Source: Candidatus Harrisonbacteria bacterium
GTDB lineage: Bacteria > Patescibacteriota > Minisyncoccia > UBA6257 > 1-14-0-10-44-23
Length of the DNA: 64,000 nt
NCBI GenBank assembly: GCA_023255625.1
Contig: JAHFLF010000001.1
Span: 290,965-354,964, forward strand
Direction: 5' to 3'
Shown here piece by piece: positions 1 through 64,000 of this stretch. Within the stretch, counting starts at the first letter, position 1. Each line of letters starts with the position of its first letter. The notes under the pieces are model-generated. The model had not been told where the DNA came from and ran no database searches. It saw only the letters and a program-made list of their open reading frames with translations. Made by a program: the position numbers and the translations under genes.

Positions 1-185
1 CCATCGCCGCCGATGATCTTCTGAACGAAGTCTCTGCGATCGACCGTACTCTCACCATGCTCACGAGTAAGATCGGGTCGAGTGACGTAGTGCATATGGG
101 TTTGCATCTCAGCGACCCATTGACCATCAGGGACGACCACGGGCTCGGGACGCAAACGACTACGAATCTCGAAAACCTTGGACAT
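1..185 (-). CDS. hypothetical protein, 5' portion only; the ORF runs off the window edge
   Basis: Minus-strand ORF with ATG at 185..183 preceded by AGAGGTGG SD (rc of 186-200). It lies in a GC-rich block. No recognisable motif. Confidence 0.45.
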   Translation of the reverse strand, partial: MSKVFEIRSRLRPEPVVVPDGQWVAEMQTHMHYVTRPDLTREHGESTVDRRDFVQKIIGGD

Positions 186-304
186 CTGCCACCTCTTTGC
201 GGTAAAAAGTGAATTAGCAAACCTACCGCCAGCCTGCCAATTCCGGAACAGTTTACGTGCCGGAGATGAAAGAAAAAATCTACCATCTTCGATACATAAA
301 TTTG

Positions 305-338
305 TTGTTCGGCCGAGACCCCTGAGGGTCCCGGCCGA
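305..338. terminator. GC-rich hairpin GTTCGGCCGAGACC-CCTGAG-GGTCCCGGCCGAAC downstream of the minus-strand ORF ending at 346
   Basis: Near-perfect inverted repeat seen directly in the sequence. A related hairpin containing CCCGGCCGAACG recurs at 1250-1283. Confidence 0.4.
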
Positions 339-345
339 ACGTGCA

Positions 346-771
346 TCATCGAACTGCGTCTGCTAGGAAGCTGGCCACCTTGTGGCGGTCCCAGTCCCCC
401 ATCGCCCGCAGCTTCTGCTCGAGCTCGCCGCACTTCCCAGGCGCGGCGCGTTCCAGAGACATCGCGATGAGAGTCGCGACGATGATCCCATCGAGCTCGT
501 CGGCGCGCCTGGAGTCGAACATGAGCGCGACGAGCGAGTCGTGATCGAGCGAATTCGAGATCCTAGTGACACAGAGACGGGCGTTGCTTGAGAAGAACAT
601 CTGGTTCGCCTCGCAGAACCAGAATGCCCGGTCGTCCTCCTCACTGATCCGACCGATGTCGTGGTAGACACCGTCCCTCTCGGTGAAGGCGATCCGTACC
701 GCTGCCACCGACGGAACCTGCGGGAAGCAGGCGTAGAGACAGAAGCTCATCTGCTCCGGTGAGTCACTCAT
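346..771 (-). CDS. hypothetical protein (about 141 aa) in GC-rich island
   Basis: ATG at 771..769 preceded by GGAGGTGAGCCG. The start overlaps the upstream gene's stop as ATGA (translational coupling). No known motif. Confidence 0.55.
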   Translation of the reverse strand: MSDSPEQMSFCLYACFPQVPSVAAVRIAFTERDGVYHDIGRISEEDDRAFWFCEANQMFFSSNARLCVTRISNSLDHDSLVALMFDSRRADELDGIIVATLIAMSLERAAPGKCGELEQKLRAMGDWDRHKVASFLADAVR

Positions 772-974
772 CGGCTCACCTCCTCCGGCCGCTTCTCCAT
801 GTAGAGAATCGCCAGCGCGTGGAGCTTGTCGTAGAGTTCGCCGCCGACGCTGCTCGTGCAGTTCACGACGGTGATGCCGGAGCCCATCTTCTCCAGCCAC
901 CCGTTGACCTCGGCTTCGAGGTCAACGGGATTCCCACCCTTCCCCATCCAGTCGTAGAACACCCTGATCTTCAT
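768..974 (-). CDS. small hypothetical protein (68 aa, MKIRVFYDWMGKGGNPVDLEAEVNGWLEKMG...)
   Basis: ATG at 974..972 preceded by AGGAG. Its TGA stop overlaps the ATG of the downstream gene. Confidence 0.5.
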   Translation of the reverse strand: MKIRVFYDWMGKGGNPVDLEAEVNGWLEKMGSGITVVNCTSSVGGELYDKLHALAILYMEKRPEEVSR

Positions 975-1249
975 CGTACATCTCCTGTCAGTTGTGGCCG
1001 CCTTCTGGGGTCGGCCACTCCTACTCCTCGGTTGTGTGGTTGCCCACACTCCGAAGTTGAGGAGCGTACGCTGCGGGCACCATGCCCGGTCCGTCATCGT
1101 CGTGTGGTTGTAGTCTTAGGGCCCGAAGGCCCTATCTACATAAGCTCCACTTCATTTCGCACCCCCTTTCTGTATGAAAAGTGCGTTTCCCTAATATATC
1201 ACAAAATATATATTTGTCAATATTTTAAAAAATAAGATAGCAAAATCGA

Positions 1250-1283
1250 ACGGCCGGACCCTTGTGGGGGCCCGGCCGAACGC
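1250..1283. terminator. imperfect GC hairpin CGGCCGGACCC-TTGT-GGGGGCCCGGCCG after the minus-strand gene ending at 1296
   Basis: Inverted repeat. It shares the CCCGGCCGAACG 3' arm with the hairpin at 305-338. Confidence 0.35.
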
Positions 1284-1295
1284 TGTTGTCGCCTG

Positions 1296-2306
1296 TCACG
1301 CGGCGACGAGGTCTTGCGGCTTGATCCTCCAGCCGTGACGCAGGAGGAACTTCCGGACAAGGAAACGACCGCGGTGCTGCACGGCCGAACCGTATCCGGC
1401 GTATCTGTGCTCGCGCATCATCTGCCAGAGCTTCTGGTGATGCGACACGAGCCGAGGATCGGAGAAGATCTTGCGAATCCACTCCTTGTCCCCCGCTGCC
1501 GCAGGCTCCTCGATGTCCATCATCTGCAGGAGGATGTCAGCAGATCTGGCGTAGTTGCCCTTCAGGACCGGCTCGATGGCCAGCTCCCTGTCAGTGCGCC
1601 AGTTAGAGTCGCTCACCTGCTGGCGGATGAGCACGGCGGGCTTGATACCGTACTTCTCTCGCCAAGACTTGATATAGCCGGCGAGTGTCCGGCCCATGAT
1701 GCCAGCTCCCCGCTCGAGAGTGCCGATGCACTGCCCAACGATGTACCGACCTTCGGATTCCATCGTCTCCGGATTGCTGCCCATGCCCTCGCCCGCCTTG
1801 TAGCCATTCTCCTTGAGAATGTCGGCGAGCCTCTTGGACATCCACTCGCCCTCGCAGGCCTCCGGGAGCATCCCGAGCCAGGTGATCACGGCGTTGAGAC
1901 TCTGCATCGGAACCCGAATGGTCCCGAGTGCCTCACGCCGCTGCCGCTCGAACCTCTTCTTCCACCGACGATTCCGCCGGTGGAAACGCTTCAGCGCCAG
2001 CTCACGCTCCGGCGACATGTACGACCGCGCCGCCTGAACCTCCTCGGAAGCCTCCTCCCAGGGAGTATCCGGATCCGCAGACCTCGCCGCATCGACGAGA
2101 TCCTCGGCCGCCTGCTCGCGCCGTTCGCGGAGGTAGTGCCTCCACTCCAGCGTCGGCAGGTGGTCACTCGGACCCACCTCGAAGACCTTCCACCGGACCG
2201 TACGGCCCCGGCGCATGGCCTCGACCTTCATGGCCCGCAGCACCTCGCGGTTGCTCGGCCACTCGCCCTCGAACGCCTCGTCGTGAAGATCCTTGTACAT
2301 CAGCAT
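1296..2306 (-). CDS. hypothetical protein (336 aa), GC-rich island
   Basis: Long ORF. ATG at 2306 is preceded by GGAGGAGCTACG. The antisense ORF 1314..2414 has no SD. Function not recognised. Confidence 0.55.
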   Translation of the reverse strand: MLMYKDLHDEAFEGEWPSNREVLRAMKVEAMRRGRTVRWKVFEVGPSDHLPTLEWRHYLRERREQAAEDLVDAARSADPDTPWEEASEEVQAARSYMSPERELALKRFHRRNRRWKKRFERQRREALGTIRVPMQSLNAVITWLGMLPEACEGEWMSKRLADILKENGYKAGEGMGSNPETMESEGRYIVGQCIGTLERGAGIMGRTLAGYIKSWREKYGIKPAVLIRQQVSDSNWRTDRELAIEPVLKGNYARSADILLQMMDIEEPAAAGDKEWIRKIFSDPRLVSHHQKLWQMMREHRYAGYGSAVQHRGRFLVRKFLLRHGWRIKPQDLVAA

Positions 2307-2562
2307 CGTAGCTCCTCCATGGTTGTTGCCATGTTCCTCGGTGTAGCGAACTACACCGAAGCGAGGAACATACGAACCCAGGGCGACATGCCCCGGAATT
2401 GTTCATCGGTGTAGAGTTGAGAGGTATTACATCTCAGCTCAACCCACCGGCAGCGGAACCATTCCGCATAGCCACTTCATGCCGCCTCCTTTCTCCGTTT
2501 ATTTGGCGGTAAAATATATTATAGCATAATTTATATAGATATGTCAAGCATTTCTATGTATT

Positions 2563-2619
2563 AGTGTACTAGTACACTGTAACAGGAGAAAGGGCTATTC
2601 AGCAGCGTACTAGTACATG
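2563..2619. promoter_or_regulatory. two trp-operator-like palindromes: AGTGTACTAGTACACT (2563-2578) and GCGTACTAGTACATG (2604-2619)
   Basis: Perfect 16-bp and near-perfect palindromes built on a GTACTAGTAC core, the same core as the E. coli TrpR operator half-sites. They sit at the junction of the GC-rich block and the AT-rich backbone. Confidence 0.4.
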
Positions 2620-2644
2620 AATACATGGCAGATTTTAGACCGCG

Positions 2645-3040
2645 CTACAAATTTTCGTACTGCCGGATGTCACAGGTCTCGTGCCAATTTTTTATTGAGG
2701 CCAGCGGGTCTTTTATAGCAATGGCGACAAGATCAATCCGATACCCCAGCTTTTCGTTAACATACTGCGGATAGCGATTTGCAAACCCCTGTGCTAGTCG
2801 CCGCACACGCAACCGCTTCTCTTCATTAAAATGCATCTCTGGAATAAACATTGAGACTGGCCCGGCCAGCGTTTTCACTTCCACAAACACCAAAACCCCT
2901 TTTTGACCCCGCGCAATCACATCAATCTCGCCAACATGTTTCACGCGGTGATTTCTAACCAAAATCCGATATTTCTTTTCTTTCAGGAACTCACAGCATA
3001 TATCCTCCCCTATTTTGCCGATTTCGCTCTTGGTACGCAT
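2645..3040 (-). CDS. yraN: YraN/UPF0102 family endonuclease
   Basis: 131 aa with the GEIDVIAR...LVFVEVKT pattern typical of UPF0102 (Holliday-junction-resolvase-like fold). Confidence 0.65.
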   Translation of the reverse strand: MRTKSEIGKIGEDICCEFLKEKKYRILVRNHRVKHVGEIDVIARGQKGVLVFVEVKTLAGPVSMFIPEMHFNEEKRLRVRRLAQGFANRYPQYVNEKLGYRIDLVAIAIKDPLASIKNWHETCDIRQYENL

Positions 3041-3106
3041 AAATTTATACTATCATATCTCTAAAAAATGTGTTATACTGTATAACATGAAATAAAACCG
3101 GTATGG

Positions 3107-3134
3107 ATACCGTTACGGCAAACATATTTCACGG
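3107..3134. repeat. left arm of a 28-bp inverted repeat (ATACCGTTACGGCAAACATATTTCACGG) enclosing the LAGLIDADG ORF
   Basis: Its reverse complement recurs at 3696-3724 with one mismatch. Seen directly in the sequence. Confidence 0.8.
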
Positions 3135-3136
3135 TT

Positions 3137-3598
3137 ATGAACCTAACGAATGAATACATTAGAGGACTTATAGACGGTGAGGGCTGCTTTTCTTTTTGTA
3201 CAAGCAGTTTCGTAGTAAGAAATGAGACTCTCTACCGCGGAAAGGTACCTGCATTCCAAATTTCAATGCATGTTAGAGACAAGGATCTTATTGAAGGAGT
3301 GCGGGATCATCTTGGCCTGAAAAATAAAGTCTATGTTTATAAATCTTCACAAAAAGATGGAATAAAAAGAGGAGATAAGGCAACCCTAATAGTCAGGAAG
3401 GCTTGTGACCTGAGAATGATAATAGTTCCATTTTTCTATGGTAAATTGCGCGGTCACAAGGGAAAGCAATTCAAGGAGTGGCTAGAAAAAATTGGATCAG
3501 ATGAAAGAGTTGGTGAAAAATTCAAAATTATCCATAGACTCTATAAATGCGGATATTGGGAGAAAATCCAGAATATACCGGAAAAATTCAGGAGTTAA
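3137..3598 (+). CDS. LAGLIDADG-family homing endonuclease (single-motif type)
   Basis: N-terminal YIRGLIDGEGCF is a textbook LAGLIDADG motif. 153 aa, basic C-terminus. Confidence 0.7.
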   Translation: MNLTNEYIRGLIDGEGCFSFCTSSFVVRNETLYRGKVPAFQISMHVRDKDLIEGVRDHLGLKNKVYVYKSSQKDGIKRGDKATLIVRKACDLRMIIVPFFYGKLRGHKGKQFKEWLEKIGSDERVGEKFKIIHRLYKCGYWEKIQNIPEKFRS

Positions 3599-3647
3599 AA
3601 ATTGTTTTACACTTTTCGTGAAACAAATTCGTGATTCAGCAAACAGG

Positions 3648-3656
3648 TTATCCACA
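3648..3656 (+). promoter_or_regulatory. perfect DnaA-box 9-mer TTATCCACA inside an AT-rich iteron-like region
   Basis: Exact consensus DnaA box. It is surrounded by repeated GTTTTAC(G/A)C and GTGAAACAA motifs across 3600-3930. Confidence 0.35.
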
Positions 3657-3695
3657 GAATCTTCGTAAAACAAATAATGTTTTACGCTTTTTGAA

Positions 3696-3724
3696 CCGTG
3701 AAATTTGTTTGCCGTAACGGTATG
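3696..3724. repeat. right arm of the 28-bp inverted repeat enclosing the LAGLIDADG ORF
   Basis: Reverse complement of 3107-3134. Confidence 0.8.
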
Positions 3725-4086
3725 ATATGGAATTCCTGTTCAAATCAAAAACGATGTTTGCCAGAATGTTTCACACTCTTTTAGAGTATTTTGCAAATCC
3801 CCGTTCAGAACAATTGTTTCGCATCTTTTAAACATTTTTTGCAAGTGTAAAACATCCTGTAAAACAAAACCTGCCCGCCTTTGGAGGGAATGTTTTACGC
3901 TTGTGTTTTACAAAAAATTAGCGTGAAACAACGAATATCCGGCAAAATAATGCGGCAATCCGGCAATTGCCTTATTTTTTGCCGTATTACAAAATTCACA
4001 AAATTATCTTATACCCATATTGGCTTGCTGATCAACATTGCCGCCGTATATACCATCAGATGAAGCATGCTCGCTTGACTATCATG

Positions 4087-4104
4087 CAGCGTACTAGTAC
4101 GCTG
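4087..4104. promoter_or_regulatory. 18-bp perfect palindrome CAGCGTACTAGTACGCTG upstream of the TrpR-like gene
   Basis: Perfect palindrome with GTACTAGTAC core, about 50 bp upstream of the start at 4158. Confidence 0.5.
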
Positions 4105-4157
4105 GTACATAGAGACGGTGTCTTTGAGTAATCAATATTAGTAACCAATAAAATAAT

Positions 4158-4442
4158 ATGAATAACCAATACAAAGAAGAGTTAGTAGAACTGCTGCGCA
4201 CTGCAGCTAAAGACGCGAAACTGTTTGAGGCGGTGCTACGCGACATACTCACGCCGTCTGAATATAGAGAAATTGCTAATAGGTGGCAGATAGTTAAAAA
4301 ACTCGCGATGGGAGAGGACCAGCGCGCGATTGCCCAGGATCTTAAGGTTGGTATCACGACCGTCACTCGCGGCGTCCATGTGCTAGAAAACTCGGGCGGG
4401 GGATTCAACCAAATGCTTAGTAAACTCGTCGCACGAAAATAG
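4158..4442 (+). CDS. TrpR/YerC-YecD family (Trp-repressor-like) DNA-binding protein
   Basis: 94 aa. LTPSEYREIANRWQIVKKLAMGEDQRAIAQDLKVGITTVTRG matches the YerC/TrpR-like HTH family. Confidence 0.6.
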   Translation: MNNQYKEELVELLRTAAKDAKLFEAVLRDILTPSEYREIANRWQIVKKLAMGEDQRAIAQDLKVGITTVTRGVHVLENSGGGFNQMLSKLVARK

Positions 4443-4476
4443 CGCCGCTACCCTTCGGCTCATATGACCACTTGAC

Positions 4477-4510
4477 TATGTTACAGTGTACTAGTACACT
4501 GTAACATAGC
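4477..4510. promoter_or_regulatory. 34-bp perfect palindrome CTATGTTACAGTGTACTAGTACACTGTAACATAG downstream of the TrpR-like gene
   Basis: Perfect palindrome centred on GTACTAGTAC. Could be an operator, a bidirectional hairpin, or a recombination site. Confidence 0.5.
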
Positions 4511-4728
4511 TGATTTATCTTCGTTATTACTTAATATGAACTGCTTGACCATGGCAACTAAAAACTCTGCAGAAATTCTCCGCACCTGGTGGGCCGCCCG
4601 ACATACTCGAAGGGCGCGCTTTGTGTTTGCATAACGATTTTTTATAAAATCTTTCGAACTTAAAACCCGCTCTTGGAGCGGCGTTTCTGTTTTCTGAACG
4701 AGATCAGGGGGCTGGATGGAGGTGCTTC

Positions 4729-5427
4729 ATGCCGAATATTACGCCTGTCGATACCGAGCGATTGCTTAGACCCATCACTTCGGAACGTGAGCGGCTCGAG
4801 CGATCAATTTCGAAGTCTCTGCCGTTTGAGCTCTGGGTCACTGGGATTCTGATGCTCATGTTACTCGGCGTACACGTTTTCTGGCCCGCAGACAAACTGG
4901 ATGCACCAATCGTCGCCCCTGCTGTCGAGTCGCAACAGACCGTCCCAGATTTGGAGACGACGACCCAGGCCAGTCATGAGGTGTGCCGGCAGATTCTGCC
5001 AGAGACGATGCTCGAGGCGGCGATAGAGCCCCAGGAAGAACGAACCTACCTCGTCACCTTCAAGACCAAGAAGAACAGCAATTGGACCGACTTCGGGGCG
5101 ACCAGAGAGACCAAGGAGGTGGATGAGGCGACATACAACAAGCACAAGATCGGGCAGGAGGTTAGCAGAAAGCCCGTCGCCTTCAGCTTCCGTGACTACT
5201 ATGCCGTGACCGTCGTGGAGAAGCAGATCAAGCGGAAGTTCTTCTGGATCGACCGAATGGAGAAGCGTCTGCAGGTTGGCGAGCGTGAGTTCCAAGCCGT
5301 TCTTGCAGAATTACAGTCTTGTGGCCGGGCGCCTAAGTTGCCTGTCGCTGCAGGCAAGATTCATTCCTATACCGTGGAGAAGCCGCTCGCTGAAACCGAA
5401 GGAAGCAACTCCAGAGGTGACAAATGA
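4729..5427 (+). CDS. hypothetical protein with N-terminal transmembrane segment (232 aa), GC-rich island
   Basis: ATG preceded by GGATGGAGGTG. Hydrophobic stretch near the N-terminus. Confidence 0.55.
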   Translation: MPNITPVDTERLLRPITSERERLERSISKSLPFELWVTGILMLMLLGVHVFWPADKLDAPIVAPAVESQQTVPDLETTTQASHEVCRQILPETMLEAAIEPQEERTYLVTFKTKKNSNWTDFGATRETKEVDEATYNKHKIGQEVSRKPVAFSFRDYYAVTVVEKQIKRKFFWIDRMEKRLQVGEREFQAVLAELQSCGRAPKLPVAAGKIHSYTVEKPLAETEGSNSRGDK

Positions 5428-5660
5428 AGAAGTTCCTGAAGTACTTCCTGCTCGCGCTCGTAGCTTCTGCGGTGGCGTACACCGTTCGGGCTGAAGAGCT
5501 CGACTGGAATTGGCAGTTCAAGGTCGTGATGTTCGATCGCATCAGGCCAGGGTCACTGGACCCAAGCTGGTGTGGCTGGACTCACATGGCCGTCTGGAAT
5601 CTCTTCATCGCTTGGTGGTACTACACCTACGAATGGAAGAGGCCCCATCGGTTGTGGTGA
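5424..5660 (+). CDS. small secreted/membrane protein (78 aa), Trp-rich
   Basis: ATG overlaps the upstream stop (ATGA). Preceded by AGAGGTGA. Signal-like N-terminus. Confidence 0.5.
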   Translation: MKKFLKYFLLALVASAVAYTVRAEELDWNWQFKVVMFDRIRPGSLDPSWCGWTHMAVWNLFIAWWYYTYEWKRPHRLW

Positions 5661-5698
5661 TGGAGTTTTAATCAACGGACCGCAAAGAGGTGCTAAAC

Positions 5699-6844
5699 AT
5701 GGATATCAAGCAGGTAATGAAGAGGCATGCGTACCAGAACATGCCGCTCGGATACGATGCTGCGTACGAGTTGGGCATGTTGGCACTGCGTGGGTGTGCC
5801 GGAGACCCACTCGCACAGATCCAGAGCATCGTTGCGCTCTCTGCACTGCACACGCGTGCGACCTATCACGCGGCGGATGACGCCGCCGCGGAACAGATCG
5901 CCGGTGTCTGCGCTACCGTCTTTGATCACGACATCGCGACCTCTACGCTCGGCTTCATCGAGCCGGTCGGGGATGTGATGGACAACTGCGGGATGGGTGG
6001 GGACCTGGTTGTGACGGCGAATGTCTCGACCTTGGCCGCACTGATCGCCGCTGCTGGCGGAATCCGAATGTGCAAGCACGGATCGCCAGCGAATGCCGAC
6101 GGTGGTCGACACGGCAGCTCTGACTTCATCGATCTACTGGGCATAGAACGCTGCCCAGAGGTGGGAATGGTCGAACGCTGCGTCGATGAACTCGGCTTCG
6201 GCTACAGCGAGGCATTGGATACACGCTACAAGCGAATCCACTGCCAGACACACGAGGTAGCGCAACTGCCGCACATGAATGACATCATCGGCCCGGTCAC
6301 CAACCCGGTCCGTCCGACCAAGCTGAAGAGGCGCGTACTCGGCATCAACCACCTTATCCCGCCACGGGTGGTCGCCAAGGCGTTCAGAATTCTCAACACT
6401 CGCGGTATCACCGTGGTCACGCATGGATTGTTCGTTCGCGGATTCACCGATGACAGAACGAGCGCATCCGGCATGGACGAGGTTTCAATCTGTCAGGCCG
6501 GCACTCTTGTCGCTGAACTGAAGGATGGAGAGATCACGGAATACTGGCTGACCGCTGAAGACTTCGGTCTGAAGTCGGTCGCAAGCGCCGCAATCTCGCC
6601 GGCGTCGGGCATGTCAAAGGGGGAATTCTCAATGCGCATCTTGTGCGGCGAGATACAGGGACCCCCGCTGCAAATGGTTCTTGCCAATGCAGCGCTCTTG
6701 TTCAAACTGAACGACCCTGCGCTCACTTACCCGGAGGCGTATCAACGGGCAGAACAGATTCACCGCGACAAGCTCGACCAGAACATCGCCACAGAAGTGG
6801 CTCGGCTCATCCCGAGTCAGAAGGGAGCAATGTGTCTCAACTGA
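5699..6844 (+). CDS. glycosyl transferase family 3 protein, anthranilate phosphoribosyltransferase (TrpD)-like
   Basis: MDNCGMGGD...KHGSPANADGGRHGSSDFIDLLGI resembles the TrpD GTGGD/KHGNR region. ATG at 5699 preceded by AGAGGTG. Substrate unknown. Confidence 0.5.
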   Translation: MDIKQVMKRHAYQNMPLGYDAAYELGMLALRGCAGDPLAQIQSIVALSALHTRATYHAADDAAAEQIAGVCATVFDHDIATSTLGFIEPVGDVMDNCGMGGDLVVTANVSTLAALIAAAGGIRMCKHGSPANADGGRHGSSDFIDLLGIERCPEVGMVERCVDELGFGYSEALDTRYKRIHCQTHEVAQLPHMNDIIGPVTNPVRPTKLKRRVLGINHLIPPRVVAKAFRILNTRGITVVTHGLFVRGFTDDRTSASGMDEVSICQAGTLVAELKDGEITEYWLTAEDFGLKSVASAAISPASGMSKGEFSMRILCGEIQGPPLQMVLANAALLFKLNDPALTYPEAYQRAEQIHRDKLDQNIATEVARLIPSQKGAMCLN

Positions 6845-7668
6845 CGAAGAAAAATGTGGGCATCATGATCGACTACGACGGGGTCGTCGTGTTGCAAACA
6901 ACGCAGCGGCCCACCTGTGACCCCAAGGCGATGTTCGAGCGACTCGCCCGAGCAGGGGTGATCATCATCCCGAACTCTGACACGCCAGTGGATCGTCTCA
7001 TGAGAAACTTCGAGGAAGCTACCGGCATCAAGCCAGCGCACCTCGTCGCAGAGCGCGGAGCAGTAGTCGTGAGCGAAAAAAAGCGCCACTACTACAAGCC
7101 CCAAGGCGACTTGTTCAAGCAGTACCGCAGTGCAATACAAGAAGCGCTGACCAGGGCCGGCATCGAAGTACTCATCAATGATGCGGCGAACTGGGTGCGC
7201 GATGTCCGTACGCATACACCCAACAGTCGCATGGCAATTCTCGACGGCATGCGCGAACTAAGCTTTTGCGCCTTCTTCCGGAGGACTGACGAATCCGGAG
7301 GGCCGTACATCGACCACGAATTCATGCAGGACTGCCTGCACGTCATCGACACCGTGGAGCCGCCAGTCGAGATCGAGAGGCAGACGGACAAATGTTTCGG
7401 GATCATGATCGGTAGCATTCCCGGAGTGAGCAAGACTACCGGTTTCCGGATTCTGCGTGATCTCTTCCGTGAGCCAATGCAGTGGTACATGATTGGAGAC
7501 GGCGAGGGCGACCTGATCGACGCAGATGAAGTAACGCATTGCGCGGTCGGCAATGCACAAGACGCACTGATCCACCGATGCGCGTTCCGAGCAAAACATT
7601 CGTACACCGACGGATTGCTCGAATGCCTCGACTGGATCAGCGCAAAGGAGAATCTATCAGAGCACTAG
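6832..7668 (+). CDS. HAD-superfamily hydrolase (Cof-like)
   Basis: IMIDYDGVVV (HAD motif I DxDG) and MIGDGEGD near the C-terminus. Likely GTG start at 6832 after AAGGGAG. Overlaps the end of the upstream gene. Confidence 0.55.
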   Translation: MSQLTKKNVGIMIDYDGVVVLQTTQRPTCDPKAMFERLARAGVIIIPNSDTPVDRLMRNFEEATGIKPAHLVAERGAVVVSEKKRHYYKPQGDLFKQYRSAIQEALTRAGIEVLINDAANWVRDVRTHTPNSRMAILDGMRELSFCAFFRRTDESGGPYIDHEFMQDCLHVIDTVEPPVEIERQTDKCFGIMIGSIPGVSKTTGFRILRDLFREPMQWYMIGDGEGDLIDADEVTHCAVGNAQDALIHRCAFRAKHSYTDGLLECLDWISAKENLSEH

Positions 7669-7690
7669 GGGGAGCTCGGCTCCCCCTACC
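7667..7690 (+). terminator. hairpin GGGGGAGCTCGGCTCCCCC at the border between GC-rich and AT-rich sequence
   Basis: Perfect stem immediately after the stop of the HAD gene. Confidence 0.4.
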
Positions 7691-7699
7691 CCCAATACA

Positions 7700-8383
7700 A
7701 TGAAAAAAATTACCGTTCTCTCAACCTATAGCCAAGATCTGCACTTTCAAGCAGATGATACTTTTATTAAAAAACGCCTCGGCGGACCAGCATTTTTCTT
7801 AAAAAAAACACTTGATCAGAAAAATATTCCTCATAAGATAAAACATGGGAAATTATACCGTATCGCGATACGGTATACGCACAATGGAGAGGAAAACGGA
7901 ACGGTGCTACATAAGCCGCCTCGTAATAAGACGCCGCAAATAATAAAAACACCCTATCTTATCATCTCAACTATCCTGGATGAGTGGCCGCTGCAGATCT
8001 CGGGGTACAAAGGAATATCTTTTATAGATCTACAAGGATTTGCAAGAGGGGGAAAGCAAATAAAATTTCCGGCAAACGCAAAACCGTTCTGCGTTAAAGG
8101 AACTCGGCAAGAAGTAAAGTATTTGAACCCTGGCGACCTTCGGACGCAAAAAAAAGAATGCTTGATTGTTACAGATGGAGGGAGAGGAGTTAAATTATTC
8201 TTCAAAGGAAAACGATACTCTTTCCATATCAAAAAACCCGTGGAAACAACTAATACCGTGGGGGCAGGAGATACTTTTTTCGGTTGCTTTGTGGCAACAT
8301 TTATACAGACTAACAATCCTATTAAAAGTTGCGAAAATGCTATACGACAAACTAATACATTCCTAAAATCACATGAAAGATAA
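7700..8383 (+). CDS. PfkB-family (ribokinase-like) sugar kinase, short form
   Basis: C-terminal VGAGDTFFGCFVA matches the PfkB signature 2 (DTxGAGD). Confidence 0.55.
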   Translation: MKKITVLSTYSQDLHFQADDTFIKKRLGGPAFFLKKTLDQKNIPHKIKHGKLYRIAIRYTHNGEENGTVLHKPPRNKTPQIIKTPYLIISTILDEWPLQISGYKGISFIDLQGFARGGKQIKFPANAKPFCVKGTRQEVKYLNPGDLRTQKKECLIVTDGGRGVKLFFKGKRYSFHIKKPVETTNTVGAGDTFFGCFVATFIQTNNPIKSCENAIRQTNTFLKSHER

Positions 8384-9197
8384 GCTGGCGAAATTTTCGC
8401 AAATATTCGGAGGAAAAAATAACATAGTTATCGGAGCTATTCATCTTCCTCCTCTCTTAGGTTACGCAGATTACCCAGGTATAAAAGTCGCACTTAAGAA
8501 TGCATTAGCTGACCTGCGGGCATTCGAAAAAGGCGGTGTTCATGGGATTATTTTTGAAAACAATTACGATATACCTCATAAAGAAAAAGTCAGCCCTGGC
8601 ACAATCGCTGGGCTGATGTATGTCGGATCGGTGCTTCGCAAAAAAACAAAATTACCGCTAGGAGTTAGCGTCTTATGGAATGATTACGAGTCGGCATTGG
8701 CCATAGCAAAAACTTTAGATCTCCAGTTTATCCGTATCCCGGTATTTATTGATACCGTGAAGACTAATATTGGTATTATTCAGGGTAAGCCGGAAAAAGT
8801 GATTGCCCTGAAACAAAAAATAGCGGCCGCGAAAATAATGCTTTTTACTGATATTCATGTTAAACATTCAAAGGTCATTTCAAAAATGAACCTGGAAGAA
8901 TCAGCGCAAGCGGCTATGAGCAATGGGTCGGACGCAATCATTGTCACAGGTGCTTGGACAGGGCAGAGTCCGGATATCGCAACATTAGAAAAATTAAGAA
9001 CTAGAATAAAAAAATTCCCGCTGCTTGTCGGCAGCGGATTTAGCGCTCAGAATGCACGCACACTGATGCGCCATGCCACTGGGGCGATAGTCAGTACTGC
9101 TCTTAAAAATGGGCATTCAAAAGCTAATGAACAAAATGTCAAAAGTTATAATCAAAGAATATCATTGGAAAAGGTCAAACAGCTCTTTACTTTATAG
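8373..9197 (+). CDS. BtpA/SgcQ family TIM-barrel protein
   Basis: N-terminal IGAIHLPPLLGY resembles the BtpA family VIGMVHLLPLPG motif. Overlaps the upstream gene by 11 nt. Confidence 0.5.
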   Translation: MKDKLAKFSQIFGGKNNIVIGAIHLPPLLGYADYPGIKVALKNALADLRAFEKGGVHGIIFENNYDIPHKEKVSPGTIAGLMYVGSVLRKKTKLPLGVSVLWNDYESALAIAKTLDLQFIRIPVFIDTVKTNIGIIQGKPEKVIALKQKIAAAKIMLFTDIHVKHSKVISKMNLEESAQAAMSNGSDAIIVTGAWTGQSPDIATLEKLRTRIKKFPLLVGSGFSAQNARTLMRHATGAIVSTALKNGHSKANEQNVKSYNQRISLEKVKQLFTL

Positions 9198-9326
9198 CAG
9201 TCATATGCTATAGTTTTTTTGTTATGAAATTCCAGCCGACCCACAATTTATTTAGTAGTTATTACTACGCCGCATATATAACCACCCGGGTGCGGTAATC
9301 TTTCGTTCTATCCAATAAGTTCTACC

Positions 9327-9352
9327 AACCGCCCCCGAGCGGTTTTTTTGTT
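9327..9352 (+). terminator. rho-independent terminator ACCGCCCCCGAGCGGT followed by a T-tract
   Basis: Stem-loop followed by TTTTTTTGTTTTT. Confidence 0.5.
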
Positions 9353-9499
9353 TTTCGCACCAGCGAAAAACAACCCTGCGTAGCTTGTAGAGCGAAGCAC
9401 GGGTCAGCATTTTCTCGGGGAAAATTGTCCGCACAAGCGTCTTGAATGAAACCCTCATTCACTTGCGCGGACTGGCTCTTTGAGAAAGGAATAGCGAGT

Positions 9500-9706
9500 A
9501 TGCCGCCGTACATGGGGAGTATCGATGGGTCGACTAACGGCGAGCTGCCAAGGCGTTGCTCGCACTGGCCGACTTCTGAGGGTCGTGTCCCGTGCAACAA
9601 CTGCAACGCCTCGATCGGTTGCGGGCAGCCGCACTTCAAATGGCAGTGCGCGGAGTGCAAGCAATGGTTCTGCGTCAGGCCCGACCAATTTGGTCGGGAC
9701 GGGTAG
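9500..9706 (+). CDS. small Cys-rich protein (CNNC...C...CAEC), possible zinc ribbon
   Basis: ORF in GC-rich block. Start uncertain (ATG at 9446 or 9500). Several CxxC pairs. Confidence 0.35.
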   Translation: MPPYMGSIDGSTNGELPRRCSHWPTSEGRVPCNNCNASIGCGQPHFKWQCAECKQWFCVRPDQFGRDG

Positions 9707-9784
9707 TGCGCAAGCCGGCGCGAGCTTCAGGGAGCGTTCGCTCCCGCTCGCGCCGGCCAGAGTTCTTTCCGAGAAGGAGATGCG

Positions 9785-10273
9785 ATGTCGAAAGAGACGC
9801 TGACTCACCAGTTGTTCGCGTTGCAGTGCGGCATGGTCTTGAGGGACTACGACAACCCGATCGAGGACTCCAAGCGGCAGGAGATCAACGTCTCCGATGC
9901 CATCGCTCCGGAAGACCTCGGGTGCGGGATCTTCTTCGAGTTCCCCGGGATGACAGACGAACACGCCCCGAAGGCACTCCGCGGCCAGCAGTTCCTGGCG
10001 GTGGCAGTGCTCGAAAAAGACCGCGTGTTTGTGTCGACGGTCATCGATCCCGACACTCATCGCGAGAAGGGACTCAAGCTCGCAGCCCTGATGTTCGGCC
10101 GGTTCACTCGTCCGTCGGCCGCAAGGCTGGCGAACCCGGACAGCATCTGGCAGTGGGCGGCTCGATCCTCTCGGGCCAGCCTCGACGGCTACGAGAGCGC
10201 CGAGGTGATCGCTCGCGAGACGCCGTGCCACTGCGGGCGCATGCATGCCCCGGCGAACTGCTGGGCGACCTAG
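9785..10273 (+). CDS. hypothetical protein (162 aa)
   Basis: ATG preceded by AAGGAGATGCG. Overlapping ORFs in other frames lack an SD. Confidence 0.5.
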   Translation: MSKETLTHQLFALQCGMVLRDYDNPIEDSKRQEINVSDAIAPEDLGCGIFFEFPGMTDEHAPKALRGQQFLAVAVLEKDRVFVSTVIDPDTHREKGLKLAALMFGRFTRPSAARLANPDSIWQWAARSSRASLDGYESAEVIARETPCHCGRMHAPANCWAT

Positions 10274-10276
10274 CAG

Positions 10277-10843
10277 ATGCACGACACCCTCGGCATCATC
10301 GCTGGCATCCTGACGCTCGCTGGGTTTATCCCGGCGGGCGTCGGGGCAGTACGCGGACCAGTTCGCCCAAGCAGAGCGACTTGGCTCATTTGGGCGGTGG
10401 AGGCCATCTTGATCTACAAGACCTTCGCCGCCGCAACTCCAGACTCAAGCGCTCTCTGGATCCCGCTTGGATTTACCGTTGGAGCCGCAGGGATGTTTCT
10501 CCTGTCTGTTCCGTTCGGTGAAGGCGGGTGGAGCACGCTCGACAAGTGGTGTCTGGCAGGCGCAGGTGCCACGATCATCTTCTGGCACCTCGTTGGACCT
10601 GTCGCTGGACTGCTCGCCGGTATCGCCACCGACATGATCGGAGCGGTGCCGACGGCGGTCAAGACATGGAGAGATCCGAAGAGCGAGAGTCGTGCGCAGT
10701 GGTTGCTTTGGTGGCTCGGTGCCATCTTCAACCTCTGTGCGATCAAGAACTGGCAATCCGTGGAGGCGGCGTATCCGCTTTACGGATTTGTTCTGACAAC
10801 CACGATGGCCGGCGTGATTGCCGGCAGAAGGAATGGTGTCTGA
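10277..10843 (+). CDS. multi-pass membrane protein, paralog of the 46542..47126 product
   Basis: Shares TWLIWA..., K(T/S)W(R/Q)DP(K/W)SE and NLC(A/S) motifs with the AT-rich paralog. Confidence 0.5.
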   Translation: MHDTLGIIAGILTLAGFIPAGVGAVRGPVRPSRATWLIWAVEAILIYKTFAAATPDSSALWIPLGFTVGAAGMFLLSVPFGEGGWSTLDKWCLAGAGATIIFWHLVGPVAGLLAGIATDMIGAVPTAVKTWRDPKSESRAQWLLWWLGAIFNLCAIKNWQSVEAAYPLYGFVLTTTMAGVIAGRRNGV

Positions 10844-11238
10844 TGCCGCCGTATCTGAGAGAGCTTCCGACGTGGTATGGAGATCCGCCGCCGCGTTGTC
10901 AGCACCCCCACCAAAAGCCATCACGTTCGCGTTGCTCATCGTGTGGCTATCCGGGCATCGAGTTCGTCTGTTCGAAGTGCGAAGAGAAGGTCAAATTCGT
11001 ACCAGACGAGCGACGCAAAGAACGCAAGAGTCCTCCAAAGGGCAAATGCGTCTATGAGCACAAAAGCGCCTGTCGCCATGACGGGAAGCTCTATCCGGAT
11101 CGGTGCTTCCATTGCGAGTGCGTGACGATGAAGTACAAGTGCACCACATCTAAAACCTTCATCGAGTCCTCTCGTGGTTCGCCCAACGTCGAGAGGGAAC
11201 CGGGGAAAGGCGAGTTTTCGGGAGCTGAGAGTTATTAG
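10843..11238 (+). CDS. Cys-rich protein (131 aa) with several CxxC motifs
   Basis: ATG overlaps the upstream stop (TGATG). CSSC, CSKC and CFHCEC motifs. Confidence 0.45.
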   Translation: MPPYLRELPTWYGDPPPRCQHPHQKPSRSRCSSCGYPGIEFVCSKCEEKVKFVPDERRKERKSPPKGKCVYEHKSACRHDGKLYPDRCFHCECVTMKYKCTTSKTFIESSRGSPNVEREPGKGEFSGAESY

Positions 11239-11337
11239 CCGGAGGTGTAAGACTCCGGCAAGCAACGCGGCGGCATCGACCCACAAGGTTGATGACCGCC
11301 GCGCTTCATTTTTCAATATTAAAAAACAACAATTTTG

Positions 11338-11409
11338 TGGGCGGTGCAGGGAATGATCCTGCGGCCTACTGCGTGTAAAGCAGTCGCTCTACCACTGAGC
11401 TAACCGCCC
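11338..11409 (-). tRNA. tRNA-Val (anticodon TAC)
   Basis: Cloverleaf read from rc: GGGCGGT acceptor, GCTCAGTGGTAGAGC D-arm, anticodon loop TTTACAC, T-loop. It sits at the right border of a GC-rich block. Confidence 0.8.
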
Positions 11410-11544
11410 ACTTAGTGTGCAAAAGCACACTGTGCGCCTAGGAGGAGTCGGACCTCCGACCAGAATGTATAAGATTCTTGTTTTACCGTTAAACTATGGG
11501 CGCCCATATAGACTAGCGGATTGAGGAAGTTTATTCAATGAGAA

Positions 11545-11577
11545 CTGGGCGAGATCCCTCGGCTTCGGGATGACAGA
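11545..11577. repeat. GGGCGAGAT-hairpin repeat, copy 1 (ACTGGGCGAGATCCCTCGGCTTCGGGATGACAG)
   Basis: Hairpin ATCCC / GGGAT around TCGGCTTCG. Other copies are at 25349-25385 and 50903-50940. Confidence 0.7.
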
Positions 11578-11583
11578 AAAAAA

Positions 11584-13422
11584 CTAAATGGCGAGCGGCT
11601 TAAGGTCAAACTCCTTGATCAGCTCATTAAACTCCTCCTGTTCAATCGTTTCCTTCTCAAGCAAGCGCTTGGCAATTGCATCCAGAATTTTCTTGTGCGT
11701 TATTAGCATCTTCTTGGCCAGATCCTCGGCGCTGTGGAGGAACGCGGAGACCTCGCTGTCTATTTTTGCGCTCATTGCTTCAGATGAACGCTGTTCGTGA
11801 TGAAAATCACGACCCATGAACACCGCCTCCTCGCCATTGGCAAACACAACCGGGCCTATGACATCGCTCATGCCGTACTTGGTAACCATTCGCCGCGCAA
11901 GTTTGCTGGCCTCCTGCAAATCACTGCTCGCTCCGGTTGAAACATCTTTAATCACAATTTGTTCGCTGGCATAACCACCCATCATGGTCGCCATCTCGGC
12001 CATGAACTGTTTCTTGGTTTTCAGCCGATTCTCTTCAGTCGGGAGCTTCATGGTGTACCCACCGGCACGACCACGGCTGATAATTGAGATTTTATGAACT
12101 GGATCAGCGTCTTGTAGACTGGCCGCTACTAGCGCATGACCGGCCTCGTGATAAGCGGTAACATTTTTCTCACGATCGCTAATAATTCTACCCTTGCGCT
12201 CCGGGCCAAGAACCACTTTTTCAATAGACATAAACAAGTTGTCCTGGCTGATTGTTTTTTTCTCCTCACGCGCCGCCAAAATCGCGGCTTCATTTAAGAC
12301 ATTCTCAAGATCAGCGCCGGAAAATCCAGGAGTGCGAACTGCAACTGGACGCAAATTAACACCCTCGGCCAGCGGTTTATTTTTCGCGTGAATCTTTAAG
12401 ATCTCCTCGCGATCAGCAATATCCGGCAGATCAAGCACCACCTGGCGATCAAACCTGCCTGGGCGCAGCAATGCGGAGTCAAGCACATCCGGACGGTTAG
12501 TCGCAGCCAGCACAATCACCTGATTTTCCCGCTCAAAACCGTCCATCTCAACCAGAATCTGGTTCAGAGTCTGCTCTCGTTCATCGTGGCCGCCGCCCAT
12601 ACCGGCGCCACGCTGCCTGCCAACCGCGTCAATTTCGTCAATAAACAAGATTGAAGGCGAATGTTTCTTTGCCGTCGTAAATGCATCGCGAATACGGCTG
12701 GCACCAACACCAACAAACATCTCCACAAATTCAGAAGCCGAGATATAAAAGAAGGGGACGCCACTTTCGCCGGCCACTGCCCGCGCGAGCAGAGTTTTAC
12801 CGCTACCCGGACTGCCCATGAGCAAGACACCACGCGGAATCTTTGCGCCCATGTCTAAAAACTTTTTTGGATTTTTCAAAAAATCAACAATCTCAATTAA
12901 TTCCTGCTTAGCTTCTTTTAATCCGGCAACATCAGTAAAGCTGACTTTTTCTTTTCCGCCCGGCGCAGAAAGTTTTAAATTGGCCTTACCAAAACCTAAA
13001 ACTTGATTTTGGCCGCCTTTAGCCCCGCGCATCATAAACCAGAAAAATCCGAGCAAAACTAAAAGAGGCAAAAGAGATTGAGCGAGCACGCCGATCCAAA
13101 ACTGCACGCCGGACTCTTCTTTAACCTCAAGGGCGACCTGGCGAAGAGCCGATTGATCAACCCCGTAATTCTTCAAAGTTTCCGAAAATCCGGATTCAAA
13201 CTCTTTTTTGGCGGTTGCCTTCGTACCGTCTTTGAGGGTAATCGCTAAGTCGTTGCCGGAAACTTCTATCCTGGTTACTGCCCCGGCATTGATTTTATCA
13301 ACCAGCTCATTGACCGTCAGCGCAGCGGGCTTGGGCTCTCCGCCCATGAAAAATGAAAAAACTAAAGCAACCATGAGCAGAATCGTGGCGACTGCGGTAA
13401 TATTTTTGGAAAATGATTTCAT
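11584..13422 (-). CDS. ftsH: ATP-dependent zinc metalloprotease FtsH
   Basis: Walker [15 protein letters not shown] region, HEAGHAL zinc site, N-terminal TM segments. 612 aa. Confidence 0.9.
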
Positions 13423-13437
13423 AGAGTAATCGCTAAT
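13423..13437 (-). promoter_or_regulatory. conserved motif ATTAGCGATTACTC directly abutting the ftsH start codon
   Basis: The same 14-mer abuts the start codons at 55881 and 59837. Confidence 0.45.
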
Positions 13438-13572
13438 GAACGAATAACTAATAATGCGAATGAAATACGAAACGAAGTACGGACATATTAGCGCAGTGCC
13501 AGCCAGAAATCAAATGAGTCAATCCTCACGATTGACTCATTTGATAGACCATCCATATAAAGAATAGCCGGA

Positions 13573-14748
13573 TTATTTTTTCGGCAGCTGCTTGCTCAAT
13601 TTAATCACCAAAAAAAACTCGTTATAGGCCAATTTGATAGCATTCACCTCGGCTGTAACATAAAACTGAACTGTCTTGGTTGGCTGCTTACCGAGCACGG
13701 CTTCAAGAACGCTGGCTCCAGACGGAATTCCTGCTGTGCTGGTTGGCTGACTCTGGTCGTCTGTCGGATCAGCCGGTTTGAGTAAATTCAGACTATCGAC
13801 AAAAAGAGTTCCGGCGATGGTCTCGTCTCTAAAAATTGGATCAAGAAAGACTAGCTGCCCTTGAACTCGATAAACATCGTGAGCCGAATACTTGAGCGGT
13901 TTGCCATCGCTGGTGATTAGGAGATAATACAAACCGTTTTGCGTTTTAAAAACTGGCAGGCATTTAGTGGCAGCGCTGGCAAAAACTTGCGGAATACAAG
14001 TAAAGTCGCCGTCAACTCCGCCGGTCAGAGTTACGGATTTCATAAAAGATACCTCTGGCGCATTTAACAAATCGCGCAGCAACTCCTGGTTATCAACGAA
14101 AAGTTCGTATGCACTGTTGTAGGCGATTCTGGCCCTCTCTACTTGTTTGCGAGCCACTTCAAGGTGCGGCAACAGAATGTTTGCCTGCACACCATTGCTA
14201 CCTTGCAGATAGCTGACATCAGAACCAACTTTTTCCAAACGGTGCAGCGCAGTAGCAAAAATCTCCTGACCTTGAGCAAGCAGCAGCGCGTCAAAAACCT
14301 GATGCATGGTCGGATCATAGATGTTTTCGCGTAATTGCTTAAAAGAACCGGCAATCTGTTGTAACTGCTCCTCGCCAATAGATGGCCTGGCTAATTGCGC
14401 ACTAACTAAGTCTGCGTAATGTTCAAAGCCGCGCACCCATAATAGAAGTGCATTGATACTAGAAATAAATTGAGGATCGCCGCTCTCAAGAAGCGTGAGT
14501 TTACTGACTGCGTCTTTGGCCTCGGCACTGGTCAGATTGACAATACTCACGGCTGCGGCCAGCCGATCTTTAAATTCAGCCGGAGAAAACACAGAGCCCT
14601 GATCGGCTCGCTCAATACTCTGCTTCGCCGCCTCGCGCGCCTGCTGCACAGCCGGAGATGCGGCAAAAGCCGTCTGAAAAGATAAAAGAGCCGCCAGGAT
14701 AGTGGCAGCAATAATGGCGGCTTGCCGAATAAATCCAGGGGCTTTCAT
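13573..14748 (-). CDS. secreted hypothetical protein (391 aa) with signal peptide
   Basis: N-terminal MKAPGFIRQAAIIAATILAALLSFQTAFA. No recognised domain. Confidence 0.6.
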   Translation of the reverse strand: MKAPGFIRQAAIIAATILAALLSFQTAFAASPAVQQAREAAKQSIERADQGSVFSPAEFKDRLAAAVSIVNLTSAEAKDAVSKLTLLESGDPQFISSINALLLWVRGFEHYADLVSAQLARPSIGEEQLQQIAGSFKQLRENIYDPTMHQVFDALLLAQGQEIFATALHRLEKVGSDVSYLQGSNGVQANILLPHLEVARKQVERARIAYNSAYELFVDNQELLRDLLNAPEVSFMKSVTLTGGVDGDFTCIPQVFASAATKCLPVFKTQNGLYYLLITSDGKPLKYSAHDVYRVQGQLVFLDPIFRDETIAGTLFVDSLNLLKPADPTDDQSQPTSTAGIPSGASVLEAVLGKQPTKTVQFYVTAEVNAIKLAYNEFFLVIKLSKQLPKK

Positions 14749-14753
14749 AAAAA

Positions 14754-15182
14754 TTATGGCTCTTTAGAAAGTTTGTCGAGCGCACTGACCACTTGTTCGG
14801 ACGACTCGGCAAAATTATCTACCTCCTTAATCTGCACCGAGCTAACCAGTTTCGAGGCCTCCTGTAACAGCGCAACCGTATCGGCATCTTTGCTAGCCGG
14901 CGAAATTGTAGCAACCGTGGCGACTCCTGACTGCTGGCCCAAGTAGGATATACCGCCTAAAACAACTAGCAGCATTAGACTGGCCAAAGCAAGAGCGCTG
15001 CCGACTGTAATTGATTCCAGAAAACGAGTACGGAAAGTATTGAAATTGATTGGCTGTTGCTGCTCTGTGAGTAAAATTTTTGCCATTGAACTGGACACAA
15101 AATCAGCCCGCGGTGTAAGCGTTTTATATCGGGAAAAATAAGTTGTGAGTTTCTGGTCAATCATGGCAGTATTCACTAACAC
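14754..15182 (-). CDS. membrane protein, possible anti-sigma factor
   Basis: Immediately downstream of the ECF sigma gene. Single TM helix in the middle. Confidence 0.4.
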   Translation of the reverse strand: MLVNTAMIDQKLTTYFSRYKTLTPRADFVSSSMAKILLTEQQQPINFNTFRTRFLESITVGSALALASLMLLVVLGGISYLGQQSGVATVATISPASKDADTVALLQEASKLVSSVQIKEVDNFAESSEQVVSALDKLSKEP

Positions 15183-15247
15183 GCGAATGAGGACTAATAT
15201 GCTAATAGATTCATTCGCGTATTCGGTTTTTATTAGCGTGTTGGCGA

Positions 15248-15790
15248 TTACTGTAAAATTTCTTGCAATTTTTTCAGTGCTCGGAACTGGATGATACGAA
15301 CTGTGCCCTCTCGCTTTCCCACAATCCCGGCAATCTCGGCGGGGGATAAATCGGCGACAAATCGTAACTGAATTATTTCCTGCTGCTCATCGGTTAATTG
15401 TGCAAGCGCTCCGCGGACAGCTTCGAGGTCAAAATTCAGATCAATCGCCTCCTCAACCGGTGCGCCGAGATCGGCCAACTGATCGAATCCACCCTCCTCG
15501 TCGTCGATACTGGCAGCCACCTTCTTGGTTCTGTAGTAATCGATAACTCGGTTCCTGGCTATCTTATAGAGCCAGCTTCCGAAAGGAAAACCCTGCTCTT
15601 TGAATCCTGGTAGTTTCTGCCAAGCCGATAGGAAGACCTCGTGCATCAGATCTTCGGATTCTTGCCGCGTGGAAACTTTAACGGCTATAAAGCGATAAAT
15701 AGCAGGTGCATAGTGTCCATATAAGACACCAAATGCTTCGCCATCACCCTCTTTAGCACGGGCAATATAAGTTTGTTCAGCTTCTAACAT
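15248..15790 (-). CDS. ECF-subfamily RNA polymerase sigma-70 factor
   Basis: 180 aa with region 2 (DLMHEVFLSAWQKL...YKIARNRVIDYYR) and region 4 HTH. Confidence 0.75.
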   Translation of the reverse strand: MLEAEQTYIARAKEGDGEAFGVLYGHYAPAIYRFIAVKVSTRQESEDLMHEVFLSAWQKLPGFKEQGFPFGSWLYKIARNRVIDYYRTKKVAASIDDEEGGFDQLADLGAPVEEAIDLNFDLEAVRGALAQLTDEQQEIIQLRFVADLSPAEIAGIVGKREGTVRIIQFRALKKLQEILQ

Positions 15791-16225
15791 ATAGAACGAA
15801 TAAGGAGTGCATCAGTTACTCTTATATAATACCTTATTCGAGGGTAGTTTTGAACGGGAACTTGTTTGCGGGCAGCAGTTTTTTAATTTTTGCCGGGCTC
15901 ACCCTGCGGGATGGAAAAAACTAAAAAACTGCTGCCTGGGCACGGGACGCACGGATTTCATTTTTAAAGCCGGGCCCACCGCGAGCGGATGGCTTTAAAA
16001 ATGAAATCCGTGCGTCCCACTAGACAAGTGTTTGACACGATGCTACTATTGCATCATAGTTGCATTAGCAAATGCTCCGAAAGTCTACGCTCCAGTGTCA
16101 TTGCGAGGTATAGGACTGTGGCTCGCACACCAGTGCATTGGTCACACCCGTATGCCCTTGCGGTGCTCCGTGGCAATCCAGAAATTCTCCTTTACTTTAA
16201 AACTTGATAAACTTTATAACTCATT

Positions 16226-16981
16226 ATGACAACCCTAGGATACATTCTCGTCTTTACCTTTCTCGGCAGCATTGTTTCGCTGATTGGCGGCATTCTACTG
16301 CTCTTCAAAAAGAATATTGCCCTGAAACTATCTGACTACCTCGCTGCCTTTGCCGCCGGCACATTGTTGGGTACCGCCTTTTTTGATCTCTTGCCGGAAG
16401 CGCTGGAAACAGATGCGGGGCCAACCACCGTTCTAACCTGGACGCTTATCGGTATTTTAACCTTCTTCTTGTTAGAACGATTCGTGCATTGGTTTCATCA
16501 CCACCACGAACACGCCGACGAACAGCCGGGCACAAAACCAACTGCTGCTTTAATTATTTTAGGCGATAGTGTTCACAATTTTATTGATGGCGTTGCGATT
16601 GCAGTTACATTTTTAATTAATCCGTCGCTCGGCATCATCACGACGCTGGCAGTAGGCGCACACGAAATACCACAAGAGATAGGTGACTTTGGTATTCTGC
16701 TCAAAGCCGGCTACTCGCGCAAAAAAGTGCTCTGGTACAATGTACTTTCCGCGTGTACGGCATTTCTCGGAGCAATTTTAACCTACCTAATTGGGCCGAG
16801 TATCGCCGAGTATTTACCGGTGCTCCTCGCCGTTACCGCCGGCTTCTTTATCTATATTGCGTTATCTGATCTGGTGCCGGAAATCCACGCCTGGGGCAAG
16901 AAAAAACTGGCAGTTACAGAAAGTTTTCTGCTCATCTTCGGCGTTGCCGCAGTCGGAGTGTTGGTGCATTTGTTGGAGTAA
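16226..16981 (+). CDS. ZIP-family divalent metal transporter (ZupT-like)
   Basis: His-rich loop HHHHEHADEQ, HNFIDGVAIA and GAHEIPQEIGDFGIL motifs. Confidence 0.75.
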   Translation: MTTLGYILVFTFLGSIVSLIGGILLLFKKNIALKLSDYLAAFAAGTLLGTAFFDLLPEALETDAGPTTVLTWTLIGILTFFLLERFVHWFHHHHEHADEQPGTKPTAALIILGDSVHNFIDGVAIAVTFLINPSLGIITTLAVGAHEIPQEIGDFGILLKAGYSRKKVLWYNVLSACTAFLGAILTYLIGPSIAEYLPVLLAVTAGFFIYIALSDLVPEIHAWGKKKLAVTESFLLIFGVAAVGVLVHLLE

Positions 16982-16984
16982 TTC

Positions 16985-17100
16985 TTATTCTCCCTTTGTA
17001 AAAGGGAGGGGACCGCAGTAGCGGTGAGGGATTTAGTTCCGCCCCCTAGTTTAAATCCCTCCCGGCTACTGCCGTACTCCCTTTAGGAAAGGGAGAATAA
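16985..17100. repeat. inverted pair of REP/MITE-like elements
   Basis: TTATTCTCCCTTTGTAAAAGGGAG-GGGACCGCAGTAGCGGTG-AGGGATTT followed by its inverted counterpart AAATCCCTCCCGGCTACTGCCGTACTCCCTTTAGGAAAGGGAGAATAA. Confidence 0.8.
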
Positions 17101-17106
17101 ATGTTT

Positions 17107-17138
17107 CAGGGCCGGTTTGCTTTCGCAAACCGGCCCTG
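17107..17138. terminator. perfect hairpin CAGGGCCGGTTTGC-TTTC-GCAAACCGGCCCTG
   Basis: Perfect 14-bp stem at the border of a GC-rich block. Confidence 0.45.
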
Positions 17139-17275
17139 ATGCGTGCGGATCTGCCTTGCCTTGCCGTAGCTTTAGCGAAGGCAGGTTCCCGCGTGGCTCA
17201 CAACTACGCATGTGACGCGTCACCACTTTTGGCCTCTAGGCCCCGCGCAAGTGACGCGCGTTGAAAACGCATCTG

Positions 17276-17667
17276 CTACTGAAAACCGTCCAGCTCGAAA
17301 CGGACAGGCTCCACGGTGGTGCGCAGCCCAAGCGCCTTCTCGACCGTCGTTCTCTCAGCATCCTCGAGAAAGAGGCGCCCGTGCTTCAACTGCCTGCACT
17401 CGGAAGTGTCAGATCTCCTGTAGGCCACCACTGAGTACCATCCCTGACTCCGAACCTCCACCGTGAAAGGGGCGAAGGACGGAGAAACCCAGAAACATGT
17501 GAATGGGGAGTCGAGACCCGACACTGAGTCGGGAATGATCACCCACTCGTCTTTCCCGTTGGGAGCGACAAAGGGATTGAGCTGCTCCAGGGCGGCCCTG
17601 ACCGCCTCCATCTGCTTCTGATCCAATCCCTCGAACCTCAGCCTCTTCCCGATCATCACTGACATGC
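17276..17667 (-). CDS. hypothetical protein (about 130 aa) in small GC-rich island
   Basis: ATG at 17667 preceded by AAGGAGGACGC. Confidence 0.5.
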
Positions 17668-17908
17668 GTCCTCCTTTGCCAGTGCGGTCAACCATTGACC
17701 CCGCCTGACAAGAGTAAGCATGCGCTCAACTTGACATATTTGCAACATTATTTTATACTATATTTATACAGATATTGACTTTATATAATAAAAACATCAT
17801 AATAACGACATCAAAATAAATGACACTTCTTCGCTCTAGTGAGCTACGAAGTGCAAGCAGTTTCCGCTATGGTGAGCTACGGACTGCAGGCACTTTATTA
17901 AAATAACC

Positions 17909-17956
17909 AAATCCCTCCCGGCTACTGCCGTACTCCCTTTAGGAAAGGGAGAATAA
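17909..17956. repeat. REP/MITE-like element, identical to the copy at 17053-17100
   Basis: 48-nt identical copy AAATCCCTCCCGGCTACTGCCGTACTCCCTTTAGGAAAGGGAGAATAA. Confidence 0.85.
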
Positions 17957-17960
17957 TAAT

Positions 17961-18689
17961 ATGGACATTGAAACTGGTTTAAAAAATCTCGGCCTAAAAA
18001 AGTCAGAAATTGCGGTGTATCTATACCTTTTGCGCGCCGGCGCCTCTACGCCGCCGATGATTGCAAAGGGGACGGGAATAGCGCGCACCAACTGTTATCG
18101 CGTACTTACGGCGCTACACGAGAAGGAACTCATCCAAACACAGCCGCTACGCAAACGCCGGGCCTATTTTGTGCGCGACCCGGAGTCATTAGTTTCCGGA
18201 CTGGAGCGAAAAACAGAGTTTGCCCGTCAGATTGTGCCGGAGCTGCGGGATTTTTATACAACGCAAAAAAATAAACCGAAAATCCGCTTTTTTAGCGGCT
18301 GGGAGGAGGTCAAAGAGGTGTTTCGCCTAACACTTGAGGCCAAAAAATTGTTTGCGCTTGGATCAACTGAGACGCTAGCAAAGATTGACCGTAAATTTAT
18401 GGAGTGGCACTGGAACGAGATGCAAAAACGAAAAATTATCTTTGACGACATCCTAACGGCCGATGCAAAAGGGAAAACTGCAGAAGAAATCAAGAGCATC
18501 CGTGGCGCGCTCCAGACCGTCAGATTTCTGCCAGAACAATTCGGCGACCAACCCATGGACATCTTTATCTGGGACGACAATATCGCCTTTATGGCGCTTA
18601 GCGAGCCAATCTTCGCCACGCTCATCACCGACGCGCCGCTCGTCAAAGCAATCAAAATCATGCACCGGGCGCTGTGGGAAAAACTTTAG
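17961..18689 (+). CDS. TrmB-family transcriptional regulator (paralog 1 of 5)
   Basis: N-terminal wHTH (EIAVYLYLLRAGASTPPMIAKGTGIARTNCYRVLTAL) and TrmB-like C-domain. Paralogs at 23945, 33303, 49865 and 61190. Confidence 0.6.
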   Translation: MDIETGLKNLGLKKSEIAVYLYLLRAGASTPPMIAKGTGIARTNCYRVLTALHEKELIQTQPLRKRRAYFVRDPESLVSGLERKTEFARQIVPELRDFYTTQKNKPKIRFFSGWEEVKEVFRLTLEAKKLFALGSTETLAKIDRKFMEWHWNEMQKRKIIFDDILTADAKGKTAEEIKSIRGALQTVRFLPEQFGDQPMDIFIWDDNIAFMALSEPIFATLITDAPLVKAIKIMHRALWEKL

Positions 18690-18790
18690 GGGGCTTGCCA
18701 TTCGAAGCCTAACGTTGATTTACCGTAGAGTAGAGATAGCCCGTGCTTCGCTAAAGCTATGCAGGGCCATTCTCCGCCAAGGCGTAGAAT

Positions 18791-18863
18791 GGAGCGGGCG
18801 ACGGGAGTCGAACCCGTGGCTAGACCTTGGAAGGGTCTCGTATTACCGTTATACAACGCCCGC
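18791..18863 (-). tRNA. tRNA-Gly (anticodon TCC), CCA encoded
   Basis: rc reads GCGGGCG...anticodon loop CTTCCAA...T-loop GGTTCGACTCC...CGCCCGC-T-CCA. Confidence 0.8.
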
Positions 18864-19082
18864 GATAGAGCTAGTCTAACGAAAAATCAGCTTTGGGGCA
18901 ACTAAAAAGTCAGCCCCTAGGCCCGGTAGCATTTTTCGCTTTTTAAGCCATTCGCTTGCGATGAGCCCAGCAAAAAAAGTAAAAACTGCTACCGGACGCC
19001 TTGGGGTTGCAATTGCGGCTCACTTTCGCTACTATACCTCTACATAAATAAGGCATAATACTGCCTTATTTTTATTATAGAC

Positions 19083-19685
19083 ATGCTCAAAAATACCTCG
19101 CAAACAACCAAATGGGCTATCGGCAGTGCGGCTCTTGTCGTAGTTATCCTGCTCTATGTCCTCTGGGCAAACCCAAGCACCCCGCCAGCCGACTTTTTAG
19201 AGGCGCGGATTGCTGCTGTAGGTGCAGTGAACAACTTGGCGCAACTTGTCGATAACTCTCTGGCCAACTTAGAAAAAGTTGATACCTTCACCAAAAACGA
19301 AAATGATATCGAGGCACAAAATCTAATCGGTTTTGAATTCCAGCAACGCGCCGAAAAACAGAATGCGGCGCTCCGGCTGGCCCTACAGCTTGATCAGATG
19401 GCAAAAACCGCGCCGTCAATTAGATCATCTCGCGCTCGCACTTATGCAGTACAAAGTATTACGAGCGGCGTGGCCATGGTCTCCAGAATCATCAGCTACA
19501 ATAACAATCTCGACCAACTCTTTACGGCAATTCAGCAAAAAATCCAATACAAAAACCAGCCGAATCCAACCAATATCCGAGCTCTCTCTGCTAATCTTAA
19601 TGCCGACGCAAAAGCGATTAATGGATTGAGTAAGGAGTTTAATGACGCGCTCGCACAGTTTGATAAGGAGTACGGGATCAAGTAA
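19083..19685 (+). CDS. hypothetical protein with N-terminal TM anchor (200 aa)
   Basis: ORF with hydrophobic N-terminus. Confidence 0.5.
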   Translation: MLKNTSQTTKWAIGSAALVVVILLYVLWANPSTPPADFLEARIAAVGAVNNLAQLVDNSLANLEKVDTFTKNENDIEAQNLIGFEFQQRAEKQNAALRLALQLDQMAKTAPSIRSSRARTYAVQSITSGVAMVSRIISYNNNLDQLFTAIQQKIQYKNQPNPTNIRALSANLNADAKAINGLSKEFNDALAQFDKEYGIK

Positions 19686-19769
19686 TAATAGTTGGTTGGT
19701 TAATTAGTTAGTTGGTTGCTTAGTATAAAGCAATAAAACGGGCTATTATTATATAGAGGATTCAAAAAC

Positions 19770-19838
19770 GGAGAGTAGTATAATGGTAGTATACTTGCTT
19801 TGGGAGCAAGAAGTCCGAGTTCGATTCTCGGCTCTCCG
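19770..19838 (+). tRNA. tRNA-Pro (anticodon GGG)
   Basis: GGAGAGT acceptor, anticodon loop TTGGGAG, T-loop TTCGATT. Short D-arm. Confidence 0.65.
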
Positions 19839-19855
19839 ACACTTCAACCTGCTCA

Positions 19856-20257
19856 GTGCAAGCCAACACTCATATGAAATGGACTCCGAACGGCTTTCTG
19901 AAAATCTGTGGCCCCCTGATCTTTCTTGTCGGCCTTGCTGGTCTTTTTGGTTTTATCGGGCCGAGCTGGCGAGTTACTGAAGCTGACAATCTACTCCATG
20001 CAATAACCGGCTTTGTCATGTTTATTGCCGGGCTCACGCTGCCCGCGGCAACGCAAAAAAGGGTTACTATACTTTTTGGTATCGTGACGCTTGGTGTCGC
20101 GCTGTATATCATCACTGGGGTGCTCTTTGCTGATATACCATTTACTGAACCAGCAAACCTTATTGTCCACGCAGTTATCGCAACCTGGGCTCTGGCAGTC
20201 GGGGCGAGAAGATCTTCTGGCCTTATTGCGCAGCAAGCGGAGACAAAGGTATTATAG
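19856..20257 (+). CDS. small membrane protein (133 aa)
   Basis: Three or four hydrophobic helices. Confidence 0.5.
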   Translation: MQANTHMKWTPNGFLKICGPLIFLVGLAGLFGFIGPSWRVTEADNLLHAITGFVMFIAGLTLPAATQKRVTILFGIVTLGVALYIITGVLFADIPFTEPANLIVHAVIATWALAVGARRSSGLIAQQAETKVL

Positions 20258-20271
20258 TATTCATGCTCGCG

Positions 20272-20335
20272 TCCTCGTAGTTCAACTCCGACGCTCACAG
20301 TAGTAAGGTCGGAGCCCCGACCTACTGCGTCGGGG
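20272..20335. repeat. about 64-bp direct repeat, copy 1 (nested hairpin GACGC-tca-CAGTAG-AGGTCGG-agcc-CCGACCT-CTACTG-CGTC)
   Basis: Repeated at 20695-20758 with two mismatches. The two copies flank the GIY-YIG gene and tRNA-Arg. Confidence 0.8.
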
Positions 20336-20346
20336 TGAATAGAATT

Positions 20347-20613
20347 ATGATCGGATATGTTTACATATTGCGAGCTGCCGATGACCGCTTGTATGTCGGC
20401 AGCACCAGCAATTTAGAATATCGTATGCGCCAACACATAGCTGGTCATACGCAAACAACTCGCAATATGAAAAAATTTGCGCTTGTTTTTAAGCAAGAGA
20501 CGGCTAATTTGAAAATAGCCCGTGCTGCTGAACGAAAGCTCAAAAAACTAAAACGCAAGGATTACCTAGAAAAAATCATCAAAGACGGCTATATTAAGAT
20601 ATTACCCCCATAG
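20347..20613 (+). CDS. GIY-YIG nuclease superfamily protein (YhbQ/UPF0213-like)
   Basis: GYVYILRAADDRLYVGSTSNLEYRMRQH carries the GIY...YIG motif. The 3' end overlaps tRNA-Arg. Confidence 0.65.
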   Translation: MIGYVYILRAADDRLYVGSTSNLEYRMRQHIAGHTQTTRNMKKFALVFKQETANLKIARAAERKLKKLKRKDYLEKIIKDGYIKILPP

Positions 20614-20674
20614 TTCAATGGATAGAACAAAACTCTTCTAAGGTTTTGATGTAGGTTCGATTCCTACTGGGGGT
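20604..20674 (+). tRNA. tRNA-Arg (anticodon TCT)
   Basis: ACCCCCA acceptor, anticodon loop CTTCTAA, T-arm GTAGG-TTCGATT-CCTAC. Confidence 0.7.
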
Positions 20675-20694
20675 ACAAAATGATAAGATTGGGT

Positions 20695-20758
20695 AGTTCA
20701 ACTCCGACGCTCACAGTAGTGAGGTCGGAGCCCCGACCTACTGCGTCTGGGTGGATAA
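20695..20758. repeat. about 64-bp direct repeat, copy 2
   Basis: See 20272-20335. Confidence 0.8.
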
Positions 20759-20808
20759 GACAAGGGGTTTCTAACCCCTCAATCTAGGTTCGATTCCTAG
20801 CGGGGACA
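20757..20808 (+). other. tRNA-like 3' fragment (anticodon-arm-like AGGGG-TTTCTAA-CCCCT, T-arm CTAGG-TTCGATT-CCTAG, CGGGGAC-A-CCA) with no adjacent 5' half
   Basis: Canonical T-loop and encoded CCA. The only candidate 5' acceptor strand (GTCCTCG) lies at 20274-20280, immediately before repeat copy 1. Confidence 0.4.
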
Positions 20809-20868
20809 CCATGGATAGTTAATCGGTTAGTCAGTTAGTTGGTTAGTTGGTAAAACGAAAAACTAATT

Positions 20869-21354
20869 ATGCAAAAAGGTGTTGATTTCATCGGCGTATC
20901 GGTTTCGTACTTTTGCCACGACGGCAAGGGGAATTATTTATTCCAAAAACGGGGATCCGGGGCTCGCGATGAGAACGGCAAGTGGGACTGTGGTGGCGGG
21001 GGATTGGAGTTCGGCCAAACAGTCGAGGAGTGCCTGAAGGCGGAAGTCAAAGAGGAATACTGCGCTGATATTTTGGATTCGGAATTCATTGGATACTACG
21101 AGGCATTTCGTACTATCAAAACACAAAATCCCTCACCGCAAGGCGGTCCCCTCCCTTTAGAAAAGGGAGAAGGAAAGCCAACGCACTGGATTGCTCTCCA
21201 CTTTAAAGTCTTGGTTGATCCAAAACAGGTCAAGAATGGAGAGCCGCACAAGTTTGACGAGATTAAATGGTTCCGACTTGATAATTTACCGCCAGCATCA
21301 GAACTTCACTCACAGCTGCCGGCGGAGATTGAGAGGTATAGGGGGAAATTGTGA
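20869..21354 (+). CDS. NUDIX hydrolase carrying an in-frame REP-like repeat insertion
   Basis: Nudix box GGGGLEFGQTVEECLKAEVKEEYC. Residues NPSPQGGPLPLEKGEGK are encoded by a copy of the repeat family at 21126-21172. Confidence 0.65.
   Translation: MQKGVDFIGVSVSYFCHDGKGNYLFQKRGSGARDENGKWDCGGGGLEFGQTVEECLKAEVKEEYCADILDSEFIGYYEAFRTIKTQNPSPQGGPLPLEKGEGKPTHWIALHFKVLVDPKQVKNGEPHKFDEIKWFRLDNLPPASELHSQLPAEIERYRGKL
21126..21172. repeat. REP/MITE-like element inserted in frame in the NUDIX gene
   Basis: AAATCCCTCACCGCAAGGCGGTCCCCTCCCTTTAGAAAAGGGAGAAGG. Confidence 0.7.
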
Positions 21355-21488
21355 ATTTGACCAAATCCTATCCATAAACTAGTATCAAGATATGATTCAG
21401 GAAAAGGCACAAAATTTTGTTTTCAACATGGTCCCGCCGGGCTCGCTCAAAGGGCGAGCTTTGCTTTTCTGAACTTCAGAACTTCATT

Positions 21489-21520
21489 CAGGAAATCAGC
21501 GCCCGCTCTTTGAGCGGGCG
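21489..21520 (+). terminator. terminator GCGCCCGCTC-TTTGA-GCGGGCG followed by TTTTCGTTTT
   Basis: Stem-loop followed by a T-tract. Confidence 0.5.
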
Positions 21521-21570
21521 TTTTCGTTTTGGTTCGCTAGAAAACCGAAACAACACAACGGAGGTGGTTT

Positions 21571-21732
21571 ATGTCGGCCTGGGAGATGCATTCGGCGGAG
21601 CGTCCGGACATGAAGTTCAAGTGGTGGGACGTGGTGACGACGCCCCTCGTGCTCGTCGTGTTCGCCATCCCGCTGACCTTCTGCTGGACGATGGAGGGAG
21701 TCAGGAGGATCCGGAAGCAGCCGGTGTCATAG
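21571..21732 (+). CDS. 53-aa hydrophobic peptide in a GC-rich mini-cassette
   Basis: ACGGAGGTGGTTT SD 7 nt before ATG. One predicted TM helix. Followed by hairpin GCAGCCGGGGAG-TCGTC-TTCCCCGGCTGC (21745-21775). Confidence 0.45.
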   Translation: MSAWEMHSAERPDMKFKWWDVVTTPLVLVVFAIPLTFCWTMEGVRRIRKQPVS

Positions 21733-21846
21733 ACCTGACAAGCAATGCAGCCGGGGAGTCGTCTTCCCCGGCTGCAGAAAACTCAATATTACACTAACAG
21801 ACGGCCGTTTCTTAGTGCAATATTCAATTAATTATCAATAATTTAT

Positions 21847-22182
21847 ATGAAACAAATTACCTGGGCGGATTTTGAGAAGGTGGAGCTGCGGGTCGGGACA
21901 ATTATGACGGTTGAGGATTTCCCTGAGGCAAAAATTCCTGCCTATAAAATCGCTGTTGATTTTGGTGAATTTGGCATAAAGAAATCCAGTGCCCGAATTA
22001 CCGTCCTTTATACGAAAGGGGAATTGGTGGGGAAGAAGGTGATCGGCGTGATTAATTTTCCCATCAAAAAGATTGGTCCGTTTGAGTCCGAGGTATTAAT
22101 CTGCGGATTTTACCGCGAAGACGGCTCGGTTGTGCTCGCCGTGCCAGACAAGGAGATTGGCAATGGAGCTCGAGTCTGTTGA
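21847..22182 (+). CDS. csaA: tRNA-binding protein CsaA (EMAP/Trbp111-like domain)
   Basis: 111 aa. The EKVELRVGTI...IPAYKIAVDFGE pattern matches the MetRS C-terminal-like tRNA-binding domain. Confidence 0.6.
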   Translation: MKQITWADFEKVELRVGTIMTVEDFPEAKIPAYKIAVDFGEFGIKKSSARITVLYTKGELVGKKVIGVINFPIKKIGPFESEVLICGFYREDGSVVLAVPDKEIGNGARVC

Positions 22183-22195
22183 GCAGCCTATTTCG

Positions 22196-22410
22196 AGCCG
22201 CGTTGCCAGGTAGTTTCGCTCGTATGGCTATCTTTTGAGGAAAGGACAATATGCTTAAGCATAGGCCTTTACTCGAAAGTAGTTCAGACGACGAAACTAA
22301 CGGCAACCACTTCGGGATCTGACATATTTTTGCCATTTCATTGTCGAATCGTCCTCGAAGTAGCTGAAGCTACTCCTTGCGGCGATTCTTCGCGACCTGA
22401 CAAAAATATG
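22196..22410 (+). ncRNA. candidate structured noncoding element, copy A (the second copy is at 50629-50835)
   Basis: Conserved blocks GAGGAAARGACAATATGC...GCATAGGC and CATTGTCG..TCGTCCTCGAAGTA-hairpin-TACTCCTTGCGGCGA. The internal hairpin is GTAGC/GCTAC here and GTACG/CGTAC in copy B. Confidence 0.4.
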
Positions 22411-22473
22411 TCTTGATCGCGGCCGGAAAAGGTTACTCAACAGACTCTGGCTGGGGTAGATCTAGACCCCATC

Positions 22474-23898
22474 TTAAACTTCCTTTCGTCGAATCAAAAT
22501 ACAAAACAAAGTGCTTATCGCCACTATCAGTAGCGATGACCCGACAATCCAAATTGGCCTATCGGCAATATTCGAATAGACGAATAGTGGAATGCCCACG
22601 ACAAAAGATGTCAGTACGCCCCAAAAAACGCCGCGTTCACCCAAATTTTTCCAGTACAGGCTCAAAATTGTCGGCACCATGACGCACGCCGCGATAGTAT
22701 TAAATATCCACCATAGCTGCTTCAGTCCAAAACCGGGAATATATACTGCTGCCAAAGATATTAAGAGCCCTGCTATCGTCATACCGACCATAGATTGTCT
22801 GGCCACCCGCACAGCTTCTATATCATTTTTTGGTTTTGCGATATCAGTGACCCAGAGTGAGCTCGCGGCAGATAATCCCGCGTCTAAAGCTGAAGATAGG
22901 CCCGCCAAAAGCATAATGACAAATAGAGACACTGCCCAGAGCGGCAGAAGTTGTGCAACAGCCTGCACCCCGATCATGGACACATCAATTCCTTGAGGTA
23001 GAACGATATGAAGTGCGGGATTCGCCGCAAGAAATCCAAGCGTGGACAAACCAATAGGTACGATACCAAAGAGAATTGAACCGAAAACAAATGCCTTAAT
23101 GACTTTGCCTTCTTTGATTGCGAATGCTCGTTGCCAATTTGATTGGTCTGAAATAGAACCTGCGATAAGTCCGATTGCGGTAACAATGCCGAAGGAGAAG
23201 GCGACCCCCGGATCAAAAATATTCCCTATATTCGCTATGCCGTGAAAGCCGGCAGCAATGGCTTGAAACCCTCCTGCGGCATGCCACGCAAGCGGAAATA
23301 TGACGGCACCAATCACATAGATCAATCCTAATTGCACAAAGTCAGTAATAATGGATGCTTGGAAACCGGAGATCAAGGTATAGATCAAAACAATGGCGGC
23401 GAGCAAAGGCATAATAATGGTTAGAGGTATACCCGTAAGCAAGGCCAATAAGCTACCGCCGGCAAAAAGCTGAACTACCACTGCCATCAGCTGATAAAAA
23501 AGATATGGAAAAAGAAAAACTTTGTGCACCCGCTCGCTTCCCAAACGGTACTTAATGTACTGTGTAAATGTGTAACCTGCCGGCAACTTTGCCCGGATTC
23601 GCGGAGCCAAAACCGCAAAGATGGCTAGGGCGAGAATATTCGGCAGAGTAAACCAGAAGATGCCCGCCAATCCGTTTTGATATGCAACCTGTACTGACAC
23701 AAAAAGAGCTGGTGCCCAGATCCAAGAGGAGGCGATACTGAACCCTCCTAATACCCAACCTACCTCACGATTAGCAAGCAGGAAACCCTCTTTGCTCTGC
23801 CAGCCTTGTTTCCGCGAGAAAAAATATGTGAAAAGGGTGATTCCTACGCCAAAAATCGCGAGAAACCAATATCCGGTGCTTTGTGATACGAAGCTCAT
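22474..23898 (-). CDS. sodium:solute symporter (SSS) family transporter
   Basis: About 13 TM helices. The N-terminal GWQSKEGFLLANREVGWVLGGFSIASSWIWAPALF region is typical of SSS family. ATG at 23898. Confidence 0.6.
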   Translation of the reverse strand: MSFVSQSTGYWFLAIFGVGITLFTYFFSRKQGWQSKEGFLLANREVGWVLGGFSIASSWIWAPALFVSVQVAYQNGLAGIFWFTLPNILALAIFAVLAPRIRAKLPAGYTFTQYIKYRLGSERVHKVFLFPYLFYQLMAVVVQLFAGGSLLALLTGIPLTIIMPLLAAIVLIYTLISGFQASIITDFVQLGLIYVIGAVIFPLAWHAAGGFQAIAAGFHGIANIGNIFDPGVAFSFGIVTAIGLIAGSISDQSNWQRAFAIKEGKVIKAFVFGSILFGIVPIGLSTLGFLAANPALHIVLPQGIDVSMIGVQAVAQLLPLWAVSLFVIMLLAGLSSALDAGLSAASSLWVTDIAKPKNDIEAVRVARQSMVGMTIAGLLISLAAVYIPGFGLKQLWWIFNTIAACVMVPTILSLYWKNLGERGVFWGVLTSFVVGIPLFVYSNIADRPIWIVGSSLLIVAISTLFCILIRRKEV

Positions 23899-23944
23899 AT
23901 AAATTAAAATAAAGTTAGTAAACTTGACCTTTGCCTGAACATAC

Positions 23945-24730
23945 ATGATAATGAGTGAGTGGCAAATACCACCACTCAATAGATATATGTACCAAGAAAT
24001 TCTTGAAGAATTAGGTCTATCGCAAAATGAAGCGAAGATCTACGAAGGCCTGATTGAAATCGGCCAGGCTTCGGTACCGGAAATATCCCTGAAAATAGGA
24101 GTTCATAAGCGTAATGTGTACGACATTATCCCCAAACTTTTAAAACGCGGCCTGATATATCAGATTGCGGATAGCAAGGAAAATACCTATGCTCCGGTCG
24201 CGCCGAATAAACTCTCTGACCTAGTTTGGGAAAAAGAAACAAAACTCAATAGCATTCTTCCAGGGCTCAATAGACAATTTAAAAAAGCCGCAACAGAAGA
24301 AGCGGTGTACATCTATAAAGGTGTTGAGGGATTTAAAAATTATCTTCGCGACATCTTAGCCACAGGGGAAGACGTCTTTTTTATAGGAGCTAAAGGAGGA
24401 TGGTTTGACGCTGACTTGCAAATTTTCATTAAAAAATTCTTAAAGCAAGCTCGCGAAAAAAAAATTAAATATCACCATATTTTTGATGCTGAAGTGAAAA
24501 CGCTGGCTCCCGACCTATTAAAAGCATTGGGGCAGCCATATCGTTTTTTACCGCCGGAATATTCCACAACCGGCGCTATCGATATCTTCGGAGACCATAT
24601 TGTAACCTTCTCTGGGCTAACGTTAAAAAATATTACGGAAGATGCAACTCTGGTCGTGATACAGAATAAAGAATTGGCGGATTGCTACCGAACCTGGTTC
24701 CGGTTTATTTGGGACCATTGCAGAAAATAA
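23945..24730 (+). CDS. TrmB-family transcriptional regulator (paralog 2)
   Basis: wHTH (EAKIYEGLIEIGQASVPEISLKIGVHKRNVYDIIPKL) and TrmB C-domain. Confidence 0.6.
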   Translation: MIMSEWQIPPLNRYMYQEILEELGLSQNEAKIYEGLIEIGQASVPEISLKIGVHKRNVYDIIPKLLKRGLIYQIADSKENTYAPVAPNKLSDLVWEKETKLNSILPGLNRQFKKAATEEAVYIYKGVEGFKNYLRDILATGEDVFFIGAKGGWFDADLQIFIKKFLKQAREKKIKYHHIFDAEVKTLAPDLLKALGQPYRFLPPEYSTTGAIDIFGDHIVTFSGLTLKNITEDATLVVIQNKELADCYRTWFRFIWDHCRK

Positions 24731-24767
24731 AACAATAAATGATGTGACTGGGCGAGAAGCGAAGATT

Positions 24768-26210
24768 CTACCCAATCATTCTATTCTTGAGATGCAGGGT
24801 GCGCGTGATAGCGATTTTGTCTAGAAAATATCTATCATGCGAGACAACCAGGAGTGCGCCACCATATTCGCGGAGCGCCTCTTCGATCACTTCACGCGCT
24901 TGTAGATCAAGATGATTGGTTGGCTCGTCCAGCACGAGCAGTTCATTTTCTTGATGAGTAATCTTGGCAAAAATCAGCCTGACCCGCTCGCCGAAGCTCA
25001 AGATTGCGACCTTCTTAAACACTTCCTGCCCGCTCAAGAGGAAGGCGCCAAGAATAGCGCGTGGACTTTTTGACGCACAGTTCAGTCGGTCGGTGCTTAA
25101 AAATTCCTCTAAAACCGTCTTATTAGGGTCAAGGATTTCCTGCTGCTGTGAAAAATAGCCGATTCGTACCTTTTCGCCAACAGTAACCTCGCCTTTGTCC
25201 GGGGCAAGCTCGCCGGTAATAATTTTGAGCAGCGTTGTCTTGCCTGAACCGTTTTCTCCGGCGAGCAAAACTCGTTCTTTGCCACGCAGCTCAAAGGTAA
25301 TATCCCAGAGCACAGAAACTGGCTTCCGGGTGAGTACCCCGGAATGACAAGCGGGGCGAGATCCCTCGGCTTCGGGATGACGGGGAGGGGATACGGGGGT
25401 GTTGCCGAAAGACTTTTTGATTCCCGAAAGCCGCAATATAAGTTTTGATTCAGCGGTCTGCCCATGCAATTCTAACGCTCTCATCTTCTTTTGACTGCCT
25501 GGCCTCACAAGTTCTTGATCATAAATTTCGCGCTGAAGGCGCTTTTCCATCGCTTGAATCATCTTTCCTTTGGCAGGGTCGCCGTGGAGAGTTGCCTCCT
25601 GGCGTTTGAGCGTAAGCCACAGCTCCATACGCCGCTTCTCGCGCTGCTGCCGCTCGTAGGCCTCCTGCTGCTGGGCTAGCGCTAGCCCTTTCTGGGCAAC
25701 ATACTCCGTGTAGCCACCTTGATACGCCACAAAAGCGTGATTAACAGGATCAATTTCCAGAATAGTGTCCACGACTGTATCCAGCAGTCTGCGGTCATGC
25801 GAGACGAGCAGCACACCGCCTTTGAATTTTGTTAAGAAGTCTTCAAGCCACTCTACCCCCTGCGCATCAAGATGATTGGTCGGCTCGTCAAGCAAGAGAA
25901 GCGTTGGTTTAGTGAGGAACAATTGCGAAAGCGCCAATCGTGTTTTTTGACCGCCGCTTAACTGACTGACGAGCGCATCGCCGGGCTGGAAGGGAAGTCC
26001 CTGTGGCAGATACCCAATTCGCTCCTGCTGGATGTCTACCGCGCCGCCGTCAGGTTCAATTTCGCCCAGAAGTATTTTAAGCAGAGTAGATTTTCCGGAG
26101 CCGTTCGGACCAATCAACCCAATTTTGTCGCCCTTATGGATAACAAACGACACCTGTTCAAAGAGCGGTTCGCCGAGAATATGCTTTGTAAGATTTTTGA
26201 TAGTAATCAT
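24768..26210 (-). CDS. ABC-F family ATPase (two ABC cassettes) carrying an in-frame repeat insertion
   Basis: Two Walker A motifs (GPNGSGKST, GENGSGKTT) and two signatures (LSGGQKTRLAL, LSFGERVRLIF). An extra segment NTPVSPPRHPEAEGSRPACHSGV is encoded by the GGGCGAGAT-hairpin repeat. Confidence 0.8.
   Translation of the reverse strand: MITIKNLTKHILGEPLFEQVSFVIHKGDKIGLIGPNGSGKSTLLKILLGEIEPDGGAVDIQQERIGYLPQGLPFQPGDALVSQLSGGQKTRLALSQLFLTKPTLLLLDEPTNHLDAQGVEWLEDFLTKFKGGVLLVSHDRRLLDTVVDTILEIDPVNHAFVAYQGGYTEYVAQKGLALAQQQEAYERQQREKRRMELWLTLKRQEATLHGDPAKGKMIQAMEKRLQREIYDQELVRPGSQKKMRALELHGQTAESKLILRLSGIKKSFGNTPVSPPRHPEAEGSRPACHSGVLTRKPVSVLWDITFELRGKERVLLAGENGSGKTTLLKIITGELAPDKGEVTVGEKVRIGYFSQQQEILDPNKTVLEEFLSTDRLNCASKSPRAILGAFLLSGQEVFKKVAILSFGERVRLIFAKITHQENELLVLDEPTNHLDLQAREVIEEALREYGGALLVVSHDRYFLDKIAITRTLHLKNRMIG
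25349..25385. repeat. GGGCGAGAT-hairpin repeat, copy 2, inserted in frame in the ABC-F gene
   Basis: GCGGGGCGAGATCCCTCGGCTTCGGGATGACGGGG. Flanked by G-rich sequence that is absent from normal ABC-F genes. Confidence 0.7.
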
Positions 26211-26516
26211 AGTTTTGTTTAAATTTGTTCAAAATTAATACACCCCAACGCGCGTGCATTGGGGTGTATCGGAATTCTTGTTCTAATTACTATATTTCCG
26301 AAATTTTTCCCAATGCAAAATAAGCCTGGGCGATTGCTCCCTTAAAATTTTCCGGACAAATGTAGGCGGGGGATGTCATAAATAACGATTTTGACTATAG
26401 CAGAGGGGGATGAAATAGGCAAAAATGCGTAGAAGATTGGCACTGGGACTAAATTGTGTTGTGTTTGCATTTAGAAATTAAAGTGATAAACTGAGCTAAA
26501 TTAAAGTTTAAAAAAT

Positions 26517-26888
26517 ATGAATCATGAACGAGGTGAGTCGGTTCAGTTTGTCGTCAAAGAAATAACCGACCTAGATGCGGAAAGCGTGCGCGAAGAATTC
26601 AGAGTGAAAGGTGTTGACCTAGGGGTTGAAGCAATAATGCAAGCAGTCGAAATTGACAAATTTATTAGCAAGATGAGGGAGGGCCAAGGGGGGCGTAAAT
26701 ATCTCGTTGCCTGGGTGGGCGAAAGATCGCCACGAGGCCTCACAGTTGAGGGCAAAACCATAGGTTGGACGCAACACGGCACGATCAGAAGTGTAGATAA
26801 TGAAGAGATTGGAACGTATGATAGACTCATTGACGAACGGAGTCCCAATGGACACAAAGAAGCTATGGTAATCTACATGAACGAGTAA
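26517..26888 (+). CDS. hypothetical protein (123 aa)
   Basis: ORF followed by a clean terminator. No motif recognised. Confidence 0.5.
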   Translation: MNHERGESVQFVVKEITDLDAESVREEFRVKGVDLGVEAIMQAVEIDKFISKMREGQGGRKYLVAWVGERSPRGLTVEGKTIGWTQHGTIRSVDNEEIGTYDRLIDERSPNGHKEAMVIYMNE

Positions 26889-26902
26889 GCGCAACACACA
26901 AA

Positions 26903-26932
26903 AACCGCCGAAAGGCGGTTTTTGGTTGAAAT
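26903..26932 (+). terminator. rho-independent terminator AAAACCGCC-GAAA-GGCGGTTTTTGG
   Basis: Perfect stem with GAAA loop and T-tract. Confidence 0.65.
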
Positions 26933-27275
26933 GACAATAAATGATTGGAATAAGTGAGAAGCGCAGATTTTGATGCAGTTCTAGGCGCGGGAGGGCGGTT
27001 TGTGAGCCGTACTTTTATATAAGTACGGTGAGCAAACCGACGGGACCCGCAACAACGAACTGCTCAAAATATGCATTTCTCACACACAATAACTCTGTAG
27101 TTGCCCCAAATTACGATTCCGGTTCTTGCGATTCCTCCGAAGGAGGATCCGCCTATGGCGGAAAAGTGTCGTGACTTAGAGCTCCACGACCAACACTCTT
27201 TTTCTATCAATCCAGTATATAAATATACTGAAGTGTCGCTTTTTCCTAATCTCCATTTACAGAGAAAGAAAAAAG

Positions 27276-29180
<1,905 letters not shown>

Positions 29181-29630
29181 TAATAAGTAATTTGAAATTC
29201 ATCTAGCCGAAGCCAGATGAATAACAAACACTCTTGTTTTGGGACAACTACACAATTATTGTTGCATACTTTATATCTGCTTGAAGGATATAAAGATTTT
29301 GATTTCCTAATCATTCATTTATCTTTATAGTTTTTAGTATCTTTCGATACAAACATTTTCAAAGAACGAAAGGTATACTCAATTCACTTTTTGAAGTGAA
29401 AATAATACACCCGTCTCGGCGACCTATCGTATGATCTGCAATACGACGACGAGACGGATGCGCTGGTCTGATATATGTTTTTCCGCCAGAGGCGGATCCG
29501 CCTTCGGCGGACAATTTGTACGAATTTCGCGGGATGTTTCGCTGGTTCGTTTGTACTGCCTTAAGCCAGTACTAATGTGGCTTCTAGTATAGTCGACCGA
29601 ATAATAAAGTCAAGACCTTATTAACGAAGC

Positions 29631-29667
29631 CGGGTTTGCCGCGCAGCTGCGCGGCAAACCCGGGCCA
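29631..29667. terminator. perfect hairpin GCCGGGTTTGCCGCGCAGC-TGCGCGGCAAACCCGGGC
   Basis: 18-bp perfect palindromic stem between the 16S leader and doxX. Confidence 0.5.
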
Positions 29668-29700
29668 AAAATCACCAAATAATTCTTCGGTTACTTTAGA

Positions 29701-30093
29701 TTACATCGAGCGCGGCCGATCAATCGAGTGCTTGCCGCCGCCGGTGCAAAACAAACTAAAACAGACAGCAAGCATGACTAATGGGAGCGTCGCCATCTGA
29801 AATCCCTGCTGAAGCGAAAGCAAAGTCGCGACCAGCATGATGATACCGAGCAACTTAGCCGCGACCCGAGTCCAAAGCCCGGCGATGAGCGCGATGCCGC
29901 CGACTAATTCAATAATCGCCACCAGATAGGCAAAAAAGTTTGCCGCCGGAATGCCGGCCTGGCCGAAAAATCCAATCGTCGCCTGCATGTCCTGAAACTT
30001 CGTCCAACCGCTGTAGACAAAAATAATACCGGCTACCACCCGCAAGACAACCGGTGCCCAACTTGACCACCGCTGACCCCAATGCTCCGCCAT
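29701..30093 (-). CDS. DoxX-family membrane protein
   Basis: Four TM helices. The WAPVVLRVVAGIIFVYSGWTKF pattern is typical of DoxX. Confidence 0.55.
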   Translation of the reverse strand: MAEHWGQRWSSWAPVVLRVVAGIIFVYSGWTKFQDMQATIGFFGQAGIPAANFFAYLVAIIELVGGIALIAGLWTRVAAKLLGIIMLVATLLSLQQGFQMATLPLVMLAVCFSLFCTGGGKHSIDRPRSM

Positions 30094-30265
30094 TCTGTGC
30101 AACATAAATTTTTAATTTTGAAATTAAATATAATGAATACTAGGAATAAGTATACCTGAAATACAAAAGTTAAAAACTTGACTGCTCCAATATTTATAGT
30201 ATGATGTTAATCAACATCGCGCATCCCGTGTAAGGGTGCAAGATGAGCCCGGAGGGAATCGGATC

Positions 30266-30463
30266 ATGGCCTTCCAAGATTATCCGCATGCGGGAAGGGT
30301 GTTCAAGTGTCCACCAGATGTCGGAGAAGAAGCAGCGCAGGCCGCCAAGGACTTCTTCAAGGCAGCGGAGAGAGGGTTCAGTTGTCGGGTTACCCCAGCG
30401 GTGGGGAACCCGCTCAACAACGCTCAACACGAAGGCGACCACGAAGGCGTTCTCACCGACTGA
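30266..30463 (+). CDS. 65-aa acidic small protein in a GC-rich mini-cassette
   Basis: GGAGGGAATCGGATC before the ATG. Followed by hairpin CACCCTCGTCACC...GACGAGGGTGACG and TTTTT. Confidence 0.45.
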   Translation: MAFQDYPHAGRVFKCPPDVGEEAAQAAKDFFKAAERGFSCRVTPAVGNPLNNAQHEGDHEGVLTD

Positions 30464-30641
30464 TCTCCGCACCGCGTCTCACCCTCGTCACCCTTGCCCG
30501 GCGACGAGGGTGACGAATTTTTAAAAGGATTGACCTTATCAAAAAAATCCGTATACTATCCGTATCAATAAGTAGCTAGCCACCCCAGAGAGATAGGCGC
30601 AGTAACGCCATCTCACGGGGTGAAAATTTAGTAAAATTTTC

Positions 30642-30899
30642 ATGAAACCCGACCTCCACCCGACATACTTCGCAAGCGCCATCGCCACCTGCGGCTGCAG
30701 CAAAAAATACACACTCGGCTCAACCGTAGAGAATATTGAAGTTGAAATCTGCGGTAACTGTCACCCGTTCTACACCGGCAAAGAAAAATTGATTGACACC
30801 GCTGGTAAGGTTGAGAAGTTTAAGCAGCGCCGCACCAAAGCCGAGACAGCTCCTGTCAAAGTCAAAAAAGTCCGCGTAGCCAAAAACAAAAAAGCGTAG
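30642..30899 (+). CDS. rpmE: 50S ribosomal protein L31
   Basis: MKPDLHP...CGC...ICGNCHPFYTGKEK matches the L31 zinc-ribbon pattern. Confidence 0.8.
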   Translation: MKPDLHPTYFASAIATCGCSKKYTLGSTVENIEVEICGNCHPFYTGKEKLIDTAGKVEKFKQRRTKAETAPVKVKKVRVAKNKKA

Positions 30900-30960
30900 A
30901 GCTACGAATAACGAATCAATCCGCCGGCTGGCGGAACGAAAGTACGAATAATTTTATAAA

Positions 30961-30986
30961 ACCGCCCTAAAGGGCGGTTTTGTGTT
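30961..30986 (+). terminator. terminator AAACCGCCC-TAAA-GGGCGGTTTTGTG
   Basis: Stem-loop and T-tract after rpmE. Confidence 0.6.
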
Positions 30987-31021
30987 GCTCAAAGCACGAA
31001 AAATCAGTAAGATGAGCATAT

Positions 31022-33331
31022 GTGTCATTTGAAAGACCATCGGAAAAGCCGCAGAGCGCCGAAAGAAGCGAAGGTGCAATTGAAAGGACGCGGCTTTTAG
31101 CGCAGCTGCAAGAGTTAAAAGCTCAACTACTAGCAAACGGAGGTCCTGCCCTAGTGGCCAAAGCCGCCGCTTTCATGGCTGGAGAAGTGACTGCGGCAAA
31201 ATTCTGCCGACGAAGCGAATTACTGCCTCAAGAAGAAGAGCTCCGTAGCACAGCAATTAATGCGCTCGTGCGAGAAGACATTATTAGCGGAGATCAAAAC
31301 CCTGATACCGGCGAGTTCGTGTTCGTCATTGACCCAACAAAAATCAATGGTATCAGCCGCGATAAGTTGCTGAAATACGTTGGTGGGATCGGATATGATG
31401 GCTCCGGCAATCAACTGAAAAAATCCGAAATAATTGCACGCATATTCCGCGACATCCAATCAATCACTCCGGGGCAGCAGGAAGAAGGAGACCTCAATCC
31501 CAAACCATTCCTATATATTCCAAAAAACGCAAAGGACGCGCTTGACCCGGCCAAAATCAAAAAAGCAGAATTTCAAACGACGCTCTGGGACATTGCCGGA
31601 AATAAAGAAGATGGTAATGAGGAATACCCTGTTGCCGATGGTCCGGGGGCCAATGCGCTTGAGACTCGTCTCGCGACGATTATCTTCCATCCGTCATACG
31701 GTGATGGATATCGCGATAAAAGCGGCGTTCTTCTGGTTCGTGATCCGGCCACGCGTGAGTACAAAAAATTCTCTACCGGCACCTTGAGTGACTACAATAT
31801 CAGCGGAACTCGACTTAGTGTTCGCGGCGGCAAGGTTGTACGCAGCAGTCGCCAAGGCCTTGCAGAGATGGCTCCCAGTCTCATCCGGAACGGCGCTCTG
31901 CGTAAAGAAGATTTAATGGCTATTAGAGGTACAAAAACCGGCGTCTATGACAGACGCCCCTCAAAACGAGGTATTAAAAAGTTAGTCATGTTTAACGGGG
32001 TGCGACACTATGTCGGCCCGCATGCCGAGGGTGCGGCGGCCGTACTATTAAGCCCGACAACCGCCGGCATTATAGAAAAAGATGCCTCCGGCAAAGAAAT
32101 GCTGACGCGAGTCTTCAATGCCTTTGATTCAAGCCAATTTGAATTGAAACAAAAGGAAAAGTTCCATGATTCAGGAGTTGATGAAACAAAACCCCGCCCG
32201 TTTGACCTTGCAGAATTTAGCGGCCCTAAAAAAGATGGCGAGTCAGAAGAGCTGTATGCAAATCGCCGCGCAGTCGTAGACTATGTTGAATTCATGAAAA
32301 TAAAAGATGATCTTGCGAAAATAGGTATTCCGGTTGATTCCGGCAATATTGAAACCGAAACCAACCTTGCCCGCGCTGTGCGTATCCTGTCGCAGACAAA
32401 TCGCTATGAAATATTTCTTGCCTTTGCAAAGAAAACGGGCGAATCCGGTATAGCTGCCATCATAACCGCCGGAGATGACGCTCCGTATGTTGAAGCAATC
32501 CTGAAAATTGGCGAGAAATTATCGGCCGATAAGGCACGCGAATTTTTTGAAGAAACCGACCAAGAGAAAATCTTAGAATCTCTTCATGAAAACTCCGGCG
32601 ACAAAACAATCGTAGCACTTCGAGAAAACATTAGGCGTACAAACAGAGAGCTATTCATCCGTTGTGCGGCGAGCGAAACAGCGATCAAAAACCCGCGCGA
32701 AACTAAAAAGATACTCGACCGCGCGAAAGCGGAGATTCGGCTGTTTGAAAATATGCTCCGAATCATTGAAGAAACTGAACAGCTACCGTCAGAATATCTC
32801 CGCGGAACTGAAATGGCGATTACTGAAACCGGCGAACTCTCCGACCTGGATCTTGCGAACATGCTTAAGCAATTTGAGGAGACTCGGAAAAATGACCTGG
32901 ATGAAAAGGGGAAGCCGATTTACGATGCTGAACATCTTGAGGGCCTCGTACAAGATTTCAAACAAAAACTAGAAAATCCCAAAGCGCGATTTTATACTGT
33001 TCGCCAAGGTGGCGCCATCATTGCCTTTGTTCGCTTTGAAGACCTACCGAACGATCATGTCTACGCCGGATCATTCACGACAAGCAAAGATTTGCGCGGC
33101 GAAAAGCTCGGCTCCGCGCTCATGCGAACTGCGTTTGCACAAGAAAACGCCGACAGAACCCTAGAGGCAATTGTTTTTTCCGGAAATCCACGGCTGATGG
33201 AATACCATACTCAAAAGCTCGGCCACGAAATCCATTATGACCAGCCACTCAAAATCGGCGGTGCGTTGTATTACCGGATGACTCGCGAGCCGCGCAAGCA
33301 AGCTACGGTTTCGCTTGGGGCGGCCGCATAG
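31022..33331 (+). CDS. large hypothetical protein (769 aa) with a C-terminal GNAT-like acetyltransferase fold
   Basis: The C-terminal IIAFVRFEDL...RGEKLGSALMRTAF resembles GNAT motif A. About 650 N-terminal residues are unrecognised. Start uncertain (GTG at 31022). Confidence 0.5.
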   Translation: MSFERPSEKPQSAERSEGAIERTRLLAQLQELKAQLLANGGPALVAKAAAFMAGEVTAAKFCRRSELLPQEEELRSTAINALVREDIISGDQNPDTGEFVFVIDPTKINGISRDKLLKYVGGIGYDGSGNQLKKSEIIARIFRDIQSITPGQQEEGDLNPKPFLYIPKNAKDALDPAKIKKAEFQTTLWDIAGNKEDGNEEYPVADGPGANALETRLATIIFHPSYGDGYRDKSGVLLVRDPATREYKKFSTGTLSDYNISGTRLSVRGGKVVRSSRQGLAEMAPSLIRNGALRKEDLMAIRGTKTGVYDRRPSKRGIKKLVMFNGVRHYVGPHAEGAAAVLLSPTTAGIIEKDASGKEMLTRVFNAFDSSQFELKQKEKFHDSGVDETKPRPFDLAEFSGPKKDGESEELYANRRAVVDYVEFMKIKDDLAKIGIPVDSGNIETETNLARAVRILSQTNRYEIFLAFAKKTGESGIAAIITAGDDAPYVEAILKIGEKLSADKAREFFEETDQEKILESLHENSGDKTIVALRENIRRTNRELFIRCAASETAIKNPRETKKILDRAKAEIRLFENMLRIIEETEQLPSEYLRGTEMAITETGELSDLDLANMLKQFEETRKNDLDEKGKPIYDAEHLEGLVQDFKQKLENPKARFYTVRQGGAIIAFVRFEDLPNDHVYAGSFTTSKDLRGEKLGSALMRTAFAQENADRTLEAIVFSGNPRLMEYHTQKLGHEIHYDQPLKIGGALYYRMTREPRKQATVSLGAAA

Positions 33332-34100
33332 ACAAATCAGCAGCCACAAACGGTTGCGCCTTTTCCCATTGCGCCTCAAACAGTGTTCGGTGCATCTGGC
33401 TAATGTATGGATCATCAATAATCACGCCGATGCGGCCGCGCTCATTAAAGCTCAAAAAACTCACTTTATTTTCATAAATTTGTACGATACTGCTAAACGG
33501 AACTTGCGGCGGCGGAATGAGGCGGATAGAGACAATCTGTTTGCTTAATTTTTCTTGGAGCGAACGAATATATTTTGTGTCCGGGCCGATAATCCGTTTG
33601 TGGATGCCGCGTTTTACGCGCTCATTAATATACCGCGCATTTTCTGCCGGTAGATACTTGTCCATAACCTCGTGATCAAGATAGGTTAAGACCTCCCCAC
33701 CTGAAACAAGCGTATCATCAGCCAAAATCCTGATTGCGCTATCGCCCTCGTAATACTGCACACCCGGCTTACCGGAAATCAAATTAAAATCTGATGTTAA
33801 GTTGGCGATAATGCCGCCGAGCGCCTCTTGCGCGACTTTGGCCGATTGCTCTTTCTGCTCCGCAAGCTCTTTCAGCCGAAGCGGATGCGTCGGCTCAAAG
33901 CGCAATACTTTTGCCTTTGTATTTTTTGCGACTAACCCGAGCGCAACGAGCTCATCGAGCACCTTGTAAGTGAGCCCGCGCTTGAGTCCTGATTTTTCGC
34001 TGATTTCACCAGCGGCAAGCGCGCCGTGCTTAAGCAACACCTCGTAAATTTTGGCCTGATCAGCGCTCAATCCGGCTTTAGATAAAGTTTGTTCGTACAT
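33303..34100 (-). CDS. TrmB-family transcriptional regulator (paralog 3)
   Basis: wHTH (QAKIYEVLLKHGALAAGEISEKSGLKRGLTYKVLDEL) and TrmB C-domain. Confidence 0.6.
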   Translation of the reverse strand: MYEQTLSKAGLSADQAKIYEVLLKHGALAAGEISEKSGLKRGLTYKVLDELVALGLVAKNTKAKVLRFEPTHPLRLKELAEQKEQSAKVAQEALGGIIANLTSDFNLISGKPGVQYYEGDSAIRILADDTLVSGGEVLTYLDHEVMDKYLPAENARYINERVKRGIHKRIIGPDTKYIRSLQEKLSKQIVSIRLIPPPQVPFSSIVQIYENKVSFLSFNERGRIGVIIDDPYISQMHRTLFEAQWEKAQPFVAADLSMRPPQAKP

Positions 34101-34113
34101 CGGGCAGTAGAAA

Positions 34114-34386
34114 TTATTTTTGAATGCTTTTTAAAAATTCCATCGTAGCATTCACGGCGGCGTTATCGGTTGGCAGCAATACTAAGCGCTCGCCAAGCTG
34201 TTTATATAATGGCGTGAAAAATTCATCCGCCCATGATGGGGTAAATGTAAAAATTCCGCTAAAATCTATTTCAAGAATCTCTGTTTCCGCTACATTTCGC
34301 AGGTCGGCCTGAAAGGCCTTAAAGGCTTCGCTACCGGATTGGCGCGAGATTAGTGTCGTTCCAAATTTTTTTAGTTCAATACGCAT
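34114..34386 (-). CDS. small STAS-like (DUF4325-type) protein
   Basis: 90 aa. The MRIELKKFG...EILEIDFSGI pattern is typical of STAS-like partners of GHKL ATPases. Confidence 0.4.
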   Translation of the reverse strand: MRIELKKFGTTLISRQSGSEAFKAFQADLRNVAETEILEIDFSGIFTFTPSWADEFFTPLYKQLGERLVLLPTDNAAVNATMEFLKSIQK

Positions 34387-34411
34387 AGAAATTGTTATTG
34401 TTTATCATAAA

Positions 34412-35131
34412 CTAATACATAATTACTGCAAAACACCCTCTGATAGTTTCTGCGCCTCGTGTGAATCGTAGCTCTCCCTTTTCTGTGTCTACGCGCACTT
34501 CGGCATCGCCATTCTTGAAATAGAGATTAATTTTATTTTCCAAAATAACTTTGCGGACAAATTTTAATCCGTTGCCGCGCGCCTCCGGCGCGCGCCCGGA
34601 AACGACTTCTGTAAATGCGACCTGCACGGCCTCCAGATGGCTGGCCAGTTGCGGCCGCACTTGGCGCAGTGTAGCGAGAATCCCCACGCCTCGGTCCGCC
34701 AAAACAATTCGTCTTTTGGCAAGATCATATCCGAAAAAAATGCCGGCAGTATCAGGCCATTTACCCAGGTTATGCGCAAACGAATTGTCGCCAATCTCAC
34801 TCGCGGCTGCTGTTATGAGAAATCCCAACTTTTCCAGGCCATCTGTAGCAGCGAGAAAAGTTTCCAGCTTGCTGATTCTTCCTTGGAACACGGAGCTATT
34901 GGCGCAATAAAACTGACTAGAAAGGTCACCGCCGTCTTTTGCCCATTCATAAGCAGTTTTCTGTATATCGCCGGCGAAAAGGTTCAGATCCGCCTGGTGA
35001 TAATAACGATGAGTGCCTCCTTCTTTGCGGATAGCTAACAGTTTTCCGGATTTGTCCCACCGGCGCAAAGTATCAATAGACACGCCTAAAAATTCCGCCG
35101 CTTCAGCAATATTTAGTAAGTTTTCTTCCAT
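34412..35131 (-). CDS. MerR-type HTH fused to a GHKL (histidine-kinase-like) ATPase domain
   Basis: N-terminal LLNIAEAAEFLGVSIDTLRRWDKSGKL (MerR/excisionase HTH). C-terminal EIGDNSFAHN (N-box) and LADRGVGI (G1-box). ATG at 35131. Confidence 0.55.
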   Translation of the reverse strand: MEENLLNIAEAAEFLGVSIDTLRRWDKSGKLLAIRKEGGTHRYYHQADLNLFAGDIQKTAYEWAKDGGDLSSQFYCANSSVFQGRISKLETFLAATDGLEKLGFLITAAASEIGDNSFAHNLGKWPDTAGIFFGYDLAKRRIVLADRGVGILATLRQVRPQLASHLEAVQVAFTEVVSGRAPEARGNGLKFVRKVILENKINLYFKNGDAEVRVDTEKGELRFTRGAETIRGCFAVIMY

Positions 35132-35213
35132 ACCTACAAAGCATAGCATCTTAGAATAAACTATGCAAATAATTAGCAAAACTATGCAAAGTATATAAAA
35201 CTATGCATTTAAA

Positions 35214-35259
35214 ATACTCCCTTTCATAAAGGGAGTACGGCAGGGCCGGGAGGGATTTT
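35214..35259. repeat. REP/MITE-like element copy (CTCCCTTTCATAAAGGGAGTA-CGGCAGGGCCGGG-AGGGATTTT)
   Basis: Same family as 16985-17100. Confidence 0.7.
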
Positions 35260-35913
35260 GATTGATTAATTTTATCAATATTTTCACAGAAATATGACAT
35301 TTTGGGGCATATCTAGGAAGTCCTAAAAAGCTAGTATTCATAAGGATTTTAGCCCATTTTAGGATTATATTTTGCCACATGTACTTGACAGATTTGTCAA
35401 ATGGTGCTATAGTGTCTTTGTAAGATGACAAATGGAAGGAGAGCGGCGCTAGGCCGGATCCGCGCCAAATGAAGTCTTACAAAGCCGCAGCACCAGAGAT
35501 TGCACGGCAATCACGGTGCAGGGCAGGCATTTGAAATAGAAAGCGTTAGTCGAATATCGCTAGATGTATGGTTTCCACCCCTGATCCGGACACTCAACGG
35601 ACGGTATCTGCGCCGGTAAGGCAGAAAAGAGGAGGGAGTGGTCACTGAAAAGCAAACATCTAATTGTATTCTGTTGCCCTTAGCGACCTGGGAAGTCGAG
35701 CTGGAGAGCTCGACCGAAGGGTAAATAGGCAACACAACGGCTACATATCACTTAATTCATAGAGGAGAGAGTGATAAGGAGATCCGCTGGACACAAGAAC
35801 CTAAACCCGTCTTGCGTCCAGAAATCTCTTTTTGGCGTAGAGCCAGATCGAGCGAACCTTGAAAACTAAACCCAGCACTAACTTTTGCCTAACCCAGCAC
35901 TAACTTAAATAAG

Positions 35914-36168
35914 TTAATGCTGGGTCAAGCTTTGCCGCAAACGGAGTTTTAACTTCGCCAGCGCCCAGCCATGGTACTTAAGTTGCTTCTCGCGCTCTCG
36001 AGCGTCAGCTTCAACGCGATAGGCCTCGTAGTATATCAGTTCCCACTTATGCCCTCGCGTAGAAAAAACCTTGCCGTTGTTATGTGCGGCAAAGCGAACT
36101 CGCAAATCGTTTGTACTTCCAGTGTACAACTCATTGAGTTCATTACGAATTACATAAACATAATGCAT
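35914..36168 (-). CDS. GIY-YIG nuclease superfamily protein (YhbQ-like), second copy
   Basis: MHYVYVIRNELNELYTGSTNDLRVRFAAHN carries the GIY-YIG motif. Flanked by inverted ACCCAGCACTAACTT copies. Confidence 0.65.
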   Translation of the reverse strand: MHYVYVIRNELNELYTGSTNDLRVRFAAHNNGKVFSTRGHKWELIYYEAYRVEADAREREKQLKYHGWALAKLKLRLRQSLTQH

Positions 36169-36300
36169 GCAGTGATTCTATCACTGCATGCAGGCAAAAG
36201 TTAGTGCTGGGTAAATAGAAACGAATTGTGAGTAGGCGATACTCGGGGATTATATACCGGAGTGCCTATCAGCAACGTTCGCGGATTCCTGTGATTGAAT

Positions 36301-36447
36301 GATTCTCCCTTTCCTAAAGGGAGTACTCCGACGTTACGTCGGAGGGAGGGATTTAAGTCCTCCAAAAAACCAATTGATTCGCAGACCCGGCTTTTCTTAT
36401 TCTCCCTTTCCTAAAGGGAGTACCGCCACTAGGCGGGGAGGGATTTT
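36301..36447. repeat. two tandem REP/MITE-like elements (36301-36355 and 36396-36447) at the left border of the largest GC-rich island
   Basis: GATTCTCCCTTTCCTAAAGGGAGTA-CTCCGACGTTACGTCGGAG-GGAGGGATTT and CTTATTCTCCCTTTCCTAAAGGGAGTA-CCGCCACTAGGCGG-GGAGGGATTTT. The central hairpins differ but keep their pairing. Confidence 0.8.
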
Positions 36448-36594
36448 CTCTCTTCTGCAAAAGCCGGATAAGCGAGTCCGTTGATCGCGCACAAGGTGTG
36501 CGCGGAAGCGAACTCAACTCGTGCATCTTAATGGTAGAGATGCAGCAGAGTAGGATTTTCCCCCTAGGCGAAAAGGGGAAAGGAGAAATATACC

Positions 36595-37326
36595 ATGCGT
36601 CGTAATCCAGAAAGTTGCGTTGCGCGCGCCCTGCGCGCGCAGGGCGACCTCGCGAAGCGCGAGGCGGCCCAGAAGGCCGCGGCGGCTCGTGCCGCCGCGG
36701 AAGCTCGGCGGAGCGCCCTGCTCCGCGAGCACTCCGTCCTCGCCAGTTGGCGGGGCGGGTTCGAGGAGGCGGCACGCCGCTTCCTCCTGTGCGCCGCCAA
36801 AGGCGGCGCATTCCACGCGGACGCCGCCGCCTGGCTCGCCGGTCTCTCCGAGGGAGTGGTGGTCTCGGGCTGGGATGTCCAGCGCGCTGCCACTTTGATG
36901 GTGGCCGAGACCGAGGCGCTGGAAGCCGTCGGTAGCATCCGCCGCGTGCCGCGTACGCCGGCAGAGCTCGATGCTCTGCTGACCGCGGCTTGGCCGGTCG
37001 CGGTCGCCCGGGACGGGCGGACCGAAGGATACAACGGCCCGGCCAACGGTTTCGACCGTTGGAACGGGCAGTTGACGCCGCCCGAGGGGAAATCCTACCT
37101 CGGTGGCGAGGTCGCCGACGCCGGCTTCGTCTGGAACGCGGGTGGGCGTTCCACCCCCGGACTCCGTCCGCTCGCGGACGGTCGGTGGGAAGTGTTGGTC
37201 GCCGTCCCGCGGTGGTACCTGGAGGGGGACTCGACGGCGCTCAACGCCGTCGGGGGCTACTGCTCCATGGGCGCGCCGCTCCCGCGGTCCCAGTGGGACT
37301 GGCGCTGCGAGCCCCTGCGCTCGTAG
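36595..37326 (+). CDS. hypothetical Ala/Arg-rich protein (243 aa), island gene 1
   Basis: AAAGGAGAAATATACC before the ATG. Overlapping alternative-frame ORFs are probably GC artefacts. Confidence 0.5.
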   Translation: MRRNPESCVARALRAQGDLAKREAAQKAAAARAAAEARRSALLREHSVLASWRGGFEEAARRFLLCAAKGGAFHADAAAWLAGLSEGVVVSGWDVQRAATLMVAETEALEAVGSIRRVPRTPAELDALLTAAWPVAVARDGRTEGYNGPANGFDRWNGQLTPPEGKSYLGGEVADAGFVWNAGGRSTPGLRPLADGRWEVLVAVPRWYLEGDSTALNAVGGYCSMGAPLPRSQWDWRCEPLRS

Positions 37327-37723
37327 TCGCCACCCCTCACCCGTTTTGAAGCAACGGGAACGATGAGGTAACGCTTCAAGAGAGGAGGTGAGTCGTAAGG
37401 GGTCTTTTCATCCTGGTTTTCGCCATCAAGCAAAACCAAGGAGTTTTCGGGAATCAGTCCCGACGAGTATCAGCTTCTGAGCGGCTGATACTTTAGAATG
37501 GTTAGCTCTTCGCGCTGGTGGGGGAGGTCAGACTCGTTCTGATCTCTCCCCACCGCAAATTTTATGAATTCGTATCAGGATTTTTCTGGATTCCCGCTTT
37601 CGCGGGAATGACAGACAGAAAATTGATATGAGTTCGTAAGGTACGGGCTCAAGAATCACTACCACGCGTTGCTGTCATGGGCAGCGCGTTGGTTTCGCCC
37701 TGACGGGCAATTGGAGGTTTACC

Positions 37724-38212
37724 ATGACCGAGCCGACATACACAGGGGAAGCGATGAGCTTTCGGAAGCGGCTGCCGGAGCCGCTGGCTGGGTTGGTCCG
37801 AGACCTCTCGGACCAACGGACACGGTTCGCCGCGTTCCAGTTCTCCGGGTGGCTGATCGGCGCCTTGGAGGCGGTGTCCCCCCGGAAGTTGGTTCCGGGG
37901 CCGGAGTACATCAAGGACGAAAAGGTCAACGCCAGGCGGGAGCTGGCGTTGTCGGCGGCACGGAGTGCACACGAACTTCTCGAGTGGTACCAAGACATGG
38001 GCTGCAGGGGGCGCCTGTGGGTATCTCGTCTTCTCCCCACGCGCGCCGAGTATGGGAACATCTCTGCCTCCCTGAGGGACGGCATGGAATTCCTCCGTCA
38101 GGAGGATGTCGTCGTTGCGCTCAATCGCGCGATGGAAGAGGCGAAGAATGCCTCGGATCAGGAGGTTGACCTCCCTGCGCGCAAGAAGGAGAGATTCGCT
38201 CGGCCGAGCTGA
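37724..38212 (+). CDS. hypothetical protein (162 aa), island gene 2
   Basis: TGGAGGTTTACC before the ATG. Confidence 0.5.
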   Translation: MTEPTYTGEAMSFRKRLPEPLAGLVRDLSDQRTRFAAFQFSGWLIGALEAVSPRKLVPGPEYIKDEKVNARRELALSAARSAHELLEWYQDMGCRGRLWVSRLLPTRAEYGNISASLRDGMEFLRQEDVVVALNRAMEEAKNASDQEVDLPARKKERFARPS

Positions 38213-38544
38213 CCGAGCGGCGTAAAAATACCAGAATGGCTCTCTGGCAGTGAGTTAAAATCCAGTAGCTCATGCGAATGTAATCCGCTCATCGGATACT
38301 GGTTCAGCGTGCGAACAAGACTCGCGCACGCTGGAAAGGGTTTCAGGAGTCAGCCTTGGTGAGGGGTCGGCAGCGATGTCGGCCCCTCCCAGAAAAACTG
38401 CGTATTCGCGGGTGGAAGTTTCAAACGGAAATTTTTACGCGCGAGTCCGTTGTAACCGGATTCGAAAAGAGAAAACCGCTATCGCATCCTTCGTGGTAGG
38501 AGGTGCGATGAGCTTCGTCCTTCGGGACAAAAGGAGTGACTACC

Positions 38545-38865
38545 ATGAGTCTAAGGGGAGACGACAGCTATCTCGGACCATTCCACCGTCAGCGCACCCC
38601 GGCCGAGGCGGCGGCTGACGCGCCGCATGAGCTCCTCCGGAAGCAGGAGCTTGACGCCGCCGAAAGGATGTACCGCGCGGCGACTGCGGCCGAGTCGCCG
38701 CGGAAATCCAGGAGTGTCGTAGATCTCCTGGATCAGGGCTGCGCGGCGACTGCGGCGGAGAGGGAGTACCTCGCCGCCCGACATCGGGCCGAGAGACGCT
38801 TCGGCAACCGGAACATCCCGGGGGCTGACGGAGGGCCGGGTGGTGGCCAAACGCCCGACGCGTAG
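38545..38865 (+). CDS. hypothetical protein (106 aa), island gene 3
   Basis: AAAAGGAGTGACTACC before the ATG at 38545. Confidence 0.5.
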   Translation: MSLRGDDSYLGPFHRQRTPAEAAADAPHELLRKQELDAAERMYRAATAAESPRKSRSVVDLLDQGCAATAAEREYLAARHRAERRFGNRNIPGADGGPGGGQTPDA

Positions 38866-39156
38866 CCGGGCAGGTCAGCCGAAAACGCCGGGTTAGCCAC
38901 CGGCGTAAATATTCCCAGAGTGGCGCTCTGGGCTGGATGACAAAATACACCCTGTCATCCTGTGGGTTTCTCCGGCGCTGTTAAACGCCGGTGATAAGGG
39001 TAGCGCGTGGCGGAGGAGTGGGAAGACCCCACCCTCCGCCGCACAAAATTCAAACAAAGATTTTTGCGATGGACATTTACATTATGCGTTCCTGGGGACG
39101 CTTGGTCTATCGCAGAAACCTCTGCTTGAAAGACAGCTGGGGAGAAAGAGTGGTTT

Positions 39157-39375
39157 ATGGAGCTGTGGGAGGTCAGTGTCACAGTCCTGTCACCAAGGAG
39201 GGGGACTGTGAAGGCAGAGGTGAAGTCTTCCGAGGCAGAAGTTCTAGATCTTTGCAGAAATTACCCTGCAAGGTATTTAGGACTTAAAATTTCCGTGGCG
39301 AAGATGGAGTCAGAAGGGGTTCAGTGTACTGACCCGCTCTTCTGCGTCATCGACATATCCCCGGGAGGTGATTAA
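39157..39375 (+). CDS. hypothetical small protein (72 aa), island gene 4
   Basis: GGGGAGAAAGAGTGGTTT before the ATG. Confidence 0.4.
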   Translation: MELWEVSVTVLSPRRGTVKAEVKSSEAEVLDLCRNYPARYLGLKISVAKMESEGVQCTDPLFCVIDISPGGD

Positions 39376-39386
39376 TCCGCGTCCTG

Positions 39387-39770
39387 ATGATCACGGGACG
39401 GTTCGCTGGTCAGGTGCGGGAGATCCCGCCGACCACCGACCCGATGGAGCTCTTCGGCTTCTGCGCCCGGGAAAACTGGGCGTGGGAGGTGGAGTGGGCT
39501 TCGGCAACGAGCACACAGGAGAAGTTCGTCTGGGGGCGTGCTGACATGGTCGGCCGTTGCCTGCGAGCGCTCCTGCATGGCCGGCCGGTTTTCCTCAGCG
39601 GTAAGAGATATGCCGCCAAAGGAACCGATGCGGCTGGCGTAGTTGCCGGACAGCTCGAAGACGCCATCGTTAATTCCGGCACCAACGTTCGCGTTGGCTC
39701 AGATGACGAGGATGGCGTCGTCATTGAGCTCTGCTCGGACGAAGAGCCCGGCAGTTCTGCGCGCAACTGA
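39387..39770 (+). CDS. hypothetical protein (127 aa), island gene 5
   Basis: GGGAGGTGA upstream. Acidic C-terminus. Confidence 0.4.
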   Translation: MITGRFAGQVREIPPTTDPMELFGFCARENWAWEVEWASATSTQEKFVWGRADMVGRCLRALLHGRPVFLSGKRYAAKGTDAAGVVAGQLEDAIVNSGTNVRVGSDDEDGVVIELCSDEEPGSSARN

Positions 39771-39849
39771 CAAAGCGCGCTATCTCAAAACCTCTGCTTG
39801 AAACACAACGGAGGAGAAAGGTTAGCCGTTGCGGAACCGGAGGGCTAAG

Positions 39850-40137
39850 ATGGAGCGGCTACGAAAAGTAGCCGCAAAACTGTGTCTGAGAGTTCGACTC
39901 TCAGAACAGTATTGTGTCAGCTACGACACAATCATGCGGTTCGACAGGGTAGTTCACGCGGAAGGCGTGAGATTTATCCTGGCGTTTCCAGGGAGCGTAG
40001 TTGCGGTCTTCTTCAGCAGTAAGACGCTTTGGTCAATTGTTGAAGAAGCTGGCGCCCTTTTGGCGGTATACGATAGCGTTGACACTATCAACCGCCTTCT
40101 TAAGGAAGAGGAGGAAGAGGAGGAATTGGAGGGATGA
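39850..40137 (+). CDS. hypothetical protein with poly-Glu tail, island gene 6
   Basis: CCGGAGGGCTAAG before the ATG at 39850. Ends with EEEEEEELEG. Confidence 0.4.
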   Translation: MERLRKVAAKLCLRVRLSEQYCVSYDTIMRFDRVVHAEGVRFILAFPGSVVAVFFSSKTLWSIVEEAGALLAVYDSVDTINRLLKEEEEEEELEG

Positions 40138-40387
40138 GATAGTCGTCCCTTCCAAACAATTAGCGTTTTCCGGGCGGTGCGCACACAACGCGCCGCCCGG
40201 AGAGAATTAAAATTTACCCGATAACGGGCTGGAAGTGAGTATCGTGGGCTCCGCGTAGAGGTCGTGAGTTTGAAAAGCCGGGCGAGGCGTTTAGCCGAGC
40301 CCGGATAAATCTCTCTCCTCTAAGCGACCTCTGCGCGGATTTTGCGCGACTTGCTTCCGGCCCAGTGTCGGGTATTTTGACGGAAAT

Positions 40388-40425
40388 TAACAAAACCCCG
40401 GGCGGCCAGCTGGCCGCCCGGGGTT
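40388..40425. terminator. bidirectional hairpin AAAACCCCGGGCGGCCAGCTGGCCGCCCGGGGTTTTGGTTT at the right border of the island
   Basis: 16-bp perfect stem flanked by A-tract and T-tract. Confidence 0.6.
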
Positions 40426-40439
40426 TTGGTTTGGAAAAT

Positions 40440-41540
40440 TTAAATTTTAATATACCGAGTTCCTCGCCCTTGTCCAATTCTCTCCAGAAGTTTCAACTTC
40501 ACCAGACGAGTCAATGCTTGCTTAACAGTTTCTCTCTGAATTGTACCGGAAAGTCGCTCGACAACCTCCGCTACACCCATTTCTTGACCCGGCGAGAAAA
40601 GTTGATACACTGCTTTTTGTTTTCCAGAGAGAAGTTTTTCTGGTTGGTCCGCGTCCATAATCTTTCGCGCTCGCGCACACTGCTCTATAAGCGCGGTAAG
40701 AAAATAATCAATCCATGACGAGATGTCTTCGTTTTCTGTGCCGTGATTTTTTTGGGTTGCACGAAGCGCGAGGTAATAATCTACTTTGGTCTGCTCAATA
40801 ATTTCATCAAGCGAGACATATGGAACATAACTATATCCAGCTTGAAGAAGCAGGAAATGAGTAAGTGCTCTACTGACTCGACCGTTGCCATCCGCGAATG
40901 GGTGAATAGCTAGGAATTCAAAGATAAAATTTGCAATCACGAGCAGCGGATGAATCGTGCGGTCTTTAAGTCGCTCGTTGGTCCATTCTATGGCTGTGAG
41001 CATTTCTCCTTTAACGAGATATGAATGAGTAGGATTAAAAAGCACTACATTTTCTTTTTGTTCGTTTGTCAGGACGACTGCGTTATCGCCGTCTTTGTAT
41101 TTACCTTTGTGAAATTTATCTTTCGCAGAAAATTGGAGGAGGATACTATGAAACTGTTGTATCCAACCTTCGGTTAACTTCATTGTTCTCCAGCTATCAA
41201 AAATCCGCCCAATGAGATCGGCGTAACCCGCTACCTCTTCTTGGTCTCGTCCTTTCGGTACATTTACTTTGAGCCCGCGCAAAAAGCGGGCAATTTCTTC
41301 GTCGGTCATTTTTGCACCCTCAATACGCGTCGAAGCGCCGGTCGAGGTGATAATCACAAACGATTTAAGACGCCCGAGTATTTGCGGACTAAGACGCTGG
41401 CTGCCTTGCCAGAGACCTTGAAATTGATCTATTTTTGCGATTCTAGCGAGAATATCTTGAGACAAAGGTATTCTTTTTTCAAAACGCTGCGTATTATTGA
41501 TATTTCTGTTGTTTTTCATAATGTATTGACTATATACCAA
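40440..41540 (-). CDS. Fic/DOC family protein (AMPylator-like) with C-terminal wHTH
   Basis: Canonical Fic motif HPFADGNGRVSRAL. Confidence 0.8.
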   Translation of the reverse strand: MVYSQYIMKNNRNINNTQRFEKRIPLSQDILARIAKIDQFQGLWQGSQRLSPQILGRLKSFVIITSTGASTRIEGAKMTDEEIARFLRGLKVNVPKGRDQEEVAGYADLIGRIFDSWRTMKLTEGWIQQFHSILLQFSAKDKFHKGKYKDGDNAVVLTNEQKENVVLFNPTHSYLVKGEMLTAIEWTNERLKDRTIHPLLVIANFIFEFLAIHPFADGNGRVSRALTHFLLLQAGYSYVPYVSLDEIIEQTKVDYYLALRATQKNHGTENEDISSWIDYFLTALIEQCARARKIMDADQPEKLLSGKQKAVYQLFSPGQEMGVAEVVERLSGTIQRETVKQALTRLVKLKLLERIGQGRGTRYIKI

Positions 41541-41698
41541 CTATATCCGATAGTACACGATTATATCCAATAAAGCAACTACGATTATTCTCTGGATGCT
41601 TTCTAGCCCACCGCCAGTTTTTTAGATCTGAAAATCAGTGAATTCGAGCTGTTTTATACCTGTATTCACTGATTATTGTGATTTTATGACGAATACCG

Positions 41699-42205
41699 CT
41701 ATTTCTTGGCCCTACCAACCAGTGGCACGAGACACGCGGCAGCAATCAGCGCGCCAACGGTGTTGCTAGTCAAATCCAGCCAGGTGTCGGTTGCAGAAGG
41801 GGAGAAAATAATGCCGGTCGTACTTTGGAGAAAGAATTCAAGAAGTTCGTTGCCAACACCAAGGGCGGTAACGATGAGCAGAGATAGAATTATAAATCTA
41901 GAATTATGAATTAAAGTTTTAGAGTCGCGCCCAGCCAAAAAACAGGTGAAGAAGGCAAGAAAGCCGCCGCCAACCGCATGCAAAAAACGGTTGCCAAGAT
42001 CCTGGTCGGGGATGGCATAACTTATGGCAAACGCTAAAGCACTGGCAATCACAAGATATATAATAGACCGGACTGATTGTGCACTCATGCGCGGCTTTGG
42101 AGCTCCAAAAAATGCGGGAAAGGCACGGAACAAAACTATATAGGCGACACAAAAAAGAACAATGAGAAGTAAAAGGTAAAGGATGTCGGAAAGGTGCAGG
42201 GGCAT
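41699..42205 (-). CDS. membrane protein (4-5 TM), unknown function
   Basis: Hydrophobic ORF. ATG at 42205. Confidence 0.45.
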   Translation of the reverse strand: MPLHLSDILYLLLLIVLFCVAYIVLFRAFPAFFGAPKPRMSAQSVRSIIYLVIASALAFAISYAIPDQDLGNRFLHAVGGGFLAFFTCFLAGRDSKTLIHNSRFIILSLLIVTALGVGNELLEFFLQSTTGIIFSPSATDTWLDLTSNTVGALIAAACLVPLVGRAKK

Positions 42206-42532
42206 CGTATTGCTGATTTTACGCCGACGCACTCCAAAAGTCTACGCTAATAAATACGCGGCTTCCGACAAGATGAGCAGGGATACCTTTTACTGCTCCC
42301 TTTGTCGGAAGCCGCGTATTTATTTACCAAAATAAAAAGGTGCGGGTTCGGCTGAAGGGGACAGTAAAAAGTCTCCCTGTCCATCTCAGCCGAACCCGCA
42401 CCGTCTTTACTCGCTATTTTTCCTCCCCAGGATTTTTGATTTTGCCTTGAAGCGCGGCGCAAAACTGATTTCGCAGCCATTCGCTTGCGATGGGCCCGGC
42501 TGCAAAATTAGTTTTGCGCCGCGCTCTCCGCT

Positions 42533-45028
42533 CTACCCGCATCGACTAAATCCACAGGATCCACAGGACATACACCCCTCCTTCAGAGTCAAATTTCCGC
42601 CGCAGTCTGGACAGCCCGGCATCATACCGAAATTGGCAATCGTTTGTTTCTTCGCCGCTCCTTCGCCAGAACTGGCGACTCTCTGTCCTTCCCCGGCAGA
42701 AACTGGCGCACTGATTAATTCATTAATCGTTCCCTCCGAAACCGTCTTCTGTCCTCCGGTAACATGCTCTTCTAGAATCTGCGCAATCGCATCAGGGAGG
42801 GAAAGAATTGTTCCCCGATTTGTCATGACCGGCATCGGCCCGCGGATACCCTTCATCTGCTTAATTATCTCCTCGACTTTAATGTGGCTGCGTAGAGCAA
42901 TGGAAATAAGCCGGCAAAGCGCTTCGGATTGTTCCTGGAAAAATCCGCCGCTCTTGCCCAGAGTCGCGAAGACCTCAATCGGTGCACCATACTCGTCATC
43001 ATTCACCGTAACGAAGAGAATGCCGTAACCGGTCTTCACTTTATAAGTCTTGCCGGAGACAACATCTGGCCGCACTCGCGGGGTCAACTTGCCGGCGTCA
43101 ATCGCCAAGTTCAGCGGCTTTTCAATCTGCTGCACTACTTTTTCTTTTGTGCCAAAACCCTCGGTCGTTGATTTGATATTTTCACCGGCTCCGATATTCA
43201 ATACCTGCACCTCGCGACTACCGTCGCGATAAAAAGTCATCCCTTTGCAACCTTGTTTCCAAGCCAGCACATAACCGGCCGCCACCTCCTCACGCGTCGC
43301 GCTGTTTGGAAAGTTAATCGTCTTACTAATTGAATTATCAACATGCTTCTGAAATGACGCCTGCATCTGGATATGATCTTCGGCTGCAATATCCATGGAA
43401 ACCACAAATGTATCGCGCAAATCTTTAGGCAGGGTCGAGAGGTTCTGGATGCTGCCGGTCTTGAGGAGCTCGTCCATAATACCGCTCTTATTAATATCAA
43501 TCTTGCGATCTTTGAGCGCCTGTTCGAAAACCGGATTTAAATACTTATATTGCAAACCGTCTTTATCCTGCTTGGTAAAGTACAAGGCAAAGTTTGGTTC
43601 TATGCCGCTAGAGCAGTCGGTAAACATCGAGATCGAACCGGTCGGCGCAACGGTCGTGAGCGCGGCATTACGCATCTTAATCCGTTTTTTGCCAAACACA
43701 CTGTCTTTCCAAAGTCCGAATGCACCTTTTTCTTTGGCGAGCACCTGGCTCATTGCATGGGCCTCGTCGTTAATAAAGCCCATTACTTTTTCGCCCAGAT
43801 CGCGGCCCTGCTTAGAGTTATATTGCACGCCGAGCTTATAGAGCATGTCGGCAAAACCCATAATTCCCAACCCGATTCTACGCGTAGACTGGGCCCGATC
43901 AGTCACTTTCTGAACCGGATGCGCATACAAATCAATCACATTATCGTGCAAACGAACTGCAGTACGGGTTACCTTGCGTAGCCGTTGCCAATCAATCTTT
44001 TCTCCCTTCACAAAAGCAGAAAGATTTATTGAACCAAGATTACAGACATCATAGTGATGCAGGAACTGCTCACCGCACGGGTTAGTCGAATCAATCGCGC
44101 CGAGTTGAGGCAGAGGATTAGTCTTGTTGGCAGCATCCAGGTTCACTACACCGGGCTCGCCATTAAACCAGGCGCCCTCAACGAGTTCGTCAAAAAGTTG
44201 CTTGGCCGTCATGTCTAATTCCTCGAAACCATTTACCGAACCGTTGCCGGAGCGTAACACCCGGTGCGGCTTCATCCGCTTGCCATTCCAACGAGCGAGC
44301 CAGGGCTCATTTGGTTTTTCCGTAACGGCTTTCATAAACTCATCGGTGATGCCGACGGAAATATTAAAGTTGCGGATACTGCCTTCAACAGTTTTGCAGT
44401 GAATGAAATCCAGAATATCCGGATGATCCACCGGCATGATGGCCATGTTCGCACCGTGGCGTCCCTGCTGCTTAATAATTCCAAATGCAGTGTTGTAAAT
44501 TTTTAGAAATTCAACCGGGCCGGAGGACATGCCGTTGGTGCGCTTCGTCGGCGTACCGGCCGGACGCAGATGACCGAAAGAAAAGCCCAGCCCACTGCCG
44601 GCCTGCTGCAAAAGTGCGGCTTCTTTTAAAGTCTGAAAAATATCTTCGAGCGTATCTAAGACGGGGAGCACAATGCAGTTGGCAATAATCGGCGTACCGG
44701 CGCCGACATTGGTCAAAGTGCGGCCGGCCGGTGTGTGCTCCTTGTTGGCCATGATCTCAAAAAAATCTTGCTCGATTTTTTTGACCTGCGAATCGGTTTT
44801 TCCGTATTTTTCTTTTTCAATCTGCGCCAACCCGCCGGCAACACGGTGAAAAAGTTCCGCCGGAGTCTCCTGCGTGCCGTCTTCGCGTTTGGCGAGATAG
44901 CGTTTCTTCATCATTTTCAGAGCGTTCTCGGAAAATGACTGATTTATTTTTTTATCAAATTCTTTTTGTGAATTCACGGCTGATTTTTTTGCTACGAATA
45001 CTCTTTTCGCGACAGCTTTCTTCTTCAT
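42533..45028 (-). CDS. nrdJ: class II (adenosylcobalamin-dependent) ribonucleotide reductase NrdJ with C-terminal zinc ribbon
   Basis: Long RNR core with C-terminal CPDCGG...CMSCGSCGFSRCG. ATG at 45028. Confidence 0.8.
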   Translation of the reverse strand: MKKKAVAKRVFVAKKSAVNSQKEFDKKINQSFSENALKMMKKRYLAKREDGTQETPAELFHRVAGGLAQIEKEKYGKTDSQVKKIEQDFFEIMANKEHTPAGRTLTNVGAGTPIIANCIVLPVLDTLEDIFQTLKEAALLQQAGSGLGFSFGHLRPAGTPTKRTNGMSSGPVEFLKIYNTAFGIIKQQGRHGANMAIMPVDHPDILDFIHCKTVEGSIRNFNISVGITDEFMKAVTEKPNEPWLARWNGKRMKPHRVLRSGNGSVNGFEELDMTAKQLFDELVEGAWFNGEPGVVNLDAANKTNPLPQLGAIDSTNPCGEQFLHHYDVCNLGSINLSAFVKGEKIDWQRLRKVTRTAVRLHDNVIDLYAHPVQKVTDRAQSTRRIGLGIMGFADMLYKLGVQYNSKQGRDLGEKVMGFINDEAHAMSQVLAKEKGAFGLWKDSVFGKKRIKMRNAALTTVAPTGSISMFTDCSSGIEPNFALYFTKQDKDGLQYKYLNPVFEQALKDRKIDINKSGIMDELLKTGSIQNLSTLPKDLRDTFVVSMDIAAEDHIQMQASFQKHVDNSISKTINFPNSATREEVAAGYVLAWKQGCKGMTFYRDGSREVQVLNIGAGENIKSTTEGFGTKEKVVQQIEKPLNLAIDAGKLTPRVRPDVVSGKTYKVKTGYGILFVTVNDDEYGAPIEVFATLGKSGGFFQEQSEALCRLISIALRSHIKVEEIIKQMKGIRGPMPVMTNRGTILSLPDAIAQILEEHVTGGQKTVSEGTINELISAPVSAGEGQRVASSGEGAAKKQTIANFGMMPGCPDCGGNLTLKEGCMSCGSCGFSRCG

Positions 45029-45317
45029 AATGGGAAAGGGATAATTAAAATAATAAAATTTTCGATGAAGAAAAAATATGCACTGGAAATCATCAGGAAT
45101 TTTTTCGTTCCTCAATTCTACTCCCCGTTCTCAAGACCTGGCAAGAGTGGATAACTCAAAAATGTTCAAGCTAAAAAAGATTTTTAACAAGTGTCAACGA
45201 CGCCAACCTAAAAATCGCTTCACAAACCAAAAAATCAGCTCCGCGGGGCTGATTTTTTGGGCCTTTTTCTTAGTTTCGACCAATTAACCAACTAACCAAC
45301 TAACTGATGAACTAATT

Positions 45318-45675
45318 CTGGTGCCGCGGGTCAGAATCGAACTGACAACCACTTCCTCTTCCAAGGATATTCTCTGCATTACTGCAAAGTTTGGACTATA
45401 TCATCTCCCCAGAGGGGAGTCGGGCGCTATCTGCGAGGTTATTGTTGGGACTCACTCGCTAGTCTCTACACCTGCCTCCGCTAAAGCTACTGCAGGCAAG
45501 CCTTCTTCAACGATTTGGCTTGCTTGCAATCCGTAGCCTCCCGGCGAAGGATTGGCTCGGGATTTTCCTCTCACAAGGAGTTCCCCCGAATTCACCCAAT
45601 TATTCAATCCATATTACTATGGAAGGCCCCAAAGAGTTATCAATAGGGAAATGCTCTACCATTGAGCTACCGCGG
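45318..45675 (-). tRNA. tRNA-Phe (anticodon GAA) interrupted by a 283-nt group I intron between U33 and G34 (exons 45644-45675 and 45318-45360)
   Basis: Exon 1 GCCGCGGTAGCTCAATGGTAGAGCATTTCCCT. Exon 2 GAAGAGGAAGTGGTTGTCAGTTCGATTCTGACCCGCGGCACCA. Intron carries group I R-like (TAGAGACTAG) and S-like (GATATAGTCC) elements, a GGGG internal guide, and ends in G. Confidence 0.7.
45361..45643 (-). mobile_element. group I intron within the tRNA-Phe anticodon loop, with no homing-endonuclease ORF
   Basis: See the tRNA-Phe entry. The 5' exon ends in U and the 3' exon follows a G. Confidence 0.6.
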
Positions 45676-46377
45676 CAGCGGCGCGAACTGCTTCAAACCC
45701 TCAATCCACCCCATAATTTTATAGAACAGTTGAGTATTGTTGATTCTAATTTGAATGACCCCAAAAGGCAAGCGATTAAAGGGTCTTTTACCTTTGCTAG
45801 ATAAACTTACGAAAATATGCACTTTGCCAAAACGACTCTTGGGAATCTTAGTAATCTTTGACCAATAACTAATTGCTTCATCTTCTTGAATATGTTTAAA
45901 GATTCTTAAATCTGCAGTGATCTTTTCTTCTGGTACATTGCAAATCTCGCGGATAAATCTTAGAAACATCTGCACCAACAACGGATCAGAATTTGTAAGA
46001 CTTATTGAGTGTGCTGTTATTTCACGACCCTTAACTTTTCTCACTCTTTTATAACCTTCCGCCCAGTAAAGCGCGATTCCGACAATAAACAAATTTTCTC
46101 TTGATACCTCACGAATCTCAGATTGAGCCAATTCCAAAATATCATCTCTCCGCTTAATGGCTAGGGCTGTCTGCTCCTTATTTCTTTTTATAAAACCAGC
46201 AAGGGATTTTTCGCGGCTCCGGACTGCAATTTTTTTCCGGGCCTCATCAGAAAGGGGAACTTCTTTCAACCATAAAGAAAGGGTTGATTTAGAAATCCCT
46301 AGCAACAGTTTTTGAATCTGACCATAACTCAGACCTTCTAACCTCAACTGAATCGCACGATTTTTATCTTTCCTCAT
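45667..46377 (-). CDS. hypothetical HTH-domain protein (236 aa) immediately upstream of, and slightly overlapping, tRNA-Phe
   Basis: N-terminal GLSYGQIQKLLGISKSTLSLWLKE HTH. Basic. Function unknown. Confidence 0.45.
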   Translation of the reverse strand: MRKDKNRAIQLRLEGLSYGQIQKLLLGISKSTLSLWLKEVPLSDEARKKIAVRSREKSLAGFIKRNKEQTALAIKRRDDILELAQSEIREVSRENLFIVGIALYWAEGYKRVRKVKGREITAHSISLTNSDPLLVQMFLRFIREICNVPEEKITADLRIFKHIQEDEAISYWSKITKIPKSRFGKVHIFVSLSSKGKRPFNRLPFGVIQIRINNTQLFYKIMGWIEGLKQFAPLPR

Positions 46378-46468
46378 CTATATAGTGTATCATAGTCGTT
46401 CTATTTATTACAAATAAAACAAAGACTTCACATTTTGCCTTACTTTCTGTATAGTATTCCAGTCAGAT

Positions 46469-46540
46469 GGTGCCCATAGTTTAGTGGTAAAACTCTTCCC
46501 TGTGGCGGAAAAAATACGGGTTCGATTCCCGTTGGGCACC
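46469..46540 (+). tRNA. tRNA-His (anticodon GTG) with encoded G-1
   Basis: G-1 plus GTGCCCA acceptor, anticodon loop CTGTGGC, discriminator C73. This is the tRNA-His signature. Confidence 0.75.
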
Positions 46541-46541
46541 C

Positions 46542-47126
46542 ATGAAAATTTTATTTGCCGTTTTGTCAGTCATCATCGGGCTTTCGGCCTTTGGTACATA
46601 CATCAAAGATATATTCCTGAAGCGGACGAAGCCGCACGCCTACACCTGGCTTATTTGGGCGCTCACACAGGGGACTGCGACCGCTGGTCTTTTATACGGT
46701 AATGGGGGCCTTGGCGCGATTGAGCTTGTTATTGGAACAATGCTCGTGCTTGTTGTTTTCGTTTTTTCTCTTAGGCACGGAACCAAAAATATCACAAAGA
46801 GCGATACGGCCGTCTTAATACTGGCGCTGCTGGCAATCTTTGTCTGGTGGCAACTCCATAACCCGGTCGCCGCAGTCCTGATGGTCTCGGCGATAGATGC
46901 CTTTGGCTATATTCCGAGTTTTAGAAAATCATGGCAAGACCCATGGAGCGAGACGCTGCTCTCATGGGGACTATTTTCAGTTGGCAATCTATGCTCGCTA
47001 GCCGCGCTCACTGAATACAACCTGCTAACAGTAACTTATCTCATAACTATTTCTAGCTTCAACATCATGCTTATGATCCTCTGTCTATTGCGAAGAAGAA
47101 AGGTTGCGCGTCTGATTACACCTTAA
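46542..47126 (+). CDS. multi-pass membrane protein, paralog of the 10277..10843 product
   Basis: Shared motifs with the GC-rich paralog (TWLIWAL, KSWQDPWSE, NLCS). Confidence 0.5.
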   Translation: MKILFAVLSVIIGLSAFGTYIKDIFLKRTKPHAYTWLIWALTQGTATAGLLYGNGGLGAIELVIGTMLVLVVFVFSLRHGTKNITKSDTAVLILALLAIFVWWQLHNPVAAVLMVSAIDAFGYIPSFRKSWQDPWSETLLSWGLFSVGNLCSLAALTEYNLLTVTYLITISSFNIMLMILCLLRRRKVARLITP

Positions 47127-47134
47127 AATCTCAC

Positions 47135-48202
47135 TTATCTTGCTCGCAAGACAGATTCACAAATAGCGCTGTCGGTTTTGAAGAGGGCGCAGGTGGCGGT
47201 CAGTTCATCGTTGCTAATTCCGGAAAGCGTAGCGTAGCCAAGCACGCCTTCATAAAATGCCCGTTTTTGTTCTGTTGGCAATCCGTCGACATACATTTCG
47301 GAACTTTCCAAATGTTGGCCCTTGAATTTACTCATCATGGTAATGCCGAGCCCCTTGAGACAAAATTGGGCGTCGGAATTACTAAGACCACTGCGCGCGC
47401 AGGTCTGCACCGCGCCCGGATAATCTTTGACATGTGTGCGGAGGTACCCGAACGGGGCATACAGAAAACAGGTGGGCTTCTCGTCGTCTTTGGCGGCGAT
47501 GCACGGGGCGAGCGGCTTTTGGATATCCCAACCAAACGAGCTGGCTGGCGCCTGGGCATTGCCCCAAAATAACTCCATCCAGACGCCCTCAAAACAGCGG
47601 TACATGTCTTTTGAGTGCTGAATATTCCGGCAGTCAGTGAGCGCGGCCTCTGCGTGGCGATCGTCGCTAAACATAAGCGCGTGGCCGATACCGTGATAGC
47701 AGCTTTCGCGATGAGCATCCGGCACCTGGGCGCAGAGAATATCCGGCGCGGCTTTAAATTTTGGCTCGTGTAACGCCAACTCTTCAACAATGCCGTGCAT
47801 ATACCCACCGGCGCAGATGTACTCCACCAAGGTGTGTTTGAGGTGCTCGGGATTATTAAAAGTCATGGCATCTAAAAACCCGTACAGCTCGTATGCTTTG
47901 TGGCCGATGTCATGCCCGACATCATGGCAGTTAAGGGCAAGTGCCTTGTCAGCCCCTATCACATCAACGACTTTAAAAATAGAATTTGGGTCGTGCGGGT
48001 CTAACATGGCAATCAATTTATCGCGCACCGCCTGCTGCGCCGGCAGGGTTTTGGAGATGTCGGGTAGCGGCTTCGCTGGAATGACTGACTCATCATTTTT
48101 TGGAACCTGCGCCACCGGTTTGGTTTGCAAAAATAACGCCGTTCCAAAGATTGTAAGCGCCGCTCCAACAAAAATTAGGCAGACAGATGGCTTTAATTTC
48201 AT
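47135..48202 (-). CDS. secreted Cys/His-rich protein (355 aa) with signal peptide
   Basis: Signal-peptide-like N-terminus. Many Cys and His residues. Confidence 0.5.
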   Translation of the reverse strand: MKLKPSVCLIFVGAALTIFGTALFLQTKPVAQVPKNDESVIPAKPLPDISKTLPAQQAVRDKLIAMLDPHDPNSIFKVVDVIGADKALALNCHDVGHDIGHKAYELYGFLDAMTFNNPEHLKHTLVEYICAGGYMHGIVEELALHEPKFKAAPDILCAQVPDAHRESCYHGIGHALMFSDDRHAEAALTDCRNIQHSKDMYRCFEGVWMELFWGNAQAPASSFGWDIQKPLAPCIAAKDDEKPTCFLYAPFGYLRTHVKDYPGAVQTCARSGLSNSDAQFCLKGLGITMMSKFKGQHLESSEMYVDGLPTEQKRAFYEGVLGYATLSGISNDELTATCALFKTDSAICESVLRAR

Positions 48203-48301
48203 ACCCGTGAGTGTATATTCTTTTCGTCAAAAACAAAACCGCTCGTCCACAACCTTGGTAGATCGGGACGAGCGGGTACTGCTTCGTTCATGGGGCGGGA
48301 A

Positions 48302-49669
48302 CTACCGTTCAAAAGACGCGTGCCGATTGATGAACTGTGCAATCTTACGGCCGAGCCACCATCTCGGCACGGGCACGAGCGGACTCGTACGGCAGAGTCG
48401 GAACGGGGTCAGGAGCAAGACAATAAGAAGATAGGCGATGTTCGCGCGCCACCGTTGCGGCCAGAGCGGGTGCGTCTCTTTGCAGGCGAGCATTGTATAG
48501 TCGAGCCGTATGAGCAACTTGGGATTCTTGCGAAACTCCTCAACCTGGGGATTGTCGTCTGGCCACTCACCGCTCGGCGTGTATGCCCTGGCGCAATAGG
48601 GACGTATGACCACGCCTCGCAGAGCGTGGCGAAACACGAAACGAAGCGTCAGGAAAACATCGCGAAACATATCGGCTGGGAAACCGACAACGGTGAGCAT
48701 CTCCGGCTCAATACCCGCCTCCTGCATCAGTCGCAGAAACTCCTCCGCTTCAGACAGCGTGTTGTGCCCCTTGTTCACACGACGGAACGCCGCCTCACTC
48801 CCACCGTCAGCCCCGAACCCGACAGTCTCAAGTCCGTACGACCGAAGTCGCGTTGCTAGCTCGAGATCTTTCCTGCACTCACGAACCGTCCACTTGGAGG
48901 TGGCAAGACCGCGCAGGTGCAAGACGATGCCGTGTCGCCTCGCGATTCGACTCACAGCAGCAAGACACAGTTCAAGCTTGTCAACGCTCTGAAAGACATC
49001 AAGGTTGGTCAGGTAGGCCGTGAAGGTAGAGTGACCAATAGAGACGAGGGACGAACAGATGTACTCCACCTCCTCCTCGAGCGCACGCAAGCTTCGGTAC
49101 TGCTCCGGCCGATTCTTCGCGGCCGCACAAAAGCTGCAATTGAACATGCAGCCGTTCGCTAGAAAGAGCGCGAACTCGCTAGTGAGATATAGGCGGCGCT
49201 GCGCCTCCGTCAGTTGCATGAGCATCCGCACCGACGAGGTGTCGAAGGCGGAACGCAGACTGCCCGGTGCAAGATCGAGGGCCTGCTCGCATGCCTGATC
49301 CGTCGTCACGGGAACAACCTGACCAAGCCGACTGAACCAGTTCGTGAAATCAGCGGGGCAATGCAGGTTGTTGATGCCCTCGCCTCCCACAAGCACAAGC
49401 TGCTGATACCCCATGAAGCGCACTCTCGCAATGTCGCGCATAACATCAGGGATGTAAGGCGTGCCAATCACGCTCCAACCAACGAAGTTAGAGCGGTCAA
49501 GCTCTGATCGAACTTCTGGCGACTCAAGGTCGGTGTGGTTCAGGTCAAAAAACGAAACCTCAATACCGGCCTCAAGCAACCGACTCCCGAGATTCATAAG
49601 ACCTCCCGGGAGATACGTCTTAACCCGACCGTGCGGGTAGCGCGGCTCAAATAGGGTAATACGACGCAT
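48302..49669 (-). CDS. radical SAM domain protein
   Basis: CMFNCSFCAAAKN (CxxxCxxC). N-terminal region could be a B12-binding-like domain. GC-rich. Confidence 0.6.
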   Translation of the reverse strand: MRRITLFEPRYPHGRVKTYLPGGLMNLGSRLLEAGIEVSFFDLNHTDLESPEVRSELDRSNFVGWSVIGTPYIPDVMRDIARVRFMGYQQLVLVGGEGINNLHCPADFTNWFSRLGQVVPVTTDQACEQALDLAPGSLRSAFDTSSVRMLMQLTEAQRRLYLTSEFALFLANGCMFNCSFCAAAKNRPEQYRSLRALEEEVEYICSSLVSIGHSTFTAYLTNLDVFQSVDKLELCLAAVSRIARRHGIVLHLRGLATSKWTVRECRKDLELATRLRSYGLETVGFGADGGSEAAFRRVNKGHNTLSEAEEFLRLMQEAGIEPEMLTVVGFPADMFRDVFLTLRFVFRHALRGVVIRPYCARAYTPSGEWPDDNPQVEEFRKNPKLLIRLDYTMLACKETHPLWPQRWRANIAYLLIVLLLTPFRLCRTSPLVPVPRWWLGRKIAQFINRHASFER

Positions 49670-49864
49670 GGCGCTCTCCTTTTGGGTGGACTTACATTTT
49701 CAGTTGTACTACGGGAACTTCCCGTAACCTAGGTTTTCGTAGAATACGCGATAGATTGGTTATTGTCAATGCCTTATGGCGTAAATAACCCTTATTTAAT
49801 AAGGGTTAATAGGATTTCGTTAAAGCCACTTGACACAATATTTGCTATGCGCTAGAATGAATTT

Positions 49865-50617
49865 ATGAAAAAAATAACTAAAACCATAGCCGGATTATCG
49901 GCTCGCCAGACAGAGGTTTATTGTGTTTTATTAAAACTAGGAAAGGGGACTGTTGCCGAGGTCATGCGCGAGGCAAAGATGAACCGCACAACCGGTTACA
50001 GTGTTTTAGATTCACTGGTTGGCAAAGGGCTCGTGACGATTTCAGGGAAGGAGCCAAAGCAGGAATATGTCGCTGAATCACCAGACAATTTACTCAAGTA
50101 TCTGAATCATGAGGCAGAGGAGGCGCAGGCGCGAGCCAAAGAAGTTGAAAATCTAATTCCAGAATTAAAATCTATCCACAATGTTGCCGGCCGGCCAAAG
50201 GTGATGTTTTATGAGGGCGAGGAGGGGCTGGAGCGCGTTTATGAAGACACGCTGACCTCGCATGAGCCAATTCGGGCGTATGCCAATTTTGAGGATGCAA
50301 CAAAAACACTGCCTCACTACTTTCCGGAGTATTTCCGACGCCGTGCAGAGAAAAGAATTTCAATCCGCGGCATCGTGCCCGACAACCTTGCGGGCCGCCA
50401 AAATGCAGAGCGCAACCGGGAAGAATTGCGCGAAATGGCACTTGTGCCGACAAATAAATATTATTTCTCTCCAGAAATCAACATCTACGACGACAAAATC
50501 ATGATCGCTTCATGGAAGGAAAAACTTGGTATCATTATCCAAAGCAAAGAAATCGCTGATGCGATGAAATCTATCTTTGAGCTCGCCTGGGCAGAAGCTA
50601 AGCGTCTATCTCGCTAA
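49865..50617 (+). CDS. TrmB-family transcriptional regulator (paralog 4)
   Basis: wHTH (QTEVYCVLLKLGKGTVAEVMREAKMNRTTGYSVLDSL) and TrmB C-domain. Confidence 0.6.
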   Translation: MKKITKTIAGLSARQTEVYCVLLKLGKGTVAEVMREAKMNRTTGYSVLDSLVGKGLVTISGKEPKQEYVAESPDNLLKYLNHEAEEAQARAKEVENLIPELKSIHNVAGRPKVMFYEGEEGLERVYEDTLTSHEPIRAYANFEDATKTLPHYFPEYFRRRAEKRISIRGIVPDNLAGRQNAERNREELREMALVPTNKYYFSPEINIYDDKIMIASWKEKLGIIIQSKEIADAMKSIFELAWAEAKRLSR

Positions 50618-50628
50618 AACTTTGCCCC

Positions 50629-50835
50629 GCGTTGCGAAGCCCGTTTTGCCGTATGCTAGGCGCGAGGAAAAGACAATATGCCCAAAGCATAGGCTTTTCT
50701 GAACAACAACGCAGACGGGCAAACGGGCTTCAACCCGAAGGGCTCTGGCCAATTTCCGTCATACCATTGTCGGCTCGTCCTCGAAGTACGTAAACGTACT
50801 CCTTGCGGCGAGCCTTCGCGGTCTGACAGAAATTG
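50629..50835 (+). ncRNA. candidate structured noncoding element, copy B
   Basis: See 22196-22410. The hairpin GAAGTACG-TAAA-CGTACTCC covaries with copy A. Confidence 0.4.
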
Positions 50836-50902
50836 ACCTAGAGCTCGGGAAAAAGATTTTAGCGAGATAGACGCTGAACGGATTGATGTAAGAAATAAAA
50901 GA

Positions 50903-50940
50903 GTTGGGCGAGATGCTTCGGCTTCAGCATGACAGAGGGG
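50903..50940. repeat. GGGCGAGAT-hairpin repeat, copy 3, with compensatory stem (ATGCT/AGCAT in place of ATCCC/GGGAT)
   Basis: GTTGGGCGAGATGCTTCGGCTTCAGCATGACAGAGGGG. Confidence 0.7.
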
Positions 50941-51049
50941 TCCCGATCTGCTACAATATCTACATAAAATGTATCGCATACGGCGATGCTTTTTTATTAG
51001 CTTTCTCGCCTCTCACTACTCCCTACAACCTACGCCCTAATCCTTATCT

Positions 51050-51676
51050 ATGTCTGGCATTGAATATTTTATCCATAGCAACATAGCCCTGGTTTACATA
51101 ATCATCTTCTTCGGTGTGATTATTGAGGGTGAGGGGATAGTGCTCTTCTCCAGCGTCTTTGCCTGGCAGGGACTTCTGAACTGGCCGCTCCTAACCCTGG
51201 TTATCATAACCGGGACGATCTCTGGCGACTTACTCTGGTACGGGGCAGGAAGATATCTGAAAGGAACAAAATTTGGCTGCTGGCTGGACAAAAGGTATGA
51301 AAAATATGGGGGCGCCCTTTTGGGCGACAAGGTGATGGCCCGCTACCACTGGTATGCGATTCTGAACAAATTCATGTACTTTACGACCAAACCGACTATT
51401 TTCCTGGTCGGCTGGCATGACTTCAATTTTAAAAAATTCCTAAAAATCACCAGCTACTCAACGGTAATCTGGACTCTGACTATGCTGCTTTTAGGTTCAA
51501 TTTTCGGCTACACAATCCATCTGATCGGTTTTAAAAAAATCGTCCACCGCGTTGAAATCTTCGCGGTCTTACTCTTTGTGGGCATCTTTATATTAGAATG
51601 GGGGATTAAAAAACTGGTCACAAAGCGCGTTCTGCGTATCGGCCCGACTAGCCCAATAAACCAACCAGAAAAATAG
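51050..51676 (+). CDS. DedA/TVP38-family membrane protein
   Basis: The VIIEGEGIVLFSSVFAWQG...GDLLWYGAGRYL pattern is typical of DedA. Confidence 0.6.
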   Translation: MSGIEYFIHSNIALVYIIIFFGVIIEGEGIVLFSSVFAWQGLLNWPLLTLVIITGTISGDLLWYGAGRYLKGTKFGCWLDKRYEKYGGALLGDKVMARYHWYAILNKFMYFTTKPTIFLVGWHDFNFKKFLKITSYSTVIWTLTMLLLGSIFGYTIHLIGFKKIVHRVEIFAVLLFVGIFILEWGIKKLVTKRVLRIGPTSPINQPEK

Positions 51677-51766
51677 CGCCGGGAATCAAAATACCGTTTG
51701 CTGCAGGGCGCCGTAAAGTTCCCTAGGCGCATCGCAGCAAACGATATTTTGATTGTAAAACCAAAC

Positions 51767-52846
51767 CTATTTTTCTTTCTCCAAATCCTCTTCGCTCGTA
51801 TCCTGCCCGCCGCCCGCGTCCGGCGTGACGAGGGCATTTTTAATCATCTCTTTTGTCTTCTTTTCAACTTCCTTAAGCAACTTTTTGTCTTCTTTGAGCT
51901 TGTTCATCGTGTTCTCAATACCGGTTGCCAGCTTCTGCCCTTCAAATGTATATGTTGCGCCGGCGCGGGTGATAACCCCGTACTTTACGGCGGTCATTAT
52001 CACATCGTTCTCATAGCTGATACCGGTGCCGTACATGACATCAAATTCAGCAATCTTAAACGGCGGAGCAACTTTGTTTTTGACAACTTTTGCCTTCACC
52101 CGATTGCCAACAATGTCGTCACCCTTTTTGATTTGCGCTAATCGGCGAATATCAAGACGCACGGAGCAGGCAAACTTAAGCGCATTACCACCCGGCGTCG
52201 TCTCCGGATTACCAAACATCACGCCAATCTTCATACGAATCTGGTTGATGAAGATAACCAGCACATTGTACTTAGCCGTAATCGCCGTGAGTTTGCGCAG
52301 CGCCTGACTCATCATGCGGGCCTGGAGACCCATAAACTGCTGGCCCATCTCGCCCTCAATTTCGGCCCGCGGTGTCAGAGCGGCAACCGAGTCAACAACA
52401 ACAATGTCCACCATACCTGAACGGACAAGGCTCTCTAAAATATTAAGCGCGTCCTCACCATTATCTGGCTGGCTGATAAGCAAATCTTTAATCTTCACAC
52501 CAAGCCGCTGGGCATACTCCGGGTCAAGCGCGTGTTCAGCATCAATAAACGCGGCGCGACCACCTGTCTTCTGCGCCTGCGCAACAACATTCAGTGCCAG
52601 CGTTGTCTTGCCCGAGCTCTCCGGCCCGTAAATCTCAACAATACGGCCCTTTGGTAACCCGCCCACGCCAAGCGCGGCATCAAGAGAAAATGAACCGGTT
52701 GAGATAACCTCAACATTCACATTGCTCGCCTCACCCATGGTCATGACCGAGCCCTCGCCAAACTTACCCTGCAAATCCTCAACCAGCGCGTGAATATCTT
52801 TATATTCCGGCCGAACCTTCTCCTCCTTGTCGCCTTTTTTAGCCAT
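51767..52846 (-). CDS. recA: recombinase RecA
   Basis: [24 protein letters not shown] Walker A and the conserved RecA core. Confidence 0.9.
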
Positions 52847-52908
52847 ATTTTTAAATAAAATTTATTACTTTAAGTGTACTACATTTGTCGAAAGTTCACA
52901 CCCGGAAT

Positions 52909-53601
52909 CTATTGCACCGTAGTTGTGGCGGATGGAGCACCCAATAAGTTGGCCGTTGTCGAACTCTGATCAAAATACACCTGCCTAGTTTCTTTAATCT
53001 CCCGGCCCAGGAACCGTTTACTTGAAAATTCAATTATATTAATTTCCGGCAAAAGTTGATACTCCTTAAGAAAGGAGCCATCGGTTGCCACAGGAACATG
53101 CTGACCATTAACTAGCAGAGCATCGCCCGGATCGGTGCGCCCGGAGAGCAGAATTGTTGAGGAGGAAACAATAAACGGAGTTGGTTCGGCCGGCGGGACA
53201 ATAATCGTTAGATGCGGCTGGCCCAAAAAACCAGTTCGGCTGACAAAAAATCCAAACACAATCAGGACTAAAATACCGCCGCCGACTAAATACTCGCGCC
53301 GATGTGAGGGAAGCGAAAATCGGTTGCCCGGTAACCTGTCTCCAGCGCCAGAATGCATTGCGGCAAATTCTTCGCGATACTTTTCTGTCAATAAATCCGG
53401 AGAAATACTTAAACTCTCGGCAATTTTGACAAGATGGGGCCGGATATATGGAAATGCCGGCAACCGATCGGTTTCCCCGGAAATTAGCTGCTCAATGTAA
53501 TTTTCCGGCGTGCCAGTTTTCCGAGACAGCTCGACTGGGGTGATACCCTTGGCCTCGCATTGGTCAACAATTATATCGCGTAATTTACGGGGGTCGGTCA
53601 T
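52909..53601 (-). CDS. HTH (XRE-like) domain plus single-TM protein, RodZ-like architecture
   Basis: N-terminal HTH, central hydrophobic helix, extracellular C-terminus. Confidence 0.45.
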   Translation of the reverse strand: MTDPRKLRDIIVDQCEAKGITPVELSRKTGTPENYIEQLISGETDRLPAFPYIRPHLVKIAESLSISPDLLTEKYREEFAAMHSGAGDRLPGNRFSLPSHRREYLVGGGILVLIVFGFFVSRTGFLGQPHLTIIVPPAEPTPFIVSSSTILLSGRTDPGDALLVNGQHVPVATDGSFLKEYQLLPEINIIEFSSKRFLGREIKETRQVYFDQSSTTANLLGAPSATTTVQ

Positions 53602-53712
53602 GGGTAACTAATAACTTAAAACTTATGCCTGATGACTTATAACTTATACCAAAAAATCAGAATGCACAACTTTTCTGGCTTCGTTATGAGTTATTAGTTT
53701 GAAGTTATGAGT

Positions 53713-55065
53713 TTAATTAGCCGTAATCGCCGCGATGTCATCCTCAAACTTATTCATTCGTGCAAGAGTGGCGCTGCCGTAAGTCGAAAGAAAGCTATTT
53801 TTGTACCAGTTACCACCGGCATAATAACGGGCAGCGGCGCATTTTATTTGACCGCCACCAGAGCCATATATAGGCCCAGTGCAAGCGTTCATAGCATCTT
53901 TCAGATAAAGCGCTGTCCCAACGAAAGCATCGCTATTGACCCATGGCGAAGGCGGGTTGTGCCCGGTGATTGCACTGATTCTGTCCCGGAAAAGCATCCA
54001 AGTTGTCGGAATAAATTGTGCCGCCCCCATCGCCCCGCCAAAAGCGCCGTCTACTTTAATCGCGCAGGAGACAAGCGTCTTCTCCGGATCAAGACCGAGC
54101 TCGGCGGTAATTTTCAAAAACGGAGTAATATCGTCGCGCTTACCTGTGCGCGGAATTCCGGGCGACATCGCCGTCTTGTAGCTGCATTTACCAACATTTC
54201 TGCCAAGCCCGGACTCGCGGTCGAGAACTGCCAATAGAAAAGCGGCTGAGACACCGGTGGCTTTTTCGGCAGTTTTTGCCAAATCATAGGCCTCCTCAAA
54301 AGTCATCTCGCCACCGCCGAGTAATTCGAAAATGCGGCTGCGGATTTTGGCCGCCTCGGCGCGTTTCTGGGCGGCCAGTTTTTGGAACTCGCTCTCTTTG
54401 CCCTTGGTCTGCACGAGCAAATTATCTTTTTCTTGCTTAGTTGAAACCGCATTCTGCCGCTGCCTATCTTGAAGTTCCTTGAGGGCTAAAGTTTCGGATT
54501 TTTTGGCGACTAAATCCTCTTGTGCATCTAACAATTCATCTTTCAAATTATTAACCTCCTGGATTGTTTCGGTAAGCGTGTCTTGGATAGCCAGCAAATT
54601 ATTAATATCGGCAAAAAAATTGGTCAGATTTGGATTATTCAATAAAATCGTAATTAAGCTGACCTGCTCCTGTTCATTCATTGCCTGCAAAGCATCCATC
54701 ATGGCCAGCCGGCTGCGATCCAGCTTCTGCTGCATGGCCGTAACCTGTTGCTGATTGGTCACGATTTCACTGCTTAACCGGGTTAAAGAAAGGGTTACAG
54801 CTTTAATCTGCAAATTAATCTTATCTATTTTCGCGTTCAAGCTGGAAATTTCGCCCTTGAGTGAGGTGCCTTGCTTACGATACTGTTCGATAAGTGCTTC
54901 ATTTTGCGCAATCTGATTTTCCAAATCCAGAAGATCTGATTCAAGCTGCGCCCGCTCTTCCGGCGATATCTGCGCGTGAATCGGCGAATACGAAAAAAAT
55001 CCGGCGACTATTGCCGTGAGGACAACGAAAGTTACTAAACGGTTAGGAAAAAATCCTGCTTTCAT
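53713..55065 (-). CDS. secreted coiled-coil protein with C-terminal lytic transglycosylase (MltB-like) domain
   Basis: Signal peptide and long coiled coil. The C-terminal GAMGAAQFIPTTW resembles the MltB-family motif. Confidence 0.55.
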   Translation of the reverse strand: MKAGFFPNRLVTFVVLTAIVAGFFSYSPIHAQISPEERAQLESDLLDLENQIAQNEALIEQYRKQGTSLKGEISSLNAKIDKINLQIKAVTLSLTRLSSEIVTNQQQVTAMQQKLDRSRLAMMDALQAMNEQEQVSLITILLNNPNLTNFFADINNLLAIQDTLTETIQEVNNLKDELLDAQEDLVAKKSETLALKELQDRQRQNAVSTKQEKDNLLVQTKGKESEFQKLAAQKRAEAAKIRSRIFELLGGGEMTFEEAYDLAKTAEKATGVSAAFLLAVLDRESGLGRNVGKCSYKTAMSPGIPRTGKRDDITPFLKITAELGLDPEKTLVSCAIKVDGAFGGAMGAAQFIPTTWMLFRDRISAITGHNPPSPWVNSDAFVGTALYLKDAMNACTGPIYGSGGGQIKCAAARYYAGGNWYKNSFLSTYGSATLARMNKFEDDIAAITAN

Positions 55066-55152
55066 ATATAGAGCTGTTTATAGTATAACAAGAATGCCCC
55101 GATTGCGGGGCATTCTTGTAAAACATGAGAGAAGTTAATCTCTATTTCTCTA

Positions 55153-55881
55153 TTACTTTTTGGCCGGAGCTTCAGACCCTGGCTTACCGGCTGCCGGCTT
55201 AACTGCAGCCGCGGGAGTGCCATCTGCCGAAACTTCAGTTGTTGCAGCTTGCTCCTTCTTTTCCTCTCCTTCAGTCTTGATTTCGCTAACATCTGCGCCT
55301 TTGGCCGCGAGTGCCTGCTCCTGCTCTTCGGTCATACGAGCAGTAATTGTAGCAACAACAAACTCTGGCTTAACCAGCACGCGCACCCCGCTCGGAACTT
55401 GCAAATCGCTGACATGCAAAGAAGTTCCGACATCAATAAGTGCCTTCAAATCAACCTCAATGGTGTGCGGGATATCTGCCGGCAATCCTTCTACCTCTAA
55501 TTCTGAAAGCGAACGCACCAGCACGCCGCCTTTTTCTTTAACACCGGCCGGCTCACCGATGAAGGAAAGGGGAACCTTAATACGCATCTTCTCATCCATA
55601 CGCACCCGATAAAAATCAACTGCAACAATCACATCAGTAATCGGATTGTACATCACATCATGAATAAAAACCGGATGCTTCTTGCCGCCAACATTCAAAT
55701 CAACAATCGAGGTCTCACCGGCATGGCGAAGCACTTTGCGGAGATCTTTCATCGAGACCGCAACATGTTCGTTTTTAATGCCGTGGCCATAAAGTTCCGC
55801 CGGGACCATGCCGTCCTTGCGAAGTCCTTTTACTGCTCTACCAAGCTGTGTGCGCGGCTGCGCACTTAATTCCATCGCCAT
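55153..55881 (-). CDS. rplY: 50S ribosomal protein L25 (Ctc form)
   Basis: The TQLGRAVKGLRKDGMVPAELYGHG pattern is typical of L25/Ctc. ATG at 55881 immediately after the ATTAGCGATTACTC motif. Confidence 0.75.
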   Translation of the reverse strand: MAMELSAQPRTQLGRAVKGLRKDGMVPAELYGHGIKNEHVAVSMKDLRKVLRHAGETSIVDLNVGGKKHPVFIHDVMYNPITDVIVAVDFYRVRMDEKMRIKVPLSFIGEPAGVKEKGGVLVRSLSELEVEGLPADIPHTIEVDLKALIDVGTSLHVSDLQVPSGVRVLVKPEFVVATITARMTEEQEQALAAKGADVSEIKTEGEEKKEQAATTEVSADGTPAAAVKPAAGKPGSEAPAKK

Positions 55882-55886
55882 AGATG

Positions 55887-55900
55887 AGTAATCGCTAATA
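55887..55900 (-). promoter_or_regulatory. ATTAGCGATTACTC motif upstream of rplY
   Basis: Identical 14-mer to those at ftsH and thyA. Confidence 0.45.
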
Positions 55901-55988
55901 ATGCGAATTAAAAAATAATAGTGCGAATAGGGCGCGAGCCCATTCAATAGAGTTGAATACTACACAAAATCAAGAAAAATGGCAAATT

Positions 55989-56798
55989 CTAAGGTTGCCG
56001 CACCTTACGCCAGGACTCCAAAATCTTTTCGTGCAGTGATGTGCCGTTACTCATCAGAAAGACAGTATTCGTATCGTCTTGCTCCGGATTCCCATTAATA
56101 TCAGTAATTTTCGCGCCGGCCTCGCGACCAATAATCTTGCTCGCAACGACATCGTACGCTTCATTGCCATCATTAATGATTGCCTCAAGCTTGCCGCAGG
56201 CAACAAGACACGCGTCAGCAGCGCCAGACCAATTACTCAAGACTCGTTTAAGATGGAGATTGTCATACAGTGCCGAAGTGACTATGCCGGCCTGCTGCGC
56301 ATAATTTCCATAGCCCGCCGTAAAAGAAAGAGCGGCATGCGTCGCATCACTTTCATTATTCACACGAATCGGTGCACCATTTAAGAATGCCCCCTTGCCA
56401 TCTTCTGCGTAGTAAGCCGCATCAATCATCGGATGATAAATAAGCCCGGCGATTGCATGCTTCCCGCGCAACAATGTTATCAAAATCGTAAAATTCGGAA
56501 TTCCGGAAACAAAATTATTAGTACCATCTAATGGATCAACAACGATTGTATATTCAGAACCATTAAGCGTCTCACCACGCTCTTCAGAAAGAATATCAAA
56601 CTCCGGATAGGCCTTTTCCAGAATTGCCAGAATTGCAGTTTCCGACTCCACATCAGCTTTTGTCCGAAAATCAGCTGCACTCGTTTTTGCAATTGTCTCT
56701 AAATTTTTGCCGAAATACTCACGTACGATTTTTCCGCCCGCTTTGGCGGCTTCCAAAAATACGGGAATATATTGCATCTGCGGATTAATTTTCATCAA
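55989..56798 (-). CDS. inositol monophosphatase family protein (SuhB-like)
   Basis: VVDPLDGTNNF and WIIDPIDGT-like motifs of the IMPase fold. Confidence 0.65.
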   Translation of the reverse strand: MMKINPQMQYIPVFLEAAKAGGKIVREYFGKNLETIAKTSAADFRTKADVESETAILAILEKAYPEFDILSEERGETLNGSEYTIVVDPLDGTNNFVSGIPNFTILITLLRGKHAIAGLIYHPMIDAAYYAEDGKGAFLNGAPIRVNNESDATHAALSFTAGYGNYAQQAGIVTSALYDNLHLKRVLSNWSGAADACLVACGKLEAIINDGNEAYDVVASKIIGREAGAKITDINGNPEQDDTNTVFLMSNGTSLHEKILESWRKVRQP

Positions 56799-57525
56799 AC
56801 AAAATTGCTAAATCGCGGCTTAGCCGTACGAGCATTAAACGATAATCTGTATCAGCACGATAATCAAAAATAGCCAGGGCCGTTGGATCGGCAAAGTCAG
56901 GCGCACCAGCAAAAAGTACAATTACTTTTTTTGTGGCTAATTCACTTTGCAGTGGTTTCAGCGAAATATTCACCTTCGTAAGAGCAGGAATGAGTTCGGC
57001 GGGCGGGCTGTCTACATAATAAAGGTCAAGCGGGAAAGGAAATTTGCCACCGCCCTGTTTGCCAGCATCGCGTTTCTTTTTATACTCCTCCTGCGCATTT
57101 TCAAGCAAAAAAAACTTTGTTACACCAACGGTTTTTGCGGCCTCCCAGCACGACATACAGGCCCAATAATGACCGGCAAGATACAGCTCGCCGCCTGTCG
57201 CATCTAAACCCTTTTCTTTTATTTCTCTGGCGGCGTTCGGTTCGGCATGATTACTAAAATGGCAGTGATCTGGGCAAAATTCATAATCAGTACCACTTTT
57301 GCTTCCCATCGCGATGCGTGGGCAAAAAGTTTCGTGCGCCGATCCATTGTGCGTGGCCGCAAGCACTTTTCCGTTTTTTACGACAACTGCAGCGGTTGGA
57401 TTACTTACCTCCGGGTGCTCCTGCCGCATCTGCTCACAGATTGCGAGTGCCTGCGCCATAAACGGATTACTCGCAGGAACAGTTGCCTGGGTGCCCCACG
57501 AGGGAATAATTTCATCAAGAATCAT
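56785..57525 (-). CDS. CMP/dCMP deaminase zinc-binding family protein with C-terminal extension
   Basis: HAEPNA...ACMSC zinc-binding motifs (HAE and CxxC). Confidence 0.55.
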   Translation of the reverse strand: MILDEIIPSWGTQATVPASNPFMAQALAICEQMRQEHPEVSNPTAAVVVKNGKVLAATHNGSAHETFCPRIAMGSKSGTDYEFCPDHCHFSNHAEPNAAREIKEKGLDATGGELYLAGHYWACMSCWEAAKTVGVTKFFLLENAQEEYKKKRDAGKQGGGKFPFPLDLYYVDSPPAELIPALTKVNISLKPLQSELATKKVIVLFAGAPDFADPTALAIFDYRADTDYRLMLVRLSRDLAILFDEN

Positions 57526-57634
57526 AAATTTTCAATTTCTAAGTTTCAATTTTCAAACAATGATTTAATTTCGGAATTTCTAAATTGAGAATTGTTTAGA
57601 AATTAGAAATTGAGAATTAGAAATTATTTTGCCG

Positions 57635-58291
57635 TTATGCCTTAAATTGCTCCTTAATCTTCGCTATCTCGCCGCTCTTAATAAACTCAAGTTCATCTTC
57701 GCTGTCGGTGCGCGCCTCAAGACCGTGTGCGGTTGAGTCATGATACTTTGCCTTTGCCCCGCCGTGCATCTGCGCCTCAACCATATCCATGCCGTTACTC
57801 ATCGTGTGGAATACAAGCTGGCAGGCGCGCTCACCCGGATACAAACGCAACGGGGCGGGCGTGGCATTCATAATCGGAATTGTCAGATGGCCATGGTAGC
57901 CGATATCAACAAGTCCGCTTTCAATAATAAAGCCGCGGCGGATCATGGAGCTACGCGGGTACAGAAGGGCAATCAAGTTGTCGGCTTTAAAACTAACCTT
58001 CTCTAGTGTTGAAGCGATAACAAATTCGTTCGGCAAGAATTCAAAATACTGGCCCGGCTTTAACTTTACTAATTTAAAATGATTTTGATTGGCCCGCTTT
58101 TCTAAATAATCCGGTCGCATCACCACGCGGCCGGCGTCAGTCATCTGCCACTGTTCAGGGATATAAAAAGTCCAGCCAATTCTTAAATCCAGCGAATTCG
58201 GCTGCACCTGAAATTTGTCTGCGCCCGGCTCAAGCACTAATTTGCCGGAGGCGATATGCTCTAAAATATCTTTTTTATTCAAAATTGCCAT
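57635..58291 (-). CDS. dcd: dCTP deaminase family protein
   Basis: ILNKKDILEHIASGKL...PNSLDLRIG matches the Dcd N-terminus. Confidence 0.6.
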   Translation of the reverse strand: MAILNKKDILEHIASGKLVLEPGADKFQVQPNSLDLRIGWTFYIPEQWQMTDAGRVVMRPDYLEKRANQNHFKLVKLKPGQYFEFLPNEFVIASTLEKVSFKADNLIALLYPRSSMIRRGFIIESGLVDIGYHGHLTIPIMNATPAPLRLYPGERACQLVFHTMSNGMDMVEAQMHGGAKAKYHDSTAHGLEARTDSEDELEFIKSGEIAKIKEQFKA

Positions 58292-58352
58292 GAGAGTAAA
58301 TAGTCTTTAACAAAAAAAGAATACCATGCAACGCTTACTCCTTACAAATCCC

Positions 58353-58991
58353 TCAGCGAAGATGTAATTCTGTTTTGCGTGGGTGGCCCCGCTGGTCTGT
58401 AAAAGTAAAAAATCCGCAGTACACCGCGGTGAAATTAAGAACGGCGTGCGCGATAGAAGAAGCTATCAAATTCGGATACAAGGTATATAAAATCGCAAAA
58501 AATAATCCGGCAACTAATCCCAGAAAGAAACTAAAAAGCGGACGCGGATAAATAGTATGCACATATCCGAAGATAAGCGCAGTGACTAAAATCGCTGCGG
58601 TTGCGGGGATAACGGCCTGCAATCGAGAGAGGATAAAGCCCTGAAACAAAAACTGCTGGGCAATACTAATCGGAATGAACAGAAAGAGAAAATGGGGGTC
58701 CTGATGCCAACTGGTTGCGAATGTATTTTTCATTTTTCGCCCCAAAAATCTTAAAAATAAAATCGCCGCGAGGGCCGCAACGACGTACACTGCCATGGCC
58801 GAATAAAAAGTATCTAGGCGCATACCAAGCTGATTAAACGAAAGGCCGTGTACAAACACCAATGCAACGACGCCCAAGAAAACAAAAGCCAATAGAACGA
58901 GCCGAAACTTACGCGGCAAGATTTTAAAGCGGATTAAAGAAATCGGCAAAATCGAGATTAAAAAAATCTCTAACAGAATCTGAAACAGCAT
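58353..58991 (-). CDS. CPBP-family (CAAX-protease-like) intramembrane metalloprotease
   Basis: Multi-TM with FGYVHTIY and HAVLN motifs (FxxxH, HxxxN). Confidence 0.45.
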   Translation of the reverse strand: MLFQILLEIFLISILPISLIRFKILPRKFRLVLLAFVFLGVVALVFVHGLSFNQLGMRLDTFYSAMAVYVVAALAAILFLRFLGRKMKNTFATSWHQDPHFLFLFIPISIAQQFLFQGFILSRLQAVIPATAAILVTALIFGYVHTIYPRPLFSFFLGLVAGLFFAILYTLYPNLIASSIAHAVLNFTAVYCGFFTFTDQRGHPRKTELHLR

Positions 58992-59006
58992 CTTGTAAGT
59001 ATACTC

Positions 59007-59837
59007 CTACAAAACAATTTTCATTCCTTTTATCGGCCCCAGCGGATTATACTGCTCCGTCAGCTTATTCGTTATCTCGTCCACCAGTTGTTCATCTCCT
59101 TTTTCGGCGCGGTCAAAATAATTTGGCTGTGCATCAAACAACACCTCGCGGTGAGTATTGGTACGGCCGGCAATCTCCCATGCCTGATCGTAATGAATGT
59201 CGTAAATGTGCGCGTTTGAAATCGTGTGCGTGAGCGTACCGGCCTGCAAACCAAGTTTTGCCGCCAAAATATGCTGGAGCAGCGCAAAGCCGGCAACATC
59301 GTGCGGGCAGCCAAGCATCATGTCGTTAGAGCGCACCACATTGTGCAAATGCAGCTTGTTGCCGAATACATTGACGGTAAACACAAACGGGCAGGGGACA
59401 TTCTTTTTCGGTGTGCCAATACCAAGACCGTCGTCAGCCGCGTCCCAGGTCATGACCACGCCGTGCCGACTGCCCGGCTCCTTCTCAAGTAGTTTCAAAA
59501 GTGCGCCAAGCTGGTCGCGACCAAAGTGTTTGCGCCAGCGATATCCGTAGGCCGCCGGGATTGTCCCGTCCGGCTCCATAAAGTCCTTCCAGATTGGCGT
59601 GAACTTGTTTACAAAGTCATCGGGCTTGTTGCTGCCCATCACAAACCAAATCTGTTCAGCGACAAAAAGTTTGATTGGAATTTTACGCAATGTCAGCAAA
59701 GGGAATCCGGCGTCCAAATGAAAAGTAACGCCCGGCAAAATCTTTGTCCTGTGCCCGGTGCGCTCGTTAAGCTCCTCGTAACCGCGATTCATGATGTCTA
59801 GAATCGCGTTTTGGTATTGCTGGTCGAATTGAGTCAT
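59007..59837 (-). CDS. thyA: thymidylate synthase (ThyA family)
   Basis: PCPFVF, VRSNDMMLGCPHDVAGFALL and WRKHFG motifs of the ThyA fold. ATG at 59837 after the ATTAGCGATTACTC motif. Confidence 0.7.
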   Translation of the reverse strand: MTQFDQQYQNAILDIMNRGYEELNERTGHRTKILPGVTFHLDAGFPLLTLRKIPIKLFVAEQIWFVMGSNKPDDFVNKFTPIWKDFMEPDGTIPAAYGYRWRKHFGRDQLGALLKLLEKEPGSRHGVVMTWDAADDGLGIGTPKKNVPCPFVFTVNVFGNKLHLHNVVRSNDMMLGCPHDVAGFALLQHILAAKLGLQAGTLTHTISNAHIYDIHYDQAWEIAGRTNTHREVLFDAQPNYFDRAEKGDEQLVDEITNKLTEQYNPLGPIKGMKIVL

Positions 59838-59853
59838 TGGAGTAATCGCTAAT
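59838..59853 (-). promoter_or_regulatory. ATTAGCGATTACTC motif upstream of thyA
   Basis: Third copy of the 14-mer abutting a start codon. Confidence 0.45.
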
Positions 59854-59935
59854 ATCGCGAATTGTAGCAAAATATCGCAAATTAAGAAAACATAGTATCA
59901 TTAGCGATATTCCTGGCCCTTAATTAGCGTTATTA

Positions 59936-60421
59936 GTGAATACTCTCATGATTGCAATCATCGCCGCAGTGGCAAAAAATAATGTAATAGGTATTAAGAA
60001 CCGGCTTCCGTGGAACTTACCGGAGGATCTCAAACGATTCAAAGAACTTACGGCCGGAAAAACAGTGATGATGGGCAGCAAAACCTTTGAATCTATTGTT
60101 TCTATGCTTGGCAAACCGCTCCCAAACCGTACCAATGTCGTTCTCGCGCGCGAGGCCAACTATAAAGTTCCGGAGGGTGTGATCTTGCAAACCAGCATTC
60201 CCGATGCACTCAGAAATTACGGCAGCTCAGACATTTTCGTTATCGGCGGCGGCGAAATTTACCGCCAAACAATTGATTTAGCCGACACGCTCTACATCAC
60301 GCATATCGATAAAGAGGTAGAGGGCGACACGCACTTTCCAATAATTGACCCAAAAAAGTGGCATCAAGTTAGTAATGACCCGCACGACGGCTACAGCTTC
60401 GCGGTCTACAAACGGATCTGA
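59936..60421 (+). CDS. folA: dihydrofolate reductase
   Basis: MIAIIAAVAKNNVIGIKNRLPW...GKTVMMGSKTFESI is the classic DHFR N-terminus. Confidence 0.8.
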   Translation: MNTLMIAIIAAVAKNNVIGIKNRLPWNLPEDLKRFKELTAGKTVMMGSKTFESIVSMLGKPLPNRTNVVLAREANYKVPEGVILQTSIPDALRNYGSSDIFVIGGGEIYRQTIDLADTLYITHIDKEVEGDTHFPIIDPKKWHQVSNDPHDGYSFAVYKRI

Positions 60422-60503
60422 CCATCCCGCGCCCGATTCTTCCATCAGTATACTAAACTGACGGCCGTCAGTTTAGTATACTGAACGCAAAACGCAAGAA
60501 AAA

Positions 60504-61112
60504 TTATGCGAGGTGTTCGAGTGTTCCGGTTCCGCCAACCTCAACAATCTCAACAAAATCTGCCAGCTTGCGCATAGCCAAATCTTCAATGAGTTTCCGG
60601 GGAATGGCAACCTTGCCAACCCACACGCTCTGCTGTAACTGCTCAAGACCAATCCGTTTTAAAACTGCCCGCAACCATGCTCTATCATTTCTGCTTTTTT
60701 CGGGAATATCATACACGACGATAACGACTTTCTTGCCGGGCGACAACTCGTAGCCAAAACCAGGCAGATTATGCTTCCGCTCGTACTTAAGACGGCGCAG
60801 TTTTTCACGACCTACCTTTGTTAAACGTAATCTTACTTTACCCTTGATAGTTTCTTTAGAAAGCATTCCTTGTTTAGATAGGTAGCGGACCATCATAGAA
60901 TACCGATGATACTGCTGTCGAGGCGCCGCTTCAAAATGTACCGTATTGCGACCAAATGCCCGCTCAATCTCTCCGGCAGACGCTCCATAACCGGCCTCCA
61001 AAATCGCGCCCACCATCGCCGGTACTGTCATTGCCGCATCTTCAAGGGTATTTAAAATACGAAAAATAACATCGCCGCTACCGCGCCTTTTGTTGTTAGT
61101 TCTTTTGTTCAT
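60504..61112 (-). CDS. PaaX-like winged-helix regulator
   Basis: N-terminal wHTH. The C-terminal VVIVVYDIPEKSRNDRAWLRAVLKRIGLEQLQQSVWV resembles the PaaX middle domain. Confidence 0.4.
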   Translation of the reverse strand: MNKRTNNKRRGSGDVIFRILNTLEDAAMTVPAMVGAILEAGYGASAGEIERAFGRNTVHFEAAPRQQYHRYSMMVRYLSKQGMLSKETIKGKVRLRLTKVGREKLRRLKYERKHNLPGFGYELSPGKKVVIVVYDIPEKSRNDRAWLRAVLKRIGLEQLQQSVWVGKVAIPRKLIEDLAMRKLADFVEIVEVGGTGTLEHLA

Positions 61113-61189
61113 ACAACAGATAAAGTATACTAAAATGACGGCCGTCAGTTTAGTATATCATAGATATGGCGAGATAGGATGGTTGGTAA

Positions 61190-61996
61190 TCAAAGTTGGG
61201 ATTTGAGTTCGCGGTCTGGCGTTGAGATCTGCCAGAGGGCTTCAAAATAGTTGCGGTGGGCGGCGGCGATGTCGACACTTTCGATGATCAGACCGAACAT
61301 TTCGGCCTTGGAGGAGAGAATCATCACCTTGTTACCATAAACAAATGTAGTGGTGGCAAAATCCATGCCGTCCGGAGAAATGCGCATGTCACGCAGGTTG
61401 CCGGCGCTGCTCGGATAGGTACCGGGTGAGCGACTGACGCTCGGATGAATCACGCGCAGGTGGATTCCTTTTTTGACGCGCTTCTCAACCGCGCGATCAA
61501 CGTAATCCCGACCGAGCACCTCCCACGTTGCTTTGGCGGAAAAAATCCCAAACAACTGTTTGTCCGGCGTGGTGAGCGAATCCTCATACGCTGTTTTATA
61601 ACCCTCAATGCCTGGGTAAAATAAAATCTTTGGTTTAAATTCAGTTCGTCCGTTAAATACTTCCAGTTGCGGGATTAATTCGTCTAATTCAATTTCTTGC
61701 TCACGCAATAATTTTTTAAGCATTTTTGGCGGCTGCGCCACGTAGATGTGCCGTTTGCCATCCATAGAAATACTCACTAAACCTTTGGCGATAAGCGCGT
61801 GAATCGCGTCATAGGCATTTGTCCGACCCAACTTTGCCTGAGCGGCAACTTTTTGCAGGGGAGCAGGACCGGTTTTCAAAGCAGCAATATACAGCCGTGA
61901 CTGCTTGTGGGTCAGACCGTACTTTTGCAGTGACTCCTCGAAGTCGCCTGATTTGTATACTTTTTTCATACAATCTAATATACCATATTTGAACAT
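61190..61996 (-). CDS. TrmB-family transcriptional regulator (paralog 5)
   Basis: wHTH (QSRLYIAALKTGPAPLQKVAAQAKLGRTNAYDAIHAL) and TrmB C-domain. Confidence 0.6.
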   Translation of the reverse strand: MFKYGILDCMKKVYKSGDFEESLQKYGLTHKQSRLYIAALKTGPAPLQKVAAQAKLGRTNAYDAIHALIAKGLVSISMDGKRHIYVAQPPKMLKKLLREQEIELDELIPQLEVFNGRTEFKPKILFYPGIEGYKTAYEDSLTTPDKQLFGIFSAKATWEVLGRDYVDRAVEKRVKKGIHLRVIHPSVSRSPGTYPSSAGNLRDMRISPDGMDFATTTFVYGNKVMILSSKAEMFGLIIESVDIAAAHRNYFEALWQISTPDRELKSQL

Positions 61997-62112
61997 AAAA
62001 TTACAAGATTTGTACTAAAATATACAACTTTTTCAGTCTTTTTTTGACATATCTTGCCAAGTTAGTAAAGTTGTGTTGTTCTCGCAATTTCGCGGAACGA
62101 ACGGGGGGCGTC

Positions 62113-62796
62113 ATGGGAAATGCGTTCTTTGAAGAGTATCGTGCCTTTGAGAACGAGCTGGTTGAGCGTTTCAACCTGCATCCGTTCTTCGTCTCGTTCG
62201 GCTCGCTCCCGAACGAGGCGGTCATGGCGGCCCTTCTCCAGCTTGGTTTCATCTCGCTGGAGTTCGTCCGCTGGTACGAGCGGGCGAAACTCGGAATGAC
62301 CTCCGAGGAGGCAAAGGAGCTCATCCGCTGCATCCTGCGCGACGAGATCCCGAGTCGACTGCCGACGCACCAGGACGATCGGCTCGCTGACCTCTTGGCC
62401 ATGGGAGCGGCCAAGGAGCGAGTGCTGAACGAACCGGCGAGTGAGCGGACAGTGCAAACTGTTCGGACGCTCTACGAGCTCGTTCGCTATCCGCAGGAGT
62501 CATATGACCTGCGGGTGCTGGTATATCTCCGTATCTTCGGAGAGATACTGGTTGCGGAAACCTATGGACATGTAGTGCGGTCCATGGGGGAACGTTTCGG
62601 ATTGCAACCGGAGTGTTCGCGGTTCTACGAGCCGCACTACCGGCACGACGACAAAGACGAGGGAGGCCACAGCGTGAAGTTCGAAAGGGAGCTCGAAAAG
62701 CTCATCACGGACGAACACATGTTGGCGCTTGCCAAGTCCGCATCGGAGGCCGCCTTTACGGATCGCTACAAATTCTACGACCAGTTCGTGGAATAG
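62113..62796 (+). CDS. hypothetical protein (227 aa) in GC-rich island
   Basis: ATG at 62113 after GGGGGGCGTC. Followed by GC hairpin 62885-62925. Confidence 0.45.
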   Translation: MGNAFFEEYRAFENELVERFNLHPFFVSFGSLPNEAVMAALLQLGFISLEFVRWYERAKLGMTSEEAKELIRCILRDEIPSRLPTHQDDRLADLLAMGAAKERVLNEPASERTVQTVRTLYELVRYPQESYDLRVLVYLRIFGEILVAETYGHVVRSMGERFGLQPECSRFYEPHYRHDDKDEGGHSVKFERELEKLITDEHMLALAKSASEAAFTDRYKFYDQFVE

Positions 62797-62977
62797 CTAC
62801 ATCACCTGAAGCGTGTCACATACGCTGCGGCTAGAGCCGCGAAAGTTGTGAGCGTCACCTGGCAGTGGTGAGCCCTCGGGAAGCAGAGCCCGAAACGCAC
62901 GCGCCCCGGGCAGGAATGTCCGGGGCGCAGTGATTTTTACAACTTATTAAGTTAACTCTAGAATCCTATCTACGATA

Positions 62978-63400
62978 TCAAATTCCTGATTCTAAATTTT
63001 TTACGTCTCTCTCGACTTCTTCGCGAATCTTTTTTGCCAACTGAGCAGAAATCTCAGCTATTTTCCCATTTGCAACTTGCCGAACAGCCTGTGCTAGTTG
63101 AGCAAAATCATCAACGGTGTAGCCAGGATAATACCCTTGAACGGTTGGGTCCATATCCTTGGCGCCCTCGAAATCCTTGATAAGACCTGTCATTGCACTT
63201 TTGAACCTGTTGAGGTTGCCGCTATATCTCTGTCCCTCTTTTTGAAGATCCTCCGTCATAGCTGCTTCAAGATAATGAGCGTTGCCCTGCAGTATCTTGT
63301 CAGCTTGTTTATGTATATCTATTGGCGTAATAACTTGTTCCTGAGCGCCCCCCCCAGCAGGTGCTTGCTTCACTTTGAATGCGTCATCTTCAATGCCCAT
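62978..63400 (-). CDS. hypothetical protein (140 aa)
   Basis: ORF only. Confidence 0.4.
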   Translation of the reverse strand: MGIEDDAFKVKQAPAGGGAQEQVITPIDIHKQADKILQGNAHYLEAAMTEDLQKEGQRYSGNLNRFKSAMTGLIKDFEGAKDMDPTVQGYYPGYTVDDFAQLAQAVRQVANGKIAEISAQLAKKIREEVERDVKNLESGI

Positions 63401-63414
63401 ATTTTAATGAATTA

Positions 63415-64000
63415 TTAATTAATCTTATTAAACAACTTTAAACGGGCCAGTGCAACTGCTTTGACGTCAACGAAGGCGGGTTTAAGCAGATTATATGGTG
63501 CGACTTCGCTTGGCAGATCATGCAATCCTTTTTCGATACCGGTGCGCAAGGCTCGCCGCAATTCGGTTGAAATGTGAATAATGCTGACGCCGACATCAAT
63601 CGCTTTTAAAAATTCTTCGTCTGGGGTGCCGCTGCCGCCATGCAATACCAGCGGCACTTTGGCGGCGCGCCGAATTTCCTTGATACGCTTAATGAAAAGA
63701 TGTTTCGTGAAGGTTCCCGAATCTTTGAACATCCCGTGCACATTGCCGACGGCGGGCGCAAGCATATCAACCCCCGTAAGCTCCACGAACTGAGCGGCCT
63801 GCTCGGGCTTCGTAATAGTATCCTCAGTAATCTCCACGCCATCCGGCAGCTTATCGTGCACCTGCGAACCGGCCCCGATAAAGCCAATCTCGCCCTCTAT
63901 TAATACCTTCTTGTTTTTGCTGGCGCGGGCATACTGGACAATTTCTCGAACCATCGCAACATTGTCCGCAAAAGGCTTATCTGCCTCATCAATAATCACT
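63415..64000 (-). CDS. fba: class II fructose-bisphosphate aldolase, C-terminal part only; the gene continues beyond the window
   Basis: The LVLHGGSGTPDEEFLKAIDVGVSIIHISTELR and MLAPAVGNVHGMFK motifs are typical of class II FBA. Confidence 0.75.
   Translation of the reverse strand, partial: VIIDEADKPFADNVAMVREIVQYARASKNKKVLIEGEIGFIGAGSQVHDKLPDGVEITEDTITKPEQAAQFVELTGVDMLAPAVGNVHGMFKDSGTFTKHLFIKRIKEIRRAAKVPLVLHGGSGTPDEEFLKAIDVGVSIIHISTELRRALRTGIEKGLHDLPSEVAPYNLLKPAFVDVKAVALARLKLFNKIN

Follow-up and report, generated by a model that had tools for sequence, protein, structure and literature searches.

A tRNA-Phe(GAA) gene of Patescibacteria with a predicted group I intron and an adjacent candidate homing endonuclease gene

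The window, by which we mean the whole 64-kb stretch of DNA analyzed here, contains a tRNA-Phe gene whose two halves lie 283 nt apart. This arrangement raises the questions of whether the interruption is an intron from which a canonical tRNA can be restored, and of what relation the protein-coding gene overlapping its 5' end bears to it. An earlier note had placed the gene at 45318-45675; the gene, which lies on the minus strand, was correctly recognized, and both ends were off by one base, the true span being 45319-45676. An identical contig is present in run SRR14366769. Our best explanation, derived from sequence analysis, is that the locus is very probably the tRNA-Phe(GAA) gene of an ultra-small Patescibacteria (CPR) bacterium, with a 283-nt ORF-less group I intron between U33 and G34. 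As part of the same explanation, the intron would in all likelihood come from the lineage with P7.1 (IA-like) to which tRNA introns of Patescibacteria typically belong.

The gene was not reported by the default run of ARAGORN over the 64-kb window. With the intron option the program returned a 358-nt tRNA including a 283-nt intron under the label "tRNA-Asn(att)", which we rejected; the span and the intron length were right and the insertion was misplaced. Exon and intron boundaries were instead set by the U/G rule, the pairing of the anticodon stem, and the comparison with homologs (Table 1). Because the D loop is short, the 5' exon spans tRNA positions 1-33 in only 32 nt. ARAGORN identified the joined exons as a 75-nt tRNA-Phe(gaa) with a canonical cloverleaf, a 7-nt anticodon loop (CUGAAGA), and A73, in agreement with the assembly given in the earlier note. 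The description of the intron as ORF-less also held, since only mechanical ORFs of 43-94 aa overlap it.

Table 1. Features of the split tRNA-Phe locus (RNA helices are given as RNA letters)
Feature	Position	Strand	Evidence or remark
Split tRNA-Phe(GAA) gene, entire: both exons and intron, CCA encoded	45319..45676	-	ARAGORN with intron option and on joined exons
5' exon GCCGCGGTAGCTCAATGGTAGAGCATTTCCCT, 32 nt, terminus U33 (...UUUCCCU)	45645..45676	-	tRNA positions 1-33
Intron, 283 nt, without ORF; first bases AUUGAU, terminal G (omega-G) at 45362	45362..45644	-	RF00028, MFE, covariation
3' exon GAAGAGGAAG...CCGCGGCACCA, 43 nt, anticodon GAA first, CCA last	45319..45361	-	tRNA positions 34-76
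Guide 5'-CUCUUUGGGG-3'	45627..45636	-	GGGG:CCCU of 5' exon = P1; CUCUUU:GAAGAG of 3' exon = P10
P2 hairpin UCCAUA-GUAA-UAUGGA	45608..45623	-	6/6 pairs with compensatory changes; 96.7% of cells paired
P3 5' strand UUGGGUG	45593..45599	-	Partner CGCCCGA; 99.6% of cells paired, 3 pairs covary
P3 3' strand CGCCCGA	45420..45426	-	Partner UUGGGUG at 45593-45599
P4-P5 domain: P4 UCGGGG/UCCCGA, P5 UCCUU-GUGA-GAGGA	45557..45589	-	P4 99% paired; P5 5/5 pairs covary
P6 (GCC/GGU) and long P6a/P6b extension, ~69 extra nt	45470..45556	-	P6 98.1% paired
R element UAGAGACUAG (TAGAGACTAG as DNA), including P7 5' strand GACUA (45460-45464)	45459..45468	-	Read from sequence
S element GAUAUAGUCC (GATATAGTCC as DNA), including P7 3' strand UAGUC (45394-45398)	45393..45402	-	Read from sequence
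P7.1 hairpin GCGAG-UGAGUCCCAACAAUAACC-CUCGC, 27 nt, between P7 and P3'	45433..45459	-	Stem pairs covary
P8 hairpin CUCCCC-UCU-GGGGAG	45405..45419	-	5/6 pairs covary
P9 hairpin CUUUGCA-GUAA-UGCAGAG	45372..45389	-	Present in only some homologs
236-aa ORF: N-terminal HTH, long helix, C-terminal LAGLIDADG-like domain (LYWAEGYK)	45667..46377	-	Candidate free-standing homing endonuclease
Palindromic hairpin, 15 pairs, A run before and T run after	45227..45260	.	~60 nt beyond tRNA 3' end

Among the checks that had been proposed for the intron were a search with the Rfam group I covariance model and a fold from P1 to P9, and both were borne out. RF00028 (Intron_gpI) matched positions 45372-45644 of the minus strand with 60.9 bits, where the gathering score is 50 (E over the whole window = 5.6e-13), a match that lies far beyond chance and runs from end to end of the model (positions 1-253 of 253). 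Matches to Oskar_OES, YrlA, and Atu_Ti4 near the locus fell far below their own thresholds and were discarded as chance. The minimum free energy of the intron was -98.8 kcal/mol (z = -3.3 against shuffles), and the core helices were formed and supported by covariation. The R-like and S-like elements and the GGGG guide able to pair with CCCU, all noticed earlier, were located at 45468-45459, 45402-45393, and 45630-45627, respectively. The guide is contiguous, its P10 portion adjoining the P1 strand, with a U.G wobble at the splice site. Two elements enlarge this core: the P6a/P6b extension, which is common to three homologs (L016, L019, and L039; alignment A2), and a P1 loop lengthened by 5 nt, an insertion that has no counterpart in the other 34 aligned sequences and could slow the first splicing step. 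Extra pairing, P7.1 (with P7.2), located after the P7 5' strand and before P3', is a feature of group I introns of subgroup IA. The window's intron appears IA-like on the basis of its P7.1 hairpin and of homology, and other members of its family have a two-hairpin version of P7.1.

The structure was further examined in 35 homologous split genes, whose introns were aligned with MAFFT without reference to structure. Standard pairs occupied 91.3% of the 1891 intron pair cells, as opposed to 33-51% when the partners were slid by 1-3 columns. Changes on both sides were observed in 32 of the 60 intron pairs, and none of 500 shuffles reached any of the five measures. P1 was paired in 100% of cells, N30 and the guide forming GC in 18 sequences and CG in 17, and intron position +1 and the guide forming GC in 20 and AU in 14. 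The terminal U of the 5' exon faces a guide G as U.G in 35/35 sequences. The U that ends the 5' exon and the G that ends the intron, correctly read in the window by the earlier note, are found in all 35 homologs, as is GAAGAG at the opening of the 3' exon. P10 (CUCUU:AAGAG) was formed in 93.9% of cells, and P7 was nearly invariant and paired in 98.3%. Pairing was less complete in P7.1 and P9 (69-83%), partly because one alignment mixes P7.1 hairpins of two types and P9 hairpins that are optional. Across the intron, the acceptor, T, and anticodon stems were paired in 99.6% of 735 cells, and 11 cloverleaf pairs were compensated, among them four of the five pairs of the anticodon stem. A metagenome scan yielded at least 95 further intron-bearing tRNA-Phe genes. 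In one of the loci (L002) the homologous intron is plainly present, yet Rfam at its gathering threshold missed it, and Rfam was therefore not used to count homologs.

The class to which this intron belongs is already in print (Nakagawa et al., mSystems 2026, PMC13011429) and is not new. In January 2026 these authors described a tRNA-Phe(GAA) intron at 33/34 in Doudnabacteria (GCA_016699995.1), the one case in 95 complete genomes. It shares with the window's intron the phylum, the tRNA, the anticodon, and the insertion site. The alignment of the two covers 203 positions with 77% identity, and the junction of CCU and GAAGAG is also common to both. The R and S elements and the P7.1 hairpin are common to both, and the Doudnabacteria guide, UCUUCGGGC, pairs with GCCU and GAAGAG by the same logic. 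On the other hand, the window's intron is longer (283 versus 211 nt) and has in addition the ~69-nt P6 extension, a P9 hairpin, and the 5-nt P1-loop insertion. No flanking gene is mentioned in the paper on the Doudnabacteria intron (PMC13011429). The published relatives are reported as IA, and P7.1 is also the name that Nakagawa et al. gave to the same hairpin in tRNA-Phe and tRNA-Asn introns (PMC13011429). The interruption of tRNA-Phe(GAA) between positions 33 and 34 by a group I intron, as the earlier note had claimed, is thus supported by the Rfam score, the P1/P10 guide, the covariation, and a 77%-identical published intron.

Less similar introns occur at 35/36 in Patescibacteria genes for tRNA-Asn and tRNA-Asp and self-splice in vitro (PMC13011429). 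Like the window's intron they are short and ORF-less, and the core of the tRNA-Asn introns is ~71% identical to it, the segment GAGACUAG-(P7.1)-AGAUAGCGCCC (P7-P7.1-P3') being nearly identical. They differ in host tRNA and in insertion site (35/36 versus 33/34), and therefore in guide sequence; some tRNA-Asn introns also carry an internal HNH endonuclease gene, which is absent from the window's intron. The cyanobacterial tRNA-fMet intron occupies the same 33/34 position, and tRNA-fMet and IC3 tRNA introns resemble the one described here in being bacterial group I introns of the anticodon loop with a short P1 and a P10. Examples of IC3 tRNA introns are those of cyanobacterial tRNA-Leu and Azoarcus tRNA-Ile. 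Subgroup IC comprises 81% of bacterial tRNA introns, but no Patescibacteria tRNA intron has been assigned to it; IC3 Ile2 introns are listed in Table 5 of PMC13011429. In tRNA-fMet introns that bear an endonuclease, the enzyme is of the PD-(D/E)XK type and encoded inside the intron, whereas the gene in the window lies outside.

Modeled on the established group I mechanism, splicing would proceed in two steps. In the precursor, the guide CUCUUUGGGG would pair with the 5' exon terminus, (N30)CCU33, and with intron base +1 to form P1, leaving the U33.G wobble at the splice site, and a free guanosine bound in P7 would attack after U33. The CUCUU(U) of the guide would next pair with GAAGAG of the 3' exon (P10), and the terminal G at 45362 would enter the G site. 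Attack by the 3'-OH of U33 would then join CCCU to GAAGAG, restoring the anticodon loop CUGAAGA and a canonical tRNA-Phe. From the observed sequence, score, pairings, covariation, and homology we infer that the intron is spliced and that it requires no protein for this.

The 236-aa ORF at 45667-46377 does abut and overlap the 5' exon as stated earlier, the overlap being the first 10 nt of the tRNA, with the TAG stop codon at tRNA positions 8-10. Its earlier description as an HTH protein was right as to the HTH, but the gene is more than an incidental neighbor: its product has a C-terminal LAGLIDADG-like domain, and it is statistically linked to the intron. The LAGLIDADG fold is alpha-beta-beta-alpha-beta-beta-alpha, with the motif helix first. 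In the AF2 model of the ORF (pLDDT 88.9), the C-terminal domain reads helix, short strands, strand-helix-strand-helix-strand-strand-helix, with one extra helix between strands in comparison with that fold. E107, G108, and K110 are invariant in 54/54 sequences, E107 and G108 being the acidic residue and the following Gly that end a LAGLIDADG motif helix. With hhalign, ALYWAEGYK fell on GLYVAEGDK of I-DmoI (E = 0.043), which aligned the three residues with E117, G118, and K120 of that enzyme. The best structural matches of the domain were I-DmoI, I-Tsp061I, I-ShaI, and WhiA. Searches of Pfam, NCBIfam, and PDB sequences, including profile versus PDB, gave no match to a LAGLIDADG family, and a Foldseek search of the ORF model against the PDB found nothing. 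Among the Pfam models only those of HTH type, and none of LAGLIDADG_1, _2, _3, or WhiA type, matched the window protein, the 54 sequences, three phage-contig relatives, and 10 distant relatives. The single-domain type of LAGLIDADG enzyme is typical of CPR, as illustrated by I-ShaI from a CPR rRNA intron. The window ORF departs from I-DmoI, I-Tsp061I, and I-ShaI in not being located within an intron and in having, in addition, an N-terminal HTH and a long helix.

The ORF belongs to a family of at least 3,146 cluster representatives that has no Pfam model. Among 80 GTDB loci, a relative adjoins a tRNA gene in all but 4-5 of those whose sequence allows a call. In intron-bearing tRNA-Phe loci that had been collected independently of the ORF, a relative lay within 1.5 kb in 28 of 47 (~60%), or in 51 of 82; both figures include both strands and both sides, and a count limited to same-strand ORFs upstream came out too low, at 23 of 87. 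The remaining ~40% of such loci with both flanks sequenced had no ORF. ORF and intron co-occur far more often than expected from the rarity of either. Typical gaps were 3-57 nt for upstream and 49-138 nt for downstream ORFs. In the window the ORF has its stop within the tRNA, and 23 nt separate it from the intron insertion site downstream, a distance short enough for co-conversion with the intron.

Less firmly, these observations suggest that the 236-aa protein may be a homing endonuclease of LAGLIDADG type, free-standing and directed at tRNA genes, which could carry the intron along by co-conversion, and co-mobilization of the intron in this manner is plausible. A broader and more doubtful reading, which we put forward tentatively, is that the intron is mobile together with an unrecognized family of endonucleases composed of an HTH and a single LAGLIDADG-like domain. 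This family would home to tRNA genes (Phe, Gly, Pro, and Val) in CPR and in phage tRNA arrays, and would form at tRNA-Phe a collaborative-homing pair in a cellular genome. As in phage collaborative homing, an ORF-less intron lies a few dozen bases from a free-standing, here candidate, endonuclease gene. On the one hand, the phage enzyme has been shown to cut at the insertion site of the intron, and the host is a phage protein gene. On the other hand, the enzyme in the window is a candidate from sequence that combines an N-terminal HTH with a LAGLIDADG-like domain, and a cellular tRNA gene serves as host. SegB of phage T4 (PMC2330249) is likewise encoded by a free-standing homing endonuclease gene in a tRNA cluster and promotes inheritance of the tRNA region; however, it is a GIY-YIG enzyme without an intron, unrelated in sequence and fold to the window ORF. 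Many relatives of the ORF adjoin uninterrupted tRNA genes, and the tRNA-Phe genes among these have the same loop, CUGAAGA, as the spliced window tRNA; in two of them (L055 and L076) the stem is near-identical as well. The intron would therefore not be needed for self-protection in those lineages, which argues against the simple form of homing in which the enzyme cuts the insertion site and the intron protects it.

The ORF could instead encode a DNA-binding regulator of the adjacent tRNA gene that is not a nuclease and builds on a LAGLIDADG-like fold in the manner of WhiA; shared ancestry of the loci alone would then account for its link to the intron. We regard this as possible, if somewhat unlikely. 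WhiA is not a nuclease, and it has lost the residues matching E107, G108, and K110. The invariance of these three residues in the ORF family, with E107 aligned to the catalytic acid, speaks against a regulator, as does the patchy occurrence of relatives (a pattern-limited scan of 185,579 species genomes gave 266 loci). So do the three positions and orientations that the ORF takes around the same tRNA; a single fixed layout fits the window and many loci, but was rejected as a general rule since the ORF is also found downstream and on the other strand. In addition, one syntenic allele is devoid of the ORF, the best presence/absence pair (L025 versus L119) having 75% flank identity. Finally, distant relatives lie inside phage tRNA arrays, one of them, on a phage contig, flanked by a 30-nt repeat of the 3' end of tRNA-Glu. 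Target-site duplications around the ORF were found neither in the window nor in seven CPR loci. No exactly syntenic empty site was found for the window locus; the locus L199 has the ribonucleotide reductase gene, but in another orientation.

If the candidate endonuclease acted instead as a maturase, the intron would be genuine and its splicing in vivo would require the flanking LAGLIDADG-like protein, a role that some fungal mitochondrial LAGLIDADG proteins do have. The tight linkage (the 10-nt overlap and a relative at 28/47 independent loci) and the unusual insertion in P1 would fit such a dependence. We nevertheless consider it improbable, given the intron-bearing tRNA-Phe loci that do without the ORF (~40%), the ORF relatives that neighbor tRNA-Gly, -Pro, -Val, and -Phe genes without interruption, and the protein-free self-splicing in vitro of Patescibacteria tRNA introns that are related and share the core (PMC13011429). 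Least probable is a decaying pseudogene whose intron no longer splices while another tRNA-Phe gene, possibly outside the 64 kb visible here, serves the cell, since the window's intron has all its core helices intact, homologs maintain 91% of intron and 99.6% of cloverleaf pairs by compensatory changes that call for selection on the spliced RNA, and complete Patescibacteria genomes have a single tRNA-Phe gene, so that the interrupted copy must work.

Taken alone, the intron is a further case of a class in print since January 2026. With one metagenome scan contributing at least 95 others, the class is much more common than one case in 95 complete genomes suggests. That ARAGORN by default passes over this gene is another illustration of how essential tRNA genes of CPR escape tRNA finders in their default mode. 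The neighboring gene is the more useful lead, as a candidate nuclease stands beside ~60% of independently sampled intron-bearing tRNA-Phe loci. Nakagawa et al. confined their search for endonuclease genes to the interior of introns, and their conclusion was that the tRNA introns of these bacteria are largely immobile (PMC13011429). Should the protein prove an active homing enzyme, it would explain the spread and persistence of ORF-less introns in very small genomes, provide a cellular example of collaborative homing, and add a compact family of tRNA-gene-specific nucleases for study.

Downstream of the tRNA, the palindromic hairpin at 45227-45260 was listed by the scan on the plus strand only, and its use on the minus strand was read from the reverse complement, CCAAAAAATCAGCCCCGCGGAGCUGAUUUUUUGG; by its match to the consensus, it is likely the terminator of the unit formed by the ORF and the tRNA gene.

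The split tRNA-Phe(GAA) gene lies on the minus strand at 45319-45676. Its 5' exon holds the acceptor strand, D arm, 5' half of the anticodon stem, C32 and U33, and its 3' exon holds the anticodon GAA, G37, A38, the 3' half of the anticodon stem, a 5-nt variable loop, the T arm, acceptor strand, A73 and CCA. The gene was absent from the default ARAGORN run on the window, and the joined exons were called by ARAGORN as a 75-nt tRNA-Phe(gaa), the assembly proposed in the earlier note. That note had placed the gene, with a 283-nt group I intron between positions 33 and 34, at 45318-45675. Both ends were one base too low, and all other items it listed are present in the sequence, including the slight overlap between the 5' exon and the gene of a 236-aa protein. 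Its reading as a group I intron in tRNA-Phe at 33/34 is supported with high confidence.

Features of the split tRNA-Phe locus and of other window genes (window coordinates)
Feature	Position	Strand	Sequence or remark
tRNA-Phe 5' exon	45676-45645	-	GCCGCGGTAGCTCAATGGTAGAGCATTTCCCT
Group I intron	45644-45362	-	283 nt; AUUGAU at start, G at end
P6 extension	within 45470-45556	-	CCUUCGCCGGGAGGCUACGGAUUGCAAGC...GCUUUAGCGGAGG
tRNA-Phe 3' exon	45361-45319	-	GAAGAGGAAGTGGTTGTCAGTTCGATTCTGACCCGCGGCACCA
236-aa ORF	45667-46377	-	stop TAG is tRNA positions 8-10; ORF end inside tRNA
Short repeat	45283-45310	+	AACCAACT twice, then AACTGATGAACTAATT
Terminator-like hairpin	45227-45260	+ in terminator scan	run of A before, run of T after; about 60 nt past tRNA
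16S rRNA gene	27274-29184	-	1911 nt
tRNA-Arg(TCT), normal copy	20604-20676		
tRNA-Arg(TCT), aberrant copy	20745-20811	+	67 nt; 70 nt after normal copy

A search with the Rfam group I model and a fold of the intron had both been suggested as checks. The Intron_gpI model matched 45372-45644 on the minus strand over its whole length with 60.9 bits (E = 5.6e-13 for the whole window), as compared to a curated threshold of 50 bits, and the minimum-energy structure recovered P2, P3, P4, P5, an extended P6, P8 and P9 (z = -3.3 versus shuffles). P7 is formed by the R (UAGAGACUAG) and S (GAUAUAGUCC) elements, which the first reading had recognized as R-like and S-like, and a 27-nt hairpin, P7.1 (GCGAG...CUCGC), stands between the P7 5' strand and P3'. 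The guide at intron positions 9-18 is 5'-CUCUUUGGGG-3'. Its GGGG pairs with the CCCU end of the 5' exon to form P1, in which U33.G is the wobble pair at the splice site, and its CUCUUU pairs with GAAGAG, the hexamer that opens the 3' exon, to form P10. Group I splicing depends on such a contiguous P1/P10 guide; the GGGG pairing with CCCU, the final U of the 5' exon and the terminal G of the intron had all been anticipated.

Homologous loci (n = 80, GTDB species genomes) were reached via relatives of the flanking protein, and in about half of them an identically split tRNA-Phe adjoins the protein gene. We made a structure-blind MAFFT alignment of 35 sequences (33 GTDB split genes, one published sequence and that of the window) and tested the intron pairings as drawn on the window sequence. 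All 35 share a 5' exon ending in CCU, a terminal intron G and a 3' exon that opens with GAAGAG. Standard pairs made up 91.3% of 1891 intron pair cells, versus 33-51% with partners slid by 1-3 columns, changes on both sides were found in 32 of the 60 intron pairs, and none of 500 shuffles reached any of the five measures. P1 was 100% paired, with clean swaps between exon N30 and the guide (GC 18, CG 17) and between intron +1 and the guide (GC 20, AU 14), while covarying pairs comprised all six of P2, five of P5 and five of P8. The cloverleaf across the intron was 99.6% paired, and four of its five anticodon-stem pairs were compensated. Judged from these alignments, pairing and compensation in both intron and cloverleaf indicate that selection acts on the ribozyme fold as well as on the spliced tRNA. 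A dead copy is very unlikely, since complete genomes of Patescibacteria carry a single tRNA-Phe gene each.

A survey of 95 complete Patescibacteria genomes (Nakagawa et al., mSystems 2026, PMC13011429) tabulates a group I intron at 33/34 of a Doudnabacteria tRNA-Phe(GAA), to which the window intron is 77% identical over 203 positions. The window intron is set apart by three features: its P6 extension, its P9 hairpin, and 5 nt inserted into the loop of P1. The P6 extension (about 69 nt) is common to three relatives (loci L016, L019, and L039), and the conservation of its sequence among these four otherwise diverged introns suggests a structured peripheral domain. The same survey described a tRNA-Asn 35/36 intron that self-splices in vitro. 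This intron is approximately 71% identical to that of the window, shares near-exactly the segment GAGACUAG-P7.1-AGAUAGCGCCC, and has an equivalent hairpin likewise named P7.1 by the authors; nearly all Patescibacteria tRNA introns were assigned to subgroup IA and none to IC (PMC13011429). The window intron is therefore one more example of a kind published in 2026, and for that reason of modest interest on its own; what merits follow-up is the linked LAGLIDADG-like gene. We also scanned metagenomes for the exon-guide-P3/P4 signature. At least 95 of the 120 loci among the matches listed were tRNA-Phe(GAA) genes whose introns span 199-306 nt, and the frequency of the class far exceeds one in 95 genomes.

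Sequence searches of the 236-aa protein found only the N-terminal HTH, as first described, and no Pfam model covered the C-terminal domain in any relative scanned. The family of this domain numbers 3,146 cluster representatives at E <= 0.001. Residues E107, G108, and K110 do not vary across 54 relatives, and a weak profile alignment (E = 0.043) set ALYWAEGYK on GLYVAEGDK of I-DmoI. The C-terminal domain likely has a LAGLIDADG-like fold, and nuclease activity is possible. Some relatives of 420-576 aa (P0196, P0226, P0246, P0252, P0267) contain two copies of the domain, resembling two-domain monomeric LAGLIDADG enzymes.

Where the sequence permits a call, only 4-5 of the 80 GTDB loci have an ORF relative with no adjoining tRNA gene, and in most loci a same-strand tRNA starts between 21 nt inside the ORF end and 48 nt beyond it. 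The adjoining genes are 36 intron-bearing tRNA-Phe (one, at L030, across a gap of 155 nt), 12 intact tRNA-Phe, 20 tRNA-Gly(GCC), 3 tRNA-Pro(UGG), and 1 tRNA-Val(UAC). Ten loci left over by the same-strand downstream check were sorted individually: L026, L036, and L037 have an intron-bearing tRNA-Phe upstream or divergent, L012 and L061 an intact tRNA-Phe in another arrangement, and three run off the contig end. A neighbouring tRNA was looked for at L032 and L049 and none was found. The nearest ORF relative had the same neighbouring tRNA type in 58 of 66 cases, versus 36% expected by chance. The 120 intron-bearing metagenomic loci provided a second sample, chosen without regard to the ORF. Among these listed loci, 47 had 900 nt or more of sequence on each side, and 28 of them carried an ORF relative no farther than 1.5 kb away; of the 82 with 900 nt or more upstream, 51 did so. 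Three layouts recurred (upstream same strand, 32; downstream same strand, 19; upstream divergent, 13). One 81,832-nt contig carries both an ORF beside tRNA-Gly(GCC) (L024) and an intron-bearing tRNA-Phe without adjacent ORF (L141), and L025 and L119 share the upstream gene and split tRNA-Phe, with the ORF in L025 only. ORF relatives at 31-42% identity also sit inside tRNA arrays of IMG/VR viral contigs (L204, L205, L206, L208). In L204 the relative lies between 30-nt direct repeats of a tRNA-Glu 3' end (642-671 and 1354-1383); these are 87% identical, with compensated T-stem changes. The window's host is a Patescibacteria (CPR) bacterium: all named relatives of the window's local proteins belong to CPR lineages, and the 16S rRNA gene has large insertions.

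We infer that the ORF may encode a free-standing homing endonuclease that targets tRNA genes, given its patchy occurrence, the tracking of neighbouring tRNAs by its lineages, its variable placement and strand around a single target gene, its relatives in phages, and the invariant residue at the catalytic-acid position. T4 SegB, whose fold differs from that of the window protein, is a precedent for such tRNA-targeting genes (PMC2330249). Collaborative homing works on this principle (PMC3984707): lying only a few dozen bases off, the ORF-less intron would be co-converted with such a gene. The homing reading is weakened on three counts. Uninterrupted tRNA-Phe genes beside the ORF have an anticodon loop identical to that of the spliced tRNA, and self-protection therefore does not generally call for the intron. 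Vertical inheritance could yield part of the ORF-intron association, and WhiA uses the same fold as a plain DNA binder. A role as maturase for the intron is unlikely, because many introns occur without the ORF and many ORFs without the intron. The published conclusion that Patescibacteria tRNA introns are without endonuclease genes, and hence rarely move, considered intron interiors only (PMC13011429); no mention of the flanking gene was found in that paper or in other literature searched.

The terminator-like hairpin is placed between the tRNA and a ribonucleotide reductase gene. The scan listed it on the plus strand only, and its minus-strand RNA reads CCAAAAAAUCAGCCCCGCGGAGCUGAUUUUUUGG; being palindromic, it could also end the minus-strand tRNA transcript. 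The short repeat falls between the tRNA 3' end and this hairpin. A consensus promoter was sought upstream of the ORF and none was found, and two weak matches lie inside the ORF 3' end; the tRNA may be co-transcribed with the ORF or transcribed from its own promoter. The last ORF codons and stop fall in tRNA positions 1-10 (45667-45676, minus strand), a 10-nt overlap also observed in L031 and L045. Should the two be co-transcribed, cutting by RNase P at the 5' end of the tRNA would deprive the mRNA of its stop codon.

Elsewhere in the window, the 16S rRNA gene is longer than its model (1533 positions); the alignment part shown has unaligned insertions measuring about 39, 140, and 115 nt, and the gene contains no group I match. 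For the aberrant second tRNA-Arg(TCT) no convincing acceptor stem could be drawn; ARAGORN placed its anticodon at position 26, and it scored 32.8 bits with Rfam (threshold 29).
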